This document shows positions 1-64,000 of a DNA stretch of 64,000 bases, in pieces (positions within the stretch are counted from its first letter, which is position 1; the number at the start of each line of letters is the position of its first letter). The position numbers were made by a program, and so were the translations under genes. Where the stretch lies: assembly GCA_046297935.1 (NCBI GenBank), contig JBKBHA010000004.1:297447-361446 (forward strand), given 5' to 3'. This DNA is from Chitinophagaceae bacterium (lineage in GTDB: Bacteria > Bacteroidota > Bacteroidia > Chitinophagales > Chitinophagaceae). Below the pieces are notes generated by a model. It was not told the origin of the DNA. It made no database searches and saw only the letters and a list, made by a program, of their open reading frames with translations.

Positions 1-1455
1 TATCTGGGGCCAATCGACTGTGCTCCTGCCTCCTTGTCAACCGCCCGCATTACAGAAGTCTTTAACCGTGTTGCAGAAGATTATCGGCCGTTCAACCTGA
101 ACGTTACAACCGACTCAACCTTGTTTTTGGCAGCACCACTTAACCGCCGGACCAGGGTAATCCTGACTACCAGTTACGAATGGTATGGAGTGGCAGGCGG
201 TGTAGCATTTACCGGTTCTTTTTCCTGGCCCGACGATAACCCCTGCTTTGTATTTACCGGCCTACATGGGTACCGCGCAAAAGATATTGCAGAAGCTGCT
301 TCGCATGAGGCAGGGCATACGCTGGGTCTTTATCATCAGTCGAAATATGATGAGAACTGCTACAAGACATCTGAATACAACTGGGGTGTAGGATCAGGCG
401 AAATTGGCTGGGCTCCCATCATGGGTGCAGGCTACTCGCGCAACTTTACGCTTTGGCACAATGGGCCCAACACATATGGATGTATGAGTCAGCAGAACGA
501 CCTTGACGTTATTACTCACCCGGCAAATGGATTTGGTTACCGCGTGGATGATCACGGGTCTAGTTTTGCTACAGCAACCGTTCCGGTATTTACAGCCAAT
601 AGCTTTGAAATGACAGGTGTGGTGGAGCGAAATACGGATGACGATTACTTTCAGTTCATCATGCCTTCAACAGGTCGATTTGAGCTTGATGCCGTGCCCT
701 ACAATGTTGGAACCGGCAATGCGGGTTCTGACCTTGATTTGCAGGTGACTTTATATGATCATACTGAAACCGTTTTGAGCACTTATAATCCCGGCAATCT
801 GTTGAATTCGGTAGCCGATACGGTATTGAATGGAGGCATTTACTATCTTAAAGTGGAAGGGAAAGGAAATGCCTATACCAGTGAGTACGCGAGCCTGGGT
901 TCCTACTCGCTGCAGGCCAGGGTAGAGCCCAACGGTGGCGACATTCTTCCCCTTCAGGATTTGCGCCTGGAGGCCCGCTGGGCCAACGGCGACCACCAAC
1001 TACAATGGAGCCTCATAGCCGATGAACCCGTGAATGCGCAAAGCCTGGAAATTTCATACGATGGGCGGGTATACGAGCCGCTTGCCGAAATGGATGCCGC
1101 CAGCCGCCATTACCAATACCGGCCGGTACATGTGGTTACGGCCACTTACTATCGAATCAGGGTCGATATGGCCGATGGTCATCGATACTATTCCAATACG
1201 GCAGTAGTACAAAATGGCCAGATAAAAGACAGACCCACGCTACTGCAAAACCCCACGAGGGCCGATCAGATTCGTATCGATGCTCCGGAAGGATGCAGCG
1301 TCCGCATCGTCGATCTGCAGGGCAGGACGCTTCAATCGGGTTGGTTGCAAACCGGCATTCAAACACTGGTTGGCATTGGCCTTAAACCAGGCATTTACCT
1401 ACTGCAGTTTAACCGTGGCAAACAACAATGGACAGAAAAATTGATGATACAATAA
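1..1455 (+). CDS. Secreted zinc metalloprotease with a T9SS C-terminal sorting domain; 5' end lies outside the window. The reading frame is open from position 1, and the listed TTG at 34 is probably not the real start.
   Basis: HEAGHTLGLYH zinc-binding HExxH motif. The C-terminal ~80 aa (LLQNPTRADQIRID...IYLLQF) matches the Por/T9SS secretion-signal CTD pattern. The frame is open back to nucleotide 1. Confidence 0.55.
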   Translation, partial: YLGPIDCAPASLSTARITEVFNRVAEDYRPFNLNVTTDSTLFLAAPLNRRTRVILTTSYEWYGVAGGVAFTGSFSWPDDNPCFVFTGLHGYRAKDIAEAASHEAGHTLGLYHQSKYDENCYKTSEYNWGVGSGEIGWAPIMGAGYSRNFTLWHNGPNTYGCMSQQNDLDVITHPANGFGYRVDDHGSSFATATVPVFTANSFEMTGVVERNTDDDYFQFIMPSTGRFELDAVPYNVGTGNAGSDLDLQVTLYDHTETVLSTYNPGNLLNSVADTVLNGGIYYLKVEGKGNAYTSEYASLGSYSLQARVEPNGGDILPLQDLRLEARWANGDHQLQWSLIADEPVNAQSLEISYDGRVYEPLAEMDAASRHYQYRPVHVVTATYYRIRVDMADGHRYYSNTAVVQNGQIKDRPTLLQNPTRADQIRIDAPEGCSVRIVDLQGRTLQSGWLQTGIQTLVGIGLKPGIYLLQFNRGKQQWTEKLMIQ

Positions 1456-1545
1456 ACGCTTTCCCGTTCTGTTAACAGAACAATAATCCGTACTCCTTTT
1501 GCGAATAAGAGGTTTTTCCAGTAACTTGGGAAAACCTCTTTTAAT

Positions 1546-2019
1546 ATGCGTTGGAGAAGATTTAATGGTGACCCTATTGAACTCCCCATCAAAACAGCCG
1601 TTGAAAACGCCATCAAGCGCGAAACGGCTGCCGGCTACCGGCTAAAGGTTTGCATTGGCACCGACTCACAGGTAAAAGGCAAGGAGACCGAATTTGCCAC
1701 GGTGATTGTATTTCTGCGCGAAGGACATGGCGGCTTCATGTTCATTCACAATGAAAAAACACGCCAGTCTTTTACCATCAAGGAGCGGATGCTGATGGAA
1801 GTGGCCAAGAGCATCGAAATTGCTTATGAACTGTGCAACCTGTTTACCGACTATCAGGTAGACATGGAAGTACATGCGGACATCAACACCAACCCGCATT
1901 TCAAAAGCAACGATGCCCTGAAGGAAGCCATGGGGTATATTCTGGGTATGGGCTTTGCATTTAAAGCAAAGCCGGAAGCCTTTGCCAGCAGCAGCTGTGC
2001 CAACAAGGTCGTAAACTAA
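1546..2019 (+). CDS. DUF458 / YkuK-like RNase H-fold family protein
   Basis: CIGTDSQ motif and ~157 aa size are typical of the YkuK/DUF458 family. This is recalled from memory, not searched. Confidence 0.4.
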   Translation: MRWRRFNGDPIELPIKTAVENAIKRETAAGYRLKVCIGTDSQVKGKETEFATVIVFLREGHGGFMFIHNEKTRQSFTIKERMLMEVAKSIEIAYELCNLFTDYQVDMEVHADINTNPHFKSNDALKEAMGYILGMGFAFKAKPEAFASSSCANKVVN

Positions 2020-2102
2020 TGACCGCATCTATTCGATCGGTCGCACCGGCGGGTAACTCACCGCTTGCCGGGCAGGACATCGTCTCCCTTTTTCGCGCCT
2101 GT

Positions 2103-2396
2103 TTATTGCTTTTTGCGCGATCGTCTTTTGATACCAATCACCAGTACTACCAGCATCAGCAGTCCGAACGCAATACGCAAAATGGATTGCTGCTTTAGTT
2201 TTTTGTCTCGTTTTTGCTGCTGGGCAACAAAATAGCTGAGGTTTTGATTCATTTGTTCCCGACTCTCAATACGAGCCAGCGAATCAGTTATTTGATAGGT
2301 GTCGAAGCTGTCTGGAGCAACAACCGATCTTGCGGAGTCAGGTTGAGCAAACGTGGTTGAACAGGAAAAAATCAGGAGCAGGCAGAACAGTCGCAT
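2103..2396 (-). CDS. Small hypothetical protein with an N-terminal signal peptide and a C-terminal TM/basic anchor
   Basis: ORF with hydrophobic N-terminus (LFCLLLIFSCSTTFAQ) and C-terminal LLMLVVLVIGIKRRSRKK. No family recognised. Confidence 0.3.
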   Translation of the reverse strand: MRLFCLLLIFSCSTTFAQPDSARSVVAPDSFDTYQITDSLARIESREQMNQNLSYFVAQQQKRDKKLKQQSILRIAFGLLMLVVLVIGIKRRSRKKQ

Positions 2397-2680
2397 TTTT
2401 TTTGCAGCAAAATAGAAACTGCCTGAGCAGTAAGGATACCGTTGTCCGGGTATTTTAGTTGGCCGGGAAATGGGTGCTGTCGGTCTTCAACAGCTGGGCA
2501 GCTGAGCCATCATCGGGCAGGGGACGTTCCTCAAATGCGCGGGTATCCCGCTGGGCAAAGAAGTAGAGCAGATTGGTAGAGAGAAATAGAAATCCGATAA
2601 GAAAATACTGGGCCGTTCGTTTTCGCATCTTTTATCTGGTTGCGGCAAAGCTATGATTTTAATCTCACTTCGCCACATGG

Positions 2681-3295
2681 TTAGGATTTTGACTCGGCCA
2701 GCAAATCTTCCATAAACTGCAACAGCAGTTCGCGCCCTTCGCGCGTAATGGCGCTGCTGACAAAGAAGGGAGGCGATTCCTCCCAGTTTTCGTGCAGGCG
2801 ATCGATGAATTGCTGCACATGTCGCCGGGTGGCACCGGGTTTGTTTTTATCGGCCTTGGTGAAAATAATGGCGATCGGCACCTGCCATTTCCCCAGCTTT
2901 TCAATAAACTCAAGATCGATCGTTTGCGGGGTGTGCCTACTATCAATCAGCACAAATACGCACCTCAGATTTTCGCGACGGCGCAGGTATTGCTCAATCA
3001 TTTCTTCCCACTGCTTTCGGTTGCTTTGCGAAACCTTGGCATATCCATAGCCGGGCAAATCAACGATATACCATTTTTTTCGATTAGAAGATTCAATGTC
3101 ATAATGATTGATCAGCTGTGTCTTTCCCGGTGTAGCTGAAGTGCGCGCCATATTCTGCTTATTGCAGATCATATTGATGAGCGAGGATTTTCCCACATTG
3201 CTTCGTCCTATAAAAGCAAACTCAGCCCGGTCAGGAGCTGGACATTGCGTGTAGCTGGCGCTGCTGATCAGATAGCCTGCCTGTTTTATTTCCAT
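2681..3295 (-). CDS. engB: Ribosome biogenesis GTP-binding protein YihA/EngB
   Basis: G1 motif GRSNVGKSSLIN, DLPGYGYAK, and an overall EngB-typical sequence of ~200 aa. Confidence 0.9.
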   Translation of the reverse strand: MEIKQAGYLISSASYTQCPAPDRAEFAFIGRSNVGKSSLINMICNKQNMARTSATPGKTQLINHYDIESSNRKKWYIVDLPGYGYAKVSQSNRKQWEEMIEQYLRRRENLRCVFVLIDSRHTPQTIDLEFIEKLGKWQVPIAIIFTKADKNKPGATRRHVQQFIDRLHENWEESPPFFVSSAITREGRELLLQFMEDLLAESKS

Positions 3296-3635
3296 CGCTG
3301 CAAGATAATATTATTCCTGGCGCAACAAAGCAGGCTCCCTGCTCAGTCGCTAATTGACATATGGCGGTACTTTCATCGTCGACGGAATATGGGGCCTCCC
3401 TGATGGCGAATACACAAATCCAAAATAGGCCCGGCATCATAATTTAAACGATTTCGACATGAATTGACTTGATGTTGCGGTGGGTTTATATTACCAGTTA
3501 CAGCATCTCTATATCAGATCTAAAAGCCTGCCCCGTCGGTGAATAAATATACTTTCTTTATCCGCAAAATTTTTTAATCAATGGACATACCAACAATTGC
3601 AGTTACTCTGTTGTAATCCTCGCCCAAGAATTTCT

Positions 3636-4154
3636 TTAGAATGTGATACCGACCTGAATGCCTGCTGTGAAACTTGGTGGGTGACTGTTTCCAAATCTAA
3701 CAGGCATCGGTACGGCCACAAAATAACCTAGACCCTTGGTTTTCTTCACAATCTTGTTGATCACCGGAGTAAATCCATACCGCCCTCCGCTTTCAAAGGC
3801 GGCACGACCTGCCAAAGTCCAACCCTTGCCCAGGGCCAGCAGCAGCCCAGGATGAAATAATAAATTATTCATTCGGCTTCCTGAAGAATCAGCCCGAACG
3901 AATGGCACGAATTCGACCGAAAATCCGACTCCTGGACTCTTCCAGATATTGATCCCGACCGGCAGGCCAACTGTATAGGTATCTTTAAAATTCGTGATTA
4001 CTCGATCCTTGCTTAAGGTGACTATTGGATGGACTATTCCCACGTAGCCCCCTAATTTTGAATTGCCCTGCACCGATTGAGCTTGTGCGGTTAACTTAAT
4101 GACTACCGCTAATAACGTCAACCCAATGTAATATTTTCCGTTTAGACCACCCAT
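3636..4154 (-). CDS. Small outer-membrane beta-barrel-like hypothetical protein
   Basis: Signal peptide, alternating hydrophobic pattern, C-terminal aromatic residue (…GITF). Confidence 0.35.
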   Translation of the reverse strand: MGGLNGKYYIGLTLLAVVIKLTAQAQSVQGNSKLGGYVGIVHPIVTLSKDRVITNFKDTYTVGLPVGINIWKSPGVGFSVEFVPFVRADSSGSRMNNLLFHPGLLLALGKGWTLAGRAAFESGGRYGFTPVINKIVKKTKGLGYFVAVPMPVRFGNSHPPSFTAGIQVGITF

Positions 4155-4220
4155 TTTTCAGGCAATATTACAATGTCGAGAATCACCAAAATTGAACAGA
4201 AATGACCTTTGGTACAAAAG

Positions 4221-5060
4221 TTACCTGCTTCTCAACTTTTTTCGAAAGTCAGACGGATTTTGTCCGGCAATTCGTTTAAAGATTCTTGTAAAATGACTTT
4301 GATCTGCAAATCCGGTGAGGTAAGCGATTTCCGTCAACGAATAAGCTCCTGAGGTCATTAGTTCTTTGGCCCTATTGATTCTTTGCTGTTGGATATATAC
4401 GCCGAATGACATATCGCCGAAGTATTTTGAGAATTCTCGTGATAGATAAGAGGGGTTCAAGTTGAGATCTTTAGAAATTTCCTTTAATGTCAGGGTAGTA
4501 TCAATTTGATCCTGAATGATCTCTTTTAGTTCTTTTGCCCATGCTGGCATTTCTTCATCTGACCCGCCAACATGTCTTAAAATCTTGTTATACGCTCGCA
4601 GCAATAAATGTTCAGAAGGTTGTTGGGTATGCTTTTGATCCTGTAAAAATTTTGCCCAGCTGTATAATGCATCATACAGGACTATGCCCTGTTCCAACAG
4701 TTCGTAATCGTTTTCAAAATTGTATGCAAGTCCGGCAGAAATTGCCCACAAACCTGCTGACTGCGAGGCGAGGTCGTGGCGGTCGATGTCCGCTCCGCGA
4801 ATAATGGTTGCCATCTTATGAACCGCCCGGTCTTCAATTTTATGTTTTTTAATAAAATAATCAAAGGTACAGGTACCACCGTAATGGGTGTATTCTACCT
4901 CGGGTATGTCAAATGGAATTGCATTCAGTTCCTGTGCTTTTGTCTTCACACTTTCAAGTGGCGCATAGATAATTTCAGCACCCCTGTCAATAAAGCGTTT
5001 GATCAGCCAGGGACAGGCAATGCGATCTATTTTCGGGCGATTACGAGTTATCCATTTCAT
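4221..5060 (-). CDS. AraC-family transcriptional regulator with an N-terminal ChrB/Chrome_Resist-like domain
   Basis: The C-terminal HTH_AraC signature (YLTGFADQSHFTRIFKR) is clear. The N-terminal DRIACPWLIKRFID resembles the ChrB C-domain motif, from memory. Confidence 0.7.
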   Translation of the reverse strand: MKWITRNRPKIDRIACPWLIKRFIDRGAEIIYAPLESVKTKAQELNAIPFDIPEVEYTHYGGTCTFDYFIKKHKIEDRAVHKMATIIRGADIDRHDLASQSAGLWAISAGLAYNFENDYELLEQGIVLYDALYSWAKFLQDQKHTQQPSEHLLLRAYNKILRHVGGSDEEMPAWAKELKEIIQDQIDTTLTLKEISKDLNLNPSYLSREFSKYFGDMSFGVYIQQQRINRAKELMTSGAYSLTEIAYLTGFADQSHFTRIFKRIAGQNPSDFRKKLRSR

Positions 5061-5118
5061 AATTTCAATCGGGCGAAAATTGTTGGAAGGATTGACGCCT
5101 GTAATCGGTGTACAAGAT

Positions 5119-5352
5119 TCAATTGGTCTTTCTAACGGTGAACGAGTATTGATTACCAGAACCGGCTAACACAGTAGCAACCCGCTTGACTATCTCTGTA
5201 ATCGGTAAATTTCCCCTGTAATTGAACGACATGAAATTGGTAAACGTATCCTTTCTCACAGGTTTGAACGAATCATTTTGCATGTCGGCAGATAGCTGTT
5301 CTAGTTGTTCCGCTGCTACCTCGTCGACTCGAATATCAATAGTAAAGGCCAT
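5119..5352 (-). CDS. Small hypothetical protein
   Basis: Non-overlapping 77-aa ORF between two same-strand genes. No family recognised. Confidence 0.25.
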   Translation of the reverse strand: MAFTIDIRVDEVAAEQLEQLSADMQNDSFKPVRKDTFTNFMSFNYRGNLPITEIVKRVATVLAGSGNQYSFTVRKTN

Positions 5353-5381
5353 ATTGAATTGTTTTGTCTGTCTTGAATGAT

Positions 5382-6587
5382 TTATATGTGCAGATAATTG
5401 TAGTACCTGCGTTCTATGGACTTATAGAATGAAGTAAACAAGATTAGGATGAGAGTCAGCAAAACACCCAGATTAAAGTATGGAAACGTGACCAACAAAT
5501 AAGCGCCGAGTGCGATGCCCCTAAAAAATTCGAGATGAAATATCCATCTCCGTTGCTCCAACATGGCACCTGTTGTGATGACACTCAATATCAAATAAAC
5601 TGCAAGTATGAATATCTGCGTATTACTCAGATAGTGTTCCAGCAGGATGATGCAAAAAAGAACGGTTAGTGAAATGAAAGTTTTTACCATTATGTAGCCA
5701 CCAAGTGTTTCAGAAAGTTGATTTTCTTTTACTCCGATAGACAATTTTCGCTCTAAATGCTCACGGATGCGAGGATCGATTTCGTCAGGTTTGCCAAGTA
5801 GGCATTTCAGCTTTTTTCGGAGGCCTTTTGATCTTTTGAAAGCCGTCATCATCTCTAAAAAGAAGTGAAAGTGCTGCCAAAGAAAGCTATGGCTGTTCAG
5901 GGGCTTTGTAATACCGTACACTGGCACTTCATTTTCTTTAGCAAAAGTTCCAAAGATCTTATCCCAAATTATTAATACATCCCCAAAGTTTTTATCAAGA
6001 TAGCAGGGGTTTGAGCTATGATGTACTCGGTGATGAGATGGCGTTACAAAGAGATATTCAAGAACACCTAGTCGTCCTACCAACTGCGTATGTGTAAAGA
6101 AGGGATAGGTGCCGTGAACCAGCAAAAGTAACGTGATCATTTCCGGCGGAAACCCGACCAAAGGCAGGATTGACCAAAAGAGACAACGAGCTGCAGCCTG
6201 AAAGACAGTTATACGCGCTGCAACAGTAAAATTAAAGTCGTCGCTCTGATGATGTACAACGTGGAAGCTCCAAAACAAGTTTACCTTGTGACCAACGCGA
6301 TGATACCAGTACCATACCAGATCGGTGAGTACAAAAAGCAAAACCCAAGTCAATAATTCCGGCTTTATATCAGCTATGGCGAAATTGCGGTGTATCCAGG
6401 AAAAGAAGAAAAAGAATAGTCCGGTTGTAAACAGATCACAAAGCCTTTCAGCAATTCCTACATTAAGGTTTGCGACTACTTCCTTAAAGTTGAAGGTTCC
6501 CATATTCCTCTTCACAGACAGAAAATATTCCAATAACATAAATCCGACGAATAAGGGGATCGCAAAAGCAAGATAGTTTAGGTGCAT
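5382..6587 (-). CDS. Fatty-acid hydroxylase / sterol desaturase superfamily membrane protein with an extra C-terminal polytopic domain
   Basis: Histidine boxes HRVGH, HVVHH and HHRVHH. Multiple TM segments. Confidence 0.7.
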   Translation of the reverse strand: MHLNYLAFAIPLFVGFMLLEYFLSVKRNMGTFNFKEVVANLNVGIAERLCDLFTTGLFFFFFSWIHRNFAIADIKPELLTWVLLFVLTDLVWYWYHRVGHKVNLFWSFHVVHHQSDDFNFTVAARITVFQAAARCLFWSILPLVGFPPEMITLLLLVHGTYPFFTHTQLVGRLGVLEYLFVTPSHHRVHHSSNPCYLDKNFGDVLIIWDKIFGTFAKENEVPVYGITKPLNSHSFLWQHFHFFLEMMTAFKRSKGLRKKLKCLLGKPDEIDPRIREHLERKLSIGVKENQLSETLGGYIMVKTFISLTVLFCIILLEHYLSNTQIFILAVYLILSVITTGAMLEQRRWIFHLEFFRGIALGAYLLVTFPYFNLGVLLTLILILFTSFYKSIERRYYNYLHI

Positions 6588-6606
6588 ACTTAGCGCTTTT
6601 TATAAC

Positions 6607-7494
6607 TTAATGACCTCGGGATACTTCATATAATTCATACCAATCCTGCCTGTCGATATCAACCGAAAACGCATTTACGATATTTTTTATCCGTTTTTGA
6701 TTGGTGGTGCCAATCAATGGTAAGGCACCGAGTTTGATCAGCCATGCTACTGCCACTGACTCAAAATTTACAGCTTGTCTGGCCGCAATCTCTTCCAATT
6801 TATGTCTTACACCTAAAGGGACTTTATCACTACTGGTAGCTATCCTTCCGTTGGCAAGCGGCGAGGTGGCAAGCGGGCGCATATACCTTTGTTTGATGTA
6901 GTCGATCTGCCCATTGTCTAGTGCAGAAGTGTTCAAGAGATTTAATTCAATGTGGTTGGTAACAATCGGTATCCGCAAGTATGAGCTTAGTAGCTGGTGT
7001 TGAAATACTGAGAAATTGACAATACCGATATGCCTTACTTTTCCAGATTCCTTTAGCTTTTCAAGCGTAATGGCAGTCTGTTCGAGGTTCGAAAGAGGAT
7101 CCAACTGATCTAAAAGAAAAACATCTATGTAATCGGTGCGGAGGTTCTTGAGAGAATTTTCGAGGCTTTTTTCAATATGCCTCCCGGACGTATCATTATA
7201 CTTCACTCTTATATCGGTACGTGAGGGGTGAGGTATATTCTGGCCACATTTTGTGAATAGCACCACATCGTTGCGCTTAACAGATCTATTCTTTAGAATA
7301 TTTCCAAATAGTGTTTCCGCCTGATATCCACCGTAAATATCTGCATGATCAAATGTATTGATCCCCAGTTCGAGGCAAAGGTTAACAATTTCTTCCATTT
7401 TAGAGTAGTCCATATCCTGATCGGTCCAACGGTAAAACCCATAAATAGCCGGAGAAACTTTTGGGCCTGAATCACTTAGATAAATCTTTTCCAT
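6607..7494 (-). CDS. Aldo/keto reductase family oxidoreductase
   Basis: GINTFDHADIYGGYQAE, the AKR catalytic-tetrad region. ~295 aa. Confidence 0.8.
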   Translation of the reverse strand: MEKIYLSDSGPKVSPAIYGFYRWTDQDMDYSKMEEIVNLCLELGINTFDHADIYGGYQAETLFGNILKNRSVKRNDVVLFTKCGQNIPHPSRTDIRVKYNDTSGRHIEKSLENSLKNLRTDYIDVFLLDQLDPLSNLEQTAITLEKLKESGKVRHIGIVNFSVFQHQLLSSYLRIPIVTNHIELNLLNTSALDNGQIDYIKQRYMRPLATSPLANGRIATSSDKVPLGVRHKLEEIAARQAVNFESVAVAWLIKLGALPLIGTTNQKRIKNIVNAFSVDIDRQDWYELYEVSRGH

Positions 7495-7528
7495 TCTAAC
7501 AATTTGTTTAAGTCAAATACGAATGATG

Positions 7529-8083
7529 CTACAAGCTTATTTTTCTGTGAAACTTGGACTCTTGAACATACGCCGCCAGGTGGCTATCTATATTTGTCTC
7601 GGCTGTGTTATTAAAGATATTTGTCGCGACCATCATACCTGCGAAGGCTATCAGTAGTACCATTTCATTTGTTTTAAAGTCGACAGAAATTGCATTGTAC
7701 ACATAATCAGAGATATTGCCCGAATACTTTGCTATCGCAGAGCCAAATTGATATAATGCCTGTTCCTGCCTGTTTAATTGAAGATGGTCCGCGCTTTCTC
7801 CCGACTCAGCAACTAACTTCCTAAAGACCGCAGTGCAAAGTGGACTTTCGGAGGTGGAAGATAAAGCCAAAGCATACAAGGCGGCCATTCGCTTACCCAG
7901 CAAATTTTCGATTTCGTCATACATAACATACCATTGCATGTACACTTCTAAAGCGGGCAAGGAGTGGCACAAAGTCAGGTTCGTGTTCGTTATAATGCCA
8001 TTGTTTGTCCTTAAATGTCTTTCTAACGCAACTTTTACCGATGGAGAAAGACGATTGATATCCATTTGTGGTATTCTTGCCAT
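7529..8083 (-). CDS. Carboxymuconolactone decarboxylase / AhpD-like family protein (tentative)
   Basis: ~184 aa helical protein with a Cys-x-His (LTLCHSL) arrangement reminiscent of the CMD/AhpD fold. Weak. Confidence 0.35.
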   Translation of the reverse strand: MARIPQMDINRLSPSVKVALERHLRTNNGIITNTNLTLCHSLPALEVYMQWYVMYDEIENLLGKRMAALYALALSSTSESPLCTAVFRKLVAESGESADHLQLNRQEQALYQFGSAIAKYSGNISDYVYNAISVDFKTNEMVLLIAFAGMMVATNIFNNTAETNIDSHLAAYVQESKFHRKISL

Positions 8084-8184
8084 AATCCGGTATTTAACTT
8101 AAAGCCTGGTAAGTTTGTTGAAATGCATCCCGTAGAAACGGGATGCGTGTATGAACGACTGCTTACCTACTATAAAATGTACAG

Positions 8185-8255
8185 AGATCAAGGGTGGATT
8201 CGAACCACCGTATAAGGTTTTGCAGACCTTCGCCTAACCACTCGGCCACATGATC
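8185..8255 (-). tRNA. tRNA-Cys (anticodon GCA)
   Basis: Hand-folded cloverleaf on the minus strand: acceptor gatcatg/cttgatc, anticodon stem aaggt/acctt with loop cuGCAaa, T-arm ggtgg-ttcgaat-ccacc. No encoded CCA. Confidence 0.8.
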
Positions 8256-8302
8256 ATTAGACCGTTCTTTGCTATGATCGATTTGTCAAAGTAAGGGAAA
8301 TT

Positions 8303-8333
8303 TTATTAGTCTACCAAAATGGTAGACTAATAA
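8303..8333. repeat. Perfect 13-bp-stem palindrome TTATTAGTCTACC-AAAAT-GGTAGACTAATAA. It shares the core motif GTCTAC-N7-GTAGACTAATAAT with a second copy at 8889-8914.
   Basis: Read directly from the sequence. It lies between tRNA-Cys and the 3' end of the small minus-strand ORF. Confidence 0.6.
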
Positions 8334-8513
8334 TTTAATTTTCTTCACAGAAATTTTTCAAATTTTTCTCTATTAACGATATTGATTAATGTCAGCCCAA
8401 GAACGCAGCGGATATGTCAAATTGTAACGGGGGAGCCTTGAATATTCAGATCGCGAGATAGCATGATCATTTCGCGAGTGCTCGGTTTATTTATTTTCAG
8501 AACAGGCTAGAGG

Positions 8514-8822
8514 CTATTTTTTTTTGAGTTTTATCTGTAAGTACTTTGGATTGCTCGTAATACGCAGCTGCTTAGAATGATATTTGCTGTGCTTAACGGT
8601 CAGGAGAAACGGATAAGAGTTCCAAGTTGTCAACTTAAACTCCCCCAACTCGCCAGTAATAGCTTCTTCTTCACCTTCAACGGTGTAGACGTAAGCTCCG
8701 GCGACGGGAAGGCCATCATCTGCGTTTATAATTTTTCCTTTCAGTTCAATCGATTCGGATAAAGTCATGAAATGAAGTGTAAGGACAGGAATAAGCGTTA
8801 TTATACTTAAGAACGTTTTCAT
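8514..8822 (-). CDS. Stand-alone carboxypeptidase-regulatory-like (CarbopepD_reg) domain protein. It resembles the N-terminus of a TonB-dependent receptor and is possibly a gene fragment.
   Basis: Signal peptide followed by GKIINADDGLPVAGAYVYTVEGE...GEFKL and ...YHSKQLRITSNPKYLQIKL, which resemble the CarbopepD_reg start of SusC/TonB receptors. It ends in KKK encoded by an A9 tract. Confidence 0.4.
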   Translation of the reverse strand: MKTFLSIITLIPVLTLHFMTLSESIELKGKIINADDGLPVAGAYVYTVEGEEEAITGELGEFKLTTWNSYPFLLTVKHSKYHSKQLRITSNPKYLQIKLKKK

Positions 8823-8888
8823 CTTTCTATATATTTTTTGTCGCTTTGGCAGGGGCCATGATAGTTGCCGGTAATTTTCATTACATTT

Positions 8889-8914
8889 GTCTACAAAAAT
8901 AGTAGACTAATAAT
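8889..8914. promoter_or_regulatory. Second copy of the GTCTAC-N7-GTAGAC-TAATAAT palindromic motif, in the divergent promoter region between the CarbopepD_reg ORF and the TlpA-like gene. Candidate operator.
   Basis: GTCTACAAAAATAGTAGACTAATAAT is seen in the sequence, ~20 nt upstream of the 8936 start. Confidence 0.4.
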
Positions 8915-8935
8915 AGAGGGACAAATTTTTTTGAC

Positions 8936-10396
8936 ATGAGATATATTTTTTTTGGCAGTTTTGTTGTAAGTTCTCTAAGCAGTATTGCACAAAAAGAAGT
9001 GCAACCTCTTATTGCAAAAGATACGTTCGCTGATGGAGGAGTTTTGCGTGGAGGGGTTAATGTGTCGAACAGTACTCGGGATATCAGTTTATCAATCGCT
9101 GGGGATGGTCTTTATGATCTTTCCGCTTTTAATGGAAATTCCTTTTCGGAAGCTCATGCTGAATTTAAAAGAAAGGGGTTAGCCGGTTTCGAAGCCGGGA
9201 TATTTCAATTTCAATCGCGCAGTCTGGACAATATGGATACTTCGTTTTTTGGAGATTGGCGGGGAGTTTTTCATTTAGAAAATGCAAAAGAGCTTCCTTT
9301 CAATTTTGCAATACAGGGGAAATCAATTGCTGATGCAAAAGTATTCTTCATAAATGGCGAGGAGCGATTCGAAAGCGGAGGCCTGCAATTGCAAGGCGAT
9401 TCCCTTTTTATACAAACCAGTCCATTCGATAACGAACTGGCTTTCTGCATTACTAACGATACGCTGAAGGGTGTGCTTCGACGGCGGGACCTCACGGGTA
9501 GGGCATTGAAAGTGAGTGCTACTCGCGGGGATTATCGCTTTTCGGATATCGGATTGGAAACGGATATTGACATATCAGGAACCTATGCCGTCTCCTTTAA
9601 AAATGAAAAGGGGGCTGATGAACAAGCAGTTGGGCTTTTTGCACAACATGGTCGACGTCTTAAGGCAACTTTTCTTCGTATTACAGGCGACTCCCGCTAT
9701 CTGGATGGCATCGTACAAGGCCGTCATTTTCGACTTTCTTCCTTTATAGGTTCAAGCCCTGTTCTATATGAGGGAGAAATTGTTACCGATAGTACACTAA
9801 AGGGGGACGTATTTTTTTCCAGGGGAAAGCAGGGTTTCGAAGCAATTCGTGATGAAGATGCAAGCTTGCCCGATGCTTACCAAATCACCTTATTAAAAAA
9901 GGGATATAGTACATTAGATTTTAAATTTCCAGATGTTGACGGGAAGATGGTATCTATTAAGGATGAAAAGTATAGAAACAAGGTTGTAATCGTGACTATT
10001 GGCGGAACCTGGTGCCCCAACTGTATTGATGAAGCTGCATTCTTGGCGCCATGGTATAAAGCAAACCGGACTCGAGGTATCGAGGTGATATCGATTCATT
10101 TTGAACGACAGACAGATTCGGCCTATATAAAAAAAGTGCTTACTCGTTTTCGTCAGCGATTTGATATCGAATACGATGAATTGGTGGGCGGAATAGCAGA
10201 CAAACAAAAAGTGGCAGAATCAATGCCAGCATTGAATGCCTTTCTTTCGTTTCCAACGACAATTTTTATCGATAAAAACGGAAAGGTTTCCAAAATCCAT
10301 ACGGGTTTCAGTGGCCCCGCCACAGGAATACATTATGCCAGATTTGTACAAGAATTTTCTGACTTGGTTGACAAGTTGGTTAACGAACGGCAATAG
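8936..10396 (+). CDS. TlpA/ResA-like thiol:disulfide oxidoreductase (thioredoxin fold, AhpC/TSA family) with a large N-terminal domain
   Basis: WCPNC active-site motif in GGTWCPNCIDEAAFL. C-terminal thioredoxin-like region. Signal peptide. Confidence 0.7.
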   Translation: MRYIFFGSFVVSSLSSIAQKEVQPLIAKDTFADGGVLRGGVNVSNSTRDISLSIAGDGLYDLSAFNGNSFSEAHAEFKRKGLAGFEAGIFQFQSRSLDNMDTSFFGDWRGVFHLENAKELPFNFAIQGKSIADAKVFFINGEERFESGGLQLQGDSLFIQTSPFDNELAFCITNDTLKGVLRRRDLTGRALKVSATRGDYRFSDIGLETDIDISGTYAVSFKNEKGADEQAVGLFAQHGRRLKATFLRITGDSRYLDGIVQGRHFRLSSFIGSSPVLYEGEIVTDSTLKGDVFFSRGKQGFEAIRDEDASLPDAYQITLLKKGYSTLDFKFPDVDGKMVSIKDEKYRNKVVIVTIGGTWCPNCIDEAAFLAPWYKANRTRGIEVISIHFERQTDSAYIKKVLTRFRQRFDIEYDELVGGIADKQKVAESMPALNAFLSFPTTIFIDKNGKVSKIHTGFSGPATGIHYARFVQEFSDLVDKLVNERQ

Positions 10397-10546
10397 GCAG
10401 TAGCATCGATGAAACTGAACAGGTATTTGCGATGGCAGTAGCTTCGACCTTTAGATTTTAAGGTAGCTATTCGAGTAATTCACGCCATATGTTGGTATTC
10501 TCTTTCGCCTGCGTTCAAAACAGTACCTTTACTCTAAACTACCGAA

Positions 10547-12139
10547 ATGAGAATACTCCAGCTTGTACTGTTACTTATATTGGCTAACCTAGCGGCCTAC
10601 TCCCAAAATCTGAAATCAGGCGGTGTGTTGATACCTGAACAGGCCAATATGGACATTCGCCATTATCAACTTAAAATTGCGCTTGATCCCGCTACTCAGT
10701 CTCTGACAGGTGATGTGGAAGTAAAAATGAATCTGAAAAACCAGGCAGCTTTGATTGTACTTGATCTCGTACATCTGCTGAAAGTTTCGCAGGTTTGGGT
10801 CAACAAACAAAAAGTCTCTGTGCGGCACGAGGGTGACCGCTTATTCATAAGTGCCGAAAAACCCTTTGCCGCCGGCGCCACAGTGGTGCGAATACAATAT
10901 GCCGGCAAACCAGGCATCGCCGAGCGGGCACCCTGGATCGGCGGATTTCAGTGGGAAAAAGACTCAAAAGGAAATCCCTGGATCGCGATAAGCTGCCAGG
11001 GAGAAGGAGCCAAAATATATTTTCCCTGCAAAGATCACCCCAGCGATGAACCCAACGAGGGTGCCGACCTGATAGTGACTGTACCAAAAGGTCTCACCGT
11101 AGCAGGTCCCGGTTTGCTGCAGTCTGTAAAAAACAAAGGAAGCCAGTCCACCTTTCACTGGAAAACCAGGTACACTATCAGCAATTACTGCATCGTATTC
11201 ACCGTGGGCAAATACAAGTTAGTTACCCGCAATTATACCAGTGTCGACGGCAACAATATTCCCATGCATTTTTATGTACTGGAGGAAAATGCCGACAAAG
11301 CCCCTTATCATCTCGAATTGCTGGAGCAGTCCTGCCGCGTGCTGGAAAAATATTTCGGAGAGTACCCCTGGGCGCGCGAAAAAATTGGTATAGCTGAAAC
11401 GCCACACCTGGGTATGGAGCACCAGACAATGAATGCATACGGCAACAAATTCAAATACACTAAGCTGGGTGGAAAGGATTTTGACTGGTTGTTGCATCAT
11501 GAGTTCGGACACGAGTGGTGGGCCAATAAAGTAACGAATAGCGATTGGGGCCATATGTGGATACAGGAAGGTATTTGTTCCTTTGGTGATGCTCTGATTG
11601 TGAGGGAACTGGAAGGGGAGGAAGCTTATCGCGCCCGAATGCGTCAGACTGCCCGGGCAGCCGGCAACAAATTGCCGATTGTTCAGGGCGACGAAGTGGA
11701 CAGTGACCAGGCATACTATGGAGATATATACGGCAAAGGCGCCTATTTCATGCATACTCTCCGATACGTGATGGGAGACGAGTTGTTTTTCCCGACATTG
11801 AAAAAACTGGCAACTGATCCGCAATTTACATATGACAATACTGTAGTGACCAAAGATGTGGAAACCCTTTTCAGCGGCGCCTACGGCAAATCGCTTCAGC
11901 CTTTGTTCCAGCTATTTTTGTATACAACCAACAAGCTGGAGTTACAATTGAAGCAGATTTCCGATAGCAGTTATCAACTTCGCCTGCTTAACCTCGACAT
12001 GAGTCTGCCGATGGAAGTGGACACCGATGCTGGTCGCCAAACGGTAACGCTGGGTAAGGATCCTCTTACCATCGTCAGCCGCCGTGTGCCGGCCATTGAT
12101 CCACAAGGTTTTTATATGAAAAAAATCGTGCTGGAATAG
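10547..12139 (+). CDS. M1-family zinc metallopeptidase (aminopeptidase N-like)
   Basis: HEFGHEWW HExxH motif plus downstream WIQEG glutamate. Signal peptide. Confidence 0.7.
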   Translation: MRILQLVLLLILANLAAYSQNLKSGGVLIPEQANMDIRHYQLKIALDPATQSLTGDVEVKMNLKNQAALIVLDLVHLLKVSQVWVNKQKVSVRHEGDRLFISAEKPFAAGATVVRIQYAGKPGIAERAPWIGGFQWEKDSKGNPWIAISCQGEGAKIYFPCKDHPSDEPNEGADLIVTVPKGLTVAGPGLLQSVKNKGSQSTFHWKTRYTISNYCIVFTVGKYKLVTRNYTSVDGNNIPMHFYVLEENADKAPYHLELLEQSCRVLEKYFGEYPWAREKIGIAETPHLGMEHQTMNAYGNKFKYTKLGGKDFDWLLHHEFGHEWWANKVTNSDWGHMWIQEGICSFGDALIVRELEGEEAYRARMRQTARAAGNKLPIVQGDEVDSDQAYYGDIYGKGAYFMHTLRYVMGDELFFPTLKKLATDPQFTYDNTVVTKDVETLFSGAYGKSLQPLFQLFLYTTNKLELQLKQISDSSYQLRLLNLDMSLPMEVDTDAGRQTVTLGKDPLTIVSRRVPAIDPQGFYMKKIVLE

Positions 12140-12231
12140 GTCAACCAGTGCGCTGCAAATTTGTTCTAATGCTGCCTTGGCAGGCTTGTTTGCCTGCCTC
12201 GGCAAGCCGAACAATCTTATCTTTGCAGCCC

Positions 12232-12984
12232 ATGTCTGAACCTCTGCCTCACGATCATATTATACCTTTTCGCGATTCGGAAAAGACGAAGAAGGAGCAA
12301 GTGGCCGAAATGTTTGATGCCATTGCTCCTCGCTATGATTTCATGAATCGTTTTTTGTCGGCCCGCACCGATATTGGCTGGCGACGCAAAGCTATTCGCC
12401 TTTTTCGTGATCAAAATCCTAAAGTTTTACTGGATGTAGCTACCGGCACGGCCGATATGGCTATCATGGCCTGTAAATTGCTGAATCCCGACCGTATCGA
12501 TGGCATTGATATATCGCCGCAGATGCTGGATGTGGGCAGGAAGAAGATTGAGAAAGAGGGACTTGCAGGAAAAATCCGCCTTCAGGTAGGGGATTCCGAA
12601 ACAATAAACTTTGCGGAAAATACGTTTGATGGCGGAATGGTAGCTTTCGGGGTGCGCAACTTTGAGAATCTGGAAAAAGGCCTCTCGGAAATAAATAGGG
12701 TACTGAAACCCGGAGCCCGGCTCGTAATTCTGGAGTTTTCCCGTCCACGTCAGCCCATTCGCAGCTTTTACAATATTTATATGAAATGGCTGGCACCGCA
12801 AATGGCCCGCTGGTTCAAGACAAATAAGGCAGCTTACCAATATTTAAATGAATCAGCCAATGCGTTTCCGGACAGGCAGCGGCTGGTTGATATTCTAAAA
12901 AAATGTGGTTTTACCGATACCCGTTACAAATCGTTAAGCTTAGGAATATGTTGCATTTACACCGGTTTCAAACCGTCGGCATAA
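12232..12984 (+). CDS. ubiE: Demethylmenaquinone / ubiquinone methyltransferase UbiE/MenG. Start trimmed to the ATG at 12232; the listed ORF begins at 12148.
   Basis: FDAIAPRYDFMNRFLSARTDIGWRRKA and LLDVATGTAD SAM-binding motif. Highly typical UbiE/MenG sequence. Confidence 0.85.
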   Translation: MSEPLPHDHIIPFRDSEKTKKEQVAEMFDAIAPRYDFMNRFLSARTDIGWRRKAIRLFRDQNPKVLLDVATGTADMAIMACKLLNPDRIDGIDISPQMLDVGRKKIEKEGLAGKIRLQVGDSETINFAENTFDGGMVAFGVRNFENLEKGLSEINRVLKPGARLVILEFSRPRQPIRSFYNIYMKWLAPQMARWFKTNKAAYQYLNESANAFPDRQRLVDILKKCGFTDTRYKSLSLGICCIYTGFKPSA

Positions 12985-13682
12985 AAATTTTTTCCGTAGC
13001 CCTGTTGCTGATGGCCAGCCTGACCGACCTGAAAGCACAGCGCCGCGAAATGTACCTCTACGATCACGATTACAAGCCCTACTATTTCGGTCTCACATTC
13101 AGCATCAACTCGGCAAGGTTTCATACACAAATGCACTCGCAGTTTCTTGCCAACGACAGTGTGTTGGTAGCCGAGCCCATGAATTCTGGTGGCTTTTCGT
13201 TGGGCCTCTCTGCTACTGCCCGCATTTCAGATCGCTTCCAGGTGCGTTTCAACCCGCAACTGTCCTTTCTGGAACGCAGCATCTATTATAAACTGAAATT
13301 TCCGGAAGGTGGAGAAACAGAGATGACCAAAACGGTTGAATCCACCAACGTATCCTTTCCTTTCCAATTGAAATTACAAAGCGACCGGATAGGTAATTTC
13401 CGTGTTTATCTGATGGGAGGATTTAAAGCCGATATTGACCTGGCCAGCAATGCGCGAGCAAAAAAGGCAGAAGACCTGGTGAAGATTAAACAGTTCGACT
13501 TCGGCCCTGAATTGGGCATTGGTTTCAATTTCTTTTTCCAAAGCTTCATTCTTTCCCCTGAAATAAAAATCAGCAATGGCCTCCCCAATATTCATAGCCG
13601 CGATGCCAGCCTGAAATACTCCAGCGTATTCGACAAGATTCAGTCGAGAATGATCACGTTTTCTATTCACATCGAAGGCTAG
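12948..13682 (+). CDS. Outer-membrane beta-barrel protein, possibly PorT/SprT-like. Start uncertain and overlaps the ubiE end.
   Basis: Signal peptide LLLMASLTDLKAQ, ~240 aa, beta-strand periodicity. Sits immediately downstream of ubiE. The PorT assignment comes from size and context only. Confidence 0.35.
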   Translation: MLHLHRFQTVGIKIFSVALLLMASLTDLKAQRREMYLYDHDYKPYYFGLTFSINSARFHTQMHSQFLANDSVLVAEPMNSGGFSLGLSATARISDRFQVRFNPQLSFLERSIYYKLKFPEGGETEMTKTVESTNVSFPFQLKLQSDRIGNFRVYLMGGFKADIDLASNARAKKAEDLVKIKQFDFGPELGIGFNFFFQSFILSPEIKISNGLPNIHSRDASLKYSSVFDKIQSRMITFSIHIEG

Positions 13683-13725
13683 ACGAATTATGCCTTTGGC
13701 AATGAGAAGACCTGGCGGCAGGAAG

Positions 13726-13970
13726 GTGTGCAAATGTGCAAATGTGCAGGTGTGCAAGTGTGTAATTGGAATTTGCTAATTTGTTAATTCGCTAACTTGA
13801 TTTTTATTGGCGAATCTTTCAATCAGCGCAATCTGCGTTAAAATCTGCGTGATCTGCGGGAAAAGAACTGTTGCCCTTAAGAAAGATTACAAACAGAGCA
13901 GACTTTCTGTTCCCACAGATGAAAAATCCACTTCCCACTCTCCACTCCCCATTCCCCACTTCCCCCTCTC
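13726..13970. repeat. Composite intergenic repeat element, copy 1. Left arm (TGTGCARR)x5, core with four ATCWGCG boxes + GGGAAAAGAACTGTTGCC ... CTGTTCCCACAGAT, right arm (CCACTYC)x6 = (GRGARTG)n on the other strand.
   Basis: Read directly from the sequence. It shares core motifs with the element at 54729-55322. It lies between two convergent 3' ends. Confidence 0.6.
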
Positions 13971-15711
13971 AAAAATCAAACTCTCTCCTAAACATATTCC
14001 ATCTCACCCCAAAGGAGACCACCGAAGTATTTTCATCGAAGACCGGGGCGGTGCGTGTTTTGGTACGCCGATAGCTCGCATTTAGTTCCAGAAAGAAATT
14101 TTCCCGCCATTCGTATTGAATCAGCAATGATCCGTACAGCACATTGGTCTTCCAGCCCGATCCAATTTTAAAGCCATAGTCCATGGTGCGATAGGGCGGT
14201 GTATTAGGCAGAAATATATTGCTGCCATAGTTGGCCGCACTCGAGTCGCGGCCCTGTACATAATACATTAGTCTTGCCTGTATGAGCCAGCGCGGAGCAG
14301 GTTGATAACGGGCCACGCCGATCCATTCGGAGAAATTGGCCATCAGTGGGTGTGCCAGGGGTTGATTATAGTGGGTATAGTTGGCCACCGAGTCGTTATG
14401 CGAATAGGTAAACGGCCTTACTGCGTTGTGTTCAATTTGAAGATCGAGGTTCTGAATGCGGAAGGCATCGATGTATTTGGCGCCAATCTGCCAGCCAAAC
14501 TTATTGGCCCACCAGCCATCAGCTGCCCTTATTTCCGACAACTTGAATTCGTCGAGCAGCAATTGCCCATATACCTGAAACTTCTTCGCAATGCTCGCTT
14601 TGAAATCAAGACCGGCAACGGCATTGTCGAAGCTGCCATTTTGTTGTTCAATGGATCGATAAAAGATAACAGGGTTCAGATACGAGAAATCGAATCGGTT
14701 GGGACGGCCAAATATTACTCCCTCAAAAAGTCCGATGTTCAGCCAGCGGGTAACATTGATATCGAGATGGTGCATGGCTGCGTATTTTTTCCCGATCAAA
14801 CGATCGCCGCCACGTTGTTCGGCATTTTGAAGTTCCAGAAACAGGTTCTGATAGTTGAATTTCCAGATTCGTGTATTGAGTTTTAAAAACAGCATATTGC
14901 TGCCAAAATCACTCAGAAAAAGGCTGCGCTGGCCATTGCCAATGAACTGTTTGTCGTATCCAAAACTAATATCAATGAATTTTGCAGCATTGAACGTAAA
15001 ATAACCTCGCGCATCGAAATAGTCCACACCGCCCGGATCTTTAAAGGATTTGTAAAAGCCATTGCCGGGAACAGCATCGCGCTCCGAAATAAACTGTTGA
15101 GCCCAGCTGGGATCGCGTTCCTGATTATCGGTCAGGTACGCAGCAAATCCAATTTTTTTACCAATCATTCCGCGCAGCGAAATACCACGGCTGTTGAGAA
15201 ACAAATGCTGATCATTGTCGGCTTCCCTGGAAATCACATACTGGAAAACCGGATTGATGACCAGGTTAAATTCGGGAGTATGAACTTCATATAAATTAGC
15301 CGGTGTAGTGTAGAAACGACGTGCAATGGGCTTGCGGCTTTTATAAAGTGCCCGCTCAGAATCGCTGAGTTCAACCAGGTTGTTCAGGTAAGCCCTTTCG
15401 ATATTGTAACGGTCCACTTTCGACAGTTCGGGATTGCCCGGGTTGGCCAGGTAACGACGAATGCCTTCTACCACATACTTCTGACGATTAAATGGCCTGG
15501 TCTTTGAAAAATTGAGAACCGAATCGTTGCCTGCCTTTATTTCAAGCCGCTCCATCAAACGATATGCTTTATCATCGCCGGGTAGAAATGTGGATTGGGC
15601 CTGCAATTTTGCGGCACAAATGCCAAAGGTAGTAGCGAGTAAAACAAGACCCCTGCAGAATTGGTTTTCAAGAAATCCTGTCGGTCTTACAAGGGTTTTT
15701 ATAAATTGCAT
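13969..15711 (-). CDS. Large outer-membrane beta-barrel protein (possibly Wzi/capsule-assembly-like). Function unknown.
   Basis: Signal peptide, ~580 aa, amphipathic strand pattern, C-terminal ...REFDF. No catalytic motif. Confidence 0.4.
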   Translation of the reverse strand: MQFIKTLVRPTGFLENQFCRGLVLLATTFGICAAKLQAQSTFLPGDDKAYRLMERLEIKAGNDSVLNFSKTRPFNRQKYVVEGIRRYLANPGNPELSKVDRYNIERAYLNNLVELSDSERALYKSRKPIARRFYTTPANLYEVHTPEFNLVINPVFQYVISREADNDQHLFLNSRGISLRGMIGKKIGFAAYLTDNQERDPSWAQQFISERDAVPGNGFYKSFKDPGGVDYFDARGYFTFNAAKFIDISFGYDKQFIGNGQRSLFLSDFGSNMLFLKLNTRIWKFNYQNLFLELQNAEQRGGDRLIGKKYAAMHHLDINVTRWLNIGLFEGVIFGRPNRFDFSYLNPVIFYRSIEQQNGSFDNAVAGLDFKASIAKKFQVYGQLLLDEFKLSEIRAADGWWANKFGWQIGAKYIDAFRIQNLDLQIEHNAVRPFTYSHNDSVANYTHYNQPLAHPLMANFSEWIGVARYQPAPRWLIQARLMYYVQGRDSSAANYGSNIFLPNTPPYRTMDYGFKIGSGWKTNVLYGSLLIQYEWRENFFLELNASYRRTKTRTAPVFDENTSVVSFGVRWNMFRREFDF

Positions 15712-15745
15712 GATAAGAATTTAACGGAATAACAGGCAATAAATT

Positions 15746-17089
15746 ATGCAAATATATCTGATTAAGAACATTCTGGCAGTCAACGAGGGCAGACAGTTCA
15801 GAACCGATGTGCTGATCAAAAACGGTCGTATTGAGCGGATGGATCCGCAAATTGACCCGGGCACTGCGCGTGTAACAGAGATTAATGGTGAGGAGCTGCA
15901 TCTTTTGCCCGGCGCTATTGACGACCAGGTTCATTTTCGGGAACCCGGCCTCACCCATAAAGCTACTATCGCTACCGAAGCCAAAGCGGCTGTTGCAGGC
16001 GGTGTAACCAGTTTTATGGAAATGCCCAATACGGTGCCACCTGCTTACACGATTGAGCTGCTGGAGGAAAAATATGCCATAGCCAGCAGAAATTCACTGG
16101 CGAATTATTCATTTTATATTGGCACATCCAACGACAATGCCGAACAAACACTAAGAGCCAACGAATTCAAGAATAAAATTTGCGGCATCAAGATCTTTAT
16201 GGGGAGTTCAACTGGCAATCTGCTGGTCGACAACCCGCTGATACTCGAAAAAGTATTTCGAGAAAGCGAAATGCTTATTGCTACACATTGTGAAGAGGAG
16301 TCCATCATCAAAGCCAATCTGGCTAAATACAAAACTCCGGGGAGAGAACTGATGCCTGCTGATCATCCTTTGATACGCGATGTGGATGCATGTTTTGAGT
16401 CTTCTTACAAAGCCATACAGCTGGCCATGAAGCACAACACCAGGCTCCACATACTCCATATCAGTACTGCAAAAGAGTTGCAGTTGTTTGGAAATATGCT
16501 GCCACTGGCGGAAAAGAGGATTACCGCCGAAGTGTGCGTGCACCATCTTCATTTTACAGCCGACGACTATGCCCGCCTTGGCAACAGGATTAAATGTAAT
16601 CCCGCTATAAAGGCGGCCGAAAACAGAGACGCTCTGTGGGAGGCGCTTAATGATGATCGGCTGGATGTAATTGCCACTGATCATGCGCCTCATACCTGGG
16701 AAGAAAAAATGGAGCCATACGAAAAGGCGCATGCAGGCCTGCCATTGGTACAGCATCCGCTGCTGCTCATGTTGTACTATGTGAAACAAGGTAAGATCAG
16801 TATTGAAAAAGTTGTGCAGAAAATGAGCCATGCGGTTGCCGAATGTTATCAGATCAAAGAGAGAGGCTACCTGCGCGAAGGTTATCATGCCGACCTGGTA
16901 ATGATAAATATGAATGAACCAAATACTGTAACACGCGAATCATTGCTCTATAAATGCGGGTGGAGTCCACTGGAGGGCTTTGAATTTCCTGCCAGCATTG
17001 AAGGTACTTTCATTAATGGACGACTTGTTTATGGAAAACAGGGTTGGGATGAGTCTCACACAGGTAGTCGTCTGGAATTTGACCGTTGA
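15746..17089 (+). CDS. pyrC: Dihydroorotase (class I, multidomain cyclic amidohydrolase)
   Basis: DDQVHFREPG metal-binding motif, DHAPH, ~447 aa. Typical class-I DHOase. Confidence 0.8.
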   Translation: MQIYLIKNILAVNEGRQFRTDVLIKNGRIERMDPQIDPGTARVTEINGEELHLLPGAIDDQVHFREPGLTHKATIATEAKAAVAGGVTSFMEMPNTVPPAYTIELLEEKYAIASRNSLANYSFYIGTSNDNAEQTLRANEFKNKICGIKIFMGSSTGNLLVDNPLILEKVFRESEMLIATHCEEESIIKANLAKYKTPGRELMPADHPLIRDVDACFESSYKAIQLAMKHNTRLHILHISTAKELQLFGNMLPLAEKRITAEVCVHHLHFTADDYARLGNRIKCNPAIKAAENRDALWEALNDDRLDVIATDHAPHTWEEKMEPYEKAHAGLPLVQHPLLLMLYYVKQGKISIEKVVQKMSHAVAECYQIKERGYLREGYHADLVMINMNEPNTVTRESLLYKCGWSPLEGFEFPASIEGTFINGRLVYGKQGWDESHTGSRLEFDR

Positions 17090-17112
17090 TCATTTGAAAA
17101 CAGCGCCCGCTC

Positions 17113-18429
17113 ATGCAAATCGATACTATTTCATTCAACGATATTGCGATCTTTCATACCGAAGAGGAGTTTTCAATTTTTCACAAATTGAACTTCACCC
17201 GTACAACCGGTGGCAAGGAATGGTTGCGCCGTTTTTTTACCGAACCATTTAGCGATCTTGAAAGGATACGGGGCACGCAGCGCATCATCCGTACGCTGGT
17301 GGAACATGTACACGATTGGCCCAATGATATCAGCAATGGGACCATACTGGTGATGGATAAATTTCTCGACTACTCGCTCGACCCCATTAGTGAAAGTGCC
17401 AACTCGCTCAACAATATATTTTACAAATGGCTGCACAGCGAAGATTATTCGATGGTAAAATATTCGGTGAGTCATTTCGCCGACTTCTACCGGGGCATGC
17501 GTCAGATCACAGAGTTGCTGAGCATCGTAGAACTACCTAAAAACATTCGGATCTACCTGGAGCGTGCCGAACAGTTGTTGCGGGAAGCACCACTTGCTGA
17601 GCTCGCCGCCACTGATAAAAAACGCAGGTTTACGCGAAATGAAAATTTGAGGTATGGCTATTTTTTGCGTGGACGTTATCGTAGCAGCACGCTGGAGCTG
17701 ATGGAAATATTTAGCCGACTCGATGCCTGGTACAGTATGGCAGTGGCTATGAAAACCTATCAGCTCTCTTTTCCTGAATTTGTTGAGCAGGAAACGCCGC
17801 TGGTGCAGGCGCAGGGACTATACCATGTCATGATTCCGCATCCCGTGCCTTATGATCTGCAAATGGATCCCTCTCACAATTTCCTGTTTCTGACTGGTGC
17901 TAACATGGCTGGAAAAAGTACCCTCATCAAATCAGTAGGGGCGGCAGTGTTTCTGGCGCATATTGGAATGGGCGTTCCAGCCCGACAAATGCGGTTGACT
18001 TTGTTTGACGGGCTTATCAGCAATATCAACGTGATGGATAATATCGCCCGTGGTGAAAGTTATTTTTTCAATGAAGTACAGCGTATAAAAAACACCGTGG
18101 AAAAAATCAACAACGGCCGCAAATGGCTGGTGCTGATCGACGAACTGTTTAAGGGTACCAATGTACAGGACGCTATGAAGTGTTCTACTACCGTTATAAA
18201 AGGACTGATAAAGATCAAAAATTCTCTTTTCATTCTTTCAACGCACCTCTACGAAATAGGCGAGGAATTGCAGCAATATCCGAATATTTCGTTCCGGTAT
18301 TTTGAAACACAGGTGGAAAATGATCAGCTTAGCTTTTCATACCAACTACGCGAGGGCATCAGTAACGACCGCCTCGGTTATGTGATCCTCAAGCGGGAAA
18401 AAGTAGTGGAAATGCTGGAGCGGCTTTGA
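17113..18429 (+). CDS. MutS-related protein with a MutS domain V ABC-ATPase only (not canonical MutS1)
   Basis: Walker A FLTGANMAGKSTLIKS and Walker B LVLIDELFKGTN, typical of the MutS ATPase domain. Lacks the mismatch-binding domains. Confidence 0.65.
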   Translation: MQIDTISFNDIAIFHTEEEFSIFHKLNFTRTTGGKEWLRRFFTEPFSDLERIRGTQRIIRTLVEHVHDWPNDISNGTILVMDKFLDYSLDPISESANSLNNIFYKWLHSEDYSMVKYSVSHFADFYRGMRQITELLSIVELPKNIRIYLERAEQLLREAPLAELAATDKKRRFTRNENLRYGYFLRGRYRSSTLELMEIFSRLDAWYSMAVAMKTYQLSFPEFVEQETPLVQAQGLYHVMIPHPVPYDLQMDPSHNFLFLTGANMAGKSTLIKSVGAAVFLAHIGMGVPARQMRLTLFDGLISNINVMDNIARGESYFFNEVQRIKNTVEKINNGRKWLVLIDELFKGTNVQDAMKCSTTVIKGLIKIKNSLFILSTHLYEIGEELQQYPNISFRYFETQVENDQLSFSYQLREGISNDRLGYVILKREKVVEMLERL

Positions 18430-18433
18430 TGGA

Positions 18434-20083
18434 TTGCGCTGTATATTTACACAGGCGGTTAGCCGCCGGCTTTTATTTCACCCACATTTTTTAGCCGTGC
18501 GTAAATTCATTTTTCTTCCCTTCGCCTTACTGCTTGCCGGTCTGAATGGCCAGGCTCAGCACAGGCTGGATGTAATCCATTATGTATATGAAATTGGATT
18601 GCAGGATAACGATGATCGAATTACGGTAGATGTTGGCATCCGATTCAGGCCGCTGGCCAAAATGGACACCCTTGTTTGGGACCTTACCGCTCCGGTGGGA
18701 GAGGGCATGAAGGGAATGAAGGTGAGCAGCCTTTTTATCAATGAAGATCCGGTACGTTTTTTACAAAGAGACCAGGAATTGCTGGTGATTCCCCGACGTG
18801 CTTTGTCTGACACAACAGAATATTTGATGAAAGCAAGCTATTCGGGAATACCCGTCGACGGACTGATCATTTCAAAAACGCGCTACGACAGCCGCAGCTT
18901 TTTTGCAGACAACTGGCCCAACAGAGGACATAACTGGATGCTCTGTCATGATTTTCCCGGCGATAAGGCTAAGGTGGATTTTGTAGTCACAGCTCCAATG
19001 AAGTACACGGTTGTAGCCAACGGATTAAAGTTTGCCGAGTATCCGGCTGCAGAAGGATTTCGAACAACGCATTGGCGGGAAGAAGTGCCCATTGCGAGCA
19101 AGGTAATGGTAATTGGAGTGGCGGAAATGGCGGTGGGGCAGGTGGCATTATTCGACAATTGTATACCTGTATTTAGCTACGTGTATCCCCAGGATCGTGC
19201 AAAGGGATTTTATGATTATGCCCTCACGTCCGATATTCTGCATTACTATCAGGAACTGGTAGGGCCTTATGGCTACCGAAAACTGGCCAATGTACAATCC
19301 AAGACGATTTTCGGTGGCCTCGAAAATGCCAACACCATCTTTTATATGGAAACCAGTGTTGATGGCAAACGGGGGGCTGAATCACTAATGGCACATGAAG
19401 TAGCCCATCAGTGGTTTGGCAATATGGTGGGTGAAAAGGAATTTGCCCATATCTGGCTGAGCGAGGGATTTGCCACCTACCTTACTATCATGTACATGGA
19501 GTACACACATGGTCGTGAAAAAGCGATCGAGATGTTGAAAGAAGACCGGCGGAACGTGATAGATTTTGCGGCCCGTTCCAATCTCCCTGTGGTGAACCAC
19601 GATCGCGACTATATGCAGCTTCTCAATGCGAACAGTTATCAGAAAGGCGGCTGGATATTGCATATGATCCGAAGCGAAATTGGCGACAGCCTGTTCAGGA
19701 AAGTGCTCCGCCGCTACTATGCCGATTTTTATGGCGGCGTAGCCGACAGTCACGACTTTCAACGGATTGTGGAAGATATATCAGGCCGAAGCTGGAACAG
19801 GTTCTTTGATCAGTGGCTTAACAAGCCAGGCATTCCCAGGCTTCGGATGGCATGGCGTTACCTGCCCGCAAGCAGACAGGCCGAAGTGAAGGTAGAGCAG
19901 CTTCAAAAAACTGATTTTGAATTCCCGTTGTCTGTTCTTTTTCGCTGCGAAAATGGGAAAGAACGAACAGAGATTATTAAGGTGAGAGGACCTGAAACAA
20001 AAGTCCTGATCGATTTGCCCGAAAAGCCGGCAGAAATGATCGCTGATCCCGACACCCGTCTGTTATTTGAACAGGTAAAATAA
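18434..20083 (+). CDS. M1-family aminopeptidase. TTG start as listed; an internal GTG near 18497 before the signal peptide is an alternative.
   Basis: HEVAHQWFGN HExxH, LSEGFATY. Signal peptide FLPFALLLAGLNGQAQ. Confidence 0.75.
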   Translation: MRCIFTQAVSRRLLFHPHFLAVRKFIFLPFALLLAGLNGQAQHRLDVIHYVYEIGLQDNDDRITVDVGIRFRPLAKMDTLVWDLTAPVGEGMKGMKVSSLFINEDPVRFLQRDQELLVIPRRALSDTTEYLMKASYSGIPVDGLIISKTRYDSRSFFADNWPNRGHNWMLCHDFPGDKAKVDFVVTAPMKYTVVANGLKFAEYPAAEGFRTTHWREEVPIASKVMVIGVAEMAVGQVALFDNCIPVFSYVYPQDRAKGFYDYALTSDILHYYQELVGPYGYRKLANVQSKTIFGGLENANTIFYMETSVDGKRGAESLMAHEVAHQWFGNMVGEKEFAHIWLSEGFATYLTIMYMEYTHGREKAIEMLKEDRRNVIDFAARSNLPVVNHDRDYMQLLNANSYQKGGWILHMIRSEIGDSLFRKVLRRYYADFYGGVADSHDFQRIVEDISGRSWNRFFDQWLNKPGIPRLRMAWRYLPASRQAEVKVEQLQKTDFEFPLSVLFRCENGKERTEIIKVRGPETKVLIDLPEKPAEMIADPDTRLLFEQVK

Positions 20084-20128
20084 AGCAGAAGCTTTTACAA
20101 TTTAGTAACTTGTCCGAAGAGTACAGAG

Positions 20129-20809
20129 ATGGCAACAGGTAATAGCTGGAAAACAGAAACCAAAACGGCCGCCAAGCGAATATTGATTGGGGTAATAACT
20201 GCTGTTGTTACCACTGCAGCAATTTACTTTCTTGGATTTGAGAGTTCTGCCAAAAAAGCTGATGAGGCGGAGGTTCGGAAAAATTCTATTAGGGTATGGA
20301 AGGAATTCGTAAAACTCGAAAACGGAGTGCAACCCAGGCACGATACCGTTTTTGCCCGCGCAGTCCGTTCCGCTATCACCGTGCAGGAAAGCAAGCGACT
20401 CGACAGTCTGATTTCGACGAAATTTATCGACAGCCTGAAGATGTTGTCTGAAACACCAGATATTGATAAGGATCTGCTCCTTTTGTTGCAGAGCCGTATT
20501 GAGTTCAAAGAACAGGAGCAGGTTCGATCCACCGAGTATAAAGATCGCTTTATCCGCTTGAGTGATACACTTGCGCCGCAGGAATATAAAATGTTTCTGG
20601 TAGATGAGTTGAACAAGGAATTTGATGTGAAGCGAAACAACGCTGTTGAGCGCCTGGGCCATACCCTCGAAGACCTGCTGAATGTGATGGCAAAAAGGCA
20701 CAAGTATCCATTTCAATTAAAAGACCTCAACTGGTATCCGGCTTTTCTTCAGTTACGTACCGTCAGGCGCGAGGAAATCAGGCCCGACGATGCTCCTCCA
20801 CCCATGTAA
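20129..20809 (+). CDS. Membrane-anchored hypothetical protein. Paralog of the next gene.
   Basis: N-terminal TM (ILIGVITAVVTTAAIYFLGF). Shares architecture and motifs with 20878..21888 (YFLG, EVR/EVEDR..W, HKYPF/DHPFS). Confidence 0.4.
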   Translation: MATGNSWKTETKTAAKRILIGVITAVVTTAAIYFLGFESSAKKADEAEVRKNSIRVWKEFVKLENGVQPRHDTVFARAVRSAITVQESKRLDSLISTKFIDSLKMLSETPDIDKDLLLLLQSRIEFKEQEQVRSTEYKDRFIRLSDTLAPQEYKMFLVDELNKEFDVKRNNAVERLGHTLEDLLNVMAKRHKYPFQLKDLNWYPAFLQLRTVRREEIRPDDAPPPM

Positions 20810-20877
20810 TACATCAAATAGAGTATTGGCCCAGGGTTATAACACCGGTATTTTGCCCCGGCAAAAACCTTCACATC

Positions 20878-21888
20878 ATGGCCAAACTAATCGGTACGGA
20901 GAGCAAAACCGTTATAAAGAATATTATTATCTCAGTAGTCACTACGGTTGCCGGAGCATTTGCCGTTTATTTTCTTGGTATTAAGGATAGCGGCAAAAAG
21001 ATTTCCAAACTGGAAGTGGAGGATCGCACCATTGAAGCCTGGAAAACACTGGTCACAGTCGAAAATATCTACACCAAAAACAGCACTACGCTGATTCGGG
21101 ATGCGATGCAGCAGGGCAACTTCAAGGATGCCGCCGACCAGTCTGAGCTGGAGTCTAAAAAATTTCAAAACAGTTTGCAGGGAATCATCGACACAGAAGG
21201 TATTGATAGCGACTTGAAATCGCTTGTGCAACGAAGGCTGGAAAATGAACGAACTCACCTGCCATTGAATCGTCGCTTTTATTTAATGTTAGACGAAGTG
21301 GTAGAAAGAGCTGTGGAAGAGGATTGGTCTGAAGAGAAATCACTTGATACCCTCAATGCCCGCATTAATTCCTTTGCTGAACAAACAAAGGGTGCCATGG
21401 ATCGCAGCCTCAACGATATTGAGTCGCTCGCTAAAATATTGTCAGACCGATACGACCATCCTTTTTCAATGGATGATTTTCTGATTGTTCAGATCTATCG
21501 CAACAAAAAGGATCCTTTCAGCATACTGGAAGACCAAAACAATCGACCGCCAAAGGGCGATGATGGAACACCGGGTGGTACCGGTAGCCTGGGCTCGCTG
21601 ATAAACGGCAGCAAGCCCGAAGATTATTTTCCCGGTACCTGGGACGCCAATGGCGCAAAGATTTTTTTTGAAAGAAACGGAAAAATGCGCTGGGTTGTTG
21701 CCGACAATAGCTCGGAAGCGAACGGTAACTGGATTTATAAGGATAGCCGATTGAAAATGAAGGTGACTAACCCGCAAACAGGCAAAGAAGTGGAATGGGA
21801 TTTCAATCTCGCAGGTGTGGAAGCCAATTATTTCTCGATGGTGCTGACTAAAGAACCTTATAACTACTACCGCTTGATCCGAAAATAG
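20878..21888 (+). CDS. Membrane-anchored hypothetical protein. Paralog of the previous gene, with an extra ~120-aa C-terminal domain.
   Basis: N-terminal TM (IIISVVTTVAGAFAVYFLGI). Collinear similarity to 20129..20809. Confidence 0.4.
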   Translation: MAKLIGTESKTVIKNIIISVVTTVAGAFAVYFLGIKDSGKKISKLEVEDRTIEAWKTLVTVENIYTKNSTTLIRDAMQQGNFKDAADQSELESKKFQNSLQGIIDTEGIDSDLKSLVQRRLENERTHLPLNRRFYLMLDEVVERAVEEDWSEEKSLDTLNARINSFAEQTKGAMDRSLNDIESLAKILSDRYDHPFSMDDFLIVQIYRNKKDPFSILEDQNNRPPKGDDGTPGGTGSLGSLINGSKPEDYFPGTWDANGAKIFFERNGKMRWVVADNSSEANGNWIYKDSRLKMKVTNPQTGKEVEWDFNLAGVEANYFSMVLTKEPYNYYRLIRK

Positions 21889-21979
21889 GGTTTTTGCCTC
21901 TATCTTTTCTGACAAAAATATCCGCTGTGGCCGAGGCTTTTCCCACAGGCATTGCTGGCAATTTCCCTAAATTGCTATT

Positions 21980-23530
21980 ATGCTCGTTAAGACATTTGGA
22001 AGTGCAGTGTACGGCGTGGAAGCTACCACCATAACCATTGAAGTAAATTGGTTGCCTACAACGGGCAAGGATCCGGTGATTGTGGGATTGCCAGATGGCG
22101 CTGTAAGGGAAAGTCTTCAACGCGTAGAATCAACTTTTAAGACGAATGAATTTTCGATGCCTCGCACGAAGGTGGTAGTGAATCTGGCGCCCGCTGATAT
22201 CCGTAAGAGTGGCACTGCATTCGATCTGCCAATTGCGCTGGGGATACTCGGCGCTTCAGGGCAAATGAAGAACCAGGAGTTGCTGGGTAAATATGTGATT
22301 ATGGGTGAACTGAGTCTTGACGGAGAGGTAAGACCCATCAAAGGCGCCCTGCCCATCGCTATTCAGGCGCGCAAAGAAGGTTTTCGGGGTTTAATTGTGC
22401 CTTCGGCCAACGCGCGAGAAGCCGGCATGGTCAACAACCTGAATGTGTACGGCGTACAACATATCCGGGAGGTGATCAAATTTTTAGAATCTGGCGAACA
22501 AAGCCTGGAGCCGGTTACTATCAATACCAGGGAAACTTTCTTTGATTCGCAGTACGATTTTGAAGTGGATTTTGCTGATGTGAAGGGACAGGAAAATATC
22601 AAACGCGCTCTCGAAATTGCGGCCGCTGGTGGACACAACGCCATTCTGATCGGCCCGCCCGGTGCCGGCAAAACCATGCTGGCTAAACGGCTGCCAACCA
22701 TTTTACCACCATTAAGTTTGCAGGAAGCTCTGGAAACAACCAAGATACATTCCGTAGCAGGTCGCCTGCCCGAAAACGCAACGCTTATCGCAAGGCGTCC
22801 CTTTCGATCGCCACATCATACCATCAGCGATGTGGCGCTTGTTGGCGGCGGCGGCATCCCCCAACCCGGAGAAATAAGCCTGGCTCATAACGGTGTCCTT
22901 TTTTTAGATGAGCTGCCTGAATTCAAGCGCACAGTGCTGGAAGTGATGCGACAACCAATGGAAGAGCGACGAGTTACCATATCAAGGGCAAAAATAGCCG
23001 TTGATTTTCCTGCATCCTTCATGTTAATCGCCAGTATGAATCCCTGCCCATGCGGATTTTACAACCATCCCGACCGGGCCTGCAGTTGTCCGCCCGGCAC
23101 CGTGCAAAAATATCTCAACAAGATTTCGGGTCCGCTGCTCGATCGAATAGATCTACATGTGGAAGTAACACCTGTTGCCTTTAGTGAATTGACCAGTCAG
23201 CGACCACAGGAAAATTCATCGCAAATCAGGGAACGCGTAATGGCTGCCCGCCAAAGACAGGCGGACCGGTACACCGAAAGTCCAGGTACTTACTGCAATG
23301 CTCAGATGAGCAGTAAGCAGTTAAAAGAGATTTGTATTATCAGCCAGGTGGGCCACAATCTGCTGAAAACGGCGATGCAGCGACTCAACTTGTCGGCACG
23401 CGCATACGATCGAATTCTAAAGGTTTCGAGAACGATTGCTGATCTGGCCGGCAGTGATGAAATAAAACCCGAACATCTGGCAGAAGCCATTCAATACCGC
23501 AGTCTCGATCGCGAAGCCTGGGGAGGTTAA
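21980..23530 (+). CDS. yifB: YifB/ComM family Mg-chelatase-like AAA+ ATPase
   Basis: Lon-like N-domain, Walker A GPPGAGKTMLA, C-terminal Mg-chelatase ChlI-like region. 516 aa. Confidence 0.85.
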   Translation: MLVKTFGSAVYGVEATTITIEVNWLPTTGKDPVIVGLPDGAVRESLQRVESTFKTNEFSMPRTKVVVNLAPADIRKSGTAFDLPIALGILGASGQMKNQELLGKYVIMGELSLDGEVRPIKGALPIAIQARKEGFRGLIVPSANAREAGMVNNLNVYGVQHIREVIKFLESGEQSLEPVTINTRETFFDSQYDFEVDFADVKGQENIKRALEIAAAGGHNAILIGPPGAGKTMLAKRLPTILPPLSLQEALETTKIHSVAGRLPENATLIARRPFRSPHHTISDVALVGGGGIPQPGEISLAHNGVLFLDELPEFKRTVLEVMRQPMEERRVTISRAKIAVDFPASFMLIASMNPCPCGFYNHPDRACSCPPGTVQKYLNKISGPLLDRIDLHVEVTPVAFSELTSQRPQENSSQIRERVMAARQRQADRYTESPGTYCNAQMSSKQLKEICIISQVGHNLLKTAMQRLNLSARAYDRILKVSRTIADLAGSDEIKPEHLAEAIQYRSLDREAWGG

Positions 23531-23584
23531 TGAAACGGTAGTGATCAATCCATTTGCCCTATCTTCACCACCGAAACTACTCCG

Positions 23585-24169
23585 GTGGCAGCAACTAAAA
23601 CAAATTCCAAAGAAATGCCGGATGCCGCACATCTGGCAGCGGCGACCCGCAAGGCCGAACAATTTATGCTGGCAGAGTTCAGCCACCTGAGAGCGGACCA
23701 ATTGAACTGGACACCGGAGGCCGAATCATGGAGCATTGGTCAATGTCTCGAACATATCATTCAGACCGATATTCTCTATTTTCCCGCATTCCGGCAAATA
23801 CTGGCCGGCGATTTCAAAATGAATACCTGGGAACGTTTCAGTCCCTTCAGTGGTCTCTTTGGCCGAATGCTGGTTGATCAGTTAGGTGAAGTGGCCGTGA
23901 AAAAGCTGAAATCGCCCAGGGCATTCAGGCCTGTTGCGCAGCCAATTGGGACTGAAATAATTACCCGCTTTTCGAAACACCAGGACAGCCTTCATGATTT
24001 TCTCGTAAATGTGAAGCCTGAACAAATGAAAAAGATCCGACTGCGTTCACCCGCGTCAGGATTTGTGACGTATAGTCTGGGGCATGCGCTTCAAATGATT
24101 GTACAACACCAGTACCGCCACCTCAATCAGGCCGTTCGCGTCAAAAGCAAGGGCGGTTTCCCCGGCTGA
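23585..24169 (+). CDS. DinB/YfiT-like family protein (DinB_2 four-helix-bundle metal-binding fold)
   Basis: Conserved His pattern (CLEHIIQTD ... GHALQMIVQHQYRH), ~190 aa. Confidence 0.45.
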   Translation: MAATKTNSKEMPDAAHLAAATRKAEQFMLAEFSHLRADQLNWTPEAESWSIGQCLEHIIQTDILYFPAFRQILAGDFKMNTWERFSPFSGLFGRMLVDQLGEVAVKKLKSPRAFRPVAQPIGTEIITRFSKHQDSLHDFLVNVKPEQMKKIRLRSPASGFVTYSLGHALQMIVQHQYRHLNQAVRVKSKGGFPG

Positions 24170-24248
24170 CCCTGTTATATTGGCATTTTTCCCGAACTTG
24201 TACATTCTTTGCTGTTAGCAAAGACCTTAGCCTTTTTATAAGATTGTT

Positions 24249-26078
24249 ATGAAGACACTTTTTCGCTATCTCAAACCATACAAATGGTTGGTAGGCCTGG
24301 TGCTGTTACTGGCCGCCATCAATATAGGTTTCTCTCTCATCGATCCCATCATCTTTGGTCGCCTGGTTGATCTGGGTACTTATCATCTGGATAAAGGACA
24401 TGAGCCACTTTCGCAAAACGAATTCATGTTTAGCAAGGGCATTCCTTATACAAACTCGAAAGGCGAAAGCGATAAAGTATATGGTGTAGCCTGGTTGTTA
24501 CTTGCTTCCATTTCAGTAGCCATGGTGAGCCGTATTGCCAAAGCTTTTCAGGATTACTTCCTTAATAAGGTGACCCAAAAGTTTGGAGCAACCGTATTTA
24601 CAGATGGACTTCAACATGCCATGAAGTTGCCTTATCATGATTTTGAAGATCAGCGAAGCGGCGAAACTCTCGGCATTTTGCAGAAAGTGAGAACCGATAC
24701 CGAAAAATTCATATCAACATTCATTAATGTTCTTTTTCCCGTTATAATAGGTATTTTGTTTGTGGCAGTATATGCCTTTACGAAAGACTGGCGACTCCCT
24801 TTCATTTATTTCGGCGGCATCTTTCTGCTCACATTCATTTCGAATGTGCTGAGCAAAAAAGTAAAGATTATCCAAAAGCAGATCGTATCGCAAACCACCT
24901 CACTGGCTGGTGCTACCACTGAATCGCTGAGGAATATTGAACTGGTAAAAAGTCTGGGACTGACCCGCCAGGAAGTAGACCGTTTGAACAAAAATACTTT
25001 TAAGATACTTGGATTGGAGCTGACCAAAGTAAAGCGCATCCGCAGCATCAGTTTTGTGCAGGGTACTTTTGTCAATACCTTGCGCCAGGTAATCCTGTTC
25101 ATGTTGATGTGGCTGGTTTTCCAGGGCGATCTGTTGCCTGGCGAAATCGTAACGATGCAAATATTCAGCTTCTTTGTATTTGGACCGTTGCAGGAAATCG
25201 GTAATATTATCCTCAGCTACCGCGAAGCCGAAGCCTCACTGAACAATTTCGAAAGCCTGATGAGCAAGAAGCCCGAACCGCAGGCAGCCAATCCACAGCA
25301 CCTCGGGCCTATCAAAACGCTCGATTTCCAGGAAGTAGGTTTTCGTCATCAGTCGGCACAGCAGGCTGCAATCAACGGGATCAACTTTTCGGTGAGAACC
25401 GGCGAAACCATTGCTTTTGTCGGACCCTCGGGTTCAGGCAAAACGACGTTGATGAAATTGCTCGTAGGCCTGTATCGCCCACAGCAGGGTAAGATACTCT
25501 ATAATGGACACGACGAAAACTCAATCAGCTTCGACGACCTCCGCTCGCAAATTGGATTTGTAACCCAGGATACACAACTGTTCAGCGGCACCATTCGCGA
25601 AAACCTGTTGTTTGTGAACCCCGGCGCTACCGAAGAAGAGTTATACAGCGCGTTGAATAAAGCCTCCTGCCAGAACCTTCTGGCACGTGCCGAAAAGGGG
25701 CTCGACACTGCAATTGGTGAAGGTGGTTTGAAATTATCTGGTGGAGAAAAGCAGCGTCTGTCAATTGCAAGGGCCCTGGTCAGACAACCCAAACTGTTGT
25801 TGTTCGATGAAGCAACATCGGCGCTCGACTCCCTTACCGAAGAAGAGATCACCGATACCATCCGCGAAATTTCAGCGCTTGGCAATCAGATCACCATATT
25901 GATCGCCCACCGCCTCAGCACCATCATGCACGCCGATCGAATTTATGTGCTGGAAAAAGGTGACGTAGTGGAAACCGGCAACCACCAATCACTCCTTTCC
26001 GAAAAAGGCCTCTACTACGCCATGTGGCGTCAGCAGATAGGCGAACGGAAAGAAAGGAAAGAGAATGTGGAAATGTGA
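24249..26078 (+). CDS. ABC transporter, fused permease/ATP-binding protein (MsbA-like exporter)
   Basis: Six N-terminal TM segments. Walker A GPSGSGKTT, signature LSGGEKQR, Walker B LLLFDEATSALD. Confidence 0.85.
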   Translation: MKTLFRYLKPYKWLVGLVLLLAAINIGFSLIDPIIFGRLVDLGTYHLDKGHEPLSQNEFMFSKGIPYTNSKGESDKVYGVAWLLLASISVAMVSRIAKAFQDYFLNKVTQKFGATVFTDGLQHAMKLPYHDFEDQRSGETLGILQKVRTDTEKFISTFINVLFPVIIGILFVAVYAFTKDWRLPFIYFGGIFLLTFISNVLSKKVKIIQKQIVSQTTSLAGATTESLRNIELVKSLGLTRQEVDRLNKNTFKILGLELTKVKRIRSISFVQGTFVNTLRQVILFMLMWLVFQGDLLPGEIVTMQIFSFFVFGPLQEIGNIILSYREAEASLNNFESLMSKKPEPQAANPQHLGPIKTLDFQEVGFRHQSAQQAAINGINFSVRTGETIAFVGPSGSGKTTLMKLLVGLYRPQQGKILYNGHDENSISFDDLRSQIGFVTQDTQLFSGTIRENLLFVNPGATEEELYSALNKASCQNLLARAEKGLDTAIGEGGLKLSGGEKQRLSIARALVRQPKLLLFDEATSALDSLTEEEITDTIREISALGNQITILIAHRLSTIMHADRIYVLEKGDVVETGNHQSLLSEKGLYYAMWRQQIGERKERKENVEM

Positions 26079-26114
26079 AAACCTGCCTGCCGGCAGGTTT
26101 TCACATTTCCACAT
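26064..26114. terminator. Long perfect hairpin (about 24-bp stem) overlapping the ABC-transporter stop codon. Probable bidirectional terminator for the convergent genes.
   Basis: AATGTGGAAATGTGAAAACCTGCC / GGCAGGTTTTCACATTTCCACATT inverted repeat, read directly from the sequence, followed by a T-rich tract. Confidence 0.55.
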
Positions 26115-26560
26115 TATTTCTCTCCCTCCTTCTTCCTCCACCAGTCGGTGAAGAAATTGCCTTTTTCCAGTTCTTCCATATCGCTCAGTTCCCATTCCAG
26201 TGCTTTGGTGCTTTGGGAGATTTCGATGAGTGAAATGATCAGGGAAGCGAGAAGGCTCAGCAGGCTTACGGCAAACACATAACCCAGCAGTATGGTCCAT
26301 TGCTGGTAAACTCCGTACATGGTAACGACACAGCAAACAAAACTGAAAACTCCGAGTGCCTGCATGGAACGCACGAGGTTGATTCGGGTGCGAAGGATCT
26401 TGATTTGTTTGAGGAGCAGGTGGGTTTTTTCGCCACGGATATATTCATCGTGAAGCTTCCGTATCAGGTTGGCCAGTGCCAGATACCGGTTGGTATAAGC
26501 TAATAGCAACAAACTGATAGCGGGAAATAAGAGGGCAGGTGTATTGAAAGTGATCTCCAT
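26114..26560 (-). CDS. DUF2721-like small membrane protein. Start placed at the internal Met (MEITFN...).
   Basis: Three predicted TM helices and a C-terminal acidic coil, ~150 aa. The DUF2721 assignment is from memory, with low certainty. Confidence 0.35.
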   Translation of the reverse strand: MEITFNTPALLFPAISLLLLAYTNRYLALANLIRKLHDEYIRGEKTHLLLKQIKILRTRINLVRSMQALGVFSFVCCVVTMYGVYQQWTILLGYVFAVSLLSLLASLIISLIEISQSTKALEWELSDMEELEKGNFFTDWWRKKEGEK

Positions 26561-26699
26561 GGACGAACGTGTTTCGGCAAAATTAGCGTTTTCCGAAACG
26601 TTCGCAGTTAAACAGTCAGTGAATGAGTTGATTGGGCAAATTGCTAAAACGGAGCAATGCAAATTACCCAATCAACTCATTCGCAAACTGCGATGGCGT

Positions 26700-27257
26700 T
26701 TATTGTACCTGCGTATCGAAAGTTACTTCAATATCGGTACCCGATTTGGAAGAGTTGACCAGATCAGACGCTTCTTTGTTGGGCGGAATAGCAGGGTAGT
26801 GTCGAAGCGTTACCGTAACCTGACCATTGGCAGAAGCACCGGTAGTCCAGGTGCTGGTAATTCCCAAAGGAACACCATTAGGGTCATTGTTCAGGTTGGT
26901 GATGGTGATATTGCTGCCGCCGGCAACGGTATAATACACGCGATGCGCATCGGCTTCGGCATTTATTTCTTCGGTAATATCTTCGCCTGCAATCTCATTT
27001 AAAAACGCAGCTGATACCGAATAGGATGTACCGGAGTTGAGCACAATATCATCTACGGTTGGGTCTACACCGCCCGGACCATCGGGATCAACAAAACTGT
27101 AAACCAGAGGAGTACCACCGCCGTTGGGCGTGAACGTGAGTTCGAGGGTAGTAATCACTTCTTCATCATTGCTCTCTCCCTTGTCCTTTTTACAGCCTGC
27201 CAGCAATACAGCGCCTGCTAATACTAAACTTCCCCATTTAAGGATTGCGTGTTTCAT
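26700..27257 (-). CDS. Hypothetical lipoprotein downstream of, and same-strand with, the TonB-dependent receptor
   Basis: Lipobox LLAGC after the signal peptide. Thr/Gly-rich beta-like body. Confidence 0.5.
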   Translation of the reverse strand: MKHAILKWGSLVLAGAVLLAGCKKDKGESNDEEVITTLELTFTPNGGGTPLVYSFVDPDGPGGVDPTVDDIVLNSGTSYSVSAAFLNEIAGEDITEEINAEADAHRVYYTVAGGSNITITNLNNDPNGVPLGITSTWTTGASANGQVTVTLRHYPAIPPNKEASDLVNSSKSGTDIEVTFDTQVQ

Positions 27258-27299
27258 ACTTGATTGTTTTTTGAAATTGAATAAATATGAGTTTCCCGA

Positions 27300-29624
27300 T
27301 CAAAAGGGAACCTGTATACGAATGTTGACGTTGCGACCCATTTCATCAATGAAATAGCGCATACTGTTCAGATAGTCGCGGTACGACTCGTTGAGCAGGT
27401 TACGAACACCTACAGACAATACCAGCGCCTGTTTGTTAAAGTGAATTGTGGTAGATGCATTCAGGTTGACCAGCGTATAAGCATCGGGAGCTTCCTTGTA
27501 GTCCTGCCGGCCGTTCTTGTCGTCGGGAACACGGCTTTGCCTGAATACATGTTGCACTTCAAGGCCCAGGTACGACTTGCTCCATCTTTTACCGTCTTTA
27601 AAATTTCGAACCAACTCTGTGCTTAACCGGTCGGCCGGCATCAATATCAGCCAGTCGTCGCTGTTCCGATTACGTGCCCGCAGCAGGGATGCGCGGTTAT
27701 TCCATTCCCAATATGGCAGCGGCTTCCAGATTATACTTGCGTCGAGACCAGACAACACAGCATCGGTCTGCTGATAACGGATCAGCGGAAAGGCTCCGGC
27801 AATGGTTAACACGGGATCATCAGGAACAGGCTGCCGGTAAATAAAGTCCGCGATCTGATTTCGATAAATGGAAATTTCAGCCGATAAGGTCTTCGGCTCG
27901 TTCTGATACTGTAGTGTAGCAACTGCATTAAACGATTTCTCTGATTTCAAATTGATATCGCCTTCTTCATAAGTAGCGGTACCATGGTGAATGCCGTTGC
28001 TCAGCAATTCATTTACATGGGGGGCGCGACTCGATACAGAAAGATTGATATTAGCTTTAAATGCTGGTGAAAAGCGGTAACCGCTATTGAACGAACCGGC
28101 AAAAGTGGTAAACTGGAAATCGTATTGATCAAAACTGCTGCCACCGGAGATCAGCCGGTTGGTAGAGATGGTTTTATGATCCACACGTGCACCCGCTTGC
28201 AGATCCCAATTGCCATAAGTCCATTTTTCAATACCATACAAGCCGTAATTGTAGGAGCGATAATTGGGAATAAAATATCGACCTGCATAAGCATTATCCT
28301 GTTGCATGGCCGCAATGCCAATACTGCCGCTGAAATGATTGCGAACCGGACGTTCCCAGGTAAGGTCTTCTGAAAAGGTGGAAATACTCAAGTTCAGTTG
28401 CGGACGTGTAATGGTGCTGGAGCGTACAATATCAAACTCTTTCCGGTTGTTGAATTGACCTGCTAACTGCAAGGTGAATTTGTGGCCGTTGTGGTTGTAC
28501 TGGGTACGCGATTTTAATATCTGGTGGGTCACGTCCTGATAGGGTCGGCCAATTTTATAACTATCCTGTCCCAGAAAAACCGGGTCGGGCTTTTCCCTCG
28601 CAATGGCGTTTTCCAGATCAGTAATATTGCCAATGTGGGAACCAATAAAGATGCCCAGGCGGGTGTTGAACTGACTATAAAATAATTCTGTGTTGAAATG
28701 TTCTTTACGCCAGGCAGCTGTAGCCGAAAAATTCCATTCTTCGCTTGCCGTATTGTTCAGGCGATAGTTAGGAGTAGCGGCATTGGCACCTCGTTTATAG
28801 GTACCCTGCAAACGGTAGGTGAGTGCGGGTAATTGCCTTAGTTGTTGTTCAAAAATAGCCGATGCAACATACTGCCGGTTATTAGTGAAATAACCCGCAT
28901 TGAATTCACCGTTCCATCCCGGCTCACTGCGAAGTGGTTTGGGTTGTACCAGTATCACGCCGCCAATCGCATCGCTCCCATATTTCAATTCATCCACACC
29001 TTTTATCACGGTAAGTTTATCAGCAATAAATGCATCAATTTCCGGGGCATGTTCATTTCCCCATTGTTGCCCTTCCTGGCGAACACCATTGTTGATGGTG
29101 AGAATGCGATTGCTATGTAAGCCATGAATGACTGGTTTAGCAATGGTTGATCCTGTTTGCAGCAGTGTCACGCCATTAATTTGACTCAGCGCCTCGCTGA
29201 TCGAGAGACCTCGGGTCTCTTCCAATTTTCTACCCTGCAGTTCCTGTTTGAATCCGCTGCTGGCTGAGCCGGCCCTGGCCTGCACCTGCACACCCTCGAG
29301 TGTATTGCGGGCGTGCGGCATGAAGATATCCAAATGCCTGTCGCGGCTCAGTTCAATGGTTTGCGTCACCGAGTCGCAGCTTACATGCGTAACCAGAAGT
29401 GTATAGCTGCCTGCACAAAGATTAAAGAACACAAAGTCGCCCTTGCTATCGGTTACAATCTCGCGCTGTGCTCCCAGCAGCCTCACCGTGGCTCCGGCCA
29501 GTGTTTCCTTGGTGTCCGCATCCTCCACATGGCCGCTCAGTCGAAACTGGCAGGTTTCCTGTGCCCTTAAGTTTGGTACAGCAACAAATAGAACAAGACT
29601 AAAAACCGAAATAAGGTATTTCAC
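27300..29624 (-). CDS. TonB-dependent outer-membrane receptor with an N-terminal CarbopepD_reg domain
   Basis: Signal peptide, CarbopepD_reg region, plug domain with a TonB-box-like LEGVQVQA, 774 aa, C-terminal ...IRIQVPF. Confidence 0.8.
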   Translation of the reverse strand: MKYLISVFSLVLFVAVPNLRAQETCQFRLSGHVEDADTKETLAGATVRLLGAQREIVTDSKGDFVFFNLCAGSYTLLVTHVSCDSVTQTIELSRDRHLDIFMPHARNTLEGVQVQARAGSASSGFKQELQGRKLEETRGLSISEALSQINGVTLLQTGSTIAKPVIHGLHSNRILTINNGVRQEGQQWGNEHAPEIDAFIADKLTVIKGVDELKYGSDAIGGVILVQPKPLRSEPGWNGEFNAGYFTNNRQYVASAIFEQQLRQLPALTYRLQGTYKRGANAATPNYRLNNTASEEWNFSATAAWRKEHFNTELFYSQFNTRLGIFIGSHIGNITDLENAIAREKPDPVFLGQDSYKIGRPYQDVTHQILKSRTQYNHNGHKFTLQLAGQFNNRKEFDIVRSSTITRPQLNLSISTFSEDLTWERPVRNHFSGSIGIAAMQQDNAYAGRYFIPNYRSYNYGLYGIEKWTYGNWDLQAGARVDHKTISTNRLISGGSSFDQYDFQFTTFAGSFNSGYRFSPAFKANINLSVSSRAPHVNELLSNGIHHGTATYEEGDINLKSEKSFNAVATLQYQNEPKTLSAEISIYRNQIADFIYRQPVPDDPVLTIAGAFPLIRYQQTDAVLSGLDASIIWKPLPYWEWNNRASLLRARNRNSDDWLILMPADRLSTELVRNFKDGKRWSKSYLGLEVQHVFRQSRVPDDKNGRQDYKEAPDAYTLVNLNASTTIHFNKQALVLSVGVRNLLNESYRDYLNSMRYFIDEMGRNVNIRIQVPF

Positions 29625-29696
29625 GATTCTCCAATTTTAACCTGAATAGAAAGGCAAACATGCCTTCGCCCTTGTTGTAAAGGCGTAGGGAAATGA

Positions 29697-30041
29697 TCAG
29701 GCAATGGAGGGTGGACCCCGAAGCGCCTCCTGCAGGGAAGCGTCGTTAAAGACAGCGCGGGTTAAATCGGTTGAATAAAAAGAGGAGTAAAACGAAATTG
29801 AAGCAATCTGGATATCTGGTTCTACGAGGAAACTGGCTGAAAATTCAGCCTGCAGGCAGGAACAATTGACTACTGTACCTGCTGTTTCAATATGATCACG
29901 TTCGCTGTTATCGGATGAAATCGTTTGGTGGGCGTGCCCCGTCAACCACTCGTGCACCACCGGCTTAGGCAGGATACCCAACAGCAACACCAGCCCCAGC
30001 AGGGCTGCCATGCAACGTTGTATGGACCGGAAATGCTTCAT
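29697..30041 (-). CDS. Small secreted/membrane hypothetical protein with a His-rich motif (HEWLTGHAHQ), immediately upstream of the TonB receptor
   Basis: ORF with a hydrophobic N-terminus. No recognised family. Confidence 0.3.
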   Translation of the reverse strand: MKHFRSIQRCMAALLGLVLLLGILPKPVVHEWLTGHAHQTISSDNSERDHIETAGTVVNCSCLQAEFSASFLVEPDIQIASISFYSSFYSTDLTRAVFNDASLQEALRGPPSIA

Positions 30042-30164
30042 TCAAAATTTCAACAATGTTGCAAATTAAGCAGTTCCTCGAAAATGGCCAAAAATTAGCT
30101 GTCGATGAATAGGTGAATAATCCAGGCGGGTCGATACATTCAATTGATCCACAGGTGCAAACGG

Positions 30165-30557
30165 TTAGTTCTTCATATGAAAGCTGTTTCGCCAGGCATA
30201 GCTTTTAATTTCATTGTAACAAATCAGGCCATACCAGATTGCAATAAAGGGCGATGCGATCAACAGGCCGAAACCGGTAATCAGGAATAAAGGAATGGTG
30301 ACAACGGTTAAAATGCCGATGATGGCAACGGTCCAGGCATAATGACGGCGGGTAGCGCTACGCGATTGCGGCAGAGCAAAATGGTGAACGAGGCAACCAC
30401 CTACCTGCCAGCCACCAAGAACAAAATACATGGCAATAAACAGGTCACCACTCTCACGCAATCCGCTCAGCAGGCCTACAGAAAAAAACAGGATCTGCAG
30501 CCCCAAATCAATTTTCTTCACTACCAACAACATAAAATCAGGTTTAATAATTGGCAA
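30165..30557 (-). CDS. Small polytopic membrane protein, hypothetical
   Basis: Four hydrophobic segments. 130 aa. Confidence 0.3.
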   Translation of the reverse strand: MPIIKPDFMLLVVKKIDLGLQILFFSVGLLSGLRESGDLFIAMYFVLGGWQVGGCLVHHFALPQSRSATRRHYAWTVAIIGILTVVTIPLFLITGFGLLIASPFIAIWYGLICYNEIKSYAWRNSFHMKN

Positions 30558-30598
30558 ATCTTAGGGTGCGGGCGTGAAACGCCCGCACCCTAAGATTT
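30556..30598. terminator. 19-bp perfect inverted repeat AAATCTTAGGGTGCGGGCG-TGAAA-CGCCCGCACCCTAAGATTT directly after the GbsR-family gene stop
   Basis: Read directly from the sequence. GC-rich stem. Probable terminator. Confidence 0.45.
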
Positions 30599-30599
30599 G

Positions 30600-31106
30600 T
30601 TATTTGAATAGTTTCATCAGATTACTCACAAACCAGCTCTCTTCGGCTTTGATCAAATTGTCGAGCGTACTGTTTGCCTGTTTTCCCAGTTTCTTGATGC
30701 CTGAAACGGTGTCTACAAACGCTTTTACTTCTTTGTCGCGCCGGTCTCCTTCAACTGCTTCCAGCTTGTCGAGTAACTGCAACATGGGTTCCAGTTCTCT
30801 TTTTTTCCTTTCCTTCACAATCATCTTTACCACTTTCCAAATATCTTTTTCAGCAGTAAAGTACTCTTTCCGCTCACCCGGTACAATTACCCTGTCTACC
30901 AATCCCCAATTGATCAGTTCGCGGATATTCATATTCACATTGCCGCGGCTGATGTTCAGTTCTTCCATCATGTCGTCCTGGGTGATGGGATCGGGACTTA
31001 CCAGTAACAGCGCATGTATTTGCGCCATGGTGCGGTTAATACCCCAGTGGGTTCCGTAGGCACCCCAGTTGCTGATAAATTGCTGCTTGGCTTCTGTAAG
31101 TTTCAT
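30600..31106 (-). CDS. GbsR/MarR-family transcriptional regulator
   Basis: Winged-helix region (MAQIHALLLVSPDPITQDDMMEELNISRGNVNMNIRELINWGLV) is typical of GbsR-type regulators. 168 aa. Confidence 0.7.
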   Translation of the reverse strand: MKLTEAKQQFISNWGAYGTHWGINRTMAQIHALLLVSPDPITQDDMMEELNISRGNVNMNIRELINWGLVDRVIVPGERKEYFTAEKDIWKVVKMIVKERKKRELEPMLQLLDKLEAVEGDRRDKEVKAFVDTVSGIKKLGKQANSTLDNLIKAEESWFVSNLMKLFK

Positions 31107-31165
31107 ACTATAAAGATACGATACAATATTGAAGTTTCAAATATTTCTGAAATATAGGGTTTAAA

Positions 31166-31212
31166 AATAAAAAGGCGTGAACCTGTATCTGCCGGTTCAC
31201 GCCTTTTTATCT
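31166..31212 (-). terminator. Rho-independent terminator after the flotillin gene. Stem GGCGTGAACC/GGTTCACGCC, flanked by A and T runs.
   Basis: Inverted repeat plus a T-run on the minus strand. Confidence 0.55.
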
Positions 31213-31240
31213 TTTTTAGGTTAATTATCTGGTTAGCATG

Positions 31241-32761
31241 TTAAGACGATGTGCTTTCGGCCTCTGTGGTCTCGCCTTTATTTTTCCCGAGATAGGTTGG
31301 TAGGTCCATACCTGCCATTTCAAATATATCCTTCAGCGGCGGTACTGATTTGTAAAGTCCGCTCACAAAATTGGCGGTACCATTTTTTCCATCGCCCTGC
31401 TGGCCCTGATCCCAAACGGTTACTTTATCGATCTTGATATTCTTGATGGCCTCTGTTTGCAGGCGTACTAATTCGGGAAGTTTGTCGGCCACCAGCAGCA
31501 GCACGGCATCTTTCGGATTGTTGCCTGCCGCACGAACGATGCGGTCGAGACCTTCGGCCTGTTTGGTTAATATCTCGTACATACCGCGGGCTTCTGCTTC
31601 CAGTTTGGCGAAAATAGCATCGGCTTCACCCTTCGCTTTTTCACGCACCTGCTCGGCCTGCGCCTGTGCCTCGATGATCAATTTCTGTTTTTGAATATCG
31701 GCAGCTACCACGATGGTTGCATTCTGGCTGGCGCGGTCGCGTTCCGCACGCGCGTTTTCAGCAGATTGTTCAGCCAGATAAGCCTCTTCCAATGCTTTAG
31801 CCGACTGTACTTTTTCGGCGGCTGTAGCGCGTTTCAGCGCTTCGGCCTCGCGTTCACGACGCAAAGCGTCGGAATCGGCTATTTGGATCTTCGATAAGTT
31901 TTCGCCTTGCACAGCCGTTGCGTTTGCTTCGGCAATCTTGATACGTGTTTCTCTTTCTGCTTCCGCTTTACCAATGCTTTCGTCGCGATTAGCGCCGGCG
32001 ATCTGAATTTCTTTGTCTTTTAAGGTGATCGCCACCTGGGTATCGCGTTCGCGCTGGGTTTCGGCTACCCTTACATCGCGTTCTTTGTCGGCAGTGGTTT
32101 TTCCAATTTCACCGGTACGTTCCTGCTCGGCCACGCGCACTTTGGCTTCGTTAATCGCTTTGGCTGCAGCTTCTTTGCCAAGGGCGTCGATATAACCGCT
32201 TTCGTCTTTGATGTCGGTTACGTTTACGTTGATCATCTTCAGCCCGATCTTGTTGAGTTCGGCTTCCACATTACCGGCAATATTGGCCAGAAATTTATCG
32301 CGGTTGTTGTTGATTTCTTCAATATCCATCATCGCCACCACCAGACGCATTTGACCAAGGATAATATCTTTTGCCAGATCGTGAATTGCAGGACGCTGCA
32401 TGCCCAGCAAACGTTCGGCGGCATTTTGCATAACAGTGGGCTCGGTGGAAATACCCACGGTAAAACGCGAAGGCACATCAACGCGGATATTCTGTTTACT
32501 CAGCGCACTGGTCAGATTCACTTCCAACGAAATGGGTGTAAGGTCCAGAAAGGAATAGTCCTGCAATACAGGCACAATAAATGCAGCACCGCCATGAATA
32601 CATTTGGCCGTGCGCGAGCCGTCGGCACCGCGGCCTACTTTACCGTATACTACCAGAATACGGTCAGATGGGCAACGCTTGTAGCGTCGCACCATTGCCA
32701 TGATCAGGATAAAAAAGAAGATAATTGCTATGGCAACTACCAACAACAGATTTTCAGCCAT
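31241..32761 (-). CDS. Flotillin-family SPFH-domain protein
   Basis: N-terminal TM, SPFH/band-7 domain, long Ala/Glu-rich coiled-coil (EAERE repeats), 506 aa. Confidence 0.85.
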   Translation of the reverse strand: MAENLLLVVAIAIIFFFILIMAMVRRYKRCPSDRILVVYGKVGRGADGSRTAKCIHGGAAFIVPVLQDYSFLDLTPISLEVNLTSALSKQNIRVDVPSRFTVGISTEPTVMQNAAERLLGMQRPAIHDLAKDIILGQMRLVVAMMDIEEINNNRDKFLANIAGNVEAELNKIGLKMINVNVTDIKDESGYIDALGKEAAAKAINEAKVRVAEQERTGEIGKTTADKERDVRVAETQRERDTQVAITLKDKEIQIAGANRDESIGKAEAERETRIKIAEANATAVQGENLSKIQIADSDALRREREAEALKRATAAEKVQSAKALEEAYLAEQSAENARAERDRASQNATIVVAADIQKQKLIIEAQAQAEQVREKAKGEADAIFAKLEAEARGMYEILTKQAEGLDRIVRAAGNNPKDAVLLLVADKLPELVRLQTEAIKNIKIDKVTVWDQGQQGDGKNGTANFVSGLYKSVPPLKDIFEMAGMDLPTYLGKNKGETTEAESTSS

Positions 32762-32779
32762 GAAATGAAAATTGAATGA

Positions 32780-33403
32780 TTAAGAAAGATGAGTTGTTAC
32801 CAGTAATATGTTTCCGTTGATGATTTCGGTTACGCGCACCAACTTCCCGGTAGGGATGTCGGCTGCATCATCGGTCATAGCGGTTAGTTCGCGTAGCGAA
32901 CCCTGTACGCGGATATGCACTTTGCCGGCGCCGGAGCGGGATGCAGGAATAAACAAATAGGTTTCACCGATTTTCTGAAGGGCGTTGTCCAGTTCCATAT
33001 TGCCACTTTCTTTCAGTCGGCTCATACTTTTAAAAAGCAGGATCATCAGAAATACCACGGCAGCACCAGCGGCTACGGCTATGGTCACGGTCAGTCCCTT
33101 GTTCACATTGCCCTTAATGAGTGCAATGCCTGTCCATCCGAAGATGGTAAAGAAGGCAATGAAATTTTTAATGGTGAAATAGCCGGCACCTATGCCTTCA
33201 TCTTCTCCAATGGAAGCGTCGGCATCGCCCATCACATCGTCGCCATCGCCAGCCACGAAGGAAAAAATCGTTTGTATCAAAAACAACAGAGAGAAGAGCA
33301 GGGCAAATACCCAGAACACTTTCTCAAACCCGGGCATCGATTGCCACCAGGAGCTAATATCAAGCAGCAGCATGTTTGGTTGGTTTAAAGAGATTGTCGA
33401 CAT
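32780..33403 (-). CDS. NfeD/YqiJ-like membrane protein, the usual flotillin operon partner
   Basis: TM segments followed by a C-terminal OB-fold-like region. 18-nt gap to the flotillin start. Confidence 0.55.
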   Translation of the reverse strand: MSTISLNQPNMLLLDISSWWQSMPGFEKVFWVFALLFSLLFLIQTIFSFVAGDGDDVMGDADASIGEDEGIGAGYFTIKNFIAFFTIFGWTGIALIKGNVNKGLTVTIAVAAGAAVVFLMILLFKSMSRLKESGNMELDNALQKIGETYLFIPASRSGAGKVHIRVQGSLRELTAMTDDAADIPTGKLVRVTEIINGNILLVTTHLS

Positions 33404-33517
33404 AAAAATACGGCAACAACCTGCGTAAAAGATACCGCATAAACGGCAATTTTCAGTTGCAGCGACAAAAAAAAGAGGCGCTTCAGGCGCCTCTGTGTAA
33501 GTTTTGAATTGTCAGGG

Positions 33518-35161
33518 TTATACCAGCATTCGGAGAGGCTCTTCAAGCAGGCCCTTCAGGGTCTGCAGGAATGCTGCACCTGTAGCGCCGTCTACCACGC
33601 GGTGATCGCAACTCAGAGTAACTTTCATGATATTACCGGGTACAATCGCGCCATTTTTTACCACCGGTACCTGGCTGATGCCGCCAACGGCAAGAATACA
33701 GGCGTCGGGTGGGTTGATAATGGCAGTGAACTCTTCTATTCCAAACATACCCAGATTAGAGATGGTAAATGTATTTCCTTCCCAATCTGAAGGCTGCAGT
33801 TTTTTGTCTTTTGCTTTTTGTGCGAACTCTTTCACTTCACCGGCAATTTGCGAAAGCGATTTGCTATCGGCATAACGGACTACCGGAACCAGCAAACCAT
33901 CTTCCACCGCTACAGCTACACCAATGTTAACATGGTGATTATAGCGTATTTTATCGCCCAGCCAGCTACTGTTTACAGCCGGATGTTGCTTCAGTGCAAT
34001 GGCACAGGCCTTCAACACCAGATCGTTGAAAGAAATTTTCACCTTGCTCACTTCGTTCAGTTTCGCGCGACTGGCCACGGCGGCATCCATGTCGATGGCG
34101 ATTGTGAGATAGAAATGCGGCGCGGTAAATTTACTTTCGGCCAGGCGGCGGGCAATTACTTTCCGCATCTGTGATACCGGTACTTCTTCGAAGCTCGGTT
34201 GTTGACCACCGGTTGCGGCAGCCGCAGCTTTGGGTGCTGAGGCCGATTTAGCAGCGGGTACAAAATTGTCTATGTCTTGTTTTACGATGCGGCCGCCATC
34301 ACCGGTACCTTTTACCTGACTAATGTCGATACCTTTTTCAGCAGCCAGTTTGCGGGCCAGGGGAGAGGCTTTTACCCGGCCGTTGGAAGAACTGCTGTCG
34401 GTACTTGTTTCCTCTGCTTCAGTTTCTTGGGCAGCAGCGGTAGTGGCTTCTTCTTCTGCCGGAGCAGCCGCAACGGAGCCTCCTCCGGATTTAGCCGCAG
34501 CCACAATAGCATCTACATCTACTTTATCCTTATCGCCGATAATACAAAGCAGATCGTTTACTGCAATCTTTTCACCCTTTGCAGCGCCCTGATGCAGGAG
34601 CGTACCATTCTTATAGCTTTCCAGCTCCATGGTGGCTTTGTCGGTCTCTATTTCTGCCAGCACATCACCTTTTTTCACCGCGTCGCCCACATTTTTATTC
34701 CAGCCGGCTATCACCCCTTCGGTCATTGTATCGCTTAGGCGTGGCATCAGTACCACTTCTTCCATTTTGGAAATATCCAGTCCACTGCTTTTGGGGGCCT
34801 CTTTGGCAGCCGGAGCTTTGGCTTTTTCGGGGGCCGGGGCAGCTTCTTTAGCTGCCTCTTTCGGGGCTTCTTGAGCCGCAGGTGCCGCGCCACCAGCTTT
34901 CACCATGGCAGAAATATCTTCGCCGGGGTTTCCGATAATTGCCAACAGGTCGTTTACCTGAAGTTTGCCTCCCTTTTCGGTCCCGATATGCAGCAGCGTG
35001 CCATCTTTATACGATTCCAGCTCCATGGTTGCCTTATCGGTTTCCACTTCCGCCAGCAGGTCGCCCTTTTTCACAGGATCGCCCACTTTTTTATGCCAGG
35101 CGGCGATCACACCTTCTGTCATCGTGTCACTCAGCCGGGGCATTAAGATAGATTCAGCCAT
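33518..35161 (-). CDS. Dihydrolipoyllysine-residue acetyltransferase (2-oxoacid/pyruvate dehydrogenase complex E2) with two lipoyl domains
   Basis: Two lipoyl domains (…ETDKATMELESY… x2), Ala/Pro linkers, catalytic DHRVVDGA motif. Confidence 0.85.
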   Translation of the reverse strand: MAESILMPRLSDTMTEGVIAAWHKKVGDPVKKGDLLAEVETDKATMELESYKDGTLLHIGTEKGGKLQVNDLLAIIGNPGEDISAMVKAGGAAPAAQEAPKEAAKEAAPAPEKAKAPAAKEAPKSSGLDISKMEEVVLMPRLSDTMTEGVIAGWNKNVGDAVKKGDVLAEIETDKATMELESYKNGTLLHQGAAKGEKIAVNDLLCIIGDKDKVDVDAIVAAAKSGGGSVAAAPAEEEATTAAAQETEAEETSTDSSSSNGRVKASPLARKLAAEKGIDISQVKGTGDGGRIVKQDIDNFVPAAKSASAPKAAAAATGGQQPSFEEVPVSQMRKVIARRLAESKFTAPHFYLTIAIDMDAAVASRAKLNEVSKVKISFNDLVLKACAIALKQHPAVNSSWLGDKIRYNHHVNIGVAVAVEDGLLVPVVRYADSKSLSQIAGEVKEFAQKAKDKKLQPSDWEGNTFTISNLGMFGIEEFTAIINPPDACILAVGGISQVPVVKNGAIVPGNIMKVTLSCDHRVVDGATGAAFLQTLKGLLEEPLRMLV

Positions 35162-35357
35162 TACTCGTCAAATTTTCGCCGAAATTAAGGCAAATTGCTG
35201 AAACCTGAGGGAAGGAGGCCGGAAGCTTGATATGGGCAAAAGTCCTCAAGGTCAGGGTGCTGAATACTTCGTTGTAGAATCTACGAAGCTCACTTCCTTT
35301 TGAAAGCATTCGCCATATTTCAACAAAACCTTATCTTACCAGCAAAGTATCGTTCAT

Positions 35358-37478
35358 ATGTCGTCTGCAACGCCGTTCTATCCGGCCTCACCTGATCCGG
35401 TGCCTGTTCATGTTACAGCAGTTTCGCCTGGGTTTCGAAAAGAAGTGAAGAAGGTATTGGCAGGGATCGTTTATTTCGTTTTCATTTACCTGATCCTGCT
35501 ACTTGCCAGTTTGTTGTTGATTGCAATCTGTGGCTATCTCGGTCTTCTCACAGTTGTTAATATCGGGCATTTTCTCGGCATACTGGGTGGTATCGGATTG
35601 GCCGGGTTGGGAGTGATGGTTTTCATATTCCTCATCAAGTTCATTTTTTCGGTTAATCGCGTCGATAGGTCAGGCATGCTGGAAGTAAAAGAATCGGAGC
35701 AGCCGGAGCTGTTTGCATTTATCCGCCAGGTGGCTTCCGACGCACAGGCACCTTTACCCGGGCGGATTTTTCTTTCTGCTGATGTAAATGCAAGCGTATC
35801 CTACAATTCCAGTTTTTGGAGTATGTTCTTCCCGATCCGGAAAAACCTGACGATCGGACTGGGTCTGGTAAATTGCCTTACCATCAGTGAGTTTAAGGCA
35901 GTGATGGCACATGAGTTTGGACATTTTTCCCAGCGCAGTATGAAACTGGGCAGCTATGTATACCAGGTGAACATGATTTTGCACAATATGCTGTTCAATA
36001 ACTCGGGTTATAGTCGTATGCTGACAGGTTGGGCAAATCTAAGCTGGGTGTTCGCCATTTTTTCCAATATCACTGTACAGTTTGCCCGAGGTATTCAGGC
36101 TATACTTACCAGCACTTATCAGGTCGTTAATAAGCGTTATAGCAGTTTGTCGCGCGAAATGGAATTTCATGCCGACGCAGTAGCAGCAAGTGTGAGTGGT
36201 TCCGAGTCATTAGTTACAGCCCTTCGCCGCTTAGAGCTGGCCGAGGCAGGTATGCAAACTACTTTGGCCCATTGCAGCAAAATGCTTGAACGCAAAAAAT
36301 ACTGTTCCAATTTTTACCCTGTACAGCGATATGCCATGCTGGAGCTGGCAGCTGAACTTGGTATTCCTCTTCAGAATCAGCTTCCGCAGGTAGGCGATGA
36401 TTTTATTTCGGCATCAGAAGGGCAGCGGGTAAATGTAAAAGATCAGTGGGCTTCGCATCCTGCCACCGAAGATCGGGTAGCAGCCCTGCGGAACCTGAAT
36501 GTGGTGGCCGAGTTGAAACCTGAATCACCCTGGATACTGTTTCGGCGTCCCACAGAACTTCAGGAACAATTGAGCAGGCTTGTATATGGCGACGCGATCA
36601 ACAACAGTGAATTGCAATTGCTTTCCGTAAGCGAAATTGAAAGGGAATTGAAGGATGAACGCCAGAAAGTTCTGTTGCCACAAAGCTTTAATGGCTTTTT
36701 CGACAACAGAGTGCTTACAGAAATAACTGAGGAAGAGTTGCAGCAATTAGAGCCCGACCCAACTTTGAGCTGGCTGACTGTGTTTGATCCCGAAAAAAAG
36801 GGACAGGCTCGCAAGCTCGCTTATCTGAATGCTGATATTGAGTTACTGGCCGCAATTGAAAGCAAAGAAATAAAAACCGAAACCTTCGACTTCGATGGCG
36901 GCAAATATCCATCAGCACAGGCCGGCACTATTCTGGAGCAACTAAGGCAGGAGAAGGAAATGATGATAAAGGAGATTGCTGAGAGTGAGAAAAGAATGAT
37001 TCAGCTGACTATGCAACTGGCTGAAAGCAACGGTAGTTCGGCAATCGAAGTCCGCGAGTTGTACCGCCAATTTTTTCAATGGCAGCGTGAGCTGAGAGAA
37101 GACGGTGTAAAAGTGCAGGAAATGGTTCAAAGCCTGGCTCCCATTTTTCAGGGAGTGGCTTTGCCTAATGAACAGATCAGCGCCATTGTGAGTGAACTGA
37201 AAGATCGCCACGAACCTACCATGATGCGTTTGATCGGCCGCTGGCGCGACCGGAAGGCATTTGCAAAACTCGACACAGAACTATTACGCGAGCTCCACAA
37301 TTTTGAATCAGCCAACAGGGTATATTTTACCGGTGAAGAATTTTTGGAAGGCGACTTTGAAGTGTTGAACCGGTTCACCGGATTGATTTGGGATCAGTTA
37401 GGTGAATTTATGTATGAGCGCCAGTTGATGTTGATTCGCGAGCTGGATGGCTGGCGTCCGAAAGAGACAGTAAATTAG
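35358..37478 (+). CDS. M48-family (Ste24/HtpX-like) zinc metalloprotease with N-terminal TM helices and a ~350-aa coiled-coil-rich C-terminal extension
   Basis: MAHEFGHFSQ HExxH motif plus downstream EFHAD third ligand. 706 aa. Confidence 0.65.
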   Translation: MSSATPFYPASPDPVPVHVTAVSPGFRKEVKKVLAGIVYFVFIYLILLLASLLLIAICGYLGLLTVVNIGHFLGILGGIGLAGLGVMVFIFLIKFIFSVNRVDRSGMLEVKESEQPELFAFIRQVASDAQAPLPGRIFLSADVNASVSYNSSFWSMFFPIRKNLTIGLGLVNCLTISEFKAVMAHEFGHFSQRSMKLGSYVYQVNMILHNMLFNNSGYSRMLTGWANLSWVFAIFSNITVQFARGIQAILTSTYQVVNKRYSSLSREMEFHADAVAASVSGSESLVTALRRLELAEAGMQTTLAHCSKMLERKKYCSNFYPVQRYAMLELAAELGIPLQNQLPQVGDDFISASEGQRVNVKDQWASHPATEDRVAALRNLNVVAELKPESPWILFRRPTELQEQLSRLVYGDAINNSELQLLSVSEIERELKDERQKVLLPQSFNGFFDNRVLTEITEEELQQLEPDPTLSWLTVFDPEKKGQARKLAYLNADIELLAAIESKEIKTETFDFDGGKYPSAQAGTILEQLRQEKEMMIKEIAESEKRMIQLTMQLAESNGSSAIEVRELYRQFFQWQRELREDGVKVQEMVQSLAPIFQGVALPNEQISAIVSELKDRHEPTMMRLIGRWRDRKAFAKLDTELLRELHNFESANRVYFTGEEFLEGDFEVLNRFTGLIWDQLGEFMYERQLMLIRELDGWRPKETVN

Positions 37479-37883
37479 AAATCGTTTGCCATGAATCTTG
37501 CAAAGCGCATTAATTGCAGGATACCGGAAGCTGCGATATTGCTGATCGAATTGAAGTCGGCTGAAAACAATTCCTGAGCCGATTGAAAGAACCATACACC
37601 AATAATCCAAATTTATCACCCTTGCAAGCGCAGATTGAATTGGGACTTCCAGCGAATAGGGCATTGCCGACATCAGTTCTAAAAATTAATGTTACTGGCT
37701 TAGACCCTGCTTTGGTTAGAAGAGTAACAGGAAATCTACCGGGTATGGGTGCTGGAGGAGGGACCGAGTTCCTGTTCAATCAAAAGATACCATCAAACCT
37801 AATTCAAAGTCTCAAATAGGAGTAACAATGAGTAGTAGAATTAAGACGGCGGTCGAATTTTTGAATGAAGGCAGGGCGGCCTT

Positions 37884-39221
37884 TTGTCGGCGCCGGACCA
37901 GGCAGGCATCGGCGGAAAAGGCCTGACGCTTACAGACCTGCAGACCCTGAACAGTGGATTAATTCCTTCTGGCTTTATTCGAGGAGCTAATGGTGAGTCC
38001 GGCACAGTACCAAAAGCTTACATCAACTTCATACTGTTGGATGATCAGTTCCGGTTCGTCAGTGGGGATTTCAGTCGGGTAGGCGCTAGTGGCACTGTTA
38101 AGGATCATTGGTATACTGACGGGCAGTTGCAGGATATTGACGTGGCAAAAAATGGGTATCTTTATGTGTACGTGAGCAACGAGAGCAATGCTGATGTGTT
38201 CTTTGATAATCTGCAGGTAATACACACGCGAGGGCCAATTCTGGAAGAAACGCATTACTACCCGTTTGGACTTACTATGCAGGGAATATCTTCCAATGCA
38301 CTATCGTTCGGAAGTCCTGATAATAAATTAAAGTTTAACGGGAAGGAAGAACAACGACAAGAATTCTCTGATGGAAGTGGACTTGAATGGTTAGACTATG
38401 GAGCAAGGATGTATGATAATCAGATTGGTAGGTGGCATGTTCAGGATAAGTTTTCAGAAGTAATGTATGGCTGGAGCCCTTATCAATATGTATTTAACAA
38501 CCCACTCAGATTTGTAGATGTAAATGGAGATGTTCCCGGTCCGCCCCTCTTTTATTTTAAGACAAGAGATGATGCAGCTTATTATTGGGCGTTAATATAT
38601 TCGAAGCAGTCTAATGCTGAGCAAGCAGAATATTCTGGCATTATATATAGCTTTACACATAAAGGCGAAACTGTTTATGGCTTCACGAAAGGATTTAGGT
38701 ATTATGAGGACGAACATCCAGGTAAAAAACCATTTAGGAAGTCACCTGGTCCCGGTGATAATCCTGCTGTAAACTGGGACGACGAAATGCCAGAAGGGGC
38801 TAAAAAGGAAGCCCATATTCATATTCACCATGCTGCAACTGGAAAAGGTAATGATACATTTTCTTGGGGGCCTCGCTCGGATGAAGAATTAATGCCTAAA
38901 CACCCGGACTTGTGGTGGTATTTGGTTAATAATATCGGAGAGCTAAGAGTTAGAAGAGGTGCGAAAATATTTGTAGGCCATGGTGCAGAAAGATTAACAT
39001 GGGGTAATTTTTACGAGACAACGAATCTAGATAATCGACCGACTACTACTTCGTTGTATGAGGGTAACCGAAAAATGTATCACACATTATCTGAAAAGTA
39101 TGAGTGGACCTTTCAATTAACTCAGCTGTTAATGAGTTCTTATATAAATTCCTTGCATCAGGGTTCGACGGAAGAAAAGCAAGATGTAAAAAAAGTTGAA
39201 CCACCTAAGAAAGCTTTTTAA
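37884..39221 (+). CDS. Orphan, 5'-truncated RHS repeat-associated core C-terminus fused to a C-terminal polymorphic toxin domain of unknown family
   Basis: RHS core-end motifs [18 protein letters not shown] ... [19 protein letters not shown] (a degenerate DPxGL). There is an in-frame stop just upstream of the listed TTG start, and no N-terminal RHS repeats. The CT half is AT-rich. Confidence 0.65.
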
Positions 39222-39230
39222 AATGTGTCT

Positions 39231-39893
39231 ATGAAATATTTTTATCTGATTGTCGTAACCTTATTTGCAATTTCCTGTACTAACAATATATGTAAGAGTA
39301 AGCCAATATCTGGTTATGTTTATATTGATATGGAAAAAGAAATAAGCTTGTCACAGTTAATAGAAATTCGAAAAACCCTTATTGAAGCTGAGATAGACAG
39401 GATGGGGGAGATTTCTGGATATGATTCAAACAAACATTCTTTGCAGCTAAAAATCTATACATCGTTTGGCGATACAGAAAATGAAAAGTTGTTCGTTCTT
39501 GAAAAAATTAATAGCAAATGGATGGCCAAAGAGCTTCGATACCAATTTGATATTAGTGCGATGCAGGATACTATATACATTAGAATTAATGCCATCAAAG
39601 ACCTTACACCACAGATATCCTGGGAGGCGTTTTACGATTCCCTTAGGAGCTCGAATATTTTCAAACTATCAGGTGACCATACGTTAGAAGGATATGAAGA
39701 ATCAATGGGTATAGTTGATGGAGTGGAGGTGGTTTTTAGGGATAAATCAGACAGTAATCGGTATAGTTATAGGGAAATTGAGTTAAATAAGAAGTTCCGT
39801 GAAGTGGAAGATTTGGATAAGGTATTAAATTTTATAGAAGGTACTTTCGATGGAAAGTATATTTATAGGTCTTGTTTTTTTAGGGAGAAATAA
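39231..39893 (+). CDS. Putative cognate immunity protein (lipoprotein-like) for the upstream RHS-CT toxin
   Basis: Starts 9-12 nt after the toxin stop, on the same strand. Very AT-rich. N-terminal signal/lipobox-like AISCTNN. No known family. Confidence 0.4.
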   Translation: MKYFYLIVVTLFAISCTNNICKSKPISGYVYIDMEKEISLSQLIEIRKTLIEAEIDRMGEISGYDSNKHSLQLKIYTSFGDTENEKLFVLEKINSKWMAKELRYQFDISAMQDTIYIRINAIKDLTPQISWEAFYDSLRSSNIFKLSGDHTLEGYEESMGIVDGVEVVFRDKSDSNRYSYREIELNKKFREVEDLDKVLNFIEGTFDGKYIYRSCFFREK

Positions 39894-39967
39894 TAAAATG
39901 CATAGTGTATGCCAATAGGTAGTAGGCGGCAGTAAAGAGCAAAAAGATAGATTAGTTACGGGGTGCA

Positions 39968-40910
39968 ATGAGAGTAGCCATGAAGGTTACGGTAATCAAC
40001 AGGAAGCATGCTGGCTATTTAAACAAGCCCGAGATTGCAGGCTTGTCCGTAAGGCATAACCTCGATTTGTGTAACGGTACACAGGTTGAGAAGTTCGTAA
40101 GGCGGGTTGCTGAAAAACTGGAGACCTGCCTGACGGCAGGCAGGCAGCATAACTCTTACAAAGGCTATTGCAGACATAACAGGCCAGGTAGAGCAGTTCA
40201 GGTTACAGCAACTGGGTAAGCAGGAAACCAGAAAGGAGAAGGCTTTAAGCAATGAGGAACGGGAAACAGCCATTCAATTCTTGGAACAAAAAGACCTGCT
40301 GCAAGGAACCAATGAAATGATAGGTAAAAGTGGTGTGATTGGAGAAGAGACAAACAGGCTGCTGATGTACCTGATATTTGCCAGCAGAAAACGAGAGCAT
40401 CCTTTGCATATAATTTCACTCGGTAATAGTGGCATTGGAAAAACTTACTTACAGGAGAAGGTAGGAGAATTGATACCGGAAGAAGATAAGGTAGAGATAA
40501 CTACGCTGTCAGAGAATGCCCTGTACTACTTTGGTCAACGGGAATTGCAACACAAGCTGGTATTGATAGAAGATTGGGATGGTGCAGCGAATGTACTATA
40601 TCCATTGAGAGAGCTGCAAAGCAAAAAGCTCATCGCCAAAACGCTGGCAAAGAAAACAACTACTGGTGAAACTAAGACCGTTCACATCAAGGTAGAAGGG
40701 CCAGTTAGCGTAGCAGGATGCACTACGCAGGAACAGGTATATGAGGATAATGCTAATAGAAGTTTTCTGATTTACATTGATGAGAGCAGGGAGCAGGATG
40801 AAAGGAAAATGGCTTATCAGCGTAGTAAAAGTGCACGGAGAGTAGACCGGGTACAGGAAAGTAAAACAAAACAGTTATTACAGAACACACAAAGAGTAAT
40901 GTTCAAGTGA
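39968..40910 (+). pseudogene. Frameshifted P-loop NTPase gene (primase/helicase- or D5/DUF3987-like). Likely a mobile-element remnant.
   Basis: Walker A LGNSGIGKT and Walker B LVLIED in the 40281.. ORF. The reading frame continues upstream into 39968..40219 in another frame. Confidence 0.4.
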
Positions 40911-41035
40911 GAAATACTTATGCAGAGCAGCTACAACTGCCACACGAATAACAGGATGATCGGCGATGCCATGTTGTACGGCTTTGAGCCGGGCATCGGG
41001 TTCGGTGCTATGCATTGAACGATCACCGGCGAGCT

Positions 41036-42805
41036 CTAAAAATCCAGATCCAGATTCAACTTCTCCCGTAGTTCCTTTACCAGTGGGTATTGCTCCGACA
41101 TTTTTTGAAACTGCTCGCGCGATGAAAGTGGGATTTCCACCTGAGGGCGGTTACCTTCTTTTTCTTCAATCAGTACCACAAACTGCAACTGTCGGTTGTG
41201 CAGCCTTTCCTGCAAAAAGGCAAACAGGGCGTTGCGTTCCTGCTCAATAAATTTTTGCTCAATATTGTTGCTGGTGATTACCTGAAAACTGCATTCGTCT
41301 TCGATCCGCAGTTCCGCCAGCTCGAAGGGCTGGGCTGCCGGGTTGCGGTTACTTTTCAATACCTCCACATAGCCACTCCAGGCCTGTTGCAGATTTTCAC
41401 GGGTAAGAGGCTGGTTACTGGGCGTTTTGTCGCCGAGCGAACTGCCCTTGAACTGACCGCGAATCTGGCTGATATTACCCAGTTTGCCAGCCTTCGCGGC
41501 GGGGCCGGGGGGCTGTGGACGGGTTTCGGTTTGTATTATTAATTTTTCAGGTGCTGGTTCTGCTTTTTTAGCGGGACTACTGGGAGTAGGAGTCGCCTGT
41601 GCCGGTTTGTTTTTTTCAACAATCGGCACCATGGGACGAACTTGCCGGAAAGGAACCGGCTTTACTGATTCAAGCCGTTTTTTTTTACCTGTGTCGCCGG
41701 TCAGTTCCAGCGCCTGCTGCAGGTAGCAAAGCCGAATCAGCGCCAGTTCTACATGCAGACGTTTGTTGCGCGCCGCTTTATAGTTGAGTTCAGCTTCGCC
41801 CAGTACATTCAACGCGCTGATCAGAAAGGAGCTGCTCACTTCGCGCGCTTTTGATAAATATCGATCACGGAAACTCTCCACCACATCAAGCAGCACAGCA
41901 GCTTTTTCATCCTTACACACCAGCAGGTTGCGGATAAACTCGGCCATGCCATTTATCACCAGGTCGCCTTCAAATCCTTTTCGGTTAATTTGATCAAAGA
42001 GCAACATGGCTTCGGCCAGGTTTTGCTGCAACATGGCTTCCAGCAAACGGAAATAATAATCGGCATCCAGAATATTCAGATGCTCCAGCGTATTGTTGTA
42101 GTTTAATTCGCCACCGGTAAAGCTCACTATCTTATCCATGATGCTGAGCGCATCGCGCATACATCCTTCGCTTTTCTGCGCAATTACCTGAAGCGCGGCT
42201 GTTTCGGCCTTCACCGACTCCTTTTGGCAAATGGCTTCCAGGTGTTCTACGGTATCGCGGGTGGTAATACGCTTGAAGTCAAAAATCTGGCATCTACTCA
42301 ATATGGTAGGCAGAATTTTGTGCTTTTCGGTGGTAGCCAGTATAAAGATGGCATAGGGCGGGGGCTCCTCCAGAGTCTTCAAAAAAGCATTGAAGGCCGA
42401 GGAACTGAGCATGTGCACCTCATCGATAATATACACTTTGTATTTGCCGGCCTGTGGTGCAAACCGAACCTGCTCTACCAGGCTGCGGATATCTTCGACC
42501 GAGTTGTTGCTGGCGGCATCGAGCTCATGAATATTGAGAGAGGCGCCATCGTTGAACGCGGTACAGGAGCCACAGGTATTACAGGCTTCTCCTTCGGGTG
42601 TACGGTTTTCGCAGTTAATGGTTTTGGCGAGAATGCGCGCACAGGTGGTTTTACCCACACCCCTGGGACCGCAAAACAAAAATGCATGTGCCAGCTGGTT
42701 ATTGCGGATCGCATTTTTGAGCGTGGTGGTGATGTGCTCCTGTCCAACAACTGTATCGAATGTTTGTGGCCGGTATTTACGGGCCGAAACGATGAATTTT
42801 TCCAT
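41036..42805 (-). CDS. dnaX: DNA polymerase III subunits gamma/tau
   Basis: YRPQTFDTVVGQEHI, Walker A GPRGVGKTT, zinc module CNTCGSC. 589 aa. Confidence 0.9.
   Translation of the reverse strand: MEKFIVSARKYRPQTFDTVVGQEHITTTLKNAIRNNQLAHAFLFCGPRGVGKTTCARILAKTINCENRTPEGEACNTCGSCTAFNDGASLNIHELDAASNNSVEDIRSLVEQVRFAPQAGKYKVYIIDEVHMLSSSAFNAFLKTLEEPPPYAIFILATTEKHKILPTILSRCQIFDFKRITTRDTVEHLEAICQKESVKAETAALQVIAQKSEGCMRDALSIMDKIVSFTGGELNYNNTLEHLNILDADYYFRLLEAMLQQNLAEAMLLFDQINRKGFEGDLVINGMAEFIRNLLVCKDEKAAVLLDVVESFRDRYLSKAREVSSSFLISALNVLGEAELNYKAARNKRLHVELALIRLCYLQQALELTGDTGKKKRLESVKPVPFRQVRPMVPIVEKNKPAQATPTPSSPAKKAEPAPEKLIIQTETRPQPPGPAAKAGKLGNISQIRGQFKGSSLGDKTPSNQPLTRENLQQAWSGYVEVLKSNRNPAAQPFELAELRIEDECSFQVITSNNIEQKFIEQERNALFAFLQERLHNRQLQFVVLIEEKEGNRPQVEIPLSSREQFQKMSEQYPLVKELREKLNLDLDF
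41678..41686 (-). promoter_or_regulatory. A9 homopolymer (GGT AAA AAA AAA CGG, codons 373-377) inside dnaX. Candidate tau/gamma slippage site.
   Basis: T9 on the plus strand is seen directly. The -1 frame stops 2 codons downstream, and the +1 frame 4 codons downstream. Confidence 0.35.
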
Positions 42806-42866
42806 ACCTGCGCGGTAAAATTAGCGGAATTGGCGCAAACAGCGTAAATCGCGAATTTTCGGGAAC

Positions 42867-43628
42867 TTGCAGTTTGAAACCTGCCAAATGCTGCGCAAAG
42901 TCTTCGTTATTCTCTGTTGTTTACTGTTAGCCGGGTCACGGGTATCGGCACAGGAATCCGGAAGGCAGGATATATTCCTGGAATCCCTTTGGGGTCAACT
43001 GGCTTTTCAAATTGGTGCGCCCACCCTGCCAATGCAACGCGCTATCAAAAATCAAATGGGCGATATTGGATTTGGTGCAGGACTGACGGTGCTAAGCAAC
43101 CCGTTTAGCTGGGGCCGAAATAAACGGAATAGTCCGTTTAAATTGGGGGCTGAACTGGGCTACACCTATTATGGTCGCTTTCTGTCAGACGTTAACATCA
43201 ACGGATATAACGGTAGTTATAAAACCAGCTACGGCATACTCAATCTGAATGCGATCGCCCGCGTCTCGCTCAGTCATATGCATCGCATTACTCCCTTCGC
43301 GGAAGTATTGGCAGGGGGCAATTTTTACCTGAGCCGTACGCATGAAAATCTTTCGGTTATTGAATCGGCGTTGGGGATACAGTCATTTGACCTCGATAAT
43401 TTTGCCAGCGTTGGGTTTAATAAAGGGTTGGCTGCCGGCATTGTAGTAGGCCGACCACAGAGCGGTACGGGCGTAGTGTTGAGAGTGTCATACAATGTTG
43501 GCAGCGACATTAAGTATATTGTTCGCAACTCGCTCACCTACGATGCATCTGCCAATCAACTGACGTACAATATATCGAAGGCACCCGTAAAATACTTTAT
43601 GATCCAGCTGGGAATTGGAGGATTTTGA
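42867..43628 (+). CDS. Outer-membrane beta-barrel hypothetical protein
   Basis: Signal peptide, alternating strand pattern, C-terminal ...GIGGF. Confidence 0.4.
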   Translation: MQFETCQMLRKVFVILCCLLLAGSRVSAQESGRQDIFLESLWGQLAFQIGAPTLPMQRAIKNQMGDIGFGAGLTVLSNPFSWGRNKRNSPFKLGAELGYTYYGRFLSDVNINGYNGSYKTSYGILNLNAIARVSLSHMHRITPFAEVLAGGNFYLSRTHENLSVIESALGIQSFDLDNFASVGFNKGLAAGIVVGRPQSGTGVVLRVSYNVGSDIKYIVRNSLTYDASANQLTYNISKAPVKYFMIQLGIGGF

Positions 43629-43642
43629 ACCAGCCTTTGATC

Positions 43643-44836
43643 CTATAAAATTGGATGTGGCTCAAACGGAAGGCTACGATCAAAATTGTACCGGTAAGTA
43701 GTTAACAGACGGCTACGATATGTTCCCAGCGATTCAGCAACATTGATCATTTTCGGATTGAATTCGCCAATCCATTGCATTTCGTAATCATCGTACAGGG
43801 TTTTGGTAATACGGTAACTACCGTCCTCAATCTGTAATCCCTGTATAATTCGGCAGCCTTCCACGATCATGTAACTATCAATTCCCTTGCCCTGCCATTC
43901 GGGTACCACGCCAAATACCAGTCCCACAAACTTGTTACAGGTTTTGGTGCGCTTCACCCAGAGAAATTTGAGTTTGCTTAGCAGGCCGAATTTGCCATGC
44001 AGGTGTCGAAACCACTGATTCAGGTCGGGCAGGTTGATCCAGATAGCAATAGGCTGGTCCTTGTGGTAAACAAACCAGCAGATTTTTTCATCCATCACCG
44101 GTTTCATTTTCTGAAACATTTTCTTCACCACTTTTTCTTCCAGTTGTTTCAGTCCGCCATGGCCCGCCCATGCCTTGTTGTAAACAGTTGCAAAATCTTT
44201 TGCAAATCGGTCCAGTTCTGTTTTCCGGATATGTGCAGCACGAATATCGGGGTCCTTGGCGCATTCGCGATGTCGCTCATAAAATTTTTCCTGCAATCGG
44301 CTATTGGCTTTCAGCGAAAAACAAACCTGATTGAAATAGTTTTTAAACCCATAATTTTCAAACAAGGCCTGATAGTAAGTGGGGTTATAGTTCATGCAAT
44401 AAAGGGGTGGATCAAATCCATTGATCAGGAGGCCCCACCAGCGATCGCGTTCCCCAAAATTGATGGGTCCATCCATGGCCTGCATGCCGCGTTGCAATAA
44501 CCAGTGGCGAGCCACATCAAACAGCATGTCTGCCGCATTCTGATCGTTGATGCAGTCAAAAAAGCCAACGCCACCCACGGGTCCATGATCGTTTTTGTTG
44601 CGATATTTTTTATTGACAAAAGCGGCTATCCGGCCAATACCTTCGCCGTCCTTATCGAGCAGAATCCAACGCGTAGCTTCGCCATGACGGAAAGTCTTGT
44701 TGCTTTTCGGATCGAAAACCGATTCAATATCTTTTGTGAGAGGCTGTATATAATTGGGGTCGTGCCGATGCATCCGCAGGTTGATCTGCAGAAATAGTTG
44801 TTGATCACGCCTGGTTTTTACTTCGATCAGTTGCAT
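43643..44836 (-). CDS. Conserved Bacteroidetes hypothetical protein, possibly GNAT-like acyltransferase. Start trimmed to the internal Met.
   Basis: Family resemblance from memory only. No diagnostic motif checked. Confidence 0.35.
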   Translation of the reverse strand: MQLIEVKTRRDQQLFLQINLRMHRHDPNYIQPLTKDIESVFDPKSNKTFRHGEATRWILLDKDGEGIGRIAAFVNKKYRNKNDHGPVGGVGFFDCINDQNAADMLFDVARHWLLQRGMQAMDGPINFGERDRWWGLLINGFDPPLYCMNYNPTYYQALFENYGFKNYFNQVCFSLKANSRLQEKFYERHRECAKDPDIRAAHIRKTELDRFAKDFATVYNKAWAGHGGLKQLEEKVVKKMFQKMKPVMDEKICWFVYHKDQPIAIWINLPDLNQWFRHLHGKFGLLSKLKFLWVKRTKTCNKFVGLVFGVVPEWQGKGIDSYMIVEGCRIIQGLQIEDGSYRITKTLYDDYEMQWIGEFNPKMINVAESLGTYRSRLLTTYRYNFDRSLPFEPHPIL

Positions 44837-46094
44837 CCGCAAATGTAGGAATAAGCCGCTTTTTGCAGAGTTCGATCTTCTGTTGCAGCAAAACTGATTC
44901 GGCATGTCCCCGGCAGAAATGAAGTGCAAGCGCAAAGTGCTGCAGGGACTGCTCTACCTGATTCAGATCGAGCAAAGCCTGGCCAAGGGCGGCCTGATAC
45001 AAATGCTGTTGTTCCATACCCTTTATTTCAAGCAATTCCCGATGGCAATGTTCAGGACCAAAACAATAGCCAGCTGCAATGGCTTTGTTCATAGCTACAA
45101 ATGGACTGGGGTTAATTTGATATAGCCTGCCGTAGAGTTCGTGAATGGCTGTCCAGTTGGTTTGCGCAAAGCTGGGCGCGGCGGCATGCCAGGAAGCAAT
45201 GCAGGCTTCAAGATGATAGCTGCTATGCTCATTCGATTCCATGGCAGCCTGCAGGTATTCAAATCCTTTTTGTATCAGTGGCTGAAACCAGAGATTCCGG
45301 TTTTGATCCTGAAGTAATACGAGCTGATCCTGTTCGTCGGTTCGCGCGGGCAGACGAGAAGCCTGAAAGCACATTAATGCCATAAGTGCTTTGCAGCGAC
45401 TAGCCGCCGTATGTTTATGTTCGAGCAACAAGTGACAAAGACGCATGGCTTCCCGGCAAAGATCTTCCCTGACCAGTTGAACAGGATGCGAAGAAAGATA
45501 ACCTTCGTTAAAAAGCAGGTAGATAGCCTTCAACACTACATCGAGCCTTTGTTGTAGTTCGGCGCCCTGCGGCACACTCAGTTCCTGCGGACTGCTGCGA
45601 ATTTTCTCGCGGGCGCGATAGATGCGTTTGGAGATAGTTTCAGCATTAGTCAGAAACGCCTGTGCTATTTCGTCGACGTTAAGACCGCATAGCGTACGCA
45701 ACACAAAAGCCACCTGCGATTCCGGTGCAATGCTGGGATGGCAGGCGGCAAAAATCATTCGAAGCTGGCTATCCGAAATTTCGCCGGGTAGAAAACATTG
45801 ATCAACCCATTGCTCCATCTCATACTGTTCCGGATGTTGGCCAGTCAGTTGCCGACTAATTTTTCGAAAACGTTGCTGTCGGCGCAGGTAATCGATCGCT
45901 TTATTTCTAGCAACGCGGTGCAGCCAGGCGGCAGGCTGGTCAGGCATTTTACCATACTTCCAGCTTTGCATGGCCTGCAGCAGGCTGTCTTGTGCAATGT
46001 CTTCGGCAAGACTCATCTGTTCCACGCCGAGCAAACGTGTCAGGGCCGCCACGATGCGGCCATATTCTTCCCGAAATAAGCTCGAGTAATCCAT
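44805..46094 (-). CDS. Sigma-70 family (ECF-type) RNA polymerase sigma factor with a long C-terminal extension
   Basis: Region 2 (AQDSLLQAMQSW..WLHRVARNKAIDYLRR) and region 4 (DEIAQAFLTNAETISKRIYRAREKIR), plus ~250 aa of extra C-terminal domain. A yciI-like gene lies upstream on the same strand. Confidence 0.7.
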   Translation of the reverse strand: MDYSSLFREEYGRIVAALTRLLGVEQMSLAEDIAQDSLLQAMQSWKYGKMPDQPAAWLHRVARNKAIDYLRRQQRFRKISRQLTGQHPEQYEMEQWVDQCFLPGEISDSQLRMIFAACHPSIAPESQVAFVLRTLCGLNVDEIAQAFLTNAETISKRIYRAREKIRSSPQELSVPQGAELQQRLDVVLKAIYLLFNEGYLSSHPVQLVREDLCREAMRLCHLLLEHKHTAASRCKALMALMCFQASRLPARTDEQDQLVLLQDQNRNLWFQPLIQKGFEYLQAAMESNEHSSYHLEACIASWHAAAPSFAQTNWTAIHELYGRLYQINPSPFVAMNKAIAAGYCFGPEHCHRELLEIKGMEQQHLYQAALGQALLDLNQVEQSLQHFALALHFCRGHAESVLLQQKIELCKKRLIPTFADATDRSKNQA

Positions 46095-46157
46095 ATTAGT
46101 TTGTTCGAAACGCCATTTCGCGGCAACATTTGCTGCCGCGAAATGGGCAGTCCGTTA

Positions 46158-46499
46158 TTATCCGAAGTTCATTACCTGTCTTACCTGAACGCTGCCACCG
46201 AGGTCAAAGTCGGGGCAGTCTTTCGCAATCCTGACCGCTTCGTCCATATCTGCGGCTTTGATCACAAAATAGCCTCCCACCACTTCTTTTCCTTCGGTGT
46301 ACGGGCCATCGGTCACCATTTTACCAGCTGCACCCGAAAGTAATTTTCCGCCAGGAATCAGCGCTTCACCCGACAAATAAGTTCCTTTTTCACTTAGCTG
46401 GCCCACCCAGCTCATCCAGCGCGACATGTGCTGTTGCATTTCGTCGGGACTCATTTCATCGGTCTGGCCGCCATGAAAGATTAACATGAACTTTTCCAT
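46158..46499 (-). CDS. YciI-like family protein
   Basis: 113 aa, ferredoxin-like YciI pattern (FVIKAADMDEAVRIAKDCP). A common partner of extended ECF sigma factors. Confidence 0.65.
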   Translation of the reverse strand: MEKFMLIFHGGQTDEMSPDEMQQHMSRWMSWVGQLSEKGTYLSGEALIPGGKLLSGAAGKMVTDGPYTEGKEVVGGYFVIKAADMDEAVRIAKDCPDFDLGGSVQVRQVMNFG

Positions 46500-46593
46500 T
46501 TTTTGATTTTTGAAATTTGAAAATTATGTGTTGACTCTCTATGACGAACAGTGTTGTAAGTACCGGACAAGCCGGACCCTTTTTTTAAAAAAA

Positions 46594-48180
46594 TTATTGA
46601 AACAAGCGATCCGCCAGCTTTTTATCGTGGCCATACACATCGTTCCTGAATTGCAATAGTCCTTCGCTGCTTTCCCATGCAGTAAAGTAGCCAATAAATA
46701 CTGGCAGCGTTTGCGGCAGTGTTACCCAGGTTTCTTTTTTTCCGGCCATGGCCCTTTCTATATTTTCCGGCGTCCATTTTGGATTATCTCTGAGCAGGTA
46801 GTAGGCCAGCTTTCTGGCTTCCGCCAACCGGATACATCCATGGCTGAAAGCACGCTGGTCGCGACCAAAAAGCGATTTTGCCGGAGTATCGTGCAGGTAA
46901 ATATTATAATTGTTGGGGAAAAGAAATTTCACCAGACCTAATGAATTGTCGGGCCCGGGCTTTTGCCTTATACCGCCCGTATAGCGCTCCATATTATTCT
47001 TTTCAAGATAGTTGCTATTCTTTTTCAGCGCCGGTTCTATTTCATTTCGTACGATGCTTTTGGGAACATTCCAGTATGGGCTGAATACGATATATTTCAG
47101 ATCGCCCCGAAAAATGACTGTGTTGTGCGCTGTGGATCCTACCACCACATCCATCGACCAGTCGAGAGAATCGTTTCGGTAAATGAAAAGTTGATAGGCG
47201 GGGATATTGATCAACAGGTAATCTTTGGGATTTGCTGCCGGCACCCAGCGCAGACGTTCCATATTGACCAGCAACTGGCGAATTCGCTGGGCCGGGCTGA
47301 TATTGAGTTGTGCAAAAAAGCCTGCACCCATTACGCCGTCTTCACTCAATCCGTGTCGTCGTTGAAAGCGTTTGATGGCGAGTGTAAGGGTATCGTCGAT
47401 AGTAAGGCTGCTATCGACTGCAGCGAGATCACCCAGTGCCACCAGTCTTTCGCGAATCACGGGCACCAACTCACTGTTATCACCTGGTTTAAGCGATGTT
47501 TTCGGTGCCTGCAATGGTTCCCAACTGTGGTTCTTTTCCAATTCGTAGTATTCCAGCAGGTGTTTTTTTAAACGTCGGTACTGACGGTTTACCGGGTCGT
47601 ATTCGCTGAGTTTAGCGCTGCCAGACACAAAAATCGAATCCAGCAATTGGCGCAGGTCGATCTTTTTTCGTGGAATATACCAGCCCAGGTCTTTTAAATT
47701 CAGGCTTCTTTGTCCTTCATATGCTGCCTGTGCGTATCTGAAAAAGCTGCAGGTCAACAGTAATTCAGTGGATAATCGCAAACTACTGTCGATCGGTACA
47801 TCTGTGCTATCGCTTTCAAGGATGTCGCTGAGTACCTGCAGGCGCTGGTCATATATGCTGCTGTCGCGCGAGTACGAAATATATTGTTGCTGGGCCTGTA
47901 AAAAACTTAATGCGTGTTCGGTCAGGCCGGTAGTATCAAACCAGGCCATTTGATAATTGCGTTCGTTGTAGAAGCTGCGCATGGCCAGGGCAATGGAATC
48001 GCCAGGCTTCTCTTTTGCAATAAAGGCTTCCATACGGGTGCTGTCGAAAAACAGCACCGTTACGCTATTAGACAGGTTGATACTAGTGTCGCGTGTCGAT
48101 AATTCCGGTTTGGCAGCGCCATTTTTGCAGGCCACAAAACCGATCAGGGCAATGAGTAGGAAGGGTATGAATCGTAACAT
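46594..48180 (-). CDS. L,D-transpeptidase (YkuD-domain) family protein with a peptidoglycan-binding domain
   Basis: Catalytic YLHDTP...FSHGCIRL motif. PG-binding-like LAIKRFQRRHGLSEDGVMG. Signal peptide. Confidence 0.75.
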   Translation of the reverse strand: MLRFIPFLLIALIGFVACKNGAAKPELSTRDTSINLSNSVTVLFFDSTRMEAFIAKEKPGDSIALAMRSFYNERNYQMAWFDTTGLTEHALSFLQAQQQYISYSRDSSIYDQRLQVLSDILESDSTDVPIDSSLRLSTELLLTCSFFRYAQAAYEGQRSLNLKDLGWYIPRKKIDLRQLLDSIFVSGSAKLSEYDPVNRQYRRLKKHLLEYYELEKNHSWEPLQAPKTSLKPGDNSELVPVIRERLVALGDLAAVDSSLTIDDTLTLAIKRFQRRHGLSEDGVMGAGFFAQLNISPAQRIRQLLVNMERLRWVPAANPKDYLLINIPAYQLFIYRNDSLDWSMDVVVGSTAHNTVIFRGDLKYIVFSPYWNVPKSIVRNEIEPALKKNSNYLEKNNMERYTGGIRQKPGPDNSLGLVKFLFPNNYNIYLHDTPAKSLFGRDQRAFSHGCIRLAEARKLAYYLLRDNPKWTPENIERAMAGKKETWVTLPQTLPVFIGYFTAWESSEGLLQFRNDVYGHDKKLADRLFQ

Positions 48181-48381
48181 CCGGGTTCGTTTGAGGGTTT
48201 CTGATCTGTGTACAAAGTTGAGCCACTCGCCGGAATCTAACGAAAAATGCGCAAACGATCTATATTAAATTGATAATCATCAATTTGGACTGTGAGAAAC
48301 AGTTATCCACCATCGGTTTGTAATTTTTAATTTCTTATTTCTTTATTCGTAGTGGCACCCTTACCTTTGCGGCCAAAATAA

Positions 48382-49896
<1,515 letters not shown>

Positions 49897-49984
49897 TGCA
49901 CCTGACCCTGAAAGGGGTTTATTGGAGCAGGCCGTTTGAAAAATAATTTTGGTTTTAAACTAAATAATAAAGCCCCTTTAGGGT

Positions 49985-50248
49985 TTGGGTATGAATCTGG
50001 AAATACTAACACCCGAAAAAAAGCTATACAGCGGCGAAGTGTATGGAGTGCAGATGCCTGGTATTGCCGGGTCGTTTGAGGTGCTGGAGAAGCACGCGCC
50101 ACTGGTGAGCGCTTTGAAAGCCGGCCGGGTAAAAGTGTTGAAAGACAGGCAAAATCATTTTGCTTACTTCGACATTACCGGTGGATTTGTTGAAGTACTG
50201 AATAATCGAGTAACACTGCTGGCCGAAGGTGCCGTGGCAGTAGAATAA
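49985..50248 (+). CDS. atpC: F0F1 ATP synthase subunit epsilon
   Basis: Immediately downstream of atpD. N-terminal beta-sandwich pattern (LEILTPEKKLYSGEV..V.MPG..G.FEVL..HAP). 87 aa. Confidence 0.85.
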   Translation: MGMNLEILTPEKKLYSGEVYGVQMPGIAGSFEVLEKHAPLVSALKAGRVKVLKDRQNHFAYFDITGGFVEVLNNRVTLLAEGAVAVE

Positions 50249-50486
50249 TATTCCCGGACTCCGGATGGTATCGGACCCTTCACTCAAGGCTTGATTAAAC
50301 TAACCCAAGGGACCGATCAGACTGGCGAAAAACCAGCCTATCCGGATTGTGAAAACTGTTGATATGGCCCTCCTGATTTCAGGAGGGCTTTTTTTTATTG
50401 GCCATCAGGCATTTGCGAACGAATTTTTACATAGTGCGAACAATTTCAGGCATCCTGTTTGTTTGAAACTTATAAATGTCTGTACT

Positions 50487-51122
50487 ATGATAATTCAAAA
50501 TTTAATGAGGGCTACCGGGATATTGTTGCTGATACTGTTGATGGGCTGCACAAAAGATCCTGTTAAACAGCTCGATTCCGACGAATCGCCGGTTTATATT
50601 ACTAATCGTGCTAATGGCAGCGATTTTACCCAATACGCGACTTTTGCGCTGTCTGATTCAGTTGTTGTTTTACAAGACAACCAGCTGGTTGAAAAGGCAC
50701 GTACCAGTTTTGATGTGGCCATGATTGATGCCATTGCTGCTGAAATGCAGGCGCGCGGATATACTCGCGTGTCGCATGAAGCCGATCCCGATCTTGGTTT
50801 AACGGTAAGTCGTATATACAATAACTACACAGGCATCGTGGATTACTATGACTACTGGGGTTACTATGGCGGCTATTGGGATCCATATTACTGGGGATAT
50901 CCCGGCTATGCTTACGGCTTCCCCGGATTCTATGGCACATATACCATCACAGACGGCGGTGTTACCGTTGATATGATCGATTTAAAAAATGCCGACAGCA
51001 ACTCGCAGTTAAAACTGATCTGGAACGGACTTGTGCGCGGTACCGGCACTTTTTCGCCCAGCCGTGCTGAAACACATGCCAGGGCGCTGTTTGCTCAGTC
51101 AACTTATATTCAAACACCCTAA
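50487..51122 (+). CDS. Gly/Tyr-rich lipoprotein (DUF4136-like). Start at the internal ATG before the lipobox.
   Basis: LLLILLMGC lipobox. GYYGGYWDPYYWGYPGYAYGFPGFYG low-complexity tract. Confidence 0.45.
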   Translation: MIIQNLMRATGILLLILLMGCTKDPVKQLDSDESPVYITNRANGSDFTQYATFALSDSVVVLQDNQLVEKARTSFDVAMIDAIAAEMQARGYTRVSHEADPDLGLTVSRIYNNYTGIVDYYDYWGYYGGYWDPYYWGYPGYAYGFPGFYGTYTITDGGVTVDMIDLKNADSNSQLKLIWNGLVRGTGTFSPSRAETHARALFAQSTYIQTP

Positions 51123-51132
51123 AGATGAAACT

Positions 51133-51750
51133 ATGCAGATAAAGAAAATAACAATGGCTTTTACGGCAACAATGATAGCAATGCTGGGATATTCGCAGCA
51201 GGGAGAGTTTCGAATGACCGCCAGTCTGCATGCTGCAGCACCTCTCGGCGGATTAAAGGAGCTGGCAAATAATCCCAGTATGCGAAGTGCCAACATAAGC
51301 GTGTTGTACGGAATAAATAACAATATGTCGGTGGGATTGCAGGGGACCTATACCGATTTTTATGAAAAATTTCCCAGGGCGGTTTATCAGGCTTCCGATG
51401 GAAGTGATGTTTCAGCCGTCATCAGCAATTCTGTTCAGCAGATTCCGATCATGGCCTCGTTTCGTTACAGTTTAACGCCGCAGGCAAGGCTGCAACCTTA
51501 TGCAGGCTTGTCCGCTGGTGGAAATATCATCATGTATAAACAGTATGTGGGCGAATATCCCAGTTCCGACAGCAAAGTTGGTTTAGCAGTGCGACCCGAA
51601 ATCGGCGCTTATTGGCCCTTTCGAAGAGATGCCGAGGCCGGCATCAGTCTGGGTGTACATTATACTTATGCACCCTATAAAGAATTTGGAATCGATAATC
51701 TGAACTATATGGGGGTGAAGCTGGGTATCAGTTTCCCCATGCGGGATTAA
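51133..51750 (+). CDS. Small outer-membrane beta-barrel protein (OmpW/OmpA-like barrel). Start at the internal ATG.
   Basis: Signal peptide MAFTATMIAMLGYSQQ. Beta-strand periodicity. ~205 aa. Confidence 0.45.
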   Translation: MQIKKITMAFTATMIAMLGYSQQGEFRMTASLHAAAPLGGLKELANNPSMRSANISVLYGINNNMSVGLQGTYTDFYEKFPRAVYQASDGSDVSAVISNSVQQIPIMASFRYSLTPQARLQPYAGLSAGGNIIMYKQYVGEYPSSDSKVGLAVRPEIGAYWPFRRDAEAGISLGVHYTYAPYKEFGIDNLNYMGVKLGISFPMRD

Positions 51751-51841
51751 ACACAAAGCCGGGCTTGCTCCCGTCTTTGTTGTGGCAGGGTTGGATACAA
51801 AAGGGGCACTCTCGAACCAGCTTAATACCTACCCCCCAGAT

Positions 51842-51880
51842 AAAGAAAGCCGGGCTTCAGCCCGGCTTTCTTTATTTTTT
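51842..51880. terminator. Bidirectional rho-independent terminator AAAGAAAGCCGGGC-TTCA-GCCCGGCTTTCTTT + T-run, between convergent genes
   Basis: Perfect 14-bp stem seen in the sequence, with flanking A/T runs. Confidence 0.6.
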
Positions 51881-52585
51881 CAGTTGCTGATCAGCATAAC
51901 CAAAAACCTTTTTCATCAGGTCAGTCTTACGGAATTCGATCTTGGTGCGAATATTTTCTTCTTCCTCTGCCACTTTCATAAACATACCATCGATTGCGCG
52001 GGCGGCAATAAAATCGGTCAGTGAATTTTCGAGTGGTTTATTGATCAGAGGTATCTTGTTGTAAATGTTCGCCAGTTTGCTCCATTCCTGGTTGGCACCA
52101 TTCAGGTTGGCCGTGCTGTCTACAATCGGCCGGAAAGCGGTCATTAACTCGGGACTCATAGCGGTTTTGAAATAGTCGGTGGCCGCATGGGTGTTTTCGG
52201 TAATCAGCAAACTGGTTACATCCCGAAACGACATATTTTTTACCGAGTTCAAAAAAATGGGCTTGGCTGCTATCACCGCTTGCGACATGGCATTAGTGAA
52301 TTTGGAAGTAACCTGGTTTACCAGGCTCGTCATGCCCAGATCTTTAAGCGTCTTTTCAATTTTTGCCGCATCTCCCGGAAAAGCAAATTTCAGCAGAGGA
52401 TTTCCGTTATTGGGGTCAGCAAATGCATCAAATCCGCGAAATAATCCCTGCGTCAATGCCTCCCGCAATCCACTGGCCATTTCAAATTCGGAAGGTGCCA
52501 GTAATGCTGAAAGCTTGTTCAATTCATTGCACGAAGAAAAAAGCATGGTGCCGGCCAGGCACACAGACAAAAGGACACGTTTCAT
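51872..52585 (-). CDS. DUF4197-like secreted/lipoprotein
   Basis: Signal peptide and lipobox-like FSSC. Helical repeat body. Family assignment from memory. Confidence 0.45.
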   Translation of the reverse strand: MKRVLLSVCLAGTMLFSSCNELNKLSALLAPSEFEMASGLREALTQGLFRGFDAFADPNNGNPLLKFAFPGDAAKIEKTLKDLGMTSLVNQVTSKFTNAMSQAVIAAKPIFLNSVKNMSFRDVTSLLITENTHAATDYFKTAMSPELMTAFRPIVDSTANLNGANQEWSKLANIYNKIPLINKPLENSLTDFIAARAIDGMFMKVAEEEENIRTKIEFRKTDLMKKVFGYADQQLKK

Positions 52586-52632
52586 ATCATAGAAAGTTTG
52601 TGAACGAAGATAATTAACCAGGAGGCGATTTA

Positions 52633-53184
52633 TTAATTCAATTGAGGATCGATCGGGTAGTTAATCATCATTTCATAGTCACCACCCAGGTGTTTCAAAG
52701 CATCTTTCCAGAGTTCGGCAACATTGCCGTGAAAAATCAGCTGACGACGTGCTTCCACCGTAAGCCAGGACTTTTCGTTGATTTCGGCAGCCAGTTGACC
52801 ATCACCCCAACCGGAATAGCCGATGAAGAAGCGGATCCTGTTTTGGTCCAGTTCGCCGGCCTTCAGCAAGGCCAGTACCGTTTCAAAAGTGCCACCCCAG
52901 TAAACGCCATTTATTACTTCCTGACTCCCTGGAATTTTTTCAGGGTATTGATGAAGAAAATGAAGAGTATCCTGCTGAACCGGTCCGCCATAGAAAACGG
53001 GCAAATTGAACCCGGCGGCTTCGGGCACCAGTTCTTCCAGTGTATGCGTATAGGGGCGGTTGAGTACAAATCCAAAGCTGCCATCTTCGCGGTGATCGCA
53101 CAGAAATACCACACTACGAAGAAAGTTCGGATCCTTCAGAAACGGATCTGCTATCAGTAATACGCCGGCTGCTGGGTCAATCAT
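52633..53184 (-). CDS. YqgE/AlgH family protein (UPF0301)
   Basis: GVLLIADPFLKDPNF..SVVFLCDH..GSFGFVLNRP is characteristic of the family. Confidence 0.8.
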   Translation of the reverse strand: MIDPAAGVLLIADPFLKDPNFLRSVVFLCDHREDGSFGFVLNRPYTHTLEELVPEAAGFNLPVFYGGPVQQDTLHFLHQYPEKIPGSQEVINGVYWGGTFETVLALLKAGELDQNRIRFFIGYSGWGDGQLAAEINEKSWLTVEARRQLIFHGNVAELWKDALKHLGGDYEMMINYPIDPQLN

Positions 53185-53377
53185 AGTTCAATTTAATATT
53201 TTTTTCCACTGAAAAAATCAATTGCTTCAAAAGCAGGTCGGAACACCTAAAAGCGCGTTAAAATCGCCCAAGTCACACGGCCAAATCTCCTGAAAAAAGC
53301 ACTGGCATAGTATTTTTGTCGGATGCCCGTAATAGGATAAAACCTGTTATCTTTCCAACTCTTAACCCAGATTCGGC

Positions 53378-54733
53378 GTGAAGAAGACATTTTCGATTAT
53401 TACTGTTCTCATCACCATTTCGTTGATTGGCATCATCATGATCCAGTTGTCGTGGTTGCGCAACATGATCCTGTTGACTGAGGAACAGATCAAGGGTAAT
53501 GTGGACAAAGCGATCATCAGCGTGGGAGAGGAGCTGTTGCAATACAAGAGTAATTACAATGTCAACACGCGGCGGCTCGACTCCGAAGCGTTGCTTCCCG
53601 ACGATTTTTCGCTGGAGTTTGTACAACCTATCACCCTTGGCAAACGCTTCAGCGGTGCCGAGCTATACGAGAAAATACGAATTGCCTTCGGTGCTGTAGG
53701 CCTCGATGATGTACGGTTTGAATTTGCACTTACCACCATCAATCCCAGAACCGGCGGACGCGATGTGATTGAGCGTAAATCGCCCGGCTTTCTGGAGGAA
53801 TACGACGATACGGTGAGCAACTATATGCGGGCATTTCCGCTAAGACCTCTTGGTGGATCTGCCGCTGAAAACCTGGCACCCGACGAAAATCTTGTGGTGG
53901 TAGCATTGGATGTAAAGAAGTCGGCAGTTGCCTCGCTTCGCTGGCGAATTGCCATTGCTATTTTATTTTCAATCATAATCGTGGCGGCCTTTTACTTGAC
54001 GGTACGCACTATGCTGCGGCAGAAAAAACTGGGTGAAATTAAAAATGATTTCATCAACAACATGACACATGAGTTTAAAACACCTATCGCCACTATTTCA
54101 CTGGCAGTAGACGCCATGCGCAATGAGAAAGTGCTGCAGGATCGCGATAAGATTTCCTATTTCAGTTCCATCATCAAAGAAGAAAATCAGCGAATGAACC
54201 GCCAGGTGGAGACAATTCTGAAAGCTTCGCAGCTGGAACGACAGGAAGTGAATCTGAACCTTCAGCCGCTGCACCTTCACAATATTATTGAAGATGTGGT
54301 CGAAAACTTTCAATTGCAGTTGGAGGAAAAAGGAGGTCATGCCGACATGAAACTGGAAGCCAGCAACGATCTGGTTAGTGCCGACGAAGTACATATGTCG
54401 AACCTCGTCAACAATTTGATCGATAACGCCGTCAAATATTCAAAGGAAAATGTGCCCATTGAGATCAGCATTTCTACCAGCAGCGATAGTCGTTCGTTTT
54501 ATCTGCGTGTAGAGGACAATGGAATAGGTATGAGTAAGGAAACCTTGAAGCGCGTTTTTGAACGTTTCTATCGGGCCCATACCGGCAATTTGCACAATGT
54601 GAAGGGCTTTGGCTTGGGGCTGAGTTATGTCAAAACAATCGTTCAGGCTCATGGTGGCGATGTGCGGGTAGATAGTACGCTGGGGAAGGGGAGTGTGTTT
54701 ACGTTGGAGATGCCGTTGCGGAGGGAGGGGTGA
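53378..54733 (+). CDS. Two-component sensor histidine kinase (membrane-anchored, orphan)
   Basis: H-box HEFKTPIATI. N/G1/G2 boxes (NLIDNAVKYS, DNGIGM, GFGLGLSYV). Two TM segments. Confidence 0.8.
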   Translation: MKKTFSIITVLITISLIGIIMIQLSWLRNMILLTEEQIKGNVDKAIISVGEELLQYKSNYNVNTRRLDSEALLPDDFSLEFVQPITLGKRFSGAELYEKIRIAFGAVGLDDVRFEFALTTINPRTGGRDVIERKSPGFLEEYDDTVSNYMRAFPLRPLGGSAAENLAPDENLVVVALDVKKSAVASLRWRIAIAILFSIIIVAAFYLTVRTMLRQKKLGEIKNDFINNMTHEFKTPIATISLAVDAMRNEKVLQDRDKISYFSSIIKEENQRMNRQVETILKASQLERQEVNLNLQPLHLHNIIEDVVENFQLQLEEKGGHADMKLEASNDLVSADEVHMSNLVNNLIDNAVKYSKENVPIEISISTSSDSRSFYLRVEDNGIGMSKETLKRVFERFYRAHTGNLHNVKGFGLGLSYVKTIVQAHGGDVRVDSTLGKGSVFTLEMPLRREG

Positions 54734-55322
54734 GAGGTGAAAGGTGAAAGGTGAGAGGTGAGAGGTGCGAGGTGAAAGGTGAAAGGTGAGAGGTGAGAGG
54801 TGAGACGTGAGAGGTGAAAGGTGAGAGGTGAGAGGTGAAAGGTGCGAGGTGAAAGGTGAGAGGTGAGAGGTGAGACGTGAGAGGTGAGAGGTGAAACGTG
54901 AAACGGATTCCTTTTCGGAAACAGGTCATAAAATATCTGCGCAATCTGCGTATCAATCTGTGTCATCTGCGGGAACAGAAATTTCTTTCCTGTCAGTATT
55001 TTGCCAGCGGGGGCAACAGTCCTGTTCCCGCAGATTTTCGCAGATTTTTTCTCGCAGATTTCGCAGAATTAGATCCATGCTTCACAGATTTCATCTGCCT
55101 ACATTCTGCATCGGCAGACAAGCTTCTCACCTTTCACGGCTCACGTTTCACGTCTCACCTCTCACCTCTCACCTCTCACCTCTCACCTTTCACCTCTCAC
55201 CTTTCACCTTTCACCTTTCACGTCTCACGTTTCACGTCTCACCTTTCACCTCTCACGTCTCACCTCTCACCTCTCACCTTTCACGTCTCACCTCTCACCT
55301 CTCACCTTTCACCTCTCACCTG
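54729..55322. repeat. Large composite palindromic repeat element, copy 2. (GTGARAG)x~25 left arm, ~220-bp core with 4x ATCTGCG, GGGAACAG...CTGTTCCC, 4x CGCAGAT, and (CTYTCAC)x~27 right arm, which is the reverse complement of the left arm.
   Basis: Read directly from the sequence. It fills the whole gap between the stop codons of the convergent HK and queA genes. Confidence 0.7.
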
Positions 55323-56536
55323 AGCACCAACATCCCATCCCCATAACTCAGAAACCGGAATTGTCGGCGAATGGCTTCTGCATACAGTTCCTTCCACGCA
55401 TCGCCGATCAGTGCTGCTACCAACAACAACAGTGTAGACGATGGCTGATGAAAATTGGTGACCAGCCCATCAATCATTTTAAACTGATAGCCTGGCGCAA
55501 TCAGAATTCTTGTTTTGGTTATCAGCTTTTGCTGTTGCTGCTGATCCATCCAGCTCAATAATCCCTGCAACGCTTCTTTTTTGCTGAAATGTGTTGGCAG
55601 TTCGTCGTACACCTCCCATTGACCCAATTCCGTTCCCGGCCGTAATGTTCCTGTGAGCGCCTTTACACCCAACCAGTAAACGCTTTCAATCGTGCGCAAC
55701 GAAGTAGTGCCTACCACAATTAATTTGTTTGCTTCACGGTCCAGCAATAGTTGCAGCAGTGAACGCTGCACTTCTATAAATTCAGCATGCATATCATGCC
55801 CTTCCATTTTTTCCGATTTCACAGGTTGGAAAGTGCCCGCACCTACATGCAATGTTGTGTAAGCTGTAATGCATCCCTTTATGCGCAGCGAATCCAGCAC
55901 CTCAGAAGTGAAATGCAGACCTGCAGTGGGCGCCGCCACCGATCCCTCTGCTCTGGCGTAGACAGTTTGGTAGCGCTCGCTGTCGGCCGTCTCTGGTTTA
56001 CGCCGAATATAGGGCGGCAACGGAATCTGCCCGGCCAGGTGAAGTACTTCCGCAAAGCTCAGTGATGGCTGGTCCCAGCTAAAGTTGACCAGAAATGCAC
56101 CTTCGTCCCGTCCTGCAAGACTTGCTTCCAGTGTAAACCCATGATCGGGTAGTCCCGCTTCGAGTCGCAGAACAAGCCCTTTTTTCCATTTTGATACACC
56201 CCCCACCATGCAGCGCCATTGAACCGATCCTTTTTCCTGCATGGCCGTTGGTATGTCAGGATAACGAGCAGGAGGTTCCAGGCAGAAGACTTCAATTTCG
56301 CCGCCCGAATCTTTCACAAATCGCAACCGGGCTTCCACCACTCTGGTGTCGTTAAATACAACAGTGCTGTTTTCCGGCAAATAATCCGCAATGTTCCGGT
56401 AAATGTCTTCTGCAATAATTTTCCCCTCGTAAACGAGCAATTTCGACTGATCTCGCTGTGGTAGCGGAAACCAGGCAATGTTTTCATCGGGCAAATGATA
56501 TTCAAAGTCAGTTATTGATAATTCGCGGGGGTGCAT
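55316..56536 (-). CDS. queA: S-adenosylmethionine:tRNA ribosyltransferase-isomerase. Start trimmed to MHPRELS.
   Basis: LSITDFEYHLPDENIA start, typical QueA. ~406 aa. Confidence 0.85.
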   Translation of the reverse strand: MHPRELSITDFEYHLPDENIAWFPLPQRDQSKLLVYEGKIIAEDIYRNIADYLPENSTVVFNDTRVVEARLRFVKDSGGEIEVFCLEPPARYPDIPTAMQEKGSVQWRCMVGGVSKWKKGLVLRLEAGLPDHGFTLEASLAGRDEGAFLVNFSWDQPSLSFAEVLHLAGQIPLPPYIRRKPETADSERYQTVYARAEGSVAAPTAGLHFTSEVLDSLRIKGCITAYTTLHVGAGTFQPVKSEKMEGHDMHAEFIEVQRSLLQLLLDREANKLIVVGTTSLRTIESVYWLGVKALTGTLRPGTELGQWEVYDELPTHFSKKEALQGLLSWMDQQQQQKLITKTRILIAPGYQFKMIDGLVTNFHQPSSTLLLLVAALIGDAWKELYAEAIRRQFRFLSYGDGMLVLR

Positions 56537-56643
56537 AGTGAATTCAGAAGTACATTTTCCAGCGCCTTCTGTGGCGCAAAGCACGCAAGTTAAAGATTAA
56601 GGCCCAGTCCGTCCGGAGCCTTGAATCAGCACGATTTTTGAGG

Positions 56644-56674
56644 TTATCCACGGCTTATCCACTGCAATCCACAG
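56644..56674 (+). promoter_or_regulatory. Cluster of three direct DnaA-box-like 9-mers (TTATCCACG, TTATCCACT, AATCCACAG) at 11-bp spacing, between queA and mraZ
   Basis: Matches to the TTATCCACA consensus (8/9, 8/9 and 7/9), seen directly. Confidence 0.4.
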
Positions 56675-56853
56675 CTAATACAGTGATTCTAAAAATAACA
56701 CCGGCCAATTTTGCCTGAAAGCCGCTACCATGGCGGATTTTCTGTCCGTCAAGTGCTGTGGAAAAAATAAAAACTCAAAAATTTGGAAGCGTAGTGGTAA
56801 AAAGTGTTATTTTGTGTCAATTAAGAACGAATTGATTCAATTCCCTGATACTG

Positions 56854-57318
56854 ATGGACTTTCTCGGCGAATTCGAGGCAACTTTGGACGCAAAGGGTCG
56901 CTTTCTACTGCCGGTGGGCTTCAAAAAGCAGCTACCGGAAGGAGACAGTCTTCGCTTTGTTATTAACAGGGGATTTGAAAAATGTTTGAGTCTGTACCCT
57001 GTGAAAAACTGGGAACCCCTGTTTGAGAAGATCAAGGCCCTCAACGACTTTGATCCGTCGGCCCGGGAGTTTAGAAGAAGGTTCCTGAATGGCGCCACTT
57101 ATGTGGAGCCCGATACCGCCGGAAGGCTCCTGGTACCACCGAACCTGAAGGAGCATGCGGACTTGCAGAAGGATATTGTGCTGGTGGCGGTGGGAGAAAA
57201 ATTAGAAATCTGGGATAGTAATAAGTACAAAGAGCTCTTTGATTCATTCGCTCCGGAAGCATTCAGCGCATTGGCCGACAAGGTCATGAACAGAAATCCG
57301 GGAACGGGAACATTATGA
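56854..57318 (+). CDS. mraZ: Division/cell-wall cluster transcriptional regulator MraZ
   Basis: Duplicated MraZ half-domains (DAKGRFLLP.. / ..AGRLLVPP). 154 aa. First gene of the dcw cluster. Confidence 0.85.
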   Translation: MDFLGEFEATLDAKGRFLLPVGFKKQLPEGDSLRFVINRGFEKCLSLYPVKNWEPLFEKIKALNDFDPSAREFRRRFLNGATYVEPDTAGRLLVPPNLKEHADLQKDIVLVAVGEKLEIWDSNKYKELFDSFAPEAFSALADKVMNRNPGTGTL

Positions 57319-58259
57319 GGAAGCATTCAGTCAGCGACGAGCAGCCGGAATATCATGTACCGGTGATGCTAAACGAAGCACTGCAGGCACTCGCCATCCA
57401 ACCGGATGGAGTGTATGTTGATTGCACCTTCGGCGGAGGCGGTCATAGCAGAGGCATCTTGCAACTGTTGGGCCCCAAAGGGAAGCTGCTGGCTTTTGAT
57501 CAGGACGAGGACGCGAAGCAGAATCTGCCGGACGATCCGCGCCTGCTGTTTGTTCCACATAATTTCCGCCACATCCAACGCATGCTGCGTTTACATGGCA
57601 TCAGCCAGGTCGATGGAATATTGGCCGACCTCGGTGTCAGCAGTCATCAGTTCGATGAAGCGGAACGTGGATTCTCTATCCGTTTCGATGCGCCACTTGA
57701 CATGCGTATGGATCAGCGTCAACCCCGTACAGCTTTCGATATTGTGCAACAATACACCGAACCACAGTTGCATAAATTATTCGAACGCTACGGCGAGGTT
57801 ACCAATGCCAAAACGCTGGCCCGTACACTGGTTGCTATTCGCGGCCAGGTGTCCTTGCAAACCATCGACAGCTTCAAGAATGCCATAAGGAGTGTAGTGA
57901 AAGGAAATCCAAACCGCTATTTTGCCCAGGTTTTCCAGGCGTTGCGCATTGAAGTGAACGAAGAGATGACAGTACTGCAAGAATTGCTGCAACAAATCCC
58001 ACCCCTGCTAAAGCCCGGAGGCAGAGTAGCCATTATCACCTTTCATTCGCTGGAGGACAGACTGGTTAAAAATTTTTTCAAACGCGGAACTTTTGAAGAA
58101 GCCGATGAAAATCCTTTTGTCAGCAATGTACACCGCAATGAACTGAAGGTGATAACCAAAAAGCCGCTTGAACCCGGCCCGGAAGAATTGAAGAGAAACC
58201 CCCGTTCGCGAAGCGCCCGCCTGCGCGTCGCTGAGAAAAAGCGGGATGATGAAAGTTAA
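57315..58259 (+). CDS. rsmH: 16S rRNA (cytosine1402-N4)-methyltransferase RsmH (MraW)
   Basis: HVPVMLNE, DCTFGGGGHS SAM motif. Overlaps the mraZ stop by 4 nt. Confidence 0.9.
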   Translation: MRKHSVSDEQPEYHVPVMLNEALQALAIQPDGVYVDCTFGGGGHSRGILQLLGPKGKLLAFDQDEDAKQNLPDDPRLLFVPHNFRHIQRMLRLHGISQVDGILADLGVSSHQFDEAERGFSIRFDAPLDMRMDQRQPRTAFDIVQQYTEPQLHKLFERYGEVTNAKTLARTLVAIRGQVSLQTIDSFKNAIRSVVKGNPNRYFAQVFQALRIEVNEEMTVLQELLQQIPPLLKPGGRVAIITFHSLEDRLVKNFFKRGTFEEADENPFVSNVHRNELKVITKKPLEPGPEELKRNPRSRSARLRVAEKKRDDES

Positions 58260-58353
58260 TAGTCTGCAAGCCTGACGATACATAAGTGTAAATCTATATC
58301 CTGTGAGTTGACCAAGCGTCGGTTCACCTATTTATCTAACAGCACACTATCGT

Positions 58354-58716
58354 ATGCAGGACAAGGAAACAGTAAACAACAACGCCCACAACTCAGCCCT
58401 GCCGGGATGGAAGCGTTGGCTAAACTACCAATCGGTGGTTAAGCAAATTCCTTTCTTTTTATTCCTCGCGTTGCTGTCGGTCATTTACATCTACAATGGC
58501 CACCATGCCAATAAAACGCTCCGCGCAATCAGTCGTACATCGCGGGAGGTGAGGGACCTGCAATTCGAATATAAAACGCTGAAAAGCGAAGTGATGTTCC
58601 GAAGCAAGCAAAGTGAACTGGCAAAAGCAGTAGAAAACCTGGGTCTGCAACAACTGAATGTTGCACCAGCAGTACTAAGCAACCAGACCAAACCTGCCAG
58701 CAAAGGCAACGAATAA
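58354..58716 (+). CDS. ftsL: FtsL-like cell-division protein (Bacteroidetes type)
   Basis: Single TM helix followed by a coiled-coil. Positioned between rsmH and ftsI. Confidence 0.5.
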   Translation: MQDKETVNNNAHNSALPGWKRWLNYQSVVKQIPFFLFLALLSVIYIYNGHHANKTLRAISRTSREVRDLQFEYKTLKSEVMFRSKQSELAKAVENLGLQQLNVAPAVLSNQTKPASKGNE

Positions 58717-58798
58717 TACTTGGACGGTATCCCCGGTTACCCCCGCCACTGGCGGGGGGACTCCGGGAGATTTTTAAAAAGATCAGAACCACTGAACC

Positions 58799-60928
58799 TT
58801 GGAAGTACGGAAAGACATACTATGGCGAGTATACCTCAGTTTTCTGGGTATGGTAGCTGTGATCCTGCTGATCCTGGGTAAGGCATTCTATATTCAACGG
58901 GTAGAGGGCGCACACTGGCGTAGCATGAGCGACAGCCTTCACCAGCGGATTGTGGAGCTGGATGCTGAGCGCGGCACCATCTACAGCGAAGACGGACAGA
59001 TGCTCAGTACTTCCATGCCTCAGTTTGATATTTACATGGATTTTCTGGCGGACGGACTTCGCGACAAAAACGGAAAAATATTCAGCGAACATATCGACTC
59101 CTTTACTATAACCATGTCGCGTTATTTTGGCGACAAATCGGCTGCGCAATACAAAACGGAGTTGCAGCAACAGTATAAAAAGAAGCGTCGGTACTATTTG
59201 TTGAAGAAGAAGATTTCCTTTGAAGACTATAAAGCATTTCGCGACTTTCCACTGGTTCGCCTTGGCCGAAACAAGAGCGGCATCATTGTAGAAGAAAGCA
59301 GTAAACGCATTTCGCCATTTGGTCTGTTGGCCAACCGTACTATCGGGCTGTCCCGCGAATTTATTGCCAGCAACGGTAAAGTGAAGAAACAGAATGTAGG
59401 GCTTGAAATGTCGTACGATAGTCTGCTTACAGGTGTAAAAGGTCAGCGTTTGGTTCGTTATGCCTCAGGTGGCGCCATTCCGGTTGACGGGTTTCAGATT
59501 GAACCGGAAAACGGAAAGGATATTCACACCACTATTGATGTCAATATCCAGGACATTGTGCAAACAGCACTGCTTCGGCAAATGGAAGAAAGCCAGTCGC
59601 TGTACGGAACATGTATTGTGATGGAGACCAGTACGGGCAAAATCAAAGCGATTGCCAACCTGGGTCGCCGCCCTGATGGTTCTTACTGGGAAGATGATAA
59701 CTATGCACTTCGCGTAACGGAGCCAGGCAGCACCCTTAAGTTGGTTACTCTGATGGCTGCACTCGAGGAAGGTAATACCAAACTGGATGATTTAGTGGAA
59801 GTGGGTACTGCCGGGCGAATGCAGGTGGGCAACAGGATCGTAAATGATGCAGAACGATACGCCAAACCTATTCAATCAGTGAAAGAATGCTTCGCCCACA
59901 GTTCCAATGTGGGGATGAGCAAAATAGCTTATGCCGCTTTTCAGAAAAATCCAAAAGAATTTGGCGACTATCTGAAAAAATATCACATGCTCGAGAAAGC
60001 GCCGGTTGACCTGTCGTATCTGCCCAGTCCACGAATGGCACCGCTAGATAAGAACAAGGGCGGCGTAATGAATCTGATCACAATGAGTTTCGGGTACGCT
60101 GTACAGGTAAGCCCGTTACATACACTGATGTTGTACAATGCTATAGCCAACAACGGCCGCATGATGAAGCCTTACCTCGTGAACAGCGTAAGGCAGGATG
60201 GAGTGATTGTAAGGCAGTTTGAGCCCACCGCACTCGAAGAACAAATAGTGAGCAAGGATATTGTTCAATCAGCGCGTGAATGTATGGAAGCTGTGGTAAC
60301 CGAAGGAACGGCACAGGCCGTCTTCAAGGGTATGACATTTCCTGTAGCAGGCAAAACGGGAACAGCGCATGTAAAGGATGCCGGTTATGAATATTCAGAT
60401 GGAGTATACCAGGCTTCATTTGTAGGTTATTTCCCCGCCAATGAGCCAAAGTATTCCTGTATCGTCGTGATTCGTTCCCGCCCACATGCACCCATCCATT
60501 ATGGTGGTACGCTGGCAGGTCCGGTATTTCGTGAAGTAGCCAGCCGACTGTATGCGCTTTATGTGCATCCCAAACTGCCGGCCCCACTGCAAATTTCAAC
60601 AGACAGCAGTAGTTATTTCTATGCAGGTCAACTCGAAGGCCTTCGGAAGATATATTCAGCGCTGGGTATGAATGTAACCGATTCGGCTGCTGATGCCAAT
60701 TACGCATCTGTCCGATATCGTCAACAGGCAGTGATGTCTCCAATGCCGGTAAAATCGCCGGTAATGCCGGACTTGAAAGGCATGGGACTGAGAGATGCTT
60801 TGTTTTTATTGGAAACGCTGGGTGCTAAAGTATCTGTTCGTGGTAAAGGGAGGGTTATTCAACAATCTGTTCCTACCGGAACAGCTATGTCGAAAGGGAC
60901 ACCGGTTGCAATTGAATTAGGAATATAA
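58799..60928 (+). CDS. ftsI: Penicillin-binding protein 2 / FtsI peptidoglycan D,D-transpeptidase with a C-terminal PASTA domain
   Basis: Transpeptidase motifs STLK (PGSTLK), SSN, KTGT. PASTA-like C-terminus. 709 aa. Confidence 0.85.
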   Translation: MEVRKDILWRVYLSFLGMVAVILLILGKAFYIQRVEGAHWRSMSDSLHQRIVELDAERGTIYSEDGQMLSTSMPQFDIYMDFLADGLRDKNGKIFSEHIDSFTITMSRYFGDKSAAQYKTELQQQYKKKRRYYLLKKKISFEDYKAFRDFPLVRLGRNKSGIIVEESSKRISPFGLLANRTIGLSREFIASNGKVKKQNVGLEMSYDSLLTGVKGQRLVRYASGGAIPVDGFQIEPENGKDIHTTIDVNIQDIVQTALLRQMEESQSLYGTCIVMETSTGKIKAIANLGRRPDGSYWEDDNYALRVTEPGSTLKLVTLMAALEEGNTKLDDLVEVGTAGRMQVGNRIVNDAERYAKPIQSVKECFAHSSNVGMSKIAYAAFQKNPKEFGDYLKKYHMLEKAPVDLSYLPSPRMAPLDKNKGGVMNLITMSFGYAVQVSPLHTLMLYNAIANNGRMMKPYLVNSVRQDGVIVRQFEPTALEEQIVSKDIVQSARECMEAVVTEGTAQAVFKGMTFPVAGKTGTAHVKDAGYEYSDGVYQASFVGYFPANEPKYSCIVVIRSRPHAPIHYGGTLAGPVFREVASRLYALYVHPKLPAPLQISTDSSSYFYAGQLEGLRKIYSALGMNVTDSAADANYASVRYRQQAVMSPMPVKSPVMPDLKGMGLRDALFLLETLGAKVSVRGKGRVIQQSVPTGTAMSKGTPVAIELGI

Positions 60929-60945
60929 ATTAAAAGAATACGGGC

Positions 60946-62412
60946 TTGCTGTTGTTGAGTGAAATATTGTATAAGGTGGCTATCCGCTCGGTGTTGGGAA
61001 GTACTGATCAGGTGATGACTGATGTACAGACGGATTCGAGGAAGATAACGGCGGGCGCCCTGTTTGTAGCGGTGAAAGGTGTTGGTTCGGATGGGCATGA
61101 TTTTATAAAGTCGGCCATTGCAAACGGTGCGAAAGCGGTGGTTTGTGAGAGAATACCTGAGCAGACAGAGTCCGATATCGTGTATGTAGAGGTTAAAAAC
61201 AGTGCAGAAGCAGCAGCTTTTATCGCACACAATTTTTTCGGGCAACCGTCTGAGAAAATAAAACTGGTAGGTGTGACGGGTACTAATGGTAAAACAACCA
61301 TCGCCACCCTGCTTTACAAGCTCTTTACATCGTTGGGGTATCCGGCCGGCCTGATCAGTACGGTCGAGAACCGAATTGGAAACCAGGTGTTGCCGGCAAC
61401 ACATACCACGCCCGATGCGGTTTCTCTCAATCGCCTTTTGCGCGATATGGTGGAAGCAGGATGCTCGCATGTGTTTATGGAAGTAAGCTCGCATGCATTG
61501 CACCAGCACCGGGTAACAGCATTGAAGTTTACGGGTGCACTGTTCAGCAATATCACACATGATCACCTGGACTATCATCAAACTTTTGATGAATACATCC
61601 GCGTGAAGAAAAGCTTCTTTGATGGGTTAGATGCTGCTGCTTTTGCAGTGAGTAATGCGGACGACAAGCGAGGCGCTGTGATGCTGCAGAATACGGACGC
61701 GCGCAAGTATTTCTACAGCCTTCGCACGCTGGCTGATTTCAAAGGCAAAATACTGGAGAATACGTTGGCCGGGCTGCAGATGACCATCAATGATCAGGAA
61801 GTACACTTTCGAATGATCGGCGAGTTTAATGCATATAATCTGCTGGCAGTATACAGCGCAGCGATCTGCCTGGGTGAAGAGCGACAGGAAGTTTTATTAA
61901 AGCTCAGCCAGTTGACCGGAGCGGAAGGGCGATTTGATTATGTGCTGTCGGAAAAAGATCATGTGATGGCGATCGTAGATTATGCTCATACACCTGATGC
62001 ACTCCTGAACGTGTTGTTTACGATACAGAAGTTGAGGCGCGGACAGGAACAGGTGATAACCGTTGTAGGCTGTGGAGGAGATCGAGATAAGACCAAGCGC
62101 CCGATTATGGCTGCAGCTGCCTGCGAACATAGCGATCGCGCTATTCTGACCAGTGATAATCCACGGACAGAAGATCCGGCACAGATCATTCGCGATATGG
62201 AAGAAGGTCTTCCGCCGGCCGCCAGAAGAAAATACATCAGCATCGTTGACCGGCGAGAGGCAATCCGGACAGCAGTAATGATGGCCAAACCAAACGATAT
62301 TTTATTGATAGCAGGTAAAGGACATGAAAAATACCAGGAAATAAATGGAGTGAAACACCATTTTGACGATAAAGAGACTGTGTTGGATTTGTTTAAGGAG
62401 ATGGGAAGATAG
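60946..62412 (+). CDS. murE: UDP-N-acetylmuramoyl-L-alanyl-D-glutamate--2,6-diaminopimelate ligase
   Basis: VGVTGTNGKTT P-loop. Mur ligase middle/C domains. DNPR motif. Confidence 0.9.
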   Translation: MLLLSEILYKVAIRSVLGSTDQVMTDVQTDSRKITAGALFVAVKGVGSDGHDFIKSAIANGAKAVVCERIPEQTESDIVYVEVKNSAEAAAFIAHNFFGQPSEKIKLVGVTGTNGKTTIATLLYKLFTSLGYPAGLISTVENRIGNQVLPATHTTPDAVSLNRLLRDMVEAGCSHVFMEVSSHALHQHRVTALKFTGALFSNITHDHLDYHQTFDEYIRVKKSFFDGLDAAAFAVSNADDKRGAVMLQNTDARKYFYSLRTLADFKGKILENTLAGLQMTINDQEVHFRMIGEFNAYNLLAVYSAAICLGEERQEVLLKLSQLTGAEGRFDYVLSEKDHVMAIVDYAHTPDALLNVLFTIQKLRRGQEQVITVVGCGGDRDKTKRPIMAAAACEHSDRAILTSDNPRTEDPAQIIRDMEEGLPPAARRKYISIVDRREAIRTAVMMAKPNDILLIAGKGHEKYQEINGVKHHFDDKETVLDLFKEMGR

Positions 62413-62468
62413 CAGAGGATTAAGCAAAGGATTAAACGTTAACAGAAAAAAGTTAAAACAAGAACGAA

Positions 62469-63746
62469 ATGCTATATCACCTTTTTGAGTGGTTTGATAA
62501 GCAGGGCATCGACTTCCCGGGAAGCGAGCTCTATCGCTTCATCTCCTTCAGGGTGTTGCTGGCTATTTTGTTGTCGCTCACCATCACCCTCATCTATGGC
62601 CGCAGATTAATCAATATCCTGCGGAACAAGCTGGTTGGAGAATCGGTGCGCGATTTGGGATTGGCTGGTGAGCAACAGAAGAAAGGGACGCCAACCATGG
62701 GTGGTATCATCATCATACTTGGGATCATTATTCCTACCCTGTTATTCGCACGCCTTGATACCATTTACATCATATTGATGTTGATTGCCACTGTATGGCT
62801 CGGCATCATAGGATTTGTGGATGATTACCTGAAACTGCGTGCCAAGCGACTGGCACAGCAACAGGGTGCTGCCTATAAAAAGGGAGATAAGGACGGGCTG
62901 GCCGGCTGGTTCAAAATATTGGGACAGGTAGGTCTGGGAATTCTGGTGGGTGCTGTACTCTATTTTCATCCGGAAGTAAAAATCTGGCGCGAGTATCAGG
63001 GAACACCGAGAAGCGGTGACAGCAGTGTCATCACACGCCAGGTAAACGGTCAAACCAAGCATTTTGTTGAAACGAAAGAAGCTATTACAACTATACCGTT
63101 TGTAAAAGATCATGAATTCAACTATTCAAAACTGTTGCCGGAAAGCTGGCGTGGATATACCTGGCTGCTCTATATACTGGTAGTGATCTTTATCATCACC
63201 GCCGTATCGAATGGAGCCAATATAACAGATGGGCTGGATGGACTGGCAACGGGAACATCGGCATTGATTGGTGTGTGTTTGGGCATATTCGCTTATGCCA
63301 GTGGTAGTTTTGTGTTTGCTGACTATCTCAATATAATGTACATCCCCGAGCTGGGCGAGCTGAGTATATTCATTGCTGCCATGATCGGTGCCTGTGTTGG
63401 ATTTTTATGGTACAATTCCTATCCCGCACAGGTATTCATGGGCGATACAGGTAGTTTGACACTCGGAGGAATAATCGCAGCCATCGCGATCATTGTACAT
63501 AAAGAACTGTTGATTCCCATTTTCTGTGGTGTTTTCCTGGTGGAAAATTTGAGTGTAATGATTCAGGTAACTTATTTCAAGTATACCAAGAAGAAATATG
63601 GTGTGGGTCGCCGGGTATTCTTAATGAGTCCCCTGCATCACCACTATCAGAAAAAAGGATACCATGAAGCCAAAATAGTAACGAGATTCTGGATTGTGAC
63701 GGTCTTATTTGTACTGTTTAGCATAGCAACGTTGAAACTGAGATAA
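62469..63746 (+). CDS. mraY: Phospho-N-acetylmuramoyl-pentapeptide transferase
   Basis: Ten TM segments. Conserved DD...NxxNxxDGxDGL and the HHH motif region (SPLHHHYQ). Confidence 0.9.
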
Positions 63747-63911
63747 TAGAAAGGAATTGATTGGCGGCCTCCGGGTCGCGAGAAAGGAATGCCTGAAAAA
63801 CCGCCCTTCCACCGTCCGTACCGAATGGAGACTGACTCTGATGAATGAATTGTGGTGCATTACCAAAACCCAAGCTTGTGAAGAACCTTTTTTCCGTACG
63901 CCTTTATCATT

Positions 63912-64000
63912 ATGCGTAAACGACTCGTCATATTGGGTGGTGGAGAAAGTGGTGTTGGTGCCGCCATTCTCGGAAAAAAAGAGGATTACCAGGTTTTGGT
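63912..64000 (+). CDS. murD: UDP-N-acetylmuramoylalanine--D-glutamate ligase, N-terminal fragment (runs off the window)
   Basis: MRKRLVILGGGESGVGAAILG Rossmann start. Position after mraY. Confidence 0.6.
   Translation, partial: MRKRLVILGGGESGVGAAILGKKEDYQVL

Follow-up and report, generated by a model that had tools for sequence, protein, structure and literature searches.

Evidence for a decayed copy of a dispersed intergenic repeat family between convergent genes of a Chitinophagaceae bacterium

We found a composite element at positions 13726-13970 of the window (the whole 64,000-nt stretch of Chitinophagaceae DNA analysed here) and, with confidence that is about evenly balanced, read it as one member, now partly decayed, of a non-autonomous repeat family that is dispersed among intergenic regions and resembles REP/BIME elements or MITEs in behaviour. 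The conserved unit of this family consists of 7-nt boxes, ATCTG(C/T)G, repeated two to four times at about one helical turn and ending in ATCTGCGGGAA. The core of the 13.7-kb element aligns with that of a second copy at 55 kb far beyond chance, and related modules are abundant outside the window; hence, the proposal in the preliminary description of a dispersed family rather than a local duplication is supported.

Two related elements in the window

The 13.7-kb element occupies a 286-bp gap with convergent genes on either side. To the left lies an outer-membrane beta-barrel (OMP) gene from the ORF list (12903-13682, + strand; Pfam OMP_b-brl_2, E = 3.2e-11; stop codon TAG at 13680-13682), whose neighbourhood is syntenic in the related loci L002, L004, L131, L134 and L135. 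To the right, also in the ORF list, lies a gene of the capsule-assembly Wzi family (13969-15711, − strand; its stop codon is the reverse complement of 13969-13971). Homologues of the window Wzi protein are named Wzi, and the best (97% identity) is from Chitinophagaceae/Terrimonas, which places the source bacterium near Terrimonas; an exact-sequence lookup found no record of the window protein itself.

Read along the + strand, the element begins with a tandem 8-mer arm (TGTGCARR, 4.5 copies at 13727-13762), found by TRF and by a repeat search. TRF also detected a second, AATTTGCT-like 8-mer run (3.8 copies at 13770-13799, +), which the preliminary description did not list and which resembles the short empty gap of relative L006. 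The box module follows at 13822-13865 (+), with ATCAGCG at 13822 and ATCTGCG at 13831, 13843 and 13852, and runs into GGGAAAAG; GATCTGCGGGAAAAGAACTGTTGCC begins at 13851. The boxes are spaced 9/12/9 nt, i.e. as two 21-nt double-box units, and a profile of 214 modules matches this module with E = 1.8e-6 (nhmmer). Next comes a 41-nt loop (13866-13906, +), whose start, ACTGTTGCCC, and further positions also occur in the 55-kb loop on the other strand. The inverted partner is a remnant of one box only (13907-13920, − strand; CTGTTCCCACAGAT on the + strand, which is ATCTGTGGGAACAG on the − strand), and 13 of its 14 positions pair with 13852-13865. A right tandem 7-mer arm (CCACTYC, 5.9 copies at 13928-13968, + strand, TRF) abuts the wzi stop codon and is 54% C and 2% G on the + strand.

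Every string quoted in the preliminary description was found where it had been placed, and the observation holds. Three corrections apply: the arms are not inverted copies of each other (8-mer TGTGCAAA versus 7-mer GTGGRRA on the other strand), the right side retains a single box, and the core hairpin is poor.

The hairpin of the 13.7-kb core is weak, with RNA-fold z-scores of -1.7 (+) and -1.3 (−), which is no better than shuffled sequence. After the stem come GAAAAAUCC on the + strand and CACGCAGAUUUU on the − strand, where a four-U run ends 12 nt past the stem. A scan for the terminator consensus found none at 13.7 kb, and neither strand has a U-tract directly after the stem. We infer that three of the four boxes once present on the right side are gone, and with them most of the stability of the hairpin. 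A U-tract beside the stem and a significant hairpin are both absent, and we regard the copy as a relic, probably with little or no structural function.

The 55-kb copy (54721-55321, unstranded), flanked by a HisKA kinase gene on one side and queA on the other, consists of a (GTGARAG)x25 arm (54721-54894), a four-box module (54935-54978) followed by a 43-nt loop, an inverted three-box module (55022-55059) and a (CTYTCAC)x28 arm (55125-55321). The core folds strongly (RNA z = -9.6 and -8.7), and AUUUU follows the hairpin on the + strand, so the stable stem plus U-tract of an intrinsic terminator is present there. The stop codons of the kinase gene and queA (54731-54733 and 55316-55318) sit in the outermost heptamer units, GTGAGAG containing TGA, and heptamers of this type place one stop per frame per 21 nt. 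The repeats of this copy also create spurious ORFs, for example at 54891-55346.

We found that about 100 nt of the 13.7-kb core (+, 13822-13922) can be aligned to the − strand of the 55-kb core with a local score of 65. The best control scores were 24 (500 shuffles) and 25 (963 random segments of the window), which refutes chance similarity, the doubt that the preliminary description had left to alignment. The alignment spans the boxes, the GGGAAMAG half-sites, the loop start ACTGTTGCCC and the CAGATGA after the second half-site, and 9/12/9 spacing is common to the 13.7-kb module and to 54935-54978. The score of the loops aligned by themselves was reached by 7 of 2000 shuffles. Judged by these alignments, the two cores are homologous, beyond mere similarity of style.

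Pattern counts in the window agree in placing the signal at these two loci. With up to two mismatches, ATCTGCGGGAAMAG matches six times versus 0.93 expected, none of 100 shuffles reaches six, and four of the six matches are the two arms of the 13.7-kb and 55-kb loci. The two-arm pattern matches twice versus 0.00 expected, and 9 of the 16 exact ATCTGCG heptamers in the 64 kb fall inside the two loci. The profile of 214 external modules found no third locus in the 64-kb window. The idea that there is no family and that the resemblance is a by-product of local slippage or low complexity can draw on how common period 7-8 repeats are in intergenic DNA (111 of 157 lie far from modules), but the core alignment statistics, the zero expectation for the two-arm pattern and the hundreds of external copies refute it, and we give it practically no chance.

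Two further candidates were rejected for the pair of loci. That they are the ends of one 41-kb mobile element is not supported, given the synteny of both junctions with box-less relatives and the ubiquity of the family. That they are DNA-uptake sequences is contradicted by their number, two loci in 64 kb with none in coding DNA.

The two junctions in related genomes

At the wzi/OMP gap, relative L002 (95% nucleotide identity) has the element in the same orientation as the window. Its heptamer arm has 9.4 copies versus 5.9 in the window, its 8-mer copy number differs too, and its right half-site is further degraded (CCGTTCCCATGACACGGAT). Relatives with 81% protein identity (L131/L132) have 90 bp of one-directional 8-mers here and no boxes; L134 (73%) has a different palindrome, again with no boxes; L006 (74%) has a bare 63 bp; and Terrimonas pollutisoli (L135) has two small hairpins and no boxes. 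In L004, L005 and L007 (74%), a Gp49/HTH toxin-antitoxin pair takes the place of the element. In L004 this pair (Gp49 HigB-like plus HTH) spans 9776-10448, and L006, which has the same Wzi protein, is without it. Elsewhere, L004 has two composite elements of the window-type architecture, each with its own short arms.

At the kinase/queA junction, L128 (queA 97% identical) has flanks collinear with the window, and the core of about 230 bp between the heptamer arms is reverse-complemented. Once flipped, the L128 core is identical at 206 of 219 aligned positions (window 54895-55124 versus L128 11222-11620). The innermost arm units moved with the core, and the arms count 14 and 12 units versus 25 and 28. 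We found no recombinase gene adjoining the 55-kb copy. The inversion could have arisen by recombination between the inverted arms, and an arbitrary orientation chosen by the assembler would fit as well. A comparison with invertible DNA switches (invertons) concerns this copy alone, as the arms at 13.7 kb are not inverted repeats and L002 keeps the window orientation there. In L133, a 66% relative, the kinase/queA junction is occupied by a box-less core between inverted arms built from another 8-mer. These arms, (TTGATTTG)n and (CAACAAAT)n, flank a 250-bp core at L133 5405-5787 (GCA_964447825.1), and the QueA of this relative is called as 467 aa because its ORF runs through the arm.

Hence, arms and box module are separable layers, since tandem arms exist without any boxes at the same junctions (L131, L133 and L134). 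Arm copy number differs even between close relatives (L002 and L128 versus the window). Only the box module is conserved family-wide, and the arms are a fast-changing, lineage-typical layer. Intergenic gaps of this kind habitually contain short tandem repeats, in many cases arranged as inverted arms, and 111 of 157 period 7-8 repeats lie away from modules. Tandem repeats upstream of a module are richer in G than C in 15 of 20 cases and those downstream richer in C than G in 15 of 18, counts that include orthologous, non-independent loci.

At both loci, the intact four-box module with its 5' flank is the part least diverged from close relatives. Window positions 13784-13904 differ from L002 at one site only, compared with 11% of third codon positions; 19% of all 100-nt windows in this comparison are equally conserved. 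We therefore make no case for purifying selection on the core, the low divergence from L002 and L128 being not unusual for the local background.

The box module outside the window

We scanned a strict hairpin pattern against 185,579 species-representative genomes, a set that lacks the source genome, and found it in one further genome, a Chitinophagaceae MAG, as a perfect palindrome without tandem arms. The one-arm pattern (two boxes plus GGGAA) was found in at least 120 metagenome contigs and in 90 viral stretches, and a 35-nt consensus matched only Bacteroidota plasmids (Haliscomenobacter, Segatella and Parabacteroides), all at unannotated sites. The further copies on which the preliminary description had staked its family thus occur in other Bacteroidota genomes, metagenomes, viruses and plasmids. 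There are two loci in the 64-kb window, two in the 17.7 kb of L004 and two in the 8 kb of L001.

The consensus over 210 non-redundant modules is a.aa.atctG.gaAAATCTGcGaaATCTGCGGGAAAcaaat, and nothing is conserved further out. Box spacing across the family is mostly 9-10 nt. Modules occur singly or as inverted pairs able to form hairpins: among 208 arrays, 99 have a partner behind (TTCCC...boxes - loop - boxes...GGGAA), 21 have a partner ahead and 94 have none, with six arrays that have partners on both sides counted twice. Hence, the topology in the window, with GGGAA adjoining the loop, is the minority form (21 versus 99 arrays). Members of the opposite, majority topology end in A-runs.

The preliminary description had asked whether all copies sit between convergent genes, and they do not. 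A census, crude because it rests on crude gene calls, gave 43 convergent, 46 tandem and 19 divergent contexts. Bacterial modules lie mainly between genes and are over-represented in convergent and under-represented in divergent gaps, so that the family is enriched at gene 3' ends without being exclusive to them.

In 15 of 34 pairs, the two arms have a matching variable spacer; 5.9 such pairs are expected, and 2000 shuffles gave at most 13. Therefore, the arms of a pair have been copied from, or kept complementary to, each other. Similarly, the two composite copies of L004 share a loop, TAAACCTGTTCAAAGTTCA, that is absent from the window, and the two window copies share their own, ACTGTTGCCC. 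Genome-specific loop subfamilies of this kind suggest that entire units are copied inside a genome.

The family appears to be undescribed. Rfam scans at gathering thresholds returned only a tRNA in the window, where a tRNA gene lies at 8185-8255 on the − strand, and no family in 20 family loci; a permissive scan of 13600-14050 gave only noise (E up to 5). Literature searches with the box sequences returned unrelated primers and no description of the element. The Bacteroides FopS/GibS sRNAs and the promoter motif PM2 were considered as candidates and set aside; FopS is an Rfam family and had no match in the Bacteroides-type loci.

Some loci show a denser arrangement. In L015, five direct modules about 215-230 nt apart (4608-5477), each with a degenerate inverted partner before it, form a tandem array of a unit of about 225 nt that contains the module. 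In Bacteroidales-type loci (L124 2600-4720, L126, L045, L063, L067, L034 and L097), almost all gaps that separate small genes hold palindromic pairs of an ATCTGTG variant of the module, the genes including HU-HIG, PDDEXK_3-like and Amidase_2 genes with a tyrosine integrase adjacent. These pairs are accompanied by other small palindromes (GACTCCGCGAGGAGTC) and by AACATTA-type heptamers.

Spread, binding and termination

If the family is mobile, it would spread by a copy mechanism in which a trans-acting factor recognises the boxes. Inverted duplication, or template switching inside the palindrome, would keep paired arms alike, and the tandem arms would lengthen and shorten by replication slippage. 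Copies would persist mainly where they are harmless, at gene 3' ends, and strong ones such as the 55-kb copy would double as bidirectional terminators, with a stable hairpin, a one-sided U-rich tail and a C-rich, G-poor arm beyond.

We looked for the machinery and the traces of such spread. All-against-all ORF clustering found no recurrent neighbour protein in 120 loci, and no transposase or RAYT: the top cluster, an ABC ATPase, is present at 9 of the 120 loci, Pfam returned only generic families for the top clusters, and HU-HIG, integrase and amidase neighbours are limited to orthologous Bacteroidales loci. Between inverted modules 250-12000 nt apart, there is no transposase-like ORF, the ORFs being of HU-HIG or PDDEXK_3 type. 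No target-site duplication flanks the 44 paired elements, and none was found at the 13.7-kb copy by comparison with the gaps of L131 and L006. No fixed element ends were seen, the outer flanks often extending the palindrome. Strand-specific insertion of the IS200/IS605 or REP type was rejected, since no association was seen between single bacterial modules and either GC skew or gene strand. A further point against a mobile repeat is the range of the 7-nt box, which is the same in three or more Bacteroidota classes and in phage contigs with relatives among Cloacimonadota prophages. REPs, in contrast, differ between genera; such conservation of the box suggests an old, conserved factor that recognises it.

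The phage contigs (L137, L177, L180, L213 (IMGVR_UViG_3300026159_000618) and four related viral contigs; GC 0.58) encode portal, XkdF-type protease and Mu-F-like proteins, and their portal shares 66% identity with a conserved prophage-like gene present in Candidatus Cloacimonas and in numerous Cloacimonadota MAGs. Modules number 4-8 or more per contig, all gene-oriented and many 4-25 nt upstream of start codons. The four-box 9/12/9 layout of the window is found in 20 of 50 viral modules and prevails among those of these contigs. Some phage modules have (TTCTCAA)n heptamer runs beside them. Among cultured phages, we found neither the module nor a close homologue of the portal.

These contigs bring in another explanation, which we hold possible but not probable: the boxes, lying on one helix face at 9-10-nt spacing or in 21-nt double-box units, form an array of binding sites for a conserved DNA-binding protein that belongs to the host or was borrowed by phages. 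It would serve as an operator, a stoperator-like roadblock or a site for a nucleoid or recombination protein; chromosomal copies would be functional rather than selfish, and the 13.7-kb copy would keep its function through its intact left module. The conservation of box sequence and spacing across distant taxa argues for such an array, as do the identity of the window layout with that of 20 of the 50 viral modules, the low divergence of the four-box module and its 5' flank at both window loci, and the co-oriented, start-codon-proximal modules of one phage lineage, which look regulatory. However, gene starts are not favoured over gene ends in bacteria (26 versus 29 single modules, 31 versus 38 paired ones), no strand bias is seen, the low divergence is unexceptional against the local background, and loop sequences common within a genome indicate copying of whole units and not independent evolution of sites. 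The phage pattern comes from one or two related lineages only and is not mirrored in bacteria; therefore, we keep the binding array as the main rival. A promoter role was rejected, as no sigma-70-like site was found in 13400-14300 and the bacterial modules have no gene-start bias.

Termination offers a different account, which we consider unlikely: the composite structure would have formed locally at convergent junctions as a terminator working in both directions, where it stops read-through into the opposing gene, and would be read as a G-rich arm, a box hairpin and then a C-rich, G-poor arm acting as a Rho loading (rut-like) site. In the read-through sense, the distal arms are indeed densely set with YC dimers and contain 48-54% C but 2-5% G (55 kb both ways, 13.7 kb on +), the repeats of the family are polarised as given above, other relatives have different palindromes with tandem arms at the same two junctions, and at 55 kb a very stable hairpin precedes AUUUU on the + strand. 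The 13.7-kb copy does not fit, as its hairpin is no more stable than shuffled sequence, neither strand has a U-tract after the stem and the consensus scan found no terminator. Moreover, the left arms read on the − strand are merely 26% C, the polarity counts contain non-independent orthologues, and most family members are not at convergent junctions, have the opposite topology and end in A-runs. Strong copies may nevertheless serve as terminators, and the reading as a dispersed, partly decaying repeat family remains the one that we prefer.

A more far-reaching proposal joins these elements, and we rate it as rather improbable. The module, with its 21-nt double-box units and GGGAA end, would be the site of a trans-acting protein conserved in Bacteroidota/FCB-group lineages and exploited by phages. 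In phages, it would provide oriented, gene-proximal control; in chromosomes, it would seed palindromic, sometimes invertible, factor-dependent bidirectional terminators with strand-asymmetric arms. If true, the module would be a new cis-element system rather than another selfish repeat.

Among known repeats, the closest in behaviour are the REP, BIME and REPIN elements of Proteobacteria, which are short, multicopy extragenic repeats, often in inverted, hairpin-forming pairs (PMC2817692, PMC3116915, PMC3733652). They form mosaics with variable linkers, are concentrated at the 3' ends of genes, can terminate transcription or stabilise mRNA and are non-autonomous (PMC2817692, PMC3116915, PMC3733652), and a GTAG or CGTC tag is conserved at one REP end (PMC3733652). 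The family described here has many copies across genomes and is likewise extragenic, non-autonomous, enriched at 3' ends and present as inverted hairpin pairs. It differs in that a REP unit is itself an imperfect palindrome of 20-40 nt, whereas the module is a direct-repeat array that pairs only with a second, inverted module. In addition, GTAG and CGTC are absent from the module ends in 13822-13920 and from the family consensus, no RAYT-like gene was found beside the copies, and REPs are genus- or species-specific, whereas the box is kept across classes and phyla.

MITEs, BrickBuilt and BOX elements are small, intergenic, multicopy and bounded by inverted repeats, and the family resembles them in its small size, intergenic position, many copies and frequent inverted modules; BrickBuilt, a Bacteroidota example, and BOX join their inverted ends with variable tandem sub-repeats. 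In contrast to MITE-type elements, no target-site duplication, defined termini or parent insertion sequence was found here, and in contrast to BrickBuilt and BOX, the tandem repeats lie outside the inverted modules and are not conserved in sequence between copies. As no testable defining feature of REP/BIME or MITEs was found, we liken the family to them in its working and do not file it as a member of either.

Mycobacteriophage stoperators and start-associated sequences, reportedly described by Brown et al. in 1997 and Pope et al. in 2011, invite comparison with the phage modules. Those sites are 13 bp long, specific to a phage and recognised by its repressor. The likeness lies in the one phage lineage with numerous asymmetric, co-oriented modules in short gaps before start codons, whereas the module also occurs in host chromosomes of several classes, there mostly in palindromic pairs and with no orientation bias. 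The STRR heptamers and small dispersed repeats of cyanobacteria, said to go back to work by Mazel in 1990 and Elhai in 2008, resemble the arms in being intergenic heptamer arrays of variable copy number beside small dispersed repeats. They differ in phylum and sequence, and the heptamers here are locus-specific, strand-asymmetric arms around a box hairpin. Heptameric repeats are in excess in bacteria (PMC4692102).

Taken alone, the 13.7-kb locus is an ordinary copy in decay, and its family is widespread. REP, BIME, BOX and Correia elements have been informative on genome dynamics, termination and strain typing in Proteobacteria and Firmicutes, and to our knowledge almost no counterpart dispersed repeat is on record for Bacteroidota and their relatives. 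The module is short and easily recognised, and it ranges from gut Bacteroidales to soil Chitinophagaceae and phage genomes. If a protein reads it, that protein would be a phylum-wide regulator or a domesticated mobility factor.

There are also practical consequences. The elements yield spurious long ORFs and extend gene calls, and segments between them may be placed in arbitrary orientation. Contigs often end inside or beside a module or repeat arm (L003, L022, L037, L044, L048 and L053), which suggests that the elements break short-read assemblies; L003, a 3813-bp contig, ends 33 nt beyond the wzi stop codon. Within the window, G+C is lower at 4000-10000 and 38000-40000 (0.38-0.42 versus about 0.47 elsewhere).

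Follow-up and report, generated by a model that had tools for sequence, protein, structure and literature searches.

A divergent DUF4329/Tox-JAB-type tip and its predicted lipoprotein partner in an orphan RHS cassette of a Chitinophagaceae bacterium

We describe an orphan RHS C-terminal fragment whose tip domain is a divergent member of a recognised, purely predicted toxin family, DUF4329/Tox-JAB-2, with the fold of zinc hydrolases akin to deubiquitinases, and which is followed by a conserved gene for a predicted lipoprotein. The fragment lies in a 64-kb stretch of DNA from a Chitinophagaceae bacterium (the window, by which we mean the whole stretch analysed). Our preferred reading, which we consider likely, is that the tip is a JAMM-type hydrolase of the DUF4329/Tox-JAB-2 branch, that the lipoprotein serves as its immunity protein, that the toxin acts or is intercepted at the envelope, and that the copy seen here is an orphan held in reservoir. 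The reading is based on homology, an invariant motif, the fold, the domain architecture and the synteny of the partner gene, from which we infer metal binding, amide hydrolysis, an envelope target and immunity.

Architecture of the RHS fragment

The coordinates of all features are collected in Table 1. The fragment aligns to residues 1149-1525, and to no other part, of L007, a full-length RHS protein of 1606 aa from Chitinophagaceae. Within its frame, the TIGR03696 model (Rhs_assc_core) matches aa 125-215 (E 3.4e-14), and the toxin tip (CT) consists of the C-terminal 229 aa immediately past this core. Translation of 38532-39221 on the forward strand reproduces exactly the peptide quoted in the first-pass annotation, and the start that it gave, position 38532, coincides with the actual core/tip junction. 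No ATG is present where the frame opens, with a short out-of-frame ATG ORF just upstream, and no full-length rhs gene or other RHS homology was found within the 64-kb window besides this fragment. The locus thus has the make-up of an orphan rhs C-terminal module: the core and an adjacent partner gene are present, and the N-terminal shell, the repeats and the start codon are absent.

Full-length relatives show a signal-peptide-like N-terminus, DUF6443, RHS and DUF4329, in that order; the likeness to Sec signal peptides was judged by eye from the N-terminal sequence. The classical layout is seen in one related locus (L002), where the main rhs gene is followed by orphan tip/immunity pairs, one of them of the same JAB family. 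Many database homologues (P0003, P0006, P0007, P0017, P0026, P0028, P0034, P0037, P0046 and P0047 among them) have been called from a conserved Met within the RHS core motif YYPFGLTM-x-GISSKA, so most known copies of the tip are 5'-truncated orphan modules or contig-edge fragments and not full-length toxins.

Table 1. Features of the cassette and its surroundings (positions in the window; CT, residue numbering of the toxin tip)
Feature	Position	Strand	Remarks
M48-family peptidase gene	35358-37478	+	706 aa; N-terminal membrane segment; ~330-aa C-terminal extension
78-aa ORF	37583-37819	+	between M48 peptidase gene and RHS fragment; C-terminus ...LPANRALPTSVLKINVTGLDPALVRRVTGNLPGMGAGGGTEFLFNQKIPSNLIQSLK
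Orphan RHS C-terminal fragment	37884-39221	+	445 aa from TTG; open frame from 37869
RHS repeat-associated core	38256-38531	+	TIGR03696; end is the junction where toxin tips swap
JAB/MPN+ (JAMM-like) domain, divergent DUF4329/Tox-JAB-2	38556-38966	+	CT aa ~9-145; assigned by homology, motif and fold
Glu E33	38628-38630	+	predicted JAMM general base; invariant in alignment
HIHIHH	38814-38831	+	CT residues 95-100; H97 (38820-38822) and H99 (38826-38828) form the invariant HxH, predicted metal ligands
S...D part of JAMM motif	38862-38882	+	S111 (38862-38864) and D117 (38880-38882), both invariant
Variable C-terminal tail	38967-39221	+	CT aa ~146-229; mostly unconserved; ends ...EPPKKAF
Conserved partner gene	39231-39893	+	predicted lipoprotein, presumed immunity; 220 aa; N-terminus MKYFYLIVVTLFAISC
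83-aa ORF	39968-40219	+	between partner gene and P-loop fragment; higher G+C; no Pfam match
Truncated P-loop gene, mobile-element type	40281-40910	+	far edge of insert; identical gene in L001 is recorded as PF27228

Homologues, motif and fold of the tip domain

Run exhaustively over 1.84 billion cluster representatives, phmmer returned 56 matches at E<=1e-3. Two of these can be set aside, the protein of the window itself and a spurious match of low complexity; the other ~54 homologous clusters are 30-46% identical and all align over CT aa ~9-145. With the tip as query, a word-indexed search of 5.8 billion proteins yielded no homologue and tblastn against plasmids and phages nothing significant, and the single window protein retrieved no locus from GTDB genomes. 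Related loci were retrieved with a 12-sequence sub-alignment, and all nine GTDB loci come from Chitinophagaceae, Chitinophagales or Bacteroidetes. By these searches, the homologues of the tip appear to be few and distant.

Alignment of 45 homologous domain segments with the window sequence (alignment A1, 46 sequences; 24-38% identity to the window) leaves exactly five invariant columns: E33, H97, H99, S111 and D117. Read as a pattern, the E, HxH, S and D columns correspond to the JAMM/MPN+ signature. The proposal that the His cluster forms a metal or catalytic site therefore survives in part, with H97 and H99 invariant alongside E33, S111 and D117, and H95 and H100 variable. Judged from the alignment, the conserved part of the cluster is a genuine site, far beyond chance. 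In the window copy the motif residues are spaced HxH-x11-S-x5-D, wider than in the canonical HxH-x7-S-xx-D; the canonical SxxD is kept in some relatives (FSPGD), and a conserved SPGP-containing insert precedes the HxH strand in this branch.

Searched alone against Pfam, the window copy matches DUF4329 (PF14220) at 14.1-16.5 bits (E 0.0085-0.047) and does not reach the gathering cut-off of 28.6, and its nearest relatives likewise stay below it. Across the alignment, DUF4329 is matched by 34 of the 46 sequences (best 7.8e-19) and weak Prok-JAB matches occur in two. More distant full-length Chitinophagaceae relatives exceed it, with 64.8 and 50.6 bits on DUF4329 against the cut-off of 28.6; the tip of the former (L006) aligns with the window CT in BLASTP at 9e-11, with the motif residues aligned.

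Structure prediction with a fold search had been suggested as a check in the first-pass annotation. AlphaFold2 run with the 46-sequence alignment produced a confident model (pLDDT 83.4, pTM 0.77) in which residues ~10-148 are well ordered and the tail is disordered, and the modelled tip domain has the MPN alpha/beta core fold. The model from the single sequence was uninformative (pLDDT 33). A viral fold search gave weak JAB/RadC-like matches only (best E 2.5e-3), and the family profile searched against all PDB sequences hit AfJAMM (1oi0/1r5x) alone, weakly (E 1.5, not significant), aligned on HxH...S. The tip shares its fold and the full catalytic motif with the JAMM/MPN+ isopeptidases (AfJAMM, PfJAMM1, Rpn11, AMSH, BRCC36 and the bacterial Cap3 and BilC). 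It differs from them in that identity is 8-19%, the HxH-S-D spacers are longer, an SPGP insert stands before the HxH strand, and the context is that of a secreted antibacterial toxin without a known ubiquitin-like substrate.

Two further readings of the domain can be weighed on this evidence. The first-pass annotation, which recognised no family, saw a novel His-cluster metal site in a fold without known relatives; single-sequence searches of Pfam, NCBIfam and PDB sequences with the tip were indeed not significant and the word-based homologue search was empty, but the homologues, the invariant motif, the DUF4329 matches of relatives, the modelled fold and the BLASTP match refute that view at the family level and leave it very little credit. 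A nucleic-acid or nucleotide deaminase toxin, whose fold is structurally related to JAB, is highly improbable and was rejected because the [HC]xE and PCxxC zinc-binding motifs are absent from the tip.

The GHGAE sequence (CT residues 149-153, nt 38976-38990) lies outside the conserved domain and in the low-confidence part of the model, where pLDDT is <50 from residue 150. We rejected GHG/GHGAE as the catalytic motif that had been suggested, since it reads GDGAE in an 83%-identical homologue and is unconserved among the 46 aligned sequences. Across the JAB-tip family the tails vary, measure 40-110 aa and come out disordered in modelling. The C-terminus EPPKKAF (39195-39218) recurs in otherwise divergent members (P0010, P0011, P0002 and L014); related ends are EEPPKKAF, APPTKKAF and KKLRAF, and others end in CPVFY/SPVFY or in PPxWLK-type basic tails.

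The partner lipoprotein and the proposed mode of action

The partner gene starts 10 nt past the toxin stop codon. A homologous ORF of 210-229 aa lies directly 3' of the JAB tip gene in all 11 evaluable loci, and likewise in L014, L015 and L017. Among the 11 aligned partners, the start Met and a lipobox Cys after the hydrophobic N-terminus are invariant, mean column identity is 43%, and the conserved blocks are GFDSLQIRIWYGY, P[KR]SGW, TLPD and YRIY. For the partner of the window copy there was no Pfam, NCBIfam or PDB-sequence match, and none of the 11 family members matched Pfam even at E<=10; profile matches of the family to PDB entries were dismissed as spurious coiled-coil or signal-peptide matches. 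A Chitinophagaceae MAG has an identical protein, recorded as hypothetical, and the database names are all 'hypothetical protein'. The partner represents an unannotated family of predicted lipoproteins, of the same kind as Imm65, and from its synteny and sequence it is probably the antidote of the tip. Elsewhere (L016), a partner homologue (7911-8657) stands directly before a different RHS C-terminal fragment (8765-10816) with no JAB toxin gene upstream, and this copy looks like an orphan immunity gene.

In Bacteroidetes, the surface-export signal of lipoproteins gives a basis for reading the residues that follow the lipidated Cys. In the partner these residues are neutral or basic, not acidic, which suggests that the protein faces the periplasm.

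In the mechanism that we propose, the tip would be delivered as C-terminal cargo of a DUF6443-RHS protein that leaves the cell by Sec export. If it works as JAMM enzymes do, H97, H99 and D117 would hold Zn2+, E33 would activate the zinc-bound water, S111 would stabilise the intermediate, and an amide bond (peptide or isopeptide) would be cut by hydrolysis. The downstream lipoprotein would neutralise the tip, as its conserved position and sequence suggest. An exported partner with a lipid anchor makes the cell envelope, and not the cytoplasm, the likeliest place for the toxin to act or to be intercepted. More specifically, it is possible, and we put it forward tentatively, that the tip is a periplasm-acting JAMM (iso)peptidase that kills by cutting an envelope amide bond, and that a lipoprotein immunity family not described before neutralises it on the spot; candidate targets would be stem peptides or cross-links of peptidoglycan, or a tether of an envelope protein. 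In the literature searched we found no experiment on what any Tox-JAB toxin does, and since none has been characterised there, the peptidase chemistry is an analogy.

As the main alternative, the same fold could belong to a nuclease acting in the target cytoplasm, as proposed for RadC-clade JAB domains, with the lipoprotein blocking uptake at the envelope instead of neutralising the enzyme at its site of action. Zhang et al. 2012 (PMC3482391) preferred a RadC-like nuclease role. In Proteobacteria, the immunity proteins that accompany DUF4329 tips are cytoplasmic, either Imm-NTF2-2 or CdiI-like; the exported partner of the window branch points to the envelope instead, and we regard the nuclease as unlikely.

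Genomic setting, selection and relation to known systems

The cassette sits in a ~3.5-kb insert between the M48 peptidase gene and dnaX, and the G+C of the insert is 32-41% against ~50% in the flanks. Another locus (L004, 1-2503) holds a 514-aa protein of the same Pfam family as the P-loop fragment at the edge of the insert; it stands beside two tyrosine-integrase genes and upstream of another orphan JAB module, an arrangement that hints that orphan JAB cassettes travel on an integrative element. Neither the 78-aa ORF upstream of the RHS fragment nor the extended downstream P-loop fragment received a Pfam assignment. The former could be the tail of a degraded toxin or cassette gene, or noise, and the 83-aa ORF downstream of the partner gene is possibly non-coding. 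The Bacteroidetes -7 promoter motif TAnnTTTG has no forward-strand site upstream of or inside the cassette and is no commoner in the window than expected by chance. The neighbouring M48 protein exceeds the 186-position Pfam M48 domain, and its C-terminal extension has weak coiled-coil-type Pfam matches only.

We compared the window cassette with one 83%-identical copy (L014), whose partner is 70-71% identical (Table 2). The cassette has been under purifying selection. With dS about sixfold higher in the core than in the tip, it has apparently moved between different rhs backbones, and the change from 37884-38531 to 38532-39221 in this pair places a recombination breakpoint at the core/tip junction or close to it.

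Table 2. Divergence between the window cassette and the L014 copy
Segment	dN/dS	dS	Nucleotide identity
RHS core	0.035	3.5	77%
JAB domain	0.09	0.6	87%
C-terminal tail	0.20	0.95	75%
Partner gene	0.25	0.69	79%

Orphan pairs of rhs-CT and immunity gene built in this way are a known reservoir for recombination with main rhs genes. This background bears on whether the fragment is instead a decaying pseudogene left by a mobile element, its toxin part having no present function. Such decay would fit a frame that has no start ATG and covers only the last ~25% of an rhs gene, with no full-length rhs in the window, in an insert between housekeeping genes and beside a truncated P-loop gene. Against it, the frame stays open for 445 codons, none of the five catalytic residues is lost, and dN/dS of the JAB domain is 0.09 relative to the 83%-identical copy elsewhere; the known role of orphan modules as a reservoir argues in the same direction. 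We regard decay as doubtful, if possible, and it concerns expression and not identity, so that it is compatible with our main explanation. Under that explanation, the presence of only the last quarter of rhs, the missing ATG, the lack of a full-length rhs within 64 kb, the low G+C and the mobile-element remnant together point to a probable recombination reservoir, in which the toxin part is probably silent rather than expressed and the paired immunity gene may still protect the cell. With the orphan rhs-CT/immunity modules of Enterobacteria the locus shares the 5'-truncated rhs, the core homology, the tip, the adjacent immunity gene and signs of cassette exchange (the dS break); it differs in lying at least ~25 kb from any main rhs on either side, between housekeeping genes.

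Two JAB clades, Tox-JAB-1 and Tox-JAB-2, were described as RHS toxin tips by Zhang et al. 2012 (PMC3482391), Tox-JAB-2 being DUF4329, which occurs on RHS proteins and is marked by the motif E, H[ST]H, S, D. The window tip has in common with Tox-JAB-2 its position after the RHS core, the E/HxH/S/D motif and the JAB fold. It departs from that clade in its sub-threshold score (16.5 bits), in HIH in place of H[ST]H, in a partner that is an exported lipoprotein without Pfam match and not Imm-NTF2-2 or CdiI-like, and in a branch found only in Chitinophagaceae, Chitinophagales and unclassified Bacteroidetes. The published description of Tox-JAB-1 and Imm65 (PMC3482391) is also shared in several respects: restriction to Bacteroidetes, RHS repeats, a Sec signal ('T2SS' there), a JAB tip, and a lipoprotein, bearing signal peptide and lipobox, as the immunity protein. 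Unlike Tox-JAB-1, the 46 toxin domains gave no Pfam Toxin-JAB1-type match (E<=0.1, in a library copy whose inclusion of that model is unconfirmed), and the NxxxE element is unconserved, with no conserved N four residues before E33 in the 46-sequence alignment. The 11 partners share the lipoprotein character of Imm65, whereas none has a Pfam match at E<=10. We therefore file the window tip as a divergent Bacteroidota branch of DUF4329/Tox-JAB and not as Tox-JAB-1, the comparison with Tox-JAB-1/Imm65 having been made by published description, motif and Pfam.

Tox-JAB/DUF4329 tips are widespread on Rhs effectors; one survey lists PAAR-RhsA-DUF4329 candidate effectors in over 150 Salmonella serotypes (PMC10469887). 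The proposed nuclease role is repeated as 'RNase' in annotation papers, and according to a 2024 preprint neither the reaction catalysed by Rhs-Tox-JAB-2 nor its substrate is known yet. The Tox-JAB-2/DUF4329 family itself was already known, having been predicted in 2012; new here are the divergent tip and the unannotated lipoprotein partner family. The clue that the window branch adds is its strictly conserved exported lipoprotein partner, which argues for a site of action in the envelope; apart from this clue, the locus is an ordinary orphan RHS toxin/immunity cassette. If the tentative reading as a periplasmic (iso)peptidase is true, the tip would be the first enzyme with a JAB fold for which an attack on the cell envelope is shown, in conflict with the nuclease role put forward for Tox-JAB domains in 2012.

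Follow-up and report, generated by a model that had tools for sequence, protein, structure and literature searches.

A composite palindromic repeat between convergent genes of a Chitinophagaceae bacterium and the link of its core to GxxExxY genes

Between a histidine-kinase gene and the convergent queA gene, this Chitinophagaceae bacterium has a spacer made up of 25 GTGARAG units, a 220-bp center, and 28 CTYTCAC units. An earlier note on this DNA took the whole to be a single element, but orthologous loci carry the microsatellite palindrome both with and without the core repeat found at its center, indicating that the structure is a composite. The explanation that we favor, and regard as fairly probable, is that a gene-less derivative of a GxxExxY cassette, REPIN- or MITE-like in kind, has lodged in a microsatellite palindrome. 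The suggestion that the element belongs to an undescribed family held for the core, which is dispersed and for which no description was found, and failed for the arms, which are heptameric simple-sequence repeats, a known kind of sequence that Xanthomonas, too, carries in convergent inverted pairs (PMC4692102).

In the window, meaning the whole 64-kb stretch of DNA analyzed, the sensor histidine kinase gene (53378..54733, forward strand; from the open-reading-frame list, with Pfam HisKA and HATPase_c) ends in a TGA stop codon inside the first heptamer of the left arm, and queA (55316..56584, reverse strand; Pfam Queuosine_synth) has its stop in the last heptamer of the right arm. The true start of queA is probably 16 codons inside the open reading frame, as homologues are about 406 amino acids long. 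The G-rich left arm (54730..54904, forward strand) contains 25 units by manual count, with the variants GTGAGAG, GTGAAAG, GTGCGAG, GTGAGAC, and GTGAAAC, and TRF reported 25.0 copies of the 7-mer in the GAGGTGA register at 54721-54894, both in agreement with the number first noted. The C-rich right arm (55125..55321, forward strand) contains 28 units by manual count and 28.1 copies of TCTCACC by TRF over the same positions, so that the array was correctly recognized and its count of about 27 was slightly low. The two arms, each 177 nt, are 89-90% complementary to each other; comparison unit by unit gave no mirror register between them, indicating that neither arm is a recent exact copy of the other.

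Inside the arms, a left unique module, GGATTCCTTTTCGGAAACAGGTCATAAAAT (54905..54934), separates the G-rich array from the left motif arm (54935..54978, forward strand), in which ATCTGCG, ATCTGCG, ATCTGTG, and ATCTGCG at 54935, 54944, 54956, and 54965 are spaced 9-12-9 and followed by GGGAACAG, with ATCTGCGGGAACAG occupying 54965-54978. An asymmetric 43-nt loop (54979..55021) leads to the right motif arm (55022..55068, forward strand), composed of CTGTTCC, three CGCAGAT motifs at 55029, 55039, and 55053, and CGCAGAA, a degenerate form of the motif, at 55062; CTGTTCCCGCAGAT occupies 55022-55035, just after the loop. The center is completed on the right by a further unique module (55069..55124), in which TCTGCC...GGCAGA forms a small hairpin. 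The nested palindrome described earlier is therefore present as to its four left motifs and 43-nt loop, with three good motifs and one degenerate one where four perfect copies of CGCAGAT had been reported. When the whole 621 nt was folded in silico, the predicted energy was -413 kcal/mol as RNA, compared to -202 kcal/mol for shuffles (z = -41), and -232 kcal/mol as DNA (z = -41), consistent with the proposal that the spacer can form one very large hairpin.

The core, defined as four ATCTGCG motifs, a loop, and the mirrored motifs in about 130 nt, was found to be a member of a dispersed family and not part of a plain microsatellite. A scan of genomes for the core gave at least 94 loci, including at least 14 copies on a single 213-kb Terrimonas contig, and the matches listed also include Pedobacter, Algoriphagus, Cytophagales, Verrucomicrobiota, and Hydrogenedentales (Hydrogenedentota). 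Some genomes carry the repeat approximately once per 15 kb, and most of the clear-cut copies are intergenic. Most clusters have ATCTGCG first and CGCAGAT after, four of each being the commonest architecture (29 clusters). A degenerate second copy, copy B, is present at 13.8 kb of the window. Its left flank (13727..13799, forward strand) consists of two 8-mer arrays identified by TRF and by inspection of the sequence, TGTGCAAA in 4.5 copies and AATTTGCT in 3.8, and its right flank (13928..13968, forward strand) is a C-rich heptamer array of 5.9 copies of CCACTCC by TRF. The core between them (13822..13920, forward strand) has left motifs at 13822, 13831, 13843, and 13852, spaced 9-12-9 exactly as in the main copy, then ATCTGCGGGAAAAG, a loop to which the reverse complement of the main loop aligns, CTGTTCCCACAGAT, and one right motif only. 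The structure is not a CRISPR array, in line with the earlier note: CRISPR repeats are identical and separated by unique spacers, whereas the heptamer units are contiguous and, where the core occurs in tandem in other taxa, its loops are the same from copy to copy. The core pattern had no match among 2.9 million viral contigs, and the consensus had none in the PLSDB plasmids. A full-text literature search with the core sequence returned chance primer matches only, and a keyword search returned papers on heptamer repeats and no description of the core.

Across the family, the 7-mers are nearly invariant at a spacing of 10-12-10 and the spacers between them vary. The outer spacers are less complementary than expected by chance (0.12 vs 0.34), and the RNAalifold covariation term is 0.14, with all of the predicted pairs invariant. 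Taken together, these features favor sequence-specific recognition of duplex DNA over pairing in a hairpin. Two other candidates were set aside. Next to the motif array, a conserved module of 45 nt (TTGTCAcGTCCTAAAAAAAGTTGACA...TAATCA) was considered as an outward promoter and rejected because the orientation of the adjacent genes is random (11 vs 10), and a segment between two half-cores in L019 was considered as an autonomous element and found to contain ordinary metabolic genes.

A structure of benefit to the host, that is, a two-way terminator, an insulator, or a stabilizer of mRNA 3′ ends between the kinase gene and queA with arrays selected for stem length, is compatible with the explanation favored here and, as an account in its own right, rather unlikely. 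It would fit with the presence of some hairpin-forming repeat, of differing sequence, in the orthologous queA-kinase spacer of every relative examined (L099, L100, L101, L102, and L104), with the stop codons in all frames that the purine-rich arms supply where they abut genes, and with a mild enrichment of cores in convergent spacers (17/65 vs a baseline of 91/500) and a mild depletion in divergent ones. However, the copies are mostly between tandem genes, seven are between divergent genes, and their orientation relative to the neighbors is random (11 vs 10). A canonical terminator combines a GC-rich stem and a 3-8-nt loop with a U-tract, whereas the loop here is 43 nt and no stem plus U-tract scored; a scan of 54600-55450 for sigma-70 promoters and intrinsic terminators gave no sites. 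A benefit to the host also fails to explain why the 7-mers are invariant and phased, why there are hundreds of copies, and why they are linked to GxxExxY genes.

That link is central to the reading of the core as a gene-less cassette derivative. In a test that assumed no motif, arrays of this 7-mer family in inverted orientation were found to bracket GxxExxY (PF13366) genes at 35 of 66 loci compared to 2 of 584 controls. Only two PF13366 genes are present in 0.78 Mb of fetched loci, and both, in two different phyla, abut motif arms. At 80 metagenome loci, motif density was 4.0-4.4 per kb up to 200 bp from the gene, compared to 0.6 per kb at greater distances. The motifs are concentrated no more than 60 nt from the start and stop codons. 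Motif type also tracked the similarity of the GxxExxY proteins (0 of 5000 permutations), the nearest neighbor being of the same type in 44 of 55 cases, an agreement that could also come from simple co-inheritance of linked DNA instead of recognition. CGCAGAT-type motifs are upstream and ATCTGCG-type motifs downstream of the gene in most metagenome loci, and the polarity is reversed in Chitinophagaceae. Versions with the gene in the loop were found in L055 and L186, and the exact subtype of the window (CTGTTCCCGCAGAT, spacing 9-12-9) adjoins a GxxExxY gene in L187. Within the 64-kb window itself there is no GxxExxY gene. Because palindromes of this kind hold the gene in their loop in Chitinophagaceae, the copies in the window are best read as gene-less derivatives of the cassette. 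The loops of gene-less copies show a weak similarity to the inner ends of gene-bearing ones, with z up to 5, a value inflated by shared stem bases.

GxxExxY genes probably occur in several copies per genome, and their homologues are very numerous. Modeling of the protein gave a PD-(D/E)XK fold with confidence, and its D...ExK motif is invariant. A sequence search of the PDB found no relative, and Foldseek with the model gave weak matches only, to lambda exonuclease, Cas4, and a tRNA-splicing endonuclease; PADLOC and PHROGs likewise gave only weak Cas4-like matches. The GxxExxY/PDDEXK_3 family, with thousands of members, is listed as 'unknown' (PMC3424549).

The 7-mers might instead bind a host protein, either nucleoid-associated or of the OmpR/PhoB type, which recognizes direct repeats of 7 bp set about 10-11 bp apart, with the GxxExxY genes merely regulated by it or adjacent. 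The helical phasing of invariant 7-mers separated by variable spacers is in keeping with such a protein. We consider this improbable, since the motif type changes along with the adjacent GxxExxY protein, the arrays tightly bracket the gene on both sides in inverted orientation, and related species differ in having or lacking whole, discrete copies, all of which gives the appearance of an element and not of a regulon.

The strong predicted folds could also point to a gene for a structured non-coding RNA or to an element acting at the RNA level, for example a stem that RNase III processes, like that of the ORF-bearing intervening sequences of 23S rRNA, in which arms enclose a small open reading frame in an architecture resembling the gene-bearing form of the repeat. 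Such an origin is very improbable given the low covariation and the non-complementary spacers already described, the lack of a promoter-like site, and the occurrence of copies in both orientations relative to genes. A search of Rfam with the core at E values up to 10 gave chance microRNA matches only, and the whole window gave only a tRNA at the gathering threshold.

The arms behave as a layer of their own. In Chitinophagaceae, arrays of 7-8-mers flank most intergenic palindromes, with the G-rich arm nearly always 5′: G exceeds C in 67 of 75 5′ arrays and C exceeds G in 64 of 72 3′ arrays. The heptamer arms surround many different centers, or none, and although 52% of all 7-8-mer arrays fall within the 12.6% of sequence near cores, arrays flank other centers as well. 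Around GxxExxY genes in general the arrays are not enriched, at 0.14 per kb both near and far, so that the arms require a separate explanation, which is still incomplete. A likeness of GTGAAAC/GTTTCAC to half of a parS site was judged coincidental, as the complete palindromic parS is absent.

Differences between strains affect both layers. Unit number, which the earlier note proposed to compare between strains, varies, with 25 + 28 units in the window and 15 + 12 in strain L099, whose QueA protein is 97% identical. In L099 the center, including the left unique module, is inverted, 54819-55228 aligning on the opposite strand at 92.9% and the flanks remaining collinear at 96.9% in a comparison of two assemblies whose read technology is not stated. 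Loop orientation also differs among paralogues with the same ends. Filled and empty orthologous sites were found in two pairs, L083 vs L032 and L074 vs L062; no target-site duplication was visible at these two pairs or at 26 gene-bearing cassettes, where repeats blur the boundaries. The occurrence of both orientations, between strains and between paralogues, is what a phase-variable inverton, a promoter switch flipped by a recombinase, would produce. This is nonetheless highly unlikely, as the center is free of promoter-like sequence, sits between two gene ends, and exists in hundreds of copies, and since the inversion breakpoints are inside long homologous arrays, ordinary recombination suffices. 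Although short-read assemblers do not cross the arrays, we see scarcely any chance that the structure is a collapsed, expanded, or chimeric repeat, as an independently assembled JGI metagenome contig shows an identical architecture at this locus, many unrelated assemblies contain the family, and inner palindromes of about 130 nt fit within read length. Four short-read Logan contigs with an identical kinase gene all end about 24 nt into the array, which makes unit counts and orientation the least certain features, and the exact counts may still be affected by assembly.

The favored composite is built in two layers. The first is the intergenic palindrome typical of Chitinophagaceae, inverted heptamer arrays with the G-rich arm 5′ filling many gene spacers, in which array length may change through replication slippage, while recombination or template switching between the arms could keep them alike and flip the enclosed segment. 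The second, at the center of the palindrome, is a non-coding copy of a dispersed repeat, with four plus four helically phased 7-bp motifs (ATCTGCG/CGCAGAT) around a short loop, drawn from the motif family that in many bacteria brackets GxxExxY genes (PD-(D/E)XK fold). The 7-mers are putative double-stranded binding sites of the GxxExxY protein, and we infer that this candidate nuclease may spread or maintain the repeats by cutting in or close to the palindrome, possibly with a preference for hairpin or cruciform centers. Any effect on the flanking genes, such as a barrier to read-through between convergent genes, would be incidental. A broader proposal, which we offer tentatively as a possibility short of probable, is that GxxExxY (PF13366) proteins are candidate nucleases of an unrecognized class of selfish elements, tiny cassettes bounded by inverted arrays of a 7-bp recognition motif that would seed gene-less palindromes in large numbers, in a partnership akin to that of REPINs and RAYTs but based on a PD-(D/E)XK fold, and would prefer the centers of microsatellite palindromes able to form hairpins or cruciforms. 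If so, a very large orphan protein family would gain a function, and a major part of the intergenic DNA in Chitinophagaceae and in other phyla would be accounted for.

The core represents a widespread and apparently undescribed repeat family, found in Bacteroidota, Verrucomicrobiota, and Hydrogenedentota and absent from Rfam and from the literature searched. Its association with GxxExxY/PDDEXK_3 provides a first concrete, testable lead to the function of these proteins, as candidate DNA targets can be read directly from the gene flanks. The locus also points to a bacterial lineage with gene spacers in which nested and polar microsatellites, laid out in mirror symmetry, differ from strain to strain in length and orientation, a natural system for the study of palindrome growth, cruciform biology, and repeat-caused breaks in short-read assemblies.

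Among known systems, REP, BIME, and REPIN sequences with their RAYT (TnpA-REP) genes are similar in being high-copy, extragenic, palindromic, and mosaic, in single or tandem clusters (PMC3116915, PMC3337134, PMC8266576, PMC3733652). As in REPINs, two inverted arms surround a spacer, and as in the REP/RAYT system, non-coding copies far outnumber a small, repeat-flanked cognate gene and the repeat sequence co-varies with the protein. The earlier exclusion of REP/BIME is supported by the differences, however. A REP unit is an imperfect-palindrome hairpin of 20-40 nt with a conserved GTAG or CGTC tetranucleotide at its head (PMC3733652), whereas each arm here is composed of four direct, helically phased 7-bp motifs that are not self-complementary, and the consensus arm, ATCTGCG(n3)ATCTGCG..., has neither head. 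The gene bracketed by the motifs is TIGR04256/PF13366, encoding a PD-(D/E)XK protein of about 125 amino acids, and not the Y1_Tnp gene of a RAYT, an HUH Y1 transposase.

The earlier note's failure to recognize a MITE, by contrast, needs correction, since gene-bearing versions exist and the core resembles MITEs and REPINs in architecture. Like MITEs, including the Porphyromonas gingivalis MITE with a minisatellite (PMC4596501), the repeats are short and non-coding, with terminal inverted repeats, presence/absence polymorphism, and longer gene-bearing relatives with the same ends. They differ in that the inverted repeats are 7-mer arrays, no target-site duplication was seen, and the gene-bearing relatives (L055, L186, and L187) encode no known transposase. 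Eukaryotic foldback elements have long inverted arms of short tandem repeats in variable copy number, and parvovirus terminal hairpins exist in 'flip' and 'flop' forms with an asymmetric center in either orientation; these are analogies only, from unrelated organisms and proteins, and no homology is claimed.

The arms are closest to heptameric simple-sequence repeats, namely LSSRs, cyanobacterial STRR, Xanthomonas GGGAATC arrays, and TAACTGA repeats, which are intergenic tandem 7-mers with one G-rich strand, often in convergent inverted pairs capable of forming hairpins or cruciforms, with a strain-variable number of units (PMC4692102, PMC4679880). The arms have the properties by which LSSRs are defined (head-to-tail units of 5-11 nt, intergenic, strain-variable), and arrays in Bacteroidetes have been noted before (PMC4692102, PMC4679880). 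Neither a core nor a link to a protein family is described for the Xanthomonas and cyanobacterial arrays (PMC4692102, PMC4679880), and the arrays studied here differ further in that several types are nested in mirror order, with an almost invariant polarity, around a discrete repeat.

The element fills the space between a sensor histidine kinase gene (53378-54733, + strand) and queA (55316-56584, - strand), and its outermost heptamers contain the TGA stop of each gene. QueA homologues place the organism in the Chitinophagaceae; the queA ORF is 422 aa, compared to ~406 aa in homologues, which cover 96% of it, and translation probably begins 16 codons after the first start codon. Arms of ~25 and ~27 heptamers had been proposed by the earlier note, and a unit-by-unit count gave 25 GTGARAG units on the left (54730-54904) and 28 CTYTCAC units on the right, with TRF reporting 25.0 copies at 54721-54894 and 28.1 copies of the reverse-complement heptamer at 55125-55321. 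Over their 177 nt the arms are 89-90% complementary to each other. The nested palindrome claimed for the core holds on the left side, where four motifs (54935, 54944, 54956 and 54965), allowing ATCTGTG as one type beside ATCTGCG, are followed by GGGAACAG and a 43-nt loop; on the right side three CGCAGAT motifs (55029, 55039 and 55053) follow CTGTTCC and the fourth copy, at 55062, is degenerate. The 621-nt whole folds as the predicted hairpin, with energies of -413 kcal/mol (RNA) and -232 kcal/mol (DNA) that both lie ~41 standard deviations under those of shuffled sequences; the 220-bp centre alone gave z = -7.

Short-read contigs from four sequencing runs, all encoding the identical kinase, end ~24 nt into the array, and a collapsed or expanded repeat had been raised as a possibility. 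The same structure is nevertheless present at the same locus on an independent metagenome contig from a related strain (L099; QueA 97% identical, flanking DNA 96.9% identical), and misassembly does not account for the element. Unit number, which the earlier note had proposed to compare between strains, does vary, with 15 + 12 units in L099 versus 25 + 28 in the window. Window positions 54819-55228 align to the opposite strand of L099 (92.9% over 410 nt), indicating that the whole centre and the inner parts of the arms are inverted there, in a comparison of just these two assemblies. Terrimonas paralogues with common outer modules carry the loop in both orientations, in palindromes short enough for reliable assembly. 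The window arms are out of unit-by-unit register, so each arm slips independently.

In more distant relatives, the orthologous queA-kinase spacer differs in content. L100 has 8-mer arrays and a different core, L101 combines that other core with GGTTTAA arrays, L102 has a coreless mini-palindrome of 8-9-mers, and L104, from a 5.2-Mb relative, has no arrays and instead a cluster of small hairpins (L104:2728-2956). The L104 hairpins, including ACACACC-GTA-GGTGTGT and TCGTTCC-ATA-GGAACGA, resemble REP-like units that also occur as centres in loci L004 and L010. Comparison of two syntenic MAGs, Terrimonas ferruginea and one labelled 'Citrobacter', revealed filled and empty sites: L083:5416-5588 has a complete core with side modules exactly in the middle of a conserved GGTTTAA|TAAACCC palindrome, for which L032 shows a centre of just 17 nt, and L074:4760-4918 holds a core at a site where L062 has only CGCTGAT. 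No target-site duplication was seen at either pair. The 'uncultured Citrobacter sp.' MAG (contigs CAYMZZ01..., L004-L094) and the Terrimonas ferruginea MAG (JBIQMS01) are syntenic, with 80-92% nucleotide identity, and have the same repeat subfamilies; the Citrobacter label is almost certainly wrong.

The core is a dispersed family, as the search proposed by the earlier note has borne out. A scan for ATCTGYGGGAA-N35-65-TTCCCRCAGAT, taking one genome per species, found at least 94 loci, with 49 of those listed in the Terrimonas ferruginea MAG (14 or more copies on a single 213-kb contig), 26 in the 'Citrobacter' MAG and others in Pedobacter, Algoriphagus, Cytophagales, other Chitinophagaceae, several Verrucomicrobiota and a Hydrogenedentales MAG; copy numbers and taxonomic range are lower bounds, since exact matches were required and the counts are those among the matches listed. 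Rfam and a plasmid search gave no match to the core, and it was absent from 2.9 million viral contigs. The most frequent form is four ATCTGCG followed by four CGCAGAT (29 clusters), with a spacing of 10-12-10 in Terrimonas, and the core unit forms tandem arrays in other taxa. Head-to-tail palindrome arrays with a period of ~106-124 bp occur in Prosthecobacter (L017:5686-6115), a Cytophagales MAG (L086:5678-6101) and Pedobacter paludis (L043:7670-7998) as BIME-like clusters with identical loops; they are not CRISPR arrays. Many Terrimonas copies (among them those in L001, L008, L009, L022 and L028; e.g. L009:3225-3268) end on one side in a conserved 45-nt module, TTGTCAcGTCCTAAAAAAAGTTGACAcTTTcTACAnTAATCAnTT, which shows no gene-orientation bias; the modules on the opposite side differ. 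A second core family, with CGCAAAG/CTTTGCG motifs plus ...CGCAACGAnCGCGACGATAGG, is found at L100:5540-5720, L101:4430-4680, L019:4580-4630, L029 and L048, and it is this family that occupies the queA-kinase spacer of L100 and L101.

The window itself contains a second, degenerate core at 13822-13920, between an outer-membrane beta-barrel gene and a 580-aa ORF without a Pfam match. It has four left motifs and only one right motif, the 9-12-9 spacing of the main core and a related loop in opposite orientation, and is flanked within 13727-13968 by unrelated short arrays (TGTGCAAA x4.5, AATTTGCT x3.8 and CCACTCC x5.9). All five 7-8-mer arrays of at least 3.5 copies found by TRF in the 64 kb adjoin the two cores. 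Unusually long hairpins, whose stems measure 17-32 bp and include a perfect one of 21 bp, are also present at 26057-26122, 26613-26690, 30555-30599, 31163-31214 and 51840-51875; in the first an 8-mer is duplicated in tandem (ATGTGGAA / ATGTGAAA), which could represent an initial step towards array-armed palindromes.

Across the fetched loci, cores are nearly always flanked by 7-8-mer arrays in nested mirror order, and near-core sequence (12.6% of the total) holds 52% of all such arrays. Units recur as families, namely GGTTTAA|TTAAACC, ACGTAWT, AGTAGGG|CCCTACT, CGTGAGG|CCTCACG, to which the window GTGAGAG belongs, and the 8-mers GTTGAWTY. Mirror pairs also surround other centres (for example GC-rich mini-hairpins or a CGCAAAG/CGCGACGATAGG motif) or nothing, and the arms are a layer separate from the core. 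The arrays are polar, with G>C in 67/75 arrays 5′ of the centre and C>G in 64/72 arrays 3′, and a stop codon lies within the purine-rich units in 61/75; since 7 is not a multiple of 3, an ORF entering a stop-containing purine-rich arm is closed in every frame. The QueA homologue at L100:4001-5404 (GCA_964447825 CAYUUA010000020.1), called at 467 aa, reads through an 8-mer array (GATTTGTT, its strand), which shows that arrays without stop codons in their units can lengthen neighbouring proteins.

A link to protein-coding genes came from two loci. In the Terrimonas locus L055 the palindrome loop is ~600 bp and encodes a 126-aa protein, and in the Prosthecobacter locus L017 a 28%-identity homologue begins directly 3′ of the last arm of a tandem ATCTGYG palindrome array. 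These two proteins, the only such homologues in 0.78 Mb of fetched loci, both belong to the TIGR04256 'GxxExxY' / PF13366 PDDEXK_3 family, whose function is listed as unknown (PMC3424549) and whose name occurs in only two papers of the literature searched. Across 80 metagenomic GxxExxY loci, ATCTGYG/CRCAGAT occurred 4.0-4.4 times per kb up to 200 bp from the gene versus 0.6 times per kb beyond 400 bp. In a motif-free test, 35/66 GxxExxY loci versus 2/584 control positions had some 7-mer in two or more copies upstream and its reverse complement in two or more copies downstream. The recovered 7-mers belong to a single family, C[GA]CA[GA]A[GTA] (CGCAAAG, CGCAGAT, CACAGAT, CGCAGAG, CACAGAG and CACAGAA), with the CGCAAAG/CTTTGCG of the second core the most frequent. 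They cluster near the start and stop codons (within 60 nt), and the usual arrangement has CGCAGAT-type motifs on the upstream side and ATCTGCG-type motifs on the downstream side; the palindrome reaches just a few bases past the outermost motif. Protein identity was 60.7% within a motif type versus 51.8% between types (0/5000 permutations), and the nearest-neighbour protein had the same motif type in 44/55. The motifs are coupled to GxxExxY genes statistically and phylogenetically, and the agreement with the protein tree could come from linkage alone.

Two Chitinophagaceae loci (L055 and L186) have the GxxExxY gene within the loop of a palindrome like that of the window, and in L187 the sequence after the gene, CTGTTCC-CGCAGAT-aa-CGCAGAT-tttta-CGCAGAT-gt-CGCAGAT, matches the window copy exactly in subtype and spacing. 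The 64-kb window contains no GxxExxY gene, and microsatellite arrays showed no general enrichment near these genes. At L152:917-1006, directly 3′ of a GxxExxY gene, motifs form tight tandem arrays, (ACGCAAAG)x4 then (TCTTTGCG)x4, a hint that a continuum may link motif arrays at one end with microsatellite arms at the other. The GxxExxY protein model reached high confidence (pLDDT 91.5) and carries an invariant D...ExK motif; its structural neighbours, all weak, are lambda exonuclease, Cas4 and tRNA-splicing endonuclease, each with the PD-(D/E)XK fold, and a sequence search for relatives of known structure found none.

The 7-mers are nearly invariant and the spacers variable. RNAalifold returned the invariant inner stem only (covariation term 0.14). 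Inner spacers were slightly more complementary than shuffled pairs (0.61 vs 0.47) and outer spacers significantly less so (0.12 vs 0.34), the latter because the two ends of the element bear different modules. A mean motif spacing of ~10-10.7 bp places the four sites on one helix face. Together, this invariance, covariation, complementarity and spacing suggest that duplex DNA is recognised sequence-specifically, rather than that pairing is selected. By crude ORF calls, copies lay between tandem, convergent and divergent genes in 41, 17 and 7 cases (baseline 328, 91 and 81), copy orientation was random with respect to neighbouring genes, and no promoter or canonical terminator was detected in the region.

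The locus is best read as a Chitinophagaceae-type microsatellite palindrome with a gene-less, GxxExxY-associated motif palindrome at its centre. The 7-mers would be putative recognition sites of the GxxExxY protein, a candidate nuclease that may spread or maintain the repeats by analogy with RAYT and REPINs. Palindrome centres may be preferred sites, and recombination or template switching between the arms may keep them symmetrical. A possible benefit of the element to its host, such as separating convergent genes by a barrier, would be compatible with this whole reading.

The arms belong to the heptameric simple-sequence repeats, a known class with convergent inverted pairs in Xanthomonas (PMC4692102) and arrays already noted in Bacteroidetes (PMC4679880), so that the suggestion of an undescribed family survives for the core alone: a search by core sequence found no description in the literature covered, which is incomplete. 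The earlier note had also set the element apart from both MITEs and REP/BIME. The core is in fact MITE-like in form, differing in that no duplication was seen and no known transposase is associated, while the separation from REP stands. REP/BIME/REPIN with RAYT is the closest system by way of working, but the core differs from it in unit structure, in the GTAG/CGTC tag and in protein family.
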